Positions 1 through 14,368 of a stretch of 14,368 nt of DNA are shown here, piece by piece. This stretch comes from Fibrobacterales bacterium. GTDB taxonomy: Bacteria > Fibrobacterota > Fibrobacteria > Fibrobacterales > JAOPTW01. The notes below the pieces were generated by a model that worked only from the letters and a program-made list of their open reading frames with translations, was not told the origin of the DNA and made no database searches. A program made the translations under genes and the position numbers. How positions within the stretch are numbered: position 1 is the stretch's first letter; each line of letters begins with the position of its first letter. Where the stretch lies: contig JAOPTX010000100.1 of the NCBI GenBank assembly GCA_051532055.1, positions 1 through 14,368 on the forward strand. The letters are read 5' to 3'.

Positions 1-150
1 TGGACATAGGAATGGGCAGAGTATCTGTTTGGGAGACTGCATAGTTATGCAGGGAAGAAAATATTTTTGTAGAAGCCCCACCGTCCATGGTGGGGCTAGT
101 TTACTATATTCTATCTAGTCATACGTTAGCATAAACAATTATTGGGTACA

Positions 151-597
151 ATGACAAAAATAATTATTGGCATCTTTGGATTAAGTATTGTTATAGGGTT
201 TTTAATTCTACATAACTTTGATTTTTTGCTTAAAACAAATCAACTTCAAGTTATAGAGAATGGGCATGAACTGAACATAGAAGCATATCAAAGAGGAAAG
301 GACCAAATATTAATATTTTTGTACCCGACCAATGTCTTATCAAATATACTGTTAATCGATCACTCATCTAATATTATTTATAGCGTCAATCCGCCAAGAG
401 AATTTCTAGGAATCAAATTTTATAATTCGGACACGAAGTATCCAGGAATTAAAATAGATGATGGTGTAAAAATGGAAGGATGGGAATATAAATTCAAAAA
501 TAACGTATATAAAATAAAAAGTTTAGATTCCACTTTAAATGTACATGGTACCGCCAAAATCCCAATGAAAGAATATCGCCTCGAAATAAGGCTATAA
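151..597 (+). CDS. Hypothetical protein with N-terminal membrane anchor/signal
   Basis: ORF 142..597; ATG at 151 preferred over TTG 142; hydrophobic stretch IIIGIFGLSIVIGFLIL; no recognised domain. Confidence 0.7.
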   Translation: MTKIIIGIFGLSIVIGFLILHNFDFLLKTNQLQVIENGHELNIEAYQRGKDQILIFLYPTNVLSNILLIDHSSNIIYSVNPPREFLGIKFYNSDTKYPGIKIDDGVKMEGWEYKFKNNVYKIKSLDSTLNVHGTAKIPMKEYRLEIRL

Positions 598-703
598 AGC
601 ATACCAATAAATCAAATGGGTAAGTTCACGACCATTATCCAAGTGATAACAGAAAAGTTAAACATCTATTAAAAAACCTGTTTATAAGTAGGAATCTGGA
701 TGG

Positions 704-778
704 ATATAACGAAACGTTGGAGCGGTAATTGAAAAGAGTTATATTGTGGAATAAATTCCGCTCAACTAAAAGTTATTA
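704..778 (+). repeat. Classical-architecture attC site
   Basis: R'' ATATAAC(704-710), 5-nt spacer, GTTG[G]AGCGG[T]AATT(716-730) pairing with AATTCCGCTCAAC(754-766) with two unpaired bases, 5-nt spacer, R' GTTATTA(772-778). Confidence 0.65.
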
Positions 779-826
779 TGGAAGGCTTTGATATATTGAT
801 CCATTACCGTGACACAGAATAACTAT

Positions 827-1591
827 ATGAAAAATATTATAACCTTATTCTCCGTGATTATTTTACAAGCGTTTGTAGGATGTTCAGCGAGTAAGCCTTT
901 GAAGGAGACTAATGAGTATCATTTCACAGGTGATGTTAAGGATCTATTAGATACAACAGTAGCATATAAAACTAAAACGATTGAACCTATATACATTGAC
1001 GGTAAGTCACATACTTTTATATCACCTGAATTTCCTGATTATCAAAAAATAATGGGAAAAAAGATGAATAACCCTCGGCAGTTATTGTTGTCAAATTTGG
1101 ATTGCTGGTCAAAAGTATCGAGTGATGCCTCCTGTAGAACTGAGGTACTATTTTCAGATTCCTCAAAACAGATATTACAGATAATTAAACAAAAAAGCTT
1201 CCTGGGTTGGTTGCAGCCTGACGAAACTAAGCGAAAACCCAAGAGGATATTTGTTTTTAAAGAACCAGATCATAAATTATTCCATTCATTACCCTTCAAT
1301 GATGAGGCGCTTGTTACATATTTTAGAATGCGTTCTGATATTAAATCCATAACAACATTTAAAGAAGAGCCCCCCTCAATGGCCTCGATTGTTGTGGTGG
1401 GTATTATGGTTGCAACTCCTGCTTTTCTTGCTTCTATGGTCATAGAGTCAGTAGTGTATGCAATAGATAAAAATTATTCATGGAAACGAGTTGGGATATA
1501 CACTGGTAGTATGGTAGGTGGGGTAATGGGGCTCGGGCTCGTATTATGGACCGGTGAAATCTCAGTCAAAATTGTGAAAGTAGATTTCTAA
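827..1591 (+). CDS. Hypothetical lipoprotein with two C-terminal TM helices
   Basis: MKNIITLFSVIILQAFVG-C lipobox-like N-terminus from ATG 827 (ORF track starts at GTG 809); two hydrophobic segments near the C-terminus. Confidence 0.75.
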   Translation: MKNIITLFSVIILQAFVGCSASKPLKETNEYHFTGDVKDLLDTTVAYKTKTIEPIYIDGKSHTFISPEFPDYQKIMGKKMNNPRQLLLSNLDCWSKVSSDASCRTEVLFSDSSKQILQIIKQKSFLGWLQPDETKRKPKRIFVFKEPDHKLFHSLPFNDEALVTYFRMRSDIKSITTFKEEPPSMASIVVVGIMVATPAFLASMVIESVVYAIDKNYSWKRVGIYTGSMVGGVMGLGLVLWTGEISVKIVKVDF

Positions 1592-1689
1592 TAATATCTC
1601 CGCCGTCCCTGGCGGCGTTCGCTAAAAAAAAACATTTTCTTTTCTCCCAAATGGACATCATGCAAGGCATGCCCATTCCTACGATCCAC

Positions 1690-1755
1690 CAACAACAAAA
1701 GCACAAAACCTTTTTCCTAAATATGAAAAAGGCTTCGTACATTTTGTGAACGTTG
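1690..1755 (+). repeat. attC-like core site 1
   Basis: CAAC-aacaaaa-GCAC..CCTTTTTC-ctaaatat-GAAAAAGG..GTAC..CGTTG. Confidence 0.8.
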
Positions 1756-1804
1756 CAAGACATATTTTATTGGGGATTAAAAGTGAGATTATTTTTAAAT
1801 TTTA

Positions 1805-1833
1805 GGAACATTTCTAGATGAATAATCGTCTAA
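1805..1833 (+). promoter_or_regulatory. Putative ECF sigma promoter
   Basis: GGAAC-N17-CGTCTAA; same motif and spacing at 2995 and 7127. Confidence 0.65.
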
Positions 1834-1862
1834 CTAACAAATCAACTAATTTTGGATTATTA

Positions 1863-2813
1863 ATGAAATATTCTATTGGACTTACCTTAATCCTTTTCCT
1901 TTTAAATTGTGCCGAATCAACAAATAATAATGACTTAGTGCAAGAAGAAACGGAATCAATACAAGAAAATACAACCGCACTTTGTTCTGATGGATTAGAC
2001 AATAATCAAAATAATAAAATAGATTGTGAAGATTATAATTGCTTCAATATGACTGTATGTACTGATAAGTATAAGGATGGTCCATATTGTCAAAAGAACC
2101 CTGACTTGTGTGGTTATTTTTTGGACTCTCGTGACAGCAATGAGTATAAATGGGTGAACATTGGCTCACAAGTGTGGATGGGTGAAAATCTTGCATATAT
2201 TCCAGAAGTTTCACATGTACATATTGGTTCTGAGCTTAGTTCGGCAATGGACGATTCATATTATTATGTATATGATTTCCCTGAATATGATTCTTTAGGT
2301 GAACATTTTCATAATTATCAAGAGAGTCAATATTATTTGTCATTTGGTGTTTTGTATAATTGGAATGCTGCTATGAAAAAAGATTCAGCAAGTAACCTTG
2401 TTCCAAGTGGAGTTCAAGGAGTATGTCCTGATGATTGGCACTTGCCTTCTAAAGATGAATGGGATATTTTAGCAGAATATATAGATCAACAATTGGATAA
2501 TGTTGGGCCAATGAGTGATCAACCTGATAGGATTCATTGGGAGTATGTAGGCGGGTATTTGCAGGCACAGAGTGGGTGGCGAGATGACAATTTTGATAAA
2601 CCCGATTCAACAAGATTTGGATTTTCCGCTTTACCTTCCGGAGTGCGTTCAAATGCCCAATTTGATGGATACATGTATTTTGGATATTGGTGGACATCTA
2701 GTGAATTTTCAAAAGAAAGAGGTTGGTATAGGTTGTTGGCATCTAATGGTTATTTGCAATCTCCCTCTCGAGATAAAAGTTTAGGGATGTCGGTAAGGTG
2801 TTTAAAAAATTGA
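1863..2813 (+). CDS. FISUMP (Fibrobacter succinogenes major paralogous domain, Fib_succ_major) lipoprotein
   Basis: Motifs DSRDSNEYKWVNIGSQVWMGENL, GVLYNWNAAM, GVCPDDWHLPSKDEW, GFSALPSG, WWTSSE, GMSVRCLKN; lipobox LLN-C; Cys/Asp-rich CSDGLDNNQNNKIDCEDYNC motif; ATG 1863 preferred over 1818 because the putative promoter overlaps 1818. Confidence 0.9.
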   Translation: MKYSIGLTLILFLLNCAESTNNNDLVQEETESIQENTTALCSDGLDNNQNNKIDCEDYNCFNMTVCTDKYKDGPYCQKNPDLCGYFLDSRDSNEYKWVNIGSQVWMGENLAYIPEVSHVHIGSELSSAMDDSYYYVYDFPEYDSLGEHFHNYQESQYYLSFGVLYNWNAAMKKDSASNLVPSGVQGVCPDDWHLPSKDEWDILAEYIDQQLDNVGPMSDQPDRIHWEYVGGYLQAQSGWRDDNFDKPDSTRFGFSALPSGVRSNAQFDGYMYFGYWWTSSEFSKERGWYRLLASNGYLQSPSRDKSLGMSVRCLKN

Positions 2814-2858
2814 TAACTGAATAGTATCTAAATATAACCCCCAATAAAATACATCTTG

Positions 2859-2931
2859 CAACAGCCGAAGCACTCAAGCTTTTTTCTATGCACTGAAGTG
2901 CAAAAAGCCTGCGTACATTCGCCAAACGTTG
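2859..2931 (+). repeat. attC-like core site 2
   Basis: CAAC-agccgaa-GCAC...GTAC..CGTTG; 71/73 identical to site 3. Confidence 0.85.
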
Positions 2932-2994
2932 TAGTCAATTTAAAAAGGGGCCAGTAAGTGCCTTCGGCATTTATTGAATAAATTCTATTTTTGA

Positions 2995-3023
2995 GGCACA
3001 TTTTTTCTTTTATTTTCGTCTAA
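2995..3023 (+). promoter_or_regulatory. Putative ECF sigma promoter
   Basis: GGCAC-N17-CGTCTAA upstream of the lipoprotein gene. Confidence 0.6.
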
Positions 3024-3050
3024 TAGATGTGATATCAATTGGTGCCCAAT

Positions 3051-4193
3051 ATGTTTAAAATTTTAATACTTGTAGTTTATGTTTTTTTGCTCTGCTCTTG
3101 CTCATGGTTAATGGATGGGGATTCCTCTTCACCAATTGAAAGTAATTGGATTAAAGATAAAAATATTGATGGATATTCTAATGCGCAACTCAATAGTAGT
3201 ACCAGAAATGATACCCTATTCGTTGCAACTATAAATGATTACTATATCATGTCAATTGATTCTTTGTCAGATGGTTTTGAGGTGATAACACGATATACTA
3301 CTCATGATTATTTTGATATGGGGCAGAAGCCTACGATATCAAAAGACTATTTAATCAGGTTCAATGATCAGTCTTATTCCTTGCTTGATTCAAATGATGG
3401 TTTGTACAATCATATTCCACAACTTTATATAGAGGTTTCAAAGACCGAAGATTTATCTAGGCCTTCTAGCATGAAGTATCCAAGAGTTGATTCTCTTGAT
3501 TTTGGTGTTAACATTCAAGAATCTGAGTTTTACCCACAAGAACAATGCCTAATTTCAGGTGATCGAGGTGTGTTTTTTTATAGATATCTCGATACAATTG
3601 ATGAAAAAGAGGTGAATAACAACGTTGCTTTCTTTAGTATTACTCCAGATAAAAATCGTAATTGGTTACCCAATATTTCGATTGATAGCACAATGAGTTT
3701 AGGACAAAGACACTTAAATATTACAAGCCTAAATACTATTGATGGATACTTTTATTTTAGTAGCAGAGAAGTGTTTGTTATAATTTCGCCAAATAATATT
3801 GTTACAATACAAGAAATTAATTCTAATGATGACATCATATTTGATGTTATTAAAGATCCATTTGGTTCAAAATTGTTTAGAATACACGAAAATAAAATTA
3901 TGGAATCCACTGATATGGGATATAGTTGGATTGAAAAGTATTCCGTTTCACATTTTTACAGTACGATGCACTATGTTCAAATTGATTCAAAAATTATTGG
4001 TTATTCAATGAATCAAATATTTGAAATTGTTATGGGAGATGATGGTGTCATCGTTAATGAAATTAACAATGAGGGCATCGGACAAACTCAAATTACTTCC
4101 ATTAGTAATGTTAATGATGAAATGATTTATCTCACGACCACAAGTGGTGGTTATTATAGAAAAATGGAAGATTTTTTTGAGTATAAAGAATAG
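3051..4193 (+). CDS. Hypothetical lipoprotein, probably beta-rich/propeller-like
   Basis: MFKILILVVYVFLLCS-C lipobox from ATG 3051; one Asp-box-like STDMGYSW; the TAG stop lies inside the cassette's right inverted arm. Confidence 0.8.
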   Translation: MFKILILVVYVFLLCSCSWLMDGDSSSPIESNWIKDKNIDGYSNAQLNSSTRNDTLFVATINDYYIMSIDSLSDGFEVITRYTTHDYFDMGQKPTISKDYLIRFNDQSYSLLDSNDGLYNHIPQLYIEVSKTEDLSRPSSMKYPRVDSLDFGVNIQESEFYPQEQCLISGDRGVFFYRYLDTIDEKEVNNNVAFFSITPDKNRNWLPNISIDSTMSLGQRHLNITSLNTIDGYFYFSSREVFVIISPNNIVTIQEINSNDDIIFDVIKDPFGSKLFRIHENKIMESTDMGYSWIEKYSVSHFYSTMHYVQIDSKIIGYSMNQIFEIVMGDDGVIVNEINNEGIGQTQITSISNVNDEMIYLTTTSGGYYRKMEDFFEYKE

Positions 4194-4212
4194 CCCCTTT
4201 TTAAACTGACTA

Positions 4213-4285
4213 CAACAGCCGAAGCACGCAAGCTTTTTTCTATGCACTGAAGTGCAAAAAGCCTGCGTACATTCGCCAAGCGTTG
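4213..4285 (+). repeat. attC-like core site 3
   Basis: Near-identical to site 2. Confidence 0.85.
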
Positions 4286-4538
4286 TAGAACATTATGCAA
4301 GACATCACATCATACTATGTAAATAGATAGAGAAGTAATACCCGGCTCATGAATTAAATATTACCGGCCACGAAAGCGGCAATCGTCCTAATTGCCACAG
4401 GTAAATTATTTTTAAAATAAAGAAGTATTTGAGAATTATGATTTATAGTAGTTGTAAATTCTTTGTAAATAAAAGAGGCTGCAATGATTCTACTTTGCTA
4501 AAAAATTACATTTGTCCTTTATTAAAATGAAGGTTTAC

Positions 4539-6245
4539 ATGAAGATAAAACTCTTAATTATACTAGTACTAGCCTTACTTTCATTTGCTTTTTCAGAGAC
4601 AAGAACTGTTCTTTGTTTTAAAGACAATATCAGTACTCAGGATAATGTTTGTAATAATAATGATTCACTACTAAGTGCCGTTGCAAAATCAGGTAATTAC
4701 GATTACGTAATAATAGGTAATGGTGTATGGAAAGACCTTGCAATAAATATCAACACATATTACTTGAGGTTTTTGGCTGAGGAAACAGGTAAAGTTTTTT
4801 TTACTGGTCAATCAAGTATTATTGTTAATGCAAAAAAAGTTGAAATAAGAGGTATTACCTTTAAAGATGGAGGATTGCCTCCTGGTAGTGAGTCTATAAT
4901 AAAGCTTTCTGGTGGGAGCAATGAATCAACTATAGAAGATTGTGTGATTTCATACTATAACCCAGAAGATCCTATGACAGAGTATGATTGGATCCACATT
5001 GGTAAAGGTAATAATAACAAAATCAGAAACAATATTTTTGAAGGTAAAAATCACAAAGGAACTCTTATAGAAGTAAGACATAGATTGTGCCTACAGTCTT
5101 CAGAAGCTTGTAATATACCAGTATTTATTAAAGAAGGTATAGTTGATAATCAATTATATGAGAATACAACAATGTATTATCCTAGTAATACGGGGAATAA
5201 TATTATTGAAAAAAATACTTTTATAGATTGTATTAAAGGAAATGATAATAGCAATGGATATGAAATAATTCGTATTGGTTTAGATGTTGAGCAACAAATA
5301 ATATCAAACAATATTGTTAGAATGAATTTATTTGAAAATATTTTAATGGAAGATGAAATAATTTCTAGCAAATCTACTGGCAATAAATATCTCAATAATG
5401 TTTTCAAAAATTGTAGAGGTGGTTTGTCCCTAAGACATGGGAATGATAATGTTGTAATGGGAAATGTGTTCATGCGAGGAAATGAATTTAATGATAATAT
5501 GTCTGGACTATTTATAATGGGGGAAGGACATATCGTAGTAAATAATTATTTTCAGGGGCTCAATGGCAATGCAATTCAGATAAGGTATGGAGATAAAGAT
5601 GTCTATTCCAATTCGTCTAATGGTTTTGCATTTGTAAAAGATTTAATTTTAAGTTTTAATACTTTTGTTGATTGTAGCAGGTACTTTTATTTTTATCAGC
5701 ATGAAAAACAATTATTATCTCCCACGGAAGCGAACATATCTCACAATATCTTTCAAACAGGTACAGAATTACAAGATTTGTTTTTAGTAACTAATACGGG
5801 AGATTGGAACTCACCAGAACAAAAGTATGATAGAACATCATCTAAGGATATAAATGAAATTCCTGATGTTTTTTGGAATAAGAATATATGGGCATCGACA
5901 TATCAAGAAAATGAACTGATGGTTAATAACTATATAGGCAGTGTTTTATATCTCTCCAAAGATGATCTCTATAAACCTAAACATGAATTAAGTAATTTGT
6001 TACTTGAAATAGATTTGCCTGAAAACCTAAAGTCAATTATGAAAAATGATTTATATGGGGGATTGCGTTCTAATGAATTGATGACAATTGGAGCTATTGA
6101 AGTTATGGAAACGACACAACATGACCCCAATTATACTTTGGATGAATTGATGTCTTTACCTTTGCTTTTTAGGCCAAATTCAAGAATGCTAAATAGTTCG
6201 ATGAATACAAATTACTTAATGCCAATAATTTCAATACTAAAATAA
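4539..6245 (+). CDS. Secreted polysaccharide lyase family 6 (chondroitinase B / alginate lyase-like beta-helix)
   Basis: PL6 motifs NGYEIIRIG, EDEIISSKS (catalytic Lys position), GGLSLRHG (catalytic Arg position), GHIVVNNYF; signal peptide from ATG 4539 with GAAGG upstream; substrate not determinable. Confidence 0.85.
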   Translation: MKIKLLIILVLALLSFAFSETRTVLCFKDNISTQDNVCNNNDSLLSAVAKSGNYDYVIIGNGVWKDLAININTYYLRFLAEETGKVFFTGQSSIIVNAKKVEIRGITFKDGGLPPGSESIIKLSGGSNESTIEDCVISYYNPEDPMTEYDWIHIGKGNNNKIRNNIFEGKNHKGTLIEVRHRLCLQSSEACNIPVFIKEGIVDNQLYENTTMYYPSNTGNNIIEKNTFIDCIKGNDNSNGYEIIRIGLDVEQQIISNNIVRMNLFENILMEDEIISSKSTGNKYLNNVFKNCRGGLSLRHGNDNVVMGNVFMRGNEFNDNMSGLFIMGEGHIVVNNYFQGLNGNAIQIRYGDKDVYSNSSNGFAFVKDLILSFNTFVDCSRYFYFYQHEKQLLSPTEANISHNIFQTGTELQDLFLVTNTGDWNSPEQKYDRTSSKDINEIPDVFWNKNIWASTYQENELMVNNYIGSVLYLSKDDLYKPKHELSNLLLEIDLPENLKSIMKNDLYGGLRSNELMTIGAIEVMETTQHDPNYTLDELMSLPLLFRPNSRMLNSSMNTNYLMPIISILK

Positions 6246-6256
6246 TAAGGATGAAT

Positions 6257-6598
6257 ATGAATATTAAAAATTTAATGTTTTTTGTTTTGTTTTCGATAGC
6301 CACTACGTTTGCTGGTTATACTTGGACTCAAACAACAAGACCAGTTATGATTCAAGGTGATTGGTATGGTACAGGGCTCTATATACAAACAGAGAATGGA
6401 CATAATGTTTTTTTAAAACATTCAGATTTTGATTCAAAAATGTTAAATGTCTATCATACAATGTTGCTCATGGCACAAAGTGGTCAAATAAATCTCACAA
6501 TTCAATATAGAACAGATGTTACAACCTCCTATTCACCTTATGGTGTTGTGTTACCTTTTGGTCATATAAAGCAAATTCGTTCAATGAATATTAATTAG
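6257..6598 (+). CDS. Small secreted hypothetical protein, second gene of the PL6 cassette
   Basis: Signal peptide ending TFA; TAAGGA RBS directly after the PL6 stop; ATG 6257 (alternative 6251). Confidence 0.75.
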   Translation: MNIKNLMFFVLFSIATTFAGYTWTQTTRPVMIQGDWYGTGLYIQTENGHNVFLKHSDFDSKMLNVYHTMLLMAQSGQINLTIQYRTDVTTSYSPYGVVLPFGHIKQIRSMNIN

Positions 6599-6863
6599 TT
6601 ATCTCTATTCTTACCGAAAGATTAAGGACTTCACAATAATATTATTATATAAATAGGGCAGTTTCTAAGAGCAAGTCTCGGTGCGAACCACAATACGGTT
6701 TTCTATTAAGATGTTGTCTTTGGAATAACCCTAATTTAAGTTTTGTTTCATGATTCTATCAACTTCCGCTATCCTGCTACAGTTGATGTGGCCGGAAAGA
6801 GTTTAAAGCCGGGCGCTATAAAAGTACTGCATTGGTAGGGAAAAGTCTTGCATAACGATTCTA

Positions 6864-7042
6864 CAACAGGGTGAGCAGGCAATTACCGTGTCGTAAGTGA
6901 ACTGCATTCGATCGGTCGCTAAAGCTCCTCGCTCTCATGCAACCCAAGCAGAGCTTGGGAGTTCACTAACTCCACTTTTTTATCCAAAATCGTAAAGACC
7001 GATTTTGGATAAAAATAACTGCCTACTGGCACCCAAACGTTG
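6864..7042 (+). repeat. attC-like core site 4 (long, multibranched)
   Basis: CAAC-agggtga-GCAGGCAATTA...TAACTGCCTAC..CGTTG enclosing several internal hairpins. Confidence 0.8.
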
Positions 7043-7126
7043 TTTAAAATATTCGATTGTTAAAAAGAATAGAAAAAAGCTAAATTTAAAGAAATATTCA
7101 ATAATATCAGTTTTATTTAAAATCTG

Positions 7127-7155
7127 GTAACATTTTTAAAACTTTAATCGTCTAA
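7127..7155 (+). promoter_or_regulatory. Putative ECF sigma promoter
   Basis: GTAAC-N17-CGTCTAA, followed by AGGAG RBS and ATG 7185. Confidence 0.65.
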
Positions 7156-7184
7156 GTATATAAAGATCTAAGCAGGAGCTTAAT

Positions 7185-9986
7185 ATGAAAATAATAATTA
7201 TGGCCTTTCTATTGTTAACAATGCCATTGTTTTGGGGATGTGATTTATTTAAATCCAGTAAATCAACTGAAAACCTACCACCTGAGCTTACCATTTATTC
7301 AGATACAACATTAAGTGTAAATGATAGCATCAACCTTTCAGTACAGCTTACTGATGAGGATTCTGCCAGCGTGGAATATATTTGGCAAATTGACGAACTA
7401 AACATGCTTGATACATTATTTGAAAATAATATTTTAGTTGCATTTCCAAAAACTGGAACATATGATGTTATTATCACGGCAATTGATAATAAGGGCAGCC
7501 TTTCAGATCCCGATACATTGAAGGTAACCATTTTTTCATCAATGCCCTCTGTTCAAATTTCAACTACACCAGCTCGTCACCCTGTAAATGACACTCTTAA
7601 ATTTACTGTTACAGCCACCGATACAGACGGTAAAGTCATCGATTATTTGTGGTCTTTTGATAATAATCAATTTAATGTGACAAAAGAACCAATGTTTAAA
7701 GCAATATGGAGCTCAGAAGAGTTTGGTAGTAAAACTCTATATGTAAAAGTCATTGATGATGATAGCTTAACATCACTTGTTGATTCTATATCGTTTGAAA
7801 TCGCCAAATTGCAACCACAGTTAAATCTATCAGCAGACACTTCAATTTTTGTTAATGATTCAATTTCATTTAATGCTAATGCTATCGATTCTAATGGAAC
7901 GGTGGTTAAACACCTTTGGTCTTTTGATAATATAACATGGGATACTACATCAATGGCATCTTTAACCAAAGCATGGCCTATTAATGATTATGGGATTAAA
8001 ATACTATATGCTAAAGTAATAGATGATGACGGCATCGAGTCATCAGTTGATTCTACTAGAATTGAAGTTCTTTTATCAGCGCCAATAGTCAAATCAATGA
8101 GTGATACTTCAATTTTCGTAAATGACTCTATAAACCTTAATGTATCTGCTACAGATGTAAATGGGACAATATTTAAATACCTTTGGTCATTTGACAACGT
8201 AACATGGGATACTACATCAAATGCAACGTTGACCAAAGCATGGGTCATTAACGACTATGGCAATAAAACAATGTATGTAAAAGTGATTGATGATGATGGT
8301 GTTGGATCCACTATAGACTCTACCAAAATAAATGTTACTCTTTCTGCACCTGTTCTTATAGCAATGAATGATACTATAGTGGCAGTAAATGATTCGATAC
8401 TATTTACTGCGTTAGCAACAGATAACAATGGTAATATTATAAATTATTTATGGTCTTTGGATAGTGGCAAATCGTATGCATCCACAATGGAAGGAGCATA
8501 CAAATATATTTGGCCAATTAATGAATATGGTTCAAAATTAATTTTGGTTAAGGCTATGGATGATGATAATGTAGAATCTAATGTTGATACTATTGTTGTC
8601 ACAGTTAATCAATGCCTTCCCGAAGTACAGGCAATAAATTTACAAGGTCAAATCAGCGATACAATAATAAGCATAAATGATTCAATATATATTGGTATAT
8701 CGGCAACAGACTCGAATGGCCAAATATCCAAATATTACTGGGATTTCAATGCAGATGGCTGGGATGATAGTACAAGTAATACTGGTTCGTTAAGTCGTTA
8801 TTTAAAATGGCCTGCTGGTGGAAATGTAAAAGTAGTTGTAGGCGCTTTGGATGATGATGGATTAATTGGTTTAGATACATTTAATGTTTTGTTTAATAGA
8901 CCACCAACATCATGTGACTTGAATACCAATTTTAATCCTGACAAAGGTGGCTGGAGTAATTTTAATTATACTTCGGATAATGGTAGCATTCAAGTTTCTT
9001 TTACAGGTGTTGATCCTGATGGGGGTTTTGATGTCCTGAGTTATGATTTTTATTGGGGACTTGATTCAAATGGTATGACTCAAAAATCTATTGGAATGAA
9101 TGGCACTGTTTCCATCACAGATATAGAAGTTCAAACTACTTATTATTGGAAAGTTATTGCTAGAGATTTGTATGGAGATAGCACTGTGCAGACTGGTTTA
9201 TTTAGTCCCATTGATTACCCACTAGATGGAATATTTTGGAACAATACAACTGGAACGCCAAACTTTACTAGTAACTTTGATGGTCAGGTTACTACTTTTT
9301 CTCATGATGGCCAAATGTGGTTAATTGCAGCTAAGACTTACAATAACACCTCAAATATGATTTATAACTCTGCTGATGGTATCAATTGGGTCAAAGTTAC
9401 CGGAACACCAAACTTTACTAGTAACTTTGATGGTCAAGTTACAGCTTTTTCTCATGATGGCCAAATGTGGTTAGTTGCAGCTAAGACTTACAGTAACACA
9501 TCGAATATGATTTTTAAATCTGCTGATGGTATCAATTGGGTCAAAGTTACCGGAACACCAAACTTTACTAGTAACTTTGATGGTCAAGTTACAGCTTTTT
9601 CTCATGATGGCCAAATGTGGTTAGTTGCAGCTGAGACTTACAGTAACACATCGAATATGATTTTTAAATCTACTGATGGCATCAATTGGGTTAAAGTTAC
9701 CGGAACACCAAACTTTGCTAGTAATTTTGATGGTCAAGTTACAGCTTTTTCTCATGATGGCCAAATGTGGTTAGTTGCAGCTGAGACTTACAATAACACA
9801 TCGAATATGATTTATAAATCTACTAATGGTATCAATTGGGTTAAAGTTACTGGAACACCAAACTTCACTAGTAACTTTGATGGTCAAGTTGCAGCTTTTT
9901 CTCATGATGGCCAAATGTGGTTAGTTGCAGCTAAGACTTATAGCAATACATCGAATACTATCCACAAATCCGGAAGAAATAATTAA
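7185..9986 (+). CDS. Large lipoprotein: about 6 PKD/Ig-like domains, an FN3-like domain and a C-terminal repeat beta-propeller
   Basis: Lipobox FWG-C; repeated NDSI..A.D.NG....Y.WSFD..KVIDDDG units of about 89 aa; YYWKVIARD; five 50-aa repeats with Asp-box-like SxDGINW. Confidence 0.85.
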   Translation: MKIIIMAFLLLTMPLFWGCDLFKSSKSTENLPPELTIYSDTTLSVNDSINLSVQLTDEDSASVEYIWQIDELNMLDTLFENNILVAFPKTGTYDVIITAIDNKGSLSDPDTLKVTIFSSMPSVQISTTPARHPVNDTLKFTVTATDTDGKVIDYLWSFDNNQFNVTKEPMFKAIWSSEEFGSKTLYVKVIDDDSLTSLVDSISFEIAKLQPQLNLSADTSIFVNDSISFNANAIDSNGTVVKHLWSFDNITWDTTSMASLTKAWPINDYGIKILYAKVIDDDGIESSVDSTRIEVLLSAPIVKSMSDTSIFVNDSINLNVSATDVNGTIFKYLWSFDNVTWDTTSNATLTKAWVINDYGNKTMYVKVIDDDGVGSTIDSTKINVTLSAPVLIAMNDTIVAVNDSILFTALATDNNGNIINYLWSLDSGKSYASTMEGAYKYIWPINEYGSKLILVKAMDDDNVESNVDTIVVTVNQCLPEVQAINLQGQISDTIISINDSIYIGISATDSNGQISKYYWDFNADGWDDSTSNTGSLSRYLKWPAGGNVKVVVGALDDDGLIGLDTFNVLFNRPPTSCDLNTNFNPDKGGWSNFNYTSDNGSIQVSFTGVDPDGGFDVLSYDFYWGLDSNGMTQKSIGMNGTVSITDIEVQTTYYWKVIARDLYGDSTVQTGLFSPIDYPLDGIFWNNTTGTPNFTSNFDGQVTTFSHDGQMWLIAAKTYNNTSNMIYNSADGINWVKVTGTPNFTSNFDGQVTAFSHDGQMWLVAAKTYSNTSNMIFKSADGINWVKVTGTPNFTSNFDGQVTAFSHDGQMWLVAAETYSNTSNMIFKSTDGINWVKVTGTPNFASNFDGQVTAFSHDGQMWLVAAETYNNTSNMIYKSTNGINWVKVTGTPNFTSNFDGQVAAFSHDGQMWLVAAKTYSNTSNTIHKSGRNN
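9249..9972 (+). repeat. Intragenic tandem repeat, 150 bp x about 5
   Basis: AACTT..CTAGTAA.TTTGATGGTCA recurs at 9261, 9411, 9561, 9711, 9861. Confidence 0.95.
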
Positions 9987-10043
9987 TACTATGATGTTTT
10001 ATTAAATTAATTAAAGCCTATTTTAACAATCGAATACTTCAAA

Positions 10044-10110
10044 CAACACGAAAAGGCAGCAATAAATTTCCGTAAATATGAAATTCACAGCTGCCGTTTT
10101 CGGAACGTTG
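10044..10110 (+). repeat. attC-like core site 5
   Basis: CAAC-aCGAAAA-GGCAGC...GCTGCC-g-TTTTCG-gaa-CGTTG; same subfamily as site 8. Confidence 0.85.
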
Positions 10111-10398
10111 TAAGACATTGGCACACAATCTAGAGGGGCCGTGTGGGCTAAAATTTAAAAAATTATAATCACAGCTCTGGCAGTTCGTTGCATTTTTTAA
10201 AGCCCACCTGACAAGTAGACTGAATCACTGGGCTTTCATATTACATGACATTGCTTTCCTTTTAATTTGAAAGCAATACTCGCTTTGCTCGTGTCATGCA
10301 ATATTCAGCCCTTTAAGTAGCTCACCCTCCCTGAATGTGTAGTTTAGTCAGGTGTAGTGGCTATTTGCCCCTCTAGCTTTGCACCAACGTCTTACAAC
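10107..10398. other. ORF-less, highly structured cassette (candidate ncRNA or ssDNA fold-back)
   Basis: 292 bp between sites 5 and 6, no ORF of 60 aa or more, nested inverted repeats throughout. Confidence 0.75.
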
Positions 10399-10457
10399 AA
10401 CCGTAGCACGCAATAGTTTCTTTTAATATGAAACTACTGCGTACTCCGGCCACGTTG
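10395..10457 (+). repeat. attC-like core site 6
   Basis: CAAC-aaccgta-GCACGCAATAGTTTC-ttttaatat-GAAACTACTGCGTAC..CGTTG. Confidence 0.85.
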
Positions 10458-10558
10458 CAAGACATGTTTTCGGTTTGTGGAGGATTACTAATGTGGCCCT
10501 CAATTATTTTTGTGATATTTCTACCTTTTAATGGTATTAATTCAGTCGGCTAGTTTTA

Positions 10559-11929
10559 ATGAGTATTTTAAAATGTTTTTTCTTGGTGTTAACTTCTGTT
10601 CTTTTGATAAGTTGTTCAAAGGGTTTTGTTAATTCTAATCGAGCAACGGATTCAAGCCCAAAACCTTATTTGAAAGAAGCATACATATTATATCACATGG
10701 GCGTTCAAAATATTGGAGATGCATCAAGACGAGATAGTGATTACTTAAAGCTTATATCTGAATCATTTGGTATCAGTAAAGAGCTGGCAATATTGTATCT
10801 AAAAAAAGTTGAAATTTCGACCCCAAAACAGCGAACAAAGAAATGTTTATACTATCTACAAGAGTCTTTGAAAGAACTTTCTGTAATCAAAAAACAAAAT
10901 CGACAAAAATTTTTTGTAATAAATGTTTTGAACCCATACTTTAGTTTATTGATAAATAATGTTGCAATTCCAAATGCTTTTCATAAAAACATAGCACACC
11001 TAATACCACAATATTTAAGTGGTAAAAATGCAAAAAATGAGTTTAAGAAGTTAGTGAGAATGACAATTGCCTTCGATAGTTTTAAAGAAGTTGATGTTTC
11101 TATAGTAGATAACTTTAATGTGTCGTTACACGAAATTGGTTATCATATGTTCTATAATTTAGATAACCCTTTAGCACATGTTTTTGAAATAAACTCAACC
11201 TTACTTGACAAACAAAAATGGAGTAATAAGAGCGAAACGATCACAATATACATGTTGAAACGTATTGCCCCAAATCTGTTACCTGATCTTCAAGGGTTTT
11301 CATTGTTAGGTACGAAAGAAGTATTTGTTATATCAGATTTCTTTCCATTGCTTGCAGAAGCCTATTTACAAGAACGTACAAACAAATTAACTCCTGGAGA
11401 TGCCTTTGTTGATAAGAAAAATGAGGAGGTTTGGAAAGAATTAAGTATCGACTTAACAATAGAAAATGCAAACTCAATTCTTGAAAGATTAACAAAGAAA
11501 GATTTTTCCAAAACACCCAAAGATAGTATCGTATTAAGATTGGCTTATGCTGTTGCCATACATGAGGCTAAGCATAAAGCTGATGAATATGAAACGGATA
11601 AAATATTATATAGTGTTGATTTTGAGCTTTCAGCATATTTGGCTCAAATACTATATAGTGATACACCGTTTCATTCTTTACGTATGGCATTGTCTTACTT
11701 TGAAAACATGTATGAAGCTTCTGAGGTTGAAATATACTTACCAATTATGAAAAAATTGTGGAATGTGGCTATAAAAACAGCTGAGCCAGATGTGACAACT
11801 GATATAATTAAAAAAGAGGTGTTAAAGATTTACGAAGCCCATAGAATATACTCTGGTGGTTATAGGTTTCCAAAATTGAACAGCTTTAAGAAAAAAGTTG
11901 TTCCTTTTATAAAAAAAGATTTTATGTAA
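10559..11929 (+). CDS. Lipoprotein with HExxH zinc-metallopeptidase-like motif
   Basis: Lipobox LIS-C; AVAIHEAKHKAD followed by DFELSAY (possible third ligand Glu). Confidence 0.75.
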   Translation: MSILKCFFLVLTSVLLISCSKGFVNSNRATDSSPKPYLKEAYILYHMGVQNIGDASRRDSDYLKLISESFGISKELAILYLKKVEISTPKQRTKKCLYYLQESLKELSVIKKQNRQKFFVINVLNPYFSLLINNVAIPNAFHKNIAHLIPQYLSGKNAKNEFKKLVRMTIAFDSFKEVDVSIVDNFNVSLHEIGYHMFYNLDNPLAHVFEINSTLLDKQKWSNKSETITIYMLKRIAPNLLPDLQGFSLLGTKEVFVISDFFPLLAEAYLQERTNKLTPGDAFVDKKNEEVWKELSIDLTIENANSILERLTKKDFSKTPKDSIVLRLAYAVAIHEAKHKADEYETDKILYSVDFELSAYLAQILYSDTPFHSLRMALSYFENMYEASEVEIYLPIMKKLWNVAIKTAEPDVTTDIIKKEVLKIYEAHRIYSGGYRFPKLNSFKKKVVPFIKKDFM

Positions 11930-11991
11930 AGTGCTAAATAATATGGGATTAGCACCTAATCCATCCCCCACAAACCAAAAACACGATCTTG

Positions 11992-12057
11992 CAACAGCGG
12001 TAGCAGTCAATTATTTTCCATAAAGATGAAAATAACTGCCAACTCCCACAAACGTTG
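11992..12057 (+). repeat. attC-like core site 7
   Basis: CAAC-agcggta-GCAGTCAATTATTTTC-cataaagat-GAAAATAACTGCCAAC..CGTTG. Confidence 0.85.
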
Positions 12058-12141
12058 TGTAAAATAGTATCCTTTTTTTAAAAATTCTATAAAATGTTTA
12101 TGGATTATCTAGATGAAGGCTGGTTTGATATGACAATTTCG

Positions 12142-12169
12142 TTGCTTTTACCTTACGGAATGATATAAT
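12142..12169 (+). promoter_or_regulatory. Putative sigma70 promoter with extended -10
   Basis: TTGCTT-N16-TATAAT with TGn preceding the -10 (TGATATAAT), 32 bp upstream of the MCP ATG. Confidence 0.55.
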
Positions 12170-12201
12170 AGTAGACACTAAATTTCCAAGATGAGATTCA
12201 T

Positions 12202-14202
12202 ATGAAAAGTATAAAAAAATCATTGATGGCAAAAATTCTTGTGCTGGCATTAGCATCTGGAGCTGTTCCTATTGTTGTTATCGTTGTGTTTTCGATAGTC
12301 AATATAACTGATAGCATGTTACATCAGATTGGTGAAAATTTGCGTGACAACGCAGAGATGGTTGGAAGTAATATTGATGATTTTTTTGATCAGCGAGAGA
12401 ATGATGCGCGGGTAATATCTCAAGCAAATGTACTCGAGTCTGCCGATGCAATTGTTCAACAAGGTTATTTTGACGATATTATAGATGCAAACCCTAACAT
12501 TACCGGTATTAATGTGATTAGTTCTGATGGGGTAGTATTTTCAAGTAATGGTGACCAGAATAAGGTAGGGGCAACCCTCAAATCATTTAAGCCTGACCTT
12601 GTGCCACTGTATAAGGATGCGCTATCTGCTAAGCAGGGAGATGTTCTTTTTGGAAAAGTACATATTGAACAATCAACTCTTTCGATGTATATGATTACCC
12701 CAGTTACCGATGATTCAAATATCAATGTAATTTCGGTAATTGTAATTGCAATTAATATGCAGCCAATTATTGAAAGTATTGCGCTCTTTAATGAAAATGT
12801 AATTGGTGATGAGTTTGTGTATTTGCTTAATGATGATGGAGAAGTTATTGTAACGGGTGACTCTGAACAAAAGTTATTTACAACGTTTAATGATTTAACC
12901 CACAAGCCAGATGTGCTTGATGCGACAGATGAGGATGGCTCAAAGGATTTCTTGATATATGAAAATTTTAGAGACATTGAGGTTATTGCAGGAATGGCTG
13001 ACATGAGAGCACATGGAGTTAATAATGGTCTCGATTGGGGAATTGTTGCAGTAGCTGAAACAAGTGCTATTGCGCAGCCAGCCTATACATTAAGAAATTA
13101 TCTGCTGCTCATTGCTATTATAGTCCTTGGTATAATAGCAATCATTGCAGTTATAATATCAAGAGCAATAATTGCACCGTTAAATAATGTAAACAAAGGG
13201 TTGCAAGATATTGCTGAAGGCGAAGGGGACCTTACGAAAAGATTAAAGTCTACAACAAACGATGAAATTGGTGAACTTACAGACTGGTTTAACCAAGTGA
13301 TGGAAAAAATTAGAGTAATCATTAAGCAAAACAAAGATAGTGTTAATTCTATAAAAGACTCGTCATCAAATCAAAATGAGGCCGTAACCTCTGTTTCAAA
13401 TGCAACTAATTCCATGACAGAGAAGTCACGAAAAATTGCCCATGATTCTGATTCAGCTACAACTAATATTAATGATATTTCTGAGAATACTGCTCACCTT
13501 AATGCAAATATTTCTACTGTAGCATCGGCAGTAGAGGAGATGAGTACTACGACGAATGAAATAGCACAAAACTGCCAACAAGAGCTTAAAATTGCGGGAG
13601 ATGCGAGTAAAATGGCTCAAGATGCAAATAAAACAATGGAAACAATGAAGCTTTCCGCCGATAAAATAGGTAAAGTTCTCGATACCATAAAAGATATTGC
13701 AGACCAGACGAATCTTTTGGCGCTGAATGCTACAATTGAGGCAGCATCAGCAGGGGATGCTGGAAAAGGTTTTGCTGTGGTAGCAAGTGAGGTTAAAGAG
13801 CTTGCTAAACAGACATCTCAGGCAGTTGATGATATTGCCTCTCAGGTTGCTACTATGCATACAAGTACTAATGATTCTGTAAAGTCAATTGAATCCGTAT
13901 CAACAATTATTGAAGAGGTTAATGTGATTTCTCAGACAATTGTAAGTGCTATTGAAGAACAATCAGCGACGATTAATGAAATTGCCGGAAACATTTCTAA
14001 CCTAAATCAAACAAGTAGTAATGTTGCCGATAATATTAGTGAGTCAGCAAATTATATCGCAAGTATTAATAAAGATGTATCTGCATTTAGCCAGGAGGTT
14101 GATGCAATAACTGATAATATGAGTGAGATAAAAAACAACTCAGATGATCTTACAAGTATTTCAAATGAGTTACATGCCTCTGTCGGTAAATTTATCGTTT
14201 GA
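12202..14202 (+). CDS. Methyl-accepting chemotaxis protein (TM, Cache-like sensor, TM, HAMP, MCP signalling domain)
   Basis: [37 protein letters not shown] hairpin tip; [24 protein letters not shown]; two TM helices. Confidence 0.95.
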
Positions 14203-14275
14203 ATTAAGACATTAATCGAGGACGGGGTTAATGGGTTATTTAGAATTCTATCATACGATCCTCAGCTACTTCACA

Positions 14276-14342
14276 CAACACGAAAAGGCATCAATAATTC
14301 CCCAGAAAGATGGGAATTTCAGCTGCCGTTTTCGGGACGTTG
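14276..14342 (+). repeat. attC-like core site 8
   Basis: CAAC-aCGAAAA-GGCATC...GCTGCC-g-TTTTCG-gga-CGTTG. Confidence 0.85.
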
Positions 14343-14368
14343 TAGGTAATAGGTAGGGATTGGGTAGT

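Follow-up and report, generated by a model that had tools for sequence, protein, structure and literature searches.

Why should the imperfections in a set of long inverted repeats all lean the same way? The window analyzed here, the whole of a 14,368-nucleotide contig from a Fibrobacterales bacterium, is a cassette array with eight attC-like sites, and a preliminary description drawn from its letters alone had observed that the substitutions scored between paired repeat arms would each be an A·C mismatch on the plus strand and a G·T wobble on the minus strand; it had proposed that the arms are not double-stranded inverted repeats of the transposase type but pair physically within a single minus strand, either as ssDNA or as antisense RNA. 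The reading that we hold with considerable confidence is that of a chromosomal cassette array whose attC-type sites act as minus-strand hairpins, the imperfections of arms and cores being of the kind that keeps that helix.

Sites, cassette ends and the crossover

The sites of this array, which we call type-1 sites and whose host is a marine Fibrobacterales, are located 3' of plus-strand ORFs and combine an AAC...GTT R box with a central bulge, L stem and loop (Table 1). An imperfect palindrome of the R''-AAC / GTT-R' form encloses the L stem and loop, as expected of an attC, and in the consensus fold of seven aligned window sites AAC/GTT is invariant while 12 of the 21 pairs show compensatory changes. 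The covariance model built from seven window sites (R1) has 37 matches in its own genome; the genome set used below comprises 35 type-1 sites, namely 34 covariance-model matches and the long site A4, which the model missed and which has a 91% identical copy on contig C89. A custom hairpin finder, usable as a rough aid only, recovered seven of the eight window sites with two boundaries wrong.

The arms of the preliminary description are the two ends of each cassette, flanking the crossover, and the window holds seven complete pairs together with an eighth, truncated in its left arm by the window start, in which pairing with 1670-1693 resumes past an internal loop. The position of the crossover is indicated by a cassette common to the window (C100) and C89, 98.6% identical over 357 nt, which keeps its downstream site and has different upstream sites in the two contigs, identity stopping within GTTG and divergence following right after it; this comparison places the crossover at the 3' R box (GTTG), with the R' sequence downstream of the G belonging to the next cassette. 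Since the crossover falls within GTTG at the 3' end of the site, the 14-33 bases that open a cassette go together with those that close it: within the array 0.3-3 kb separates the paired arms, which become adjacent only in the excised circle, whose reconstructed R''/R' stem reaches 14-33 nt once the arms are joined. Each arm starts at the crossover of an attC-type site, and the arms are better described as integron-like hairpin ends than as transposase-type inverted repeats, as had been suggested. No excised-circle junction was found among the contigs of one DNA run, and the joints seen in contigs of one DNA and one RNA run from the same sample are other genomic contexts of repeated sites, not excision products.

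Table 1. Positions of attC-like sites and paired cassette ends in the window
Feature	Position	Strand	Remarks
Type-1 attC-like site A1	1687..1758	+	R'' CACCAAC ... R' GTTGCAA; covariance model 75.7 bits
Type-1 site A2	2856..2934	+	covariance model 76 bits
Type-1 site A3	4210..4288	+	covariance model; 97% identity to A2
Long type-1 site A4, 185 nt	6861..7045	+	R boxes and arms
Type-1 site A5	10041..10113	+	covariance model 77.4 bits
Type-1 site A6	10392..10460	+	covariance model
Type-1 site A7	11989..12060	+	covariance model
Type-1 site A8	14273..14345	+	covariance model
Canonical (type-2) attC nested in cassette 1	704..778	+	like the sites next to the true IntI of this genome
Cassette 1 arms	1..19 and 1670..1693	+	left arm cut by contig start; right arm includes R''
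Cassette 2 arms	1752..1779 and 2835..2862	+	28 nt; C/T at 10, A/G at 11 and 25
Cassette 3 arms	2928..2951 and 4193..4216	+	24 nt; only A/G at 11
Cassette 4 arms	4282..4303 and 6845..6867	+	extra T on right arm; A/G at 11
Cassette 5 arms	7039..7065 and 10021..10047	+	27 nt; A/G at 8 and 11
Cassette 6 (ORF-less) arms	10107..10139 and 10367..10398	+	33 nt
Cassette 7 arms	10454..10485 and 11963..11995	+	33 nt
Cassette 8 arms	12054..12067 and 14266..14279	+	14 nt; A/G at 8 and 11

Polarity of the imperfections and folding of the two strands

In the window, all eight arm pairs have an A on the left facing a G in the reverse complement of the right arm at position 11 (the G of GTT being position 1), and eight further transitions are without exception of the left A/right G or left C/right T type, which reproduces the earlier count of 16 substitutions of one polarity; the same arms also contain one transversion (T/G, in the cassette 10107-10398) and, in four pairs, single-base indels. 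This polarity extends beyond the window. A candidate partner arm could be assigned to 32 of the 35 type-1 sites of the genome, and 24 pairs passed our thresholds (a minimum score of 18, a margin of 4 or more over the runner-up, and a minimum length of 14 nt), a choice by complementarity, which restricts the mismatches that can be seen and has no way of favoring one polarity. All 24 pairs share GTTG at positions 1-4, A/G at position 11 and T/T at position 12, positions 5-10 and 13 onward being variable yet complementary; outside position 11 there are 18 transitions giving a minus-strand wobble as against two of the opposite polarity, along with 9 transversions, 6 indels and 500 matches. Kin cassettes share arms, and when the 24 pairs are collapsed to 17, a set in which residual relatedness may persist, position 11 is A/G in 17/17 and the other transitions split 14:1, with binomial p values of 0.001 (for an expectation of 0.5) and 0.0003 (for the 0.466 expected from composition). 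Other genomes display the same feature: position 11 is A/G in 5/6 pairs of a congener (G004), in 3/3, 4/4 and 4/4 adjacent pairs of three other Fibrobacterota genomes, and in 4/6 computed pairs of a metagenome contig, the other two of which are A/T.

The core stems share the polarity of the arms, as the preliminary description had remarked, and across 24 distinct sites the minus strand averages a predicted 2.75 G:T pairs per site and the plus strand 0.00. A control drawn from arrays beside true IntIs (L015, L018 and L021) is weak, since its sites were chosen by regular expression and are noisy; the L021 rows were left out, the locus strand used for folding them being judged opposite to that of the cassettes, and the other 21 rows give 18 predicted G:T pairs on the bottom strand and 19 on the top strand.

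Energies computed from nearest-neighbour DNA parameters point in the same direction, the minus strand being the stabler one in 23 of 24 reconstructed circle junctions (means of -35.4 versus -28.0 kcal/mol) and, equally, in 23 of 24 sites taken in their array context. Such an advantage in bottom-strand folding, accompanied by an excess of G:T pairs, is a property of attC sites, and the comparison of circle-junction folds that the preliminary description had called for comes out in favor of the minus strand. The predicted folds also reveal a departure from attC anatomy: in the first loop, 2-4 bases of the 5' arm and 0-2 of the 3' arm stay unpaired in 23 of the 24 type-1 sites, the 5'-arm bulge of 2-4 nt lying beside the R box and often being joined by one more T or C, and the two extrahelical bases of the R''-L'' arm (the bottom-strand 3' arm) are absent from the predicted type-1 folds, whereas class 1 and type-2 sites folded identically exhibit the canonical 3'-arm bulges.

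These observations are best explained if each cassette ends in an attC-type site whose hairpin is folded from the minus strand, complementary to the coding one. Joined in the excised circle, the cassette ends would lengthen the R''/R' stem well past the usual 7-11 bp, and the imperfections of this stem and of the core stems, nearly all of which read G·T on the minus strand where the plus strand has A·C, would leave a continuous helix on the minus strand only; given the distance between the arms in the array, formation of the long stem would require an excised circle or an extended single-stranded stretch. Every cassette has a T·G wobble fixed at a distance of 11 bp from the crossover and next to an invariant T:A pair, and we infer that this wobble sits where the recombinase's binding site ends and serves there as a mark for recognition or for strand choice. 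Hairpins of this kind would presumably fold in vivo, and the bias would probably have been selected; the two transitions of opposite polarity, the transversions and the indels enumerated above are counter-points to this explanation.

Alternative explanations

Could the bias be a by-product of mutation or of composition? A strand-asymmetric deamination, converting plus-strand G to A or T to C, might leave such a polarity in perfect inverted repeats as they decay, and within sites and arms the plus-strand GC skew is indeed -0.09 to -0.12 with a positive AT skew. Outside the sites, however, the plus-strand GC skew is +0.08 in non-coding DNA and +0.13 in ORFs, the opposite of what the mutational account requires, and the plus-strand amino fraction is 0.48-0.49, i.e., not rich in A+C, so that flanking composition does not account for the bias: it predicts a fraction of 0.45-0.47 where 0.9 or more is observed. 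An A/G at position 11 in 24/24 unrelated arm sequences, recurring in other families of the phylum, moreover speaks of conservation, and we consider this mutational artefact very improbable. Still less credence can be given to the idea that the arms belong, as terminal inverted repeats, to double-strand transposons or MITEs abutting the sites by chance, even though several cassettes share one arm family (the GGACATAGGAATGGGCA type) found in many places and in two genomes, because there are at least 17 different arm sequences, each with its own partner and always starting exactly at the GTTG of the site, because the cassettes contain no transposase, and because a polarity of mismatches is meaningless for double-stranded repeats.

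Two further explanations place the pairing, or the pressure against it, in RNA. Arms and cores might pair in an antisense RNA, with G:U on the minus-strand transcript, since a G:U polarity is the usual signature of RNA structure and the metatranscriptome of the same sample includes short contigs that cover two sites and portions of some cassettes; these contigs are strandless, however, and their thin cover (depth 0-2.4) could be DNA carry-over. An Rfam scan of the window returned no match at the gathering score, the sites have full attC anatomy with AAC/GTT at the demonstrated crossover, and in a transcript the arms would remain kilobases or hundreds of bases apart, being neighbors only in the excised circle. 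Of the two options offered by the preliminary description, ssDNA is therefore the better one, and antisense RNA a highly unlikely one. A bias selected mainly to weaken hairpins in the sense mRNA, which might cause termination or block ribosomes, with minus-strand DNA folding merely tolerated, is also improbable, although the ORF strand is the A·C-bearing strand in 6/6 ORF-bearing window cassettes and in 16/17 cassettes of other arrays and plus-strand cores are predicted to be about 4 kcal/mol weaker. It leaves unexplained the polarity of the arms, which are not adjacent in the mRNA, and the fixed wobble at position 11, which lies outside the site core; for the cores it is compatible with minus-strand hairpins as the main reading.

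Recombinases and comparison with known systems

The window's contig carries no integrase. The true IntI of the genome is located on contig C108 (372 bits), flanked by canonical type-2 sites, and it is a different kind of enzyme that is found at the heads of type-1-like arrays: these recombinases are Xer-like and, in the alignment, lack the IntI-specific insertion of about 36 residues; they score below the cut-off of the IntI family TIGR02249 (184 against 265 bits), with NF040815 as best family (230 bits), and in the tree they fall outside the IntI clade with 99/99 support. The association of an insertion-less recombinase with a type-1-like array occurs in six loci, one of them in a genome without canonical IntI. 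Pfam gave no match for the N-terminal extensions of these enzymes.

Model R1 is specific to its own sequence family and does not capture the architecture, for in 151 genomes of the order it matched only its own genome and one congener, and it gave no hits in five IntI loci from other phyla or in five Fibrobacterota genomes with related recombinases. A metagenome scan with the C46 recombinase yielded no relative above about 41% identity; among the resulting loci of at least 4 kb a clear array was present only at L113, and L116 and L121, sisters of the L113 enzyme, showed none in the DNA examined. Across 18 flanks of related recombinases in the phylum, many of them on short contigs, arm-type pairs were seen only in L169, L172 and L179. 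Pairs starting with GTTTT (L169, L179), cross-pairs of non-adjacent cassettes and three L174 pairs were rejected, as none flank attC-type hairpins. In Fibrella (L042), repeats of 220-250 nt adjoin an insertion-less recombinase.

The IntI insertion reads the extrahelical bases of attC, and both are held to have made single-strand cassette recombination possible; the two also serve as criteria of integron-finding programs. The arrays described here keep, and even exaggerate, the single-strand signature without the IntI insertion or canonical extrahelical bases. We regard as evenly balanced the proposal that a second, IntI-independent system of cassette capture, in which an insertion-less Xer-like recombinase acts on type-1 hairpins, exists beside the classical integron in the same genome, its architecture being spread over several Fibrobacterota families. 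Strand choice in such a system might come from the extreme G·T/A·C polarity, from the bulge on the cleaved arm and from the fixed T·G wobble, which, sometimes with a bulged T, would be placed 10-11 bp away from the crossover within a long stem specific to each cassette. If the neighboring Xer-like enzymes run these arrays, cassette capture has arisen, or survives, in the absence of the IntI insertion, an enzyme may have been overlooked for many "integrase-less" attC clusters, and the fixed T·G would be a simple, mutable handle on strand choice by a tyrosine recombinase.

Integrons recombine the "bottom" strand of attC, the complement of the coding strand, and the type-1 arrays resemble them in the use of one folded strand, in the AAC/GTT R box, in a crossover at the 3' R box and in a cassette made of an ORF plus a site; as in sedentary chromosomal integrons, a tyrosine recombinase gene heads a variable cassette array in a conserved chromosomal place. 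XerCD acts on the folded single-stranded attP of the CTX phage, an integration at dif that involves no cassette array, and by analogy a Xer-type recombinase devoid of the IntI insertion may use a one-strand hairpin here as well. The occurrence of attC-type arrays without a nearby IntI, of which the window's contig is an instance, recalls CALINs (Cury et al. 2016, PMC4889954), with the difference that insertion-less recombinases recur at the array heads. The principle of strand bias is itself already published: according to Nivina et al. (2016, PMC5027507), the bottom strand of 263 mobile-integron attCs has 1.24 versus 0.39 G:T pairs and is 2.12 kcal/mol stabler, and the window is a very clear example of that rule. 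Measured against those values the type-1 bias is far stronger, at 2.75 versus 0 G:T per core and 7.4 kcal/mol per junction; the stem extends to 14-33 nt, where the R'/R'' pairing of integron attC sites is known to reach 9-11 nt (Nivina et al. 2016, PMC5027507; Bouvier et al. 2009, PMC2727003); position 11 holds an invariant T·G wobble; and the extra unpaired bases are predicted on the cleaved (5') bottom-strand arm rather than on the 3' arm, as in class 1 and type-2 attC. With long arms, an invariant T·G, none of the canonical extrahelical bases, and Xer-like recombinases devoid of the IntI insertion next to its arrays, the type-1 class of sites appears to be new.

The array and its cassette ends

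The window, which is the whole of contig C100 (14,368 bases), belongs to a 5.17 Mb genome of 181 contigs and carries nine plus-strand ORFs, five of which have no Pfam match. The PKD-domain protein listed in the table contains four 267-nt and five 150-nt repeats of 86-92% identity, a size and repetitiveness unusual among cassette genes. The ORFs are set apart by eight repeats of 69-185 nt, in all of which the first 7-mer ends in AAC and the last begins with GTT; seven of the eight can be aligned into a common hairpin of 21 pairs with compensatory changes in 12. This AAC...GTT hairpin is the anatomy of integron attC sites, here called type-1 as distinct from the canonical type-2 kind, and no Rfam family matches in the window.

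Rightward from the GTT of one site, the sequence is the reverse complement, over 14-33 nt in the seven complete pairs, of the stretch ending at the AAC of the following site, and an eighth pair, whose left arm is truncated by the contig start, is complementary likewise. Because complementarity links start and end between successive sites, the arms are both ends of a single cassette; they adjoin each other only once excision at G|TT has made the cassette a circle, in which they extend the R''/R' stem. An ORF-less cassette of about 350-357 nt is common to the window (10107-10460) and to contig C89 (8025-8380) at 98.6% identity: its downstream site is kept, its upstream site differs and identity is lost directly past GTTG, which places the crossover there and means that the cassette owns its 3'-side site. 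This cassette, present in two copies in the genome, has a longest ORF of 13 aa and consists almost entirely of 33-nt arms, spacer and site. We also observed that the commonest arm family (window 1-60 and 1630-1693) pairs again beyond an internal loop, in the TTTGGGAG block, for a potential stem of about 50 nt.

Features of the window and of the recombinase-associated arrays
Feature	Location	Strand	Remarks
ORF, Fib_succ_major protein	window	plus	
ORF, chondroitinase-B-like lyase	window	plus	
ORF, PKD-domain surface protein	window 7185-9986	plus	933 aa
ORF, Cache/HAMP chemoreceptor	window	plus	
Nested type-2 (canonical) attC	window 704-778		between two ORFs inside a type-1 cassette
Second recombinase	C46 14354-15448	minus	
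Co-oriented array, at least 7 sites	L113 (metagenome contig)		533-aa enzyme; position 11 A/G in 4 of 6 computed pairs, A/T in the other 2; seventh pair A/G by eye
Co-oriented array	G252 (L169)		position 11 A/G in 4/4 adjacent pairs
Co-oriented array	G262 (L179)		position 11 A/G in 3/3 adjacent pairs
Co-oriented array	G292 (L172)		position 11 A/G in 4/4 adjacent pairs

Mismatch polarity and the predicted folding strand

The preliminary description had claimed that the arm mismatches all point one way, eight of them at one conserved position and eight elsewhere. Counting from the G of GTT, position 11 indeed reads A in the left arm and, once the right arm is reverse-complemented, G in the right arm in all eight window pairs. 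The other eight transitions have the same polarity (A/G or C/T, left arm first), i.e. G:T on the minus strand and A·C on the plus strand, reproducing the total of 8 + 8; one transversion and single-base indels in four arm pairs had been left uncounted. A covariance model built on seven window sites enlarged the site set to 37 matches in the same genome, over 17 contigs including C100; 35 sites were examined, 32 had a candidate upstream partner arm and 24 passed fixed thresholds. Every one of these 24 arm pairs has GTTG at positions 1-4, A/G at position 11 and T/T at position 12, with positions 5-10 and 13 onward varying freely and complementarity kept. Outside position 11, 18 transitions produce a minus-strand wobble and 2 run the opposite way, along with 9 transversions and 6 indels; once related arms are collapsed to 17 pairs, the polarity is 14:1 (p = 0.001). 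The congeneric genome has A/G at position 11 in 5 of 6 pairs, and its other transitions run 3:0. The polarity is real and statistically solid.

A bias arising from local strand skew, one of the cases named at the outset as fatal to the claim, is not borne out: away from the sites the plus strand has 48-49% A+C and a positive GC skew, so that a share of about 0.46 would be expected for the A·C kind, and a deamination bias giving 14:1 would require the opposite skew. When both strands of the reconstructed circle junctions were folded, the minus strand was the more stable one for 23 of the 24 cassettes (means -35.4 versus -28.0 kcal/mol with DNA parameters; Wilcoxon p = 2e-7), and the sites folded in their array context give -18.4 for the minus versus -14.2 kcal/mol for the plus strand (DNA parameters). 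The core stems, said to share the polarity of the arms, do so: among 24 distinct cores, the predicted G:T pairs per site number 2.75 for the minus strand and 0 for the plus strand. Our analysis shows that one strand can form a long, near-continuous helix and the other cannot. The A·C-bearing strand is the coding one in all six window cassettes that have an ORF and, in other arrays, in 16 of 17 cassettes; this criterion, which is independent of the wobbles, identifies the wobble strand as the 'bottom' strand of integrons. In a metatranscriptome of the same sample, short contigs over two type-1 sites (window 2869-2906 and 4218-4285), where strand and DNA carry-over are not discernible, extend into another cassette family's left arm.

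Integrases and candidate enzymes

The genome encodes a single true integron integrase, on contig C108 (TIGR02249, 372 bits versus a cut-off of 265). Behind it stand an attI-like GTTAGAC and two cassettes whose bounding sites are type-2, with the R box ATAAC/GTTAT, an R''-to-R' span of 122 nt and canonical geometry. Type-2 sites are also nested within type-1 cassettes, on C45, C72 and C136 as well as in the window, always in cassettes with GGACATAGGAATGGGCA-type arms.

The second recombinase has no IntI-specific insertion (about 36 residues); its IntI-model score is 184 bits and its best family is NF040815 (230 bits versus a cut-off of 220). A left arm of the type-1 kind lies about 185 nt upstream of its start, together with two type-1 cassettes. 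Its ortholog in the congener (56% identity) shares the left neighbour (82% identical) and differs in the first cassette, which is what one expects where a platform carries a variable array. Related recombinases accompany the four arrays of the table, in which a second mismatch often falls at position 10, or there is an extra T. Both kinds of enzyme have N-terminal extensions with no Pfam match: about 140 residues in the true IntI (L001 1480-2844), 100 aa in the C46 enzyme and about 265 aa in that of L113. The true IntI has the word GTTAGACG in its attI region, and the same word adjoins the start codon of each of two insertion-less recombinases, that of C46 and that of the congener's contig C3 (L001 2940; L094 6459; L009 about 4080). 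Downstream of another insertion-less recombinase, Fibrella forsythiae has an array of 220-250 nt repeats with a CACCCAAC...GTTGGGTG hairpin (L042 11180-20798).

That insertion-less recombinases are the enzymes of type-1-like arrays is a proposition on which we consider the balance to be roughly even. Near attC sites, recombinases that lack the IntI region have been judged not to be IntI (Cury et al. 2016, PMC4889954), a true IntI is also present in four of the six genomes with such arrays, and arm-type arrays occur in only 3 of 18 flanks of related recombinases, all of which count against the proposition. In its favour, these enzymes recur at array heads across families, and one near-complete genome (G262, 99% complete) has no IntI-model match above cut-off, the best being a split one of 128 bits without the insertion. 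In a tree of 34 recombinases the insertion-less enzymes fall outside the IntI clade (99/99 support) but do not group together as a single clade. In the VchIntIA-VCR complex, the IntI insertion is the segment that reads the extrahelical bases; the proposition makes mechanistic sense because the absent protein segment is the reader of the absent extrahelical bases. In the mechanism we propose, the minus strand would fold during excision or capture and be bound by the recombinase at the R duplex; the T·G wobble, together with the T:A pair, would mark the outer edge of this duplex at 11-12 bp. The plus strand, where position 11 is an A·C mismatch in a weaker helix, would go unused, and the hairpin of the excised circle would gain stability from the long arms specific to each cassette.

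Type-1 sites and known attC sites

The central inference of the preliminary description, that the arms pair in the minus strand, is correct and in principle already published: among 263 attC sites belonging to mobile integrons, the folded bottom strand has 1.24 G:T pairs versus 0.39 for the top strand and is more stable by 2.12 kcal/mol, and this G:T excess was proposed to favour bottom-strand folding (Nivina et al. 2016, PMC5027507). In most cassettes R'/R'' pairing reaches 9-11 nt (Bouvier et al. 2009, PMC2727003). In full-text literature searches and in the passages on wobble and mismatched pairs of PMC2727003, PMC7439510 and PMC5027507, neither a fixed wobble lying outside the R box nor arms of 20-30 nt nor integrons in Fibrobacterota are mentioned.

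Two Acidobacteriota arrays adjoining a true IntI (L015, L018) share G/C-GAC-A/G at cassette starts (positions 8-11, after GTTNNNN), resembling the GACAT of many cassettes in our genome; unlike type-1 arms, their R stem stops at about 9 bp and has no position-11 wobble.

All site kinds were folded alike with AAC/GTT pairing forced, yielding predicted folds rather than structures. On the bottom strand of type-1 sites, the 5' (cleaved) arm is predicted to bulge by 2-4 nt directly past CAACG, opposite which 0-2 bases are unpaired in 23 of 24 sites, and frequently one further bulged T or C lies on the same arm. In contrast, the predicted folds of two class 1 sites from a plasmid have a near-symmetric spacer at the centre and carry their single extra bases on the 3' arm, a canonical geometry that the type-2 sites of the genome are predicted to share. 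Type-1 sites appear to be a new attC variant with a candidate non-IntI enzyme.

Follow-up and report, generated by a model that had tools for sequence, protein, structure and literature searches.

The window analyzed here, a stretch of 14,368 nt from a marine Fibrobacterales bacterium (contig JAOPTX010000100.1, assembly GCA_051532055.1), is filled by a run of co-oriented cassettes that are bounded at G|TT and carry an attC site at their 3' ends. The main open reading frames (ORFs) of the window all lie on one strand, and the cargo ranges from a chondroitinase-B-like gene to a cassette with no ORF at all (Table 1). We read each unit as having the order G|TT, left arm, cargo, right arm, attC core, G, in which the two arms would be a matched pair. 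An Rfam search of the window returned a single chance-level match to a microRNA family (E value, 0.035).

Table 1. Cassettes, arms, and attC sites of the window. The arm score is the anchored GTT.../...AAC extension score of a cassette's own two ends.
Feature	Positions	Strand	Arm match	Arm score	Description
Cassette 0	1..1693	+			Arm family LA0/RA0; left arm cut by contig start, right arm ends at 1693; ORFs 142-597 and 809-1591
Second-type attC in cassette 0	704..778	+			R box TAAC/GTTA; shares its family with the attC sites flanking the canonical IntI (contig C108)
attC site 0	1687..1758	-			Core 1694-1751; bottom strand folds; R1 78.4 bits bottom vs 14.5 top
Cassette 1	1752..2862	+	24/27	20.5	Arms 1752-1779 and 2835-2862; ORF 1818-2813 with Fib_succ_major domain
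attC site 1	2856..2934	-			Core 2863-2927
Cassette 2	2928..4216	+	24/26	21.5	Arms 2928-2951 and 4193-4216; ORF 3039-4193
attC site 2	4210..4288	-			Core 4217-4281
Cassette 3	4282..6867	+	22/23, 1 bulge	17	Arms 4282-4303 and 6845-6867, 1-nt bulge; ORFs 4512-6245 (chondroitinase-B-like) and 6251-6598
attC site 3, long	6861..7045	-			Core 6868-7038, 171 nt, branched tip
Cassette 4	7039..10047	+	25/27	22	Arms 7039-7065 and 10021-10047; ORF 7185-9986 with PKD repeats
attC site 4	10041..10113	-			Core 10048-10106
Cassette 5	10107..10398	+	33/32, 1 gap	19.5	ORF-less; arms 10107-10139 and 10367-10398; second copy on contig C89
attC site 5	10392..10460	-			Core 10399-10453
Cassette 6	10454..11995	+	27/28, 1 bulge	22	Arms 10454-10485 and 11963-11995, 1-nt bulge; ORF 10559-11929
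attC site 6	11989..12060	-			Core 11996-12053
Cassette 7	12054..14279	+	12/14	9	Short arms only, 12054-12067 and 14266-14279; ORF 12202-14202, methyl-accepting chemotaxis protein
attC site 7	14273..14345	-			Core 14280-14338
Cassette 8, left arm	14339..14368	+			Right arm on contig C83

An earlier note on this DNA had described every cassette as bracketed by its own long, cassette-specific terminal inverted repeat. All seven of the coordinate pairs that it gave align as described, and an inverted-repeat search of the window placed three of the seven among its six longest repeats (I1, I2, and I6). The own-end pairs score 17 to 22 in six cases and 9 in the seventh, compared with a maximum of 9.5 and a median of 5 for the 42 non-own combinations, which bears out the claim that the arms differ between cassettes. 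The two flanks of any one core are, as the note had also held, barely complementary: the six adjacent RA_N/LA_N+1 combinations score 4 to 7.5. Pair 7 (14 nt), taken alone, is not above chance. Arms are likewise present on the flanking units, cassettes 0 and 8, both of which are cut by contig ends; the left arm of cassette 8 matches its right arm on another contig with a score of 18. The second-type attC site inside cassette 0 has no matched ends.

Three energy-based attC finders proved too insensitive or too noisy and were replaced by an anchored scan for end complementarity; a chain search at a threshold of 8 gave mostly noise. Over the whole genome (5.17 Mb), the anchored scan yielded 95 matches scoring at least 13, of which 24, after filtering, adjoin an attC core. 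Matches without a core scored mostly 13 to 14.5, and the handful at 16 or above lie in repeated genes. Across the 25 unique cassettes of the genome, the arms are 14 to 33 nt long (median, 23). The baseline against which such lengths had been set, end complementarity of only 6 to 7 bp in classical cassettes, is too low: Bouvier et al. (2009; PMC2727003), in the part of that paper available to us, give 9 to 11 consecutive self-complementary nucleotides for most cassettes, and our control arrays beside true IntIs show end pairing of 10 to 13 nt, with 12 the commonest length. Our literature search turned up nothing on arms exceeding 11 nt, on a mismatch at position 11, or on arrays headed by recombinases lacking the IntI insertion.

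The imperfections within the arms follow a fixed pattern. At position 11, all 25 cassettes have A in the left arm and C in the right arm; this gives an A.C mismatch on the top strand and, on the bottom strand alone, a T.G wobble (the A/G-at-11 signature). Of the 51 arm mismatches, 44 fall into the A>G and C>T classes and 1 runs in the opposite direction, and a T bulge occurs at position 9 in 4 of the 25 cassettes. Judged from sequence, this wobble bias shows a folding preference for the bottom strand, which would presumably also be the strand that recombines. The polarity is the same in 25 of 25 cassettes: relative to the coding strand, the arm that carries the A is the 5' one. This uniformity, together with the single orientation of the main ORFs in the window and the constant position of the arms next to attC cores, makes it very improbable that the inverted repeats are sites at which a tyrosine invertase flips genes on and off, a reading suggested by inverted repeats around single genes with a tyrosine recombinase nearby. 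Cassettes of one arm family share end modules of about 25 to 125 nt around unrelated cargo (for example, cassettes of 3,852 and 1,487 nt), which would fit small transposons or MITEs with terminal inverted repeats. That origin is the least probable that we weighed: the ends vary between units and covary within a unit, they always start with GTT and finish with AAC, every end seen adjoins an attC core or an att-like start site directly, and neither a transposase nor, among the ends seen, a target-site duplication was evident.

The cores themselves are hairpins of the canonical attC type, with the bottom strand folding best. They fold as imperfect hairpins with an R box of AAC/GTT, an unpaired spacer, bulged bases, and a variable tip, and 13 of the 24 pairs in their consensus show compensatory changes. 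An attC model built for these sites, R1, scores 47 to 82 bits on the bottom strand and 10 to 28 bits on the top strand; it has no matches in class 1 plasmid loci and is therefore lineage specific. Because the cores are canonical attC hairpins, the arms can be read as prolonging the R-box stem outward, with the crossover at G|TT dividing them. The same result rules out one sense of the earlier suggestion of a distinct cassette system, that of an unrelated system; what we see is a variant integron-type system.

The terminal inverted repeats would thus be two matching halves that prolong the R-box stem outward, with the G|TT strand-exchange point between them. Excision of a cassette as a circle would join its right arm, core, and left arm without interruption, and the bottom strand could fold into one long hairpin whose tip is an ordinary attC site (R box, unpaired spacer, single-base bulges, and stem) and whose base is a further helix of 14 to 33 bp with the fixed T.G wobble at position 11 and often a second wobble or one-base bulge at positions 8 to 10. 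Within the array, each core is flanked by arms of two different cassettes, and therefore only about 4 to 7 bp of the R box can pair there. Folding energies agree with the proposal that the arms lengthen the hairpin in the predicted circle: they form a continuous stem worth an extra 15 to 26 kcal/mol in six of seven cassettes, cassette 7 gaining only 5 kcal/mol. Predicted circle junctions reach -36 to -64 kcal/mol on the bottom strand in six cassettes (-21.8 kcal/mol in cassette 7), compared with -13 to -48 kcal/mol for array junctions, and the bottom strand is more stable than the top in every fold compared. At array starts, the sequences form no closed attC hairpin when folded. An outer stem of this kind would make the circle site far readier to fold than the array sites, favoring capture and stabilizing the array.

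The arms might instead act in the array, pairing across the cargo on a single-stranded bottom strand and bringing the cores together for precise excision, or might pair as RNA. Duplexes of 27 bp are stable enough to form across 0.3 to 3 kb of single-stranded DNA, the wobble bias would reflect selection on one folded strand in this case too, and the observed boundaries are compatible with it. Nothing separates such looping from pairing in the circle, and both may hold, but a left arm paired with its distant right arm takes the R' half away from the upstream core; for RNA, the favored strand is antisense to the genes, which makes a role in mRNA unlikely. Overall we regard arms acting in the array as rather improbable.

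Movement of the units as blocks bounded at G|TT, which the earlier note had proposed, is borne out by the 292-nt ORF-less cassette, which recurs on contig C89 at 98.6% identity. The C89 copy has the same downstream core and a different upstream core. No recombination event, circle junction, or empty site was seen in two sequencing runs of one sample, both at contig level, and RNA coverage was sparse. The joints in those runs all match paralogous copies; the joint 7036>10105, for example, is the arrangement present on C89. Site types also mix, in that second-type attC sites, the kind found beside IntI, are nested inside cassettes of the first type, to which the arrays described here belong, and one enzyme might accordingly serve both.

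A search for a tyrosine recombinase at the array ends, as the earlier note had advised, identified P0123, encoded on the minus strand of contig C46 (14354-15448), where 185 nt separate it from an array whose first left arm is at 15634 and whose start site lies at about 15560-15640. P0123 scores 230 bits against NF040815 (cutoff, 220) and lacks the IntI insertion. The sister species (G001) has the same arrangement of recombinase and array, with a homologue 56% identical to P0123. This is the only homologue above 40% identity among 296 genomes of the phylum, and among 61 related genomes searched, first-type sites occur only in G000 and G001. P0123 is a single-copy gene, and at least six further array starts in the genome have no adjoining recombinase. 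The genome also encodes a canonical IntI, P0001 (372 bits; cutoff, 265), on contig C108, where it is flanked by the other attC type with 10-nt arms. An IntI with the insertion is thus not found beside a first-type array; the true IntI lies on another contig of a fragmented assembly, and a physical link is possible. IntI scores above the cutoff in 53 of the 296 genomes. The IntI-adjacent regions of G001, G002, G229, and G234 contain no clear arrays, and 20 such regions from other genomes of the phylum yielded no signature pair and one chance-like match. The cores keep the bulged bases that in the classical system are recognized through the insertion missing from P0123, a feature that counts against this enzyme.

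We compared 78 classified loci, of which 19 encode an insertion-less recombinase and 59 a true IntI. A/G-at-11 pairs number 17 beside insertion-less recombinases (9 of 19 loci; the other 10 lack the signature) versus 3 beside true IntIs (2 of 59 loci), while perfect 12-nt pairs show the reverse distribution, with 2 and 45, respectively. Among recombinases resembling P0123 (34 to 38% identity), 4 of 10 loci head arrays with arms of 18 to 27 nt and the same signature. In L169 to L172 the insertion-less recombinase lies directly beside the first cassette, and polarity relative to the genes agrees in the three loci in which it was checked (L169, L170, and L100). In a recombinase tree, no single supported clade unites the insertion-less enzymes that have signature arrays, and P0123 groups weakly (83/81) near host Xer proteins. 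The recombinase N termini are unrelated. A HARP-like N-terminal domain was detected only below threshold, in L099, L103, and L108 (14 to 17 bits; cutoff, 25), and is absent from P0123, L169, and L170. This distribution supports an association, drawn from sequence comparison, of the long-arm design with recombinases that lack the hallmark IntI segment.

The same data bear on the possibility that this is an ordinary integron in which P0001 recombines the sites, the long arms being a lineage-specific elaboration of the 9- to 11-nt pairing and P0123 being adjacent by chance or having an accessory or resolving role. The cores have every canonical attC feature, a full IntI is encoded in the genome, the site types are nested, most array starts lack an adjoining recombinase, and pairing beyond 7 nt is already in print (in the same part of PMC2727003). 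We nevertheless consider it unlikely, since P0001 itself is flanked by the other attC type, the position-11 signature is nearly absent from true-IntI loci and recurs at insertion-less and P0123-like loci, and first-type sites occur only together with a close P0123 homologue.

We favor, with a probability of roughly 60%, a sedentary chromosomal array of integron-type cassettes in which the arms are a split outer R-box stem and the acting enzyme would be the Xer-like P0123, which heads such an array without an IntI-specific insertion, rather than a canonical IntI. The A.C (top)/T.G (bottom) asymmetry at position 11 would then mark the recombining strand. Synteny and the cross-locus comparison lend weight to the earlier suggestion of a distinct system with its own recombinase. 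Whether the design amounts to a second widespread gene-capture system beside the classical integron is evenly balanced in our estimation. Such a system would span Fibrobacterota, Bacteroidota, Bacillota, and Spirochaetota, use insertion-less Xer-like recombinases, an R arm with T.G at position 11, and a cassette-specific outer stem present only in the circle, and here coexist and exchange parts with a canonical integron.

Two tenets of integron biology are that the extra domain of IntI is indispensable for recombining folded attC sites and that cassette ends pair over about 7 to 11 nt, and the phyla concerned are thought to be integron poor. An alternative and coherent design recurs across these phyla in arrays that standard tools would class as degraded CALINs. 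If the insertion-less enzymes are active, gene-cassette capture would be far more widespread than cataloged, strand choice could be set by wobble rather than by bulged bases, and the split outer stem would by itself set a stable array apart from a highly foldable circle, an asymmetry that is potentially useful in structure-specific recombination tools.

The closest known systems are the sedentary chromosomal integrons, such as the Vibrio superintegron (Bouvier et al. 2009, PMC2727003, as far as the available part of that paper goes; Nivina et al. 2016, PMC5027507). They and the present arrays both have co-oriented cassettes, imperfect hairpins with an AAC/GTT R box, an unpaired spacer, and bulged bases, a best-folding bottom strand, a G|TT boundary, a core that travels with the upstream cargo, and self-complementary ends. 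In sedentary integrons, however, the self-pairing published in that part covers 9 to 11 nt (versus 14 to 33 nt, with a median of 23, here) and position 11 is a Watson-Crick pair (versus an invariant A.C/T.G here); end modules of about 25 to 125 nt common to unrelated cargos and an adjoining recombinase without the IntI insertion are also peculiar to the arrays described here. Standard annotation would probably call the window a CALIN, a cluster of attC sites with no integron integrase (IntegronFinder; PMC9024848). CALINs as outlined there share attC arrays without an adjoining IntI and are read, in the section concerned, as degraded integrons. Unlike them, the present arrays begin at a conserved site adjoining a conserved Xer-like recombinase, an arrangement seen in two species and in four other genomes of the phylum. 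Insertion-less members are included in the "integron-like" subgroup of tyrosine recombinases (Smyshlyaev et al. 2021; PMC8138268), for which the available portion of that paper describes no cassette array or site architecture. Finally, the pdif modules of Acinetobacter plasmids (PMC7399989) resemble these cassettes in that genes lie between inverted sites recognized by Xer-type (XerC/D) recombinases; as presented in the part of that work at hand, pdif sites are double-stranded, 28-bp, dif-like sequences common to modules, whereas here the repeats are cassette-specific halves of what would be a folded hairpin.

The long, cassette-specific arms of the window, which begin with GTTG on the left and end with CAAC on the right, are a real feature. 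Alignment agreed with the earlier note on all seven arm pairs, three of which are among the six longest inverted repeats returned by a repeat search of the window. Scored by extension anchored at GTT.../...AAC, the seven cassettes gave own-pair values of 20.5, 21.5, 17, 22, 19.5, 22, and 9. All 42 non-own arm combinations scored 9.5 or less (median, 5), including 4 to 7.5 for the six that join a right arm to the next left arm, so six pairs (17 to 22) lie far above chance. The seventh pair (14 nt, score 9), taken alone, is no better than chance. Arms are also present in the two flanking units, cassette 8 and cassette 0, the latter truncated by the contig start. The window is one whole 14,368-bp contig of a 5.17-Mb genome (G000) in 181 contigs; the end of contig C89 precedes and overlaps its first position, contigs of run X1 connect a core to that position, and its last cassette runs on into contig C83. 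All main ORFs are on the plus strand, and the cargo is unrelated: a Fib_succ_major lipoprotein, a chondroitinase-B-like protein, a PKD-repeat protein whose ORF ends in about six tandem copies of a ~120-nt (40-amino-acid) repeat, a chemoreceptor, and several proteins without a family.

Coordinates of features in the window and in loci used for comparison (C, contigs of G000; L, fetched loci; G001, sister species)
Feature	Location	Remark
Cassette 8	left arm, window 14339-14368; right arm, C83	pair score 18
Cassette-0 family members	window 1-1693; C72 21670-22809; C136 111-1624	
292-nt cassette	window 10107-10398; C89 8030-8321	98.6% identity
171-nt attC core	window 6868-7038; C89 7859-8029	starts AGGGTGAGCA
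PKD-repeat ORF	window 7185-9986	repeats at 9240-9960
Assembly link to C89	window 1-20	
Array-start motif	C46 15616-15633; C47 65244-65261; C72 19822-19839; C115 11212-11229; C3 near 136083; G001 L026, L027, L029	TTGCGTACTnnTnTA or TTGCTGACACAAmTA
P0002 (third IntI-like gene)	C44 9986-11188 (L002 1189-2394)	401 aa

The cores between these cassettes (first-type attC sites) resemble established attC sites. In all eight cores of the window, the bottom strand folds as a classical attC hairpin with a 4- to 5-bp R box, CAAC(G)/(T)GTTG, a 3-nt unpaired spacer, single-base bulges, a stem, and a loop, and the top strand is always less stable. Compensatory changes occur in 13 of the 24 consensus pairs in an alignment of seven cores. 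A covariance model built on this alignment gave 47 to 82 bits for the bottom strand versus 10 to 28 for the top and detected 35 sites in the genome (E < 1e-5). These folds and bottom-strand scores indicate a system of the integron kind, in which the arms are the R-box stem continued outward. A 171-nt core with a branched tip recurs on C89 behind different cassettes.

A genome-wide scan yielded 95 end pairs scoring at least 13, with an attC core adjoining 24; these 24 and the weak seventh pair of the window form a set of 25 unique cassettes, with arms of 14 to 33 nt (median, 23). With positions counted from the G of GTT and the right arm read as its reverse complement, all 25 cassettes have A at position 11 of the left arm and G at position 11 of the right. 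On the top strand this A/G signature reads as an A.C mismatch and on the bottom as a T.G wobble. Changes of A>G or C>T account for 44 of the 51 mismatches and the reverse direction for only 1, a polarity that is still 19 to 1 without position 11. Further wobbles are concentrated at positions 8 to 10, and position 9 has a single bulged T in four cassettes. Since the arms vary in sequence between cassettes while pairing is kept, they covary, and the wobble polarity shows that selection acts on the folded bottom strand. We modeled the circle junction by joining a cassette's own right arm, core, and own left arm. For six cassettes the bottom strand was predicted to fold as a single continuous hairpin of -36 to -64 kcal/mol, consistent with the earlier proposal that the arms lengthen the att hairpin in an excised circle; the predicted value for cassette 7 was -21.8 kcal/mol. 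Array junctions gave -13 to -48 kcal/mol, the gain of circle over array being 15 to 26 kcal/mol in the six cassettes and 5 in cassette 7, and a junction with a foreign left arm folded like the array form. Neither circle junctions nor empty sites were seen in contig-level sequence runs of one sample, a result that counts against the reading proposed below.

The limits of the mobile unit are indicated by a 292-nt cassette present in two copies. The downstream core is the same in both, and the upstream core and next cassette differ, which places the unit from the TT of the left arm through the G after the core and agrees with the suggestion that units move as blocks with crossover near G|TT. This cassette contains no ORF of 50 amino acids or more, and an Rfam search matched no family. 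Members of arm families share only ~25 to 125 nt per end, with unrelated cargo between (cassettes of 3852 and 1487 nt in one example); viewed as a circle, the two ends make up a single conserved element, at most ~300 nt long and centered on the crossover. In the cassette-0 family, conservation is limited to the ends and an internal attC, in the order ~120-nt end module, variable gene, short second-type attC (core of 43 to 62 nt), second variable gene, and ~100-nt end module, with one GC-rich hairpin in each end module.

The arms are best interpreted as the two halves of the outer stem of an attC-type site in an integron-like system whose likely enzyme would lack the IntI-specific insertion. 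The canonical IntI of the genome (P0001, contig C108; 372 bits versus a cut-off of 265) has the insertion, and its neighboring sites are the second attC type (TAAC/GTTA, ~108 nt) with 10-nt arms. P0123, a single-copy tyrosine recombinase of 364 amino acids on C46, lacks the insertion, scores 230 bits versus the NF040815 cut-off of 220, and is separated by 185 nt from the first left arm in a first-type array that terminates in a fixed flank. The search for a tyrosine recombinase at array ends that the earlier note proposed thus found one heading a first-type array, and the same arrangement occurs in the sister species (56% identity). Counting against this reading, at least six more array starts have a related start motif and no adjoining recombinase, and the second-type attC is conserved inside the first-type cassette-0 family, so that the two site types mix and one enzyme might serve both. 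The motif stands right before the first GTTG at several array starts, forms no closed attC hairpin, and is adjoined by a recombinase at only one start. A third IntI-like gene, P0002, keeps the insertion, falls short of the 265-bit cut-off at 194 bits, and has GQ where GH is usual before the catalytic tyrosine; its neighborhood comprises housekeeping-looking genes with no attC match nearby.

Among 61 related genomes, only G000 and its sister species yielded first-type sites, and P0123 homologues of >40% identity were found only in the sister species among 296 genomes of the phylum, 53 of which have an IntI above the cut-off. Of 80 loci fetched by IntI alignment, 78 were classifiable, the insertion being present in 59 and absent from 19. 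The signature occurred in 17 pairs at 9 of 19 loci without the insertion (Bacteroidota, Bacillota, Spirochaetota, and one unclassified bacterium) versus 3 pairs at 2 of 59 loci with it; perfect 12-nt pairs numbered 2 versus 45, and other position-11 mismatches 3 versus 6. Ten extended loci with P0123-like recombinases (34 to 38% identity, same phylum) included four heading arrays with 18- to 27-nt arms and the signature. In the three arrays with ORFs checked (L169, L170, and L100), the arm located 5' on the coding strand carries the A of position 11, the polarity seen in the window. Twenty regions next to an IntI in other genomes from the phylum held no signature pair save one chance-like match. 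A recombinase tree split IntIs from insertion-less enzymes with support of 100/100. Several results weigh against the reading of the arms given above: 10 of the 19 insertion-less loci lack the signature, the tree does not unite signature-associated enzymes and places P0123 weakly near host Xer proteins, and a HARP-like N-terminal domain gives no more than sub-threshold scores in L099, L103, and L108 and is absent from P0123. An N-terminal motif, RW...K.W.IP, is common to the insertion-less recombinases of L099, L100, L103, L104, L107, L108, and L110 (Bacteroidota, Bacillota, and Spirochaetota), is doubled in L103, L104, and L110, and gives only sub-threshold HARP matches; P0123, L169, and L170 have an N-terminal extension of another kind.

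Known integrons supply the baseline for arm length. The figure of only 6 to 7 bp given earlier for self-pairing of classical cassettes is too low: the portion consulted of Bouvier et al. 2009 (PMC2727003) reports 9 to 11 consecutive nt in most cassettes, and our controls gave 10 to 13 nt. Ends pair over 12 nt in the class 1 cassettes aadB and aadA2, over 12 nt with one mismatch in catB8, and over 10 to 13 nt in chained cassettes of true-IntI loci, as in ten consecutive cassettes of L078 (12 nt in eight, 11 nt in one, and 13 nt in one). Across the 59 true-IntI loci (L038 to L116), pairing stops sharply at 12 nt, slightly more than the printed range. Work by Hall in 1991, Stokes in 1997, and Partridge in 2009 may also be relevant to this baseline. 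Full-text literature, with older subscription papers outside it, yielded no description of arms of >11 nt, of a mismatch at position 11, or of an insertion-less recombinase at the head of an array, and all three are absent from the portions consulted of PMC5027507, PMC5737381, PMC11641012, PMC3053210, PMC8138268, PMC9024848, PMC2727003, and a preprint on archaeal integrons (10.1101/2022.02.06.479319). Long end complementarity, which would have made the arms unremarkable if routine in integron cassettes, was not so in the controls; together with the published range, they indicate that arms of 22 to 33 nt are not routine. The mobile unit, which starts at the left-arm TT and takes in the core and the following G, has the same limits as in integrons.

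What the first reader, a model, noticed from the sequence alone, without database searches (positions are those of the whole stretch)
10107..10398. ORF-less cassette that is almost entirely nested stems
Seen: terminal arms of about 33 bp; GTGGGCT..TTAAAAAAT/ATTTTTTAA-AGCCCAC branch (10143-10207); CACCTGAC(10205-10212)/GTCAGGTG(10347-10354); GGGCT(10230-10234)/AGCCC(10307-10311); ATATTACATGACA(10238-10250)/TGTCATGCAATAT(10292-10304); ATTGCTTTC(10250-10258)/GAAAGCAAT(10269-10277). It looks more GC-rich than the genes. Inference: either a structured ncRNA cassette or an empty vector (arms without cargo) that might be the precursor into which genes are captured, which bears on the open question of cassette genesis.
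Basis: partly seen in the sequence, partly recalled or inferred. Interest (0 to 1): 0.75.

Follow-up and report, generated by a model that had tools for sequence, protein, structure and literature searches.

The report
Duplicated, fully folding gene-less cassette
This 347-base unit in a bacterial gene-capture array encodes no protein, occurs twice in the genome, and is predicted to fold on one strand into a closed branched shape, so it likely spreads as a self-folding passenger of the array rather than being an empty template for new cassettes.

Summary
The observation largely holds. 10107-10398 is the body of a gene-less cassette between two attC-like sites. A second copy, with the same attC and different neighbours, differs at 4 of 351 bases. 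The bottom strand folds far better than shuffles (z -10.6 as RNA, -6.3 without arms). One listed stem (10205/10347) is an alternative, not nested.

The arms are not special: 19 of 28 other cassettes have them. No gene-bearing cassette shares this element's arms or interior, so 'empty vector' is weakly supported at best. It does share one short GGA tag with gene-bearing cassettes, and those reuse folded flanks around unrelated genes. No Rfam match, no homologue outside this genome and no transcript data, so RNA versus DNA is open.

Best reading: a recombinase-mobilised passenger whose folded single strand favours its own excision and reinsertion (0.42). Rival: antisense structured RNA (0.28). 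Gene-less, paralogous cassettes are known (PMC1382264). Earlier scan notes report folded gene-less cassettes in other genomes, and the long arms in this one.

The parts
10041..10113 (+). Upstream attC-like site (belongs to the preceding cassette); R'' ends at AAC 10045-47, R' begins at GTT 10107
   Evidence: bottom strand predicted as a hairpin
10108..10454 (+). The mobile unit: 347-bp gene-less cassette from one inferred G|TT crossover to the next
   Evidence: identity with the second copy (G000:C89:8028-8380) runs 10105-10457, 98.9%; neighbours differ
10107..10139 (-). Left terminal arm; mismatches at 10117, 10122 and 10123 are G.T pairs on the bottom strand
10367..10398 (-). Right terminal arm, ending in the R'' box of the cassette's own attC
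10143..10207 (-). Branch A: two stacked helices (7 and 9 bp) closing a 28-nt loop
   Evidence: pair probability > 0.5 on both strands, RNA and DNA parameters
10164..10169 (+). Perfect TATAAT hexamer in both copies, without a -35 match (candidate -10 box only)
   Evidence: not called as a promoter
10230..10311 (-). Branch B: 5-bp plus 12-13-bp stems, inner 9-bp hairpin (10250-10277) and an asymmetric side loop
10280..10290 (+). TCGC-N3-GCTC side-loop motif, also in long attC sites of the arrays, always on the same strand
   Evidence: 12 on the top strand, 0 on the other, in 62,456 bp of arrays
10318..10363 (-). Branch C: three short helices closing a 13-nt loop
10326..10333 (-). CAGGGAGG, the right-end GGA tag found at a similar distance from the end in 10 gene-bearing cassettes; partly base-paired in the predicted fold
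10205..10212 (.). 5' half of an alternative 8-bp stem with 10347-10354; excludes parts of branches A and C
10392..10460 (+). The cassette's own attC-like site; 10399-10457 identical in the second copy

Best explanation
It is a gene-less cassette of an integron-like array, present twice in the genome, whose bottom strand is predicted to fold into a closed branched structure and which likely spreads as a non-coding passenger because that fold would favour its own excision and reinsertion. Shown: it is bounded by attC-like sites, moved as a unit with its own attC, encodes no protein, and shares terminal arms and two short strand-locked motifs with other parts of the array. Inferred: when the bottom strand is single-stranded, the arms pair and bring the two recombination sites together across only 292 nt. 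The excised 347-nt circle would then fold with no free ends and with its attC stem extended by about 30 bp, making it a good substrate for reinsertion. The recombinase is probably the Xer-like integrase on C46 (inferred from adjacency). A side role as promoter or RNA is not excluded.
For: Second copy identical up to the GTT crossovers with different neighbours; both junction contexts appear in contigs of run X1. Only duplicated cassette of 34 examined. Circle fold, DNA parameters: bottom strand -76.8 kcal/mol and 71% paired, top strand -61.0; the circular attC junction folds at -45.6 against -25.9 in the integrated form; in array context the arms pair and form a multi-way junction with both attC stems. 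Arms fit the bottom strand array-wide: 42 bottom-strand G.T against 4 top-strand, with position 11 in 21 of 21 armed cassettes. The side-loop motif is shared with attC terminal loops, which act as DNA. Bottom-strand, single-stranded attC recombination and easier excision of short cassettes are published for IntI1 systems (PMC5371416, passages). Non-coding Vibrio cassettes are often paralogous and were proposed to be selfish or regulatory (PMC1382264, passages).
Against: Gene-bearing cassettes move without a folded interior, so the fold is not needed for mobility. With DNA parameters the interior barely prefers the bottom strand (z -4.0 against -3.5), while with RNA parameters it does (-6.3 against -2.0), which fits the RNA rival better. 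Interior G.U counts do not favour one strand (2 bottom, 3 top at p > 0.5). Two copies is a small number, and assembly can hide duplicates of longer cassettes. Of the 4 differences between copies, 2 keep the bottom-strand pair and 2 break a helix-end pair, which shows no selection either way. No recombination was tested, and the nearest recombinase is not a canonical IntI.
Confidence: 0.42

Rival explanations
1. The interior is the gene for a roughly 230-290-nt structured RNA made from the bottom strand (antisense to the array), possibly bound by CsrA at its one GGA site, which an alternative fold would unmask.
For: Interior RNA- z -6.3, in the top 3 of 99 sampled non-coding stretches' range. 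The bottom strand is far better defined as RNA (85 pairs at p > 0.9, ensemble diversity 14.7, against 65 and 34.4). Unpaired bases are A-rich, 46 of 96. CAGGGAGG fits ANGGA and 7 of 8 positions of the SELEX consensus CANGGAYG (10.1101/2020.08.24.265819, passages). The genome has csrA. The alternative stem, 4.9 kcal/mol above the RNA- minimum, takes the strand that pairs with the GGA site. An integron-borne sRNA precedent exists (sRNA-Xcc1, as cited in PMC6557892).
Against: No promoter or terminator called inside the cassette on either strand. No Rfam match. No homologue, so no covariation. Only 2 GGA on the bottom strand and none on top, and the tag is partly paired rather than in an apical loop. 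The same tag lies on the bottom strand of gene-bearing cassettes whatever the gene direction.
Confidence: 0.28
2. It is a promoter cassette that drives downstream cassettes, and the folding is a by-product of palindromic protein-binding or chassis sequence.
For: Most tested gene-less Vibrio cassettes have sense-strand promoter activity (10.1101/2023.11.21.568050, abstract and passages). A perfect TATAAT with an A/T tract upstream is on the top strand of both copies. 80-82 predicted pairs are shared by both strands, as plain palindromes would give.
Against: No -35 match and no promoter call. One TATAAT in 292 A+T-rich bases is near chance (my estimate). In the second copy the next cassette's gene runs the opposite way. 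Promoter function does not explain three folded branches.
Confidence: 0.15
3. It is an empty chassis, either a precursor into which genes are captured or a cassette that lost its gene.
For: Cassette families in this genome share about 120-nt left and 100-nt right flanks at 73-93% identity while their proteins show no BLASTP similarity. Some joined flanks fold as densely as the element. The element carries the right-end tag: best profile site at 10322, reached by 19 of 2000 shuffles (47 of 2000 without the most similar site; 0 of 2000 with one family only).
Against: With the other three families only, 281 of 2000 shuffles reach the score, and the motif was spotted by eye first. The left tag is missing, whereas 10 of 10 gene-bearing cassettes with a right tag also have a left one. 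None of 128 flank comparisons gives a convincing same-orientation match. No filled sibling with these arms in this genome or by exact pattern in GTDB genomes and JGI metagenomes.
Confidence: 0.1
4. It is a decayed gene or a transposon-derived miniature element caught in a cassette.
For: Nearly perfect Watson-Crick stems (3 G.U of 69 interior pairs) resemble recently made inverted repeats.
Against: 3-8 stops in every frame and no TBLASTN hit elsewhere in the genome at E <= 1. No copy outside the arrays. No similarity to the ends of the attC-targeting IS110 element.
Confidence: 0.05

Closest known systems
Paralogous non-coding cassettes of Vibrio chromosomal integrons (Boucher et al. 2006, PMC1382264; passages read)
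   Same: No ORF over 150 bp, own attC, repeated in the array, no homologue found outside the lineage; selfish versus regulatory left open there too.
   Different: Here the body is predicted to fold almost throughout and carries 33-bp terminal arms; the term 'secondary structure' does not occur in that paper's main text. The array's sites and nearest recombinase are non-canonical.
Promoter-carrying gene-less cassettes (Blanco et al., 10.1101/2023.11.21.568050; Tansirichaiya et al. 2019, PMC6557892; abstract/passages read)
   Same: Gene-less cassette inside an array.
   Different: Smaller (347 bp against 491-666 bp in the Vibrio set); no promoter activity shown; 'inverted repeat' occurs in neither main text.
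Classical attC sites recombined as folded bottom strands (Bouvier et al. 2009, PMC2727003; Loot et al. 2017, PMC5371416; passages read)
   Same: AAC...GTT core, bottom-strand hairpin, cassette ends complementary.
   Different: End complementarity is 9-11 nt in most classical cassettes but about 20-33 bp here; the predicted fold of the own site has no single bulged base in L''; the adjacent recombinase scores below the IntI cut-off.
sRNA-Xcc1 of Xanthomonas integrons (Chen et al. 2011; paper not held, seen only as cited in PMC6557892, PMC8876359 and 10.1101/2025.06.18.660453)
   Same: Non-coding element on a cassette; sRNA-Xcc1 is transcribed opposite to the array, as a bottom-strand RNA would be here.
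   Different: No Rfam match here and no transcript; the most widespread Xanthomonas cassette also carries symE.
TD-1 and TD-2 motifs of Treponema denticola (Weinberg et al. 2007, PMC1950547; passages read)
   Same: Lineage-restricted multi-hairpin motifs of uncertain RNA status.
   Different: They have 28-36 copies with covariation; no Rfam match to this element; that paper does not mention integrons.

Membership tests
Canonical integron cassette (IntI/attC) | Bounded by sites with inverted AAC/GTT core boxes that fold as bottom-strand hairpins | tested here: met
   (folds are predictions)
Canonical integron cassette (IntI/attC) | Moves as a unit with its own 3' site, identity ending at the G|TT crossover | tested here: met
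   second copy identical over 10105-10457 with other neighbours
Canonical integron cassette (IntI/attC) | Extrahelical base in the L'' box of the folded site | tested here: not met
   predicted fold of the own site shows a 1x1 mismatch and a 2-nt bulge next to R', no single bulge in L''; filed therefore as integron-like
Canonical integron cassette (IntI/attC) | Cognate IntI-type integrase | tested here: inconclusive
   C46 recombinase, adjacent to this site type in G000 and G001, scores 183.6 against the TIGR02249 cut-off of 265 and matches the model in two pieces, 4-180 and 238-306; a true IntI on C108 lies beside a different site type
Canonical integron cassette (IntI/attC) | Integrase-dependent excision and insertion | not testable with these tools
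   needs a recombination assay
Non-coding (gene-less) cassette as defined by Boucher 2006 | No ORF longer than 150 bp | tested here: met
   longest start-to-stop frame 21-26 codons
Non-coding (gene-less) cassette as defined by Boucher 2006 | No translated match to known proteins | tested here: inconclusive
   six frames against the own genome only, no hit at E <= 1; no public BLASTX run
Promoter cassette | Promoter activity on adjacent cassettes | not testable with these tools
   only a lone TATAAT; no promoter call inside the cassette
Known structured RNA family (Rfam 15) | Match at gathering score | tested here: not met
   0 matches; at E <= 10 only weak hits, the best being miRNA models on the attC hairpin
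Structured non-coding RNA gene (new family) | Covariation among homologues | tested here: inconclusive
   only two copies, 4 differences: 2 keep a pair, 2 break a helix-end pair
Structured non-coding RNA gene (new family) | Discrete transcript | not testable with these tools
   no suitable RNA data served
CsrB/RsmZ-type sponge RNA | Multiple GGA motifs displayed in hairpin loops | tested here: not met
   2 GGA on the bottom strand, both partly paired; none on top
MITE or IS remnant | Dispersed copies and ends shared with an autonomous element | tested here: not met
   both copies lie in cassette arrays; no match to the IS110 ends
Retron msr-msd, DRT ncRNA or IS110 guide RNA | Linked to, or similar to the RNA of, a reverse transcriptase or transposase locus | tested here: not met
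   RT genes lie on C39 and C57; alignment scores to their flanking non-coding regions and to the IS110 non-coding end equal shuffles

The most novel reading that the evidence does not exclude
The element is the minimal self-propagating unit of a second, non-IntI gene-capture system: a 347-nt single-stranded circle that folds with no free ends, is built from the same strand-locked parts (long arms, fixed G.T at position 11, GGA tag, side-loop motif) as the reusable folded chassis that carry unrelated genes in this array, and can donate such a chassis for new cassettes, with a two-state fold that masks or frees its CsrA-type site.
Probability: 0.12. Interest if true: 0.8.

Novelty: new variant of a known kind. 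Interest (0 to 1): 0.45.

Why it matters
How integron cassettes arise is described as largely unknown (PMC5371416, passage), and whether non-coding cassettes are selfish or useful has been open since PMC1382264. This 347-bp unit is small enough to synthesise, so it is a clean substrate for asking whether a folded interior raises cassette mobility, makes an RNA or drives transcription. The stronger lead for cassette genesis is beside it: families of cassettes in the same arrays share folded flanks around unrelated genes. The element itself has no homologues yet, which limits what can be claimed.

Tried and rejected
Homologue searches, all negative: BLASTN in 0 of 60 relatives and 0 of 295 other genomes of the phylum (many incomplete); a covariance model of 10226-10366 built from the two copies in 0 of 4 close genomes and 0 of 150 sampled; both-arm pattern in viral contigs, 0; right-arm-plus-attC pattern in GTDB, 2 hits that do not resemble the element beyond the pattern, and in JGI metagenomes, 0; attC-type pattern in metagenomes, 16 loci, none holding the element and nearly all not attC-like; plasmids, one 38-nt hit at E 0.3; phages, none. 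Exact patterns miss diverged relatives. G001 yielded only about five such sites and no gene-less cassette.

Sequencing runs: no RNA holder listed; the small same-sample RNA run laid no contig; neither is evidence on expression. No back-joint (circle) in X1 contigs, which contigs may not show. Contig depth was 768 over the element against 439-476 on flanks, but the tool says this is no copy number.

No tRNA or tmRNA. Retron, DRT3/DRT1 RNA and IS110 guide RNA ideas rejected. Mini-hairpin DNA idea: the element's motif reads GCAAAGC on the bottom strand, one base off the GCGNAGC rule of PMC13037366 (passages), so not met. A 20-nt and an 18-nt exact match of the branch A loop to two genes (C14, C59): 20 nt was not reached in 300 shuffles, 18 nt or more in 18 of 300; the two lie in opposite orientations relative to their mRNAs, so I did not use them. 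A second alternative stem (10199-206 with 10229-36) costs 3.1-6.5 kcal/mol, chance level.

Rows dropped: 2 of 29 attC candidates as likely false; 9 half-sites added by hand; 4 of 34 cassettes at contig starts left out of the arm count; some of the 9 armless intervals may be mis-delimited. Literature searches listed no paper describing fully folded gene-less cassettes or 20-33-bp cassette arms, but the library lacks most subscription journals and I read passages only, no supplements.

Full report
Setting. The window is contig C100 of a 5.17-Mb, 39.6% GC assembly. It is probably a Fibrobacterota genome: one window protein has a Fib_succ_major domain and earlier scan notes say so; no call names the taxon. 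The window is a cassette array: long ORFs on the + strand are separated by repeats that begin with CAAC and end with GTTG and fold as bottom-strand hairpins. I delimited 34 inter-site intervals across the assembly. Contig-end overlaps allow C89 to run into C100 or C45 and C100 into C83, so both copies of the element may lie in one large array.

The observation. The listed complements are present at the given coordinates. The element folds far better than dinucleotide shuffles on both strands, best on the bottom strand (RNA -119.9 kcal/mol, z -10.6). Without the arms the interior keeps z -6.3 (RNA-), -2.0 (RNA+), -4.0 (DNA-), -3.5 (DNA+); 3 of 99 sampled non-coding stretches reach z <= -6. The predicted bottom-strand structure is a 29-pair terminal stem closing a multiloop with three well-defined branches. 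There is no ORF over 26 codons and no Rfam match.

It is a mobile unit. A second copy at G000:C89:8028-8380 matches 10105-10457 at 98.9%, from one GTT to the next, with different cassettes on both sides. The four differences are all in the body; the attC part is identical. Contigs of DNA run X1, which may be the source sample, show both contexts. It is the only cassette of 34 with a second full copy.

The arms are general. 21 of 30 cassettes scored (19 of 28 without the element's two copies) have self-complementary ends of about 20-33 bp, against 49 of 870 non-cognate pairings, many within families. Their mismatches read as G.T on the bottom strand 42 times and on the top strand 4 times, with position 11 in 21 of 21. 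Classical cassettes extend only to 9-11 nt (PMC2727003, passage). So the arms say nothing special about this cassette. In the circular form they would lengthen the attC stem: -45.6 against -25.9 kcal/mol for equal-length segments. I measured this before reading the earlier notes that report the same.

What else it shares. (a) A TCGC-N3/4-GCTC motif occurs 12 times on the top strand and never on the other in 62,456 bp of arrays, where about 0.8 per strand is expected; 7 are one family of long attC sites, 2 are the element, 2 are C108 sites, 1 is a flank. (b) Of 32 other cassettes, 10 carry a GGA tag 55-115 nt inside both ends on the bottom strand, 2 only on the left, 20 none; the top-strand control has no pair (pattern written after seeing the sites, and the 10 fall in about four families). 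The element has the right tag only. A profile from the other cassettes finds it as the best site, with 19, 47, 281 and 0 of 2000 shuffles reaching the score depending on the training set. The tag fits the CsrA/Rsm consensus (10.1101/2020.08.24.265819, passages) and csrA is present, but in the element it is partly paired. Earlier notes report such paired tags in spirochaete arrays.

The vector question. Gene-bearing cassettes fall into families that share about 120 nt on the left and 100 nt on the right while their proteins show no BLASTP match at E <= 0.001, and some joined flanks fold as densely as the element. That supports reusable chassis in this system. The element is not an empty member of these families: its interior gives no convincing match in 128 comparisons, it lacks the left tag, and no gene-bearing cassette with its arms turned up here or by exact pattern elsewhere.

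The recombinase. A 364-aa tyrosine recombinase on C46 lies head to head with this type of array and its counterpart does so in G001. It passes NF040815 (230 against 220 bits) but not the IntI model TIGR02249 (184 against 265). A true IntI on C108 sits beside TAAC/GTTA-type sites. Which enzyme moves the element is not shown, so I file it as integron-like.

How it most likely works. Shown: boundaries, mobility as a unit, no coding capacity, strong predicted fold, shared strand-locked parts. Inferred: the fold acts on the single-stranded bottom strand, as attC sites do (PMC5371416, passages). In the array context the arms pair and form a junction with both attC stems, and the excised circle would be 71% paired with no free ends. 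A short, pre-folded cassette would excise and reinsert easily, which would explain the duplication without a benefit to the host (0.42). Against this, the interior's strand preference appears mainly with RNA parameters, so an antisense RNA is a close rival (0.28); promoter cassette 0.15; empty chassis 0.10; decayed gene or MITE 0.05. The four copy differences do not decide it: two keep the bottom-strand pair, two break a helix-end pair.

Comparison and novelty. Gene-less, paralogous, lineage-restricted cassettes are known (PMC1382264, passages), as are promoter cassettes and one cassette-borne sRNA (seen only in citing papers). My eight literature searches listed no description of a fully folded one with long arms, within a library that lacks most subscription journals. 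Earlier scan notes describe several folded gene-less cassette families in other genomes (not checked here); none resembles this sequence by word search. It is a new variant of a known kind, without homologues or expression data. Interest 0.45.

Noticed in passing
G000:C122:88-1850; contig ends of C45, C46, C72, C141, C153 and starts of C33, C89, C136: An element with a ~430-aa transposase that looks IS110-family by its motifs (my recall; no family scan run) and a ~380-nt non-coding end is inserted at the R' box of several attC-like sites and breaks the assembly.
   Followed up: partly
window 1-1693, internal site about 705-780: The first cassette holds two genes separated by a TAAC/GTTA-type attC-like site, the type found beside the C108 IntI; five other cassettes of the same flank family show a similar internal site or its start. 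Cassettes of one system appear nested inside the chassis of the other.
   Followed up: partly
window 1-117, 1591-1693, 4282-4400, 6770-6867 and G000 C45, C72, C89, C136, C141, C153: Families of folded left and right flanks, often with two-part arms and paired bottom-strand GGA hairpins, surround unrelated genes; one family's right flank is conserved in G001. This bears more directly on cassette genesis than the gene-less cassette does.
   Followed up: partly
G000:C46:14354-15448 (-) and G001:C3:16997-17776 (-): Xer-like recombinase below the IntI cut-off sits next to the CAAC/GTTG arrays in both genomes.
   Followed up: partly
window 6861-7045: A 185-bp attC-like site with a multi-hairpin terminal loop; related long sites on C33, C45, C47, C72, C89, C141.
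   Followed up: no
window 7185-9986 and 12202-14202: Unusually large cargo: a 933-aa PKD-repeat protein with 150-bp tandem repeats and a 666-aa methyl-accepting chemotaxis protein; also a chondroitinase-B-like protein at 4512-6245.
   Followed up: no
G000:C39:1827-4977 and C57:9129-12008: Two adjacent reverse transcriptase genes with a folded downstream non-coding region containing an AC repeat (DRT3-like by recall), and a long RT gene on C57.
   Followed up: no
window 10177-10201 against G000:C14:36543-36562 and C59:545-562: The branch A loop region has exact 20-nt and 18-nt matches in two host genes; the 20-nt match exceeded all 300 shuffles. Unexplained, possibly chance.
   Followed up: partly
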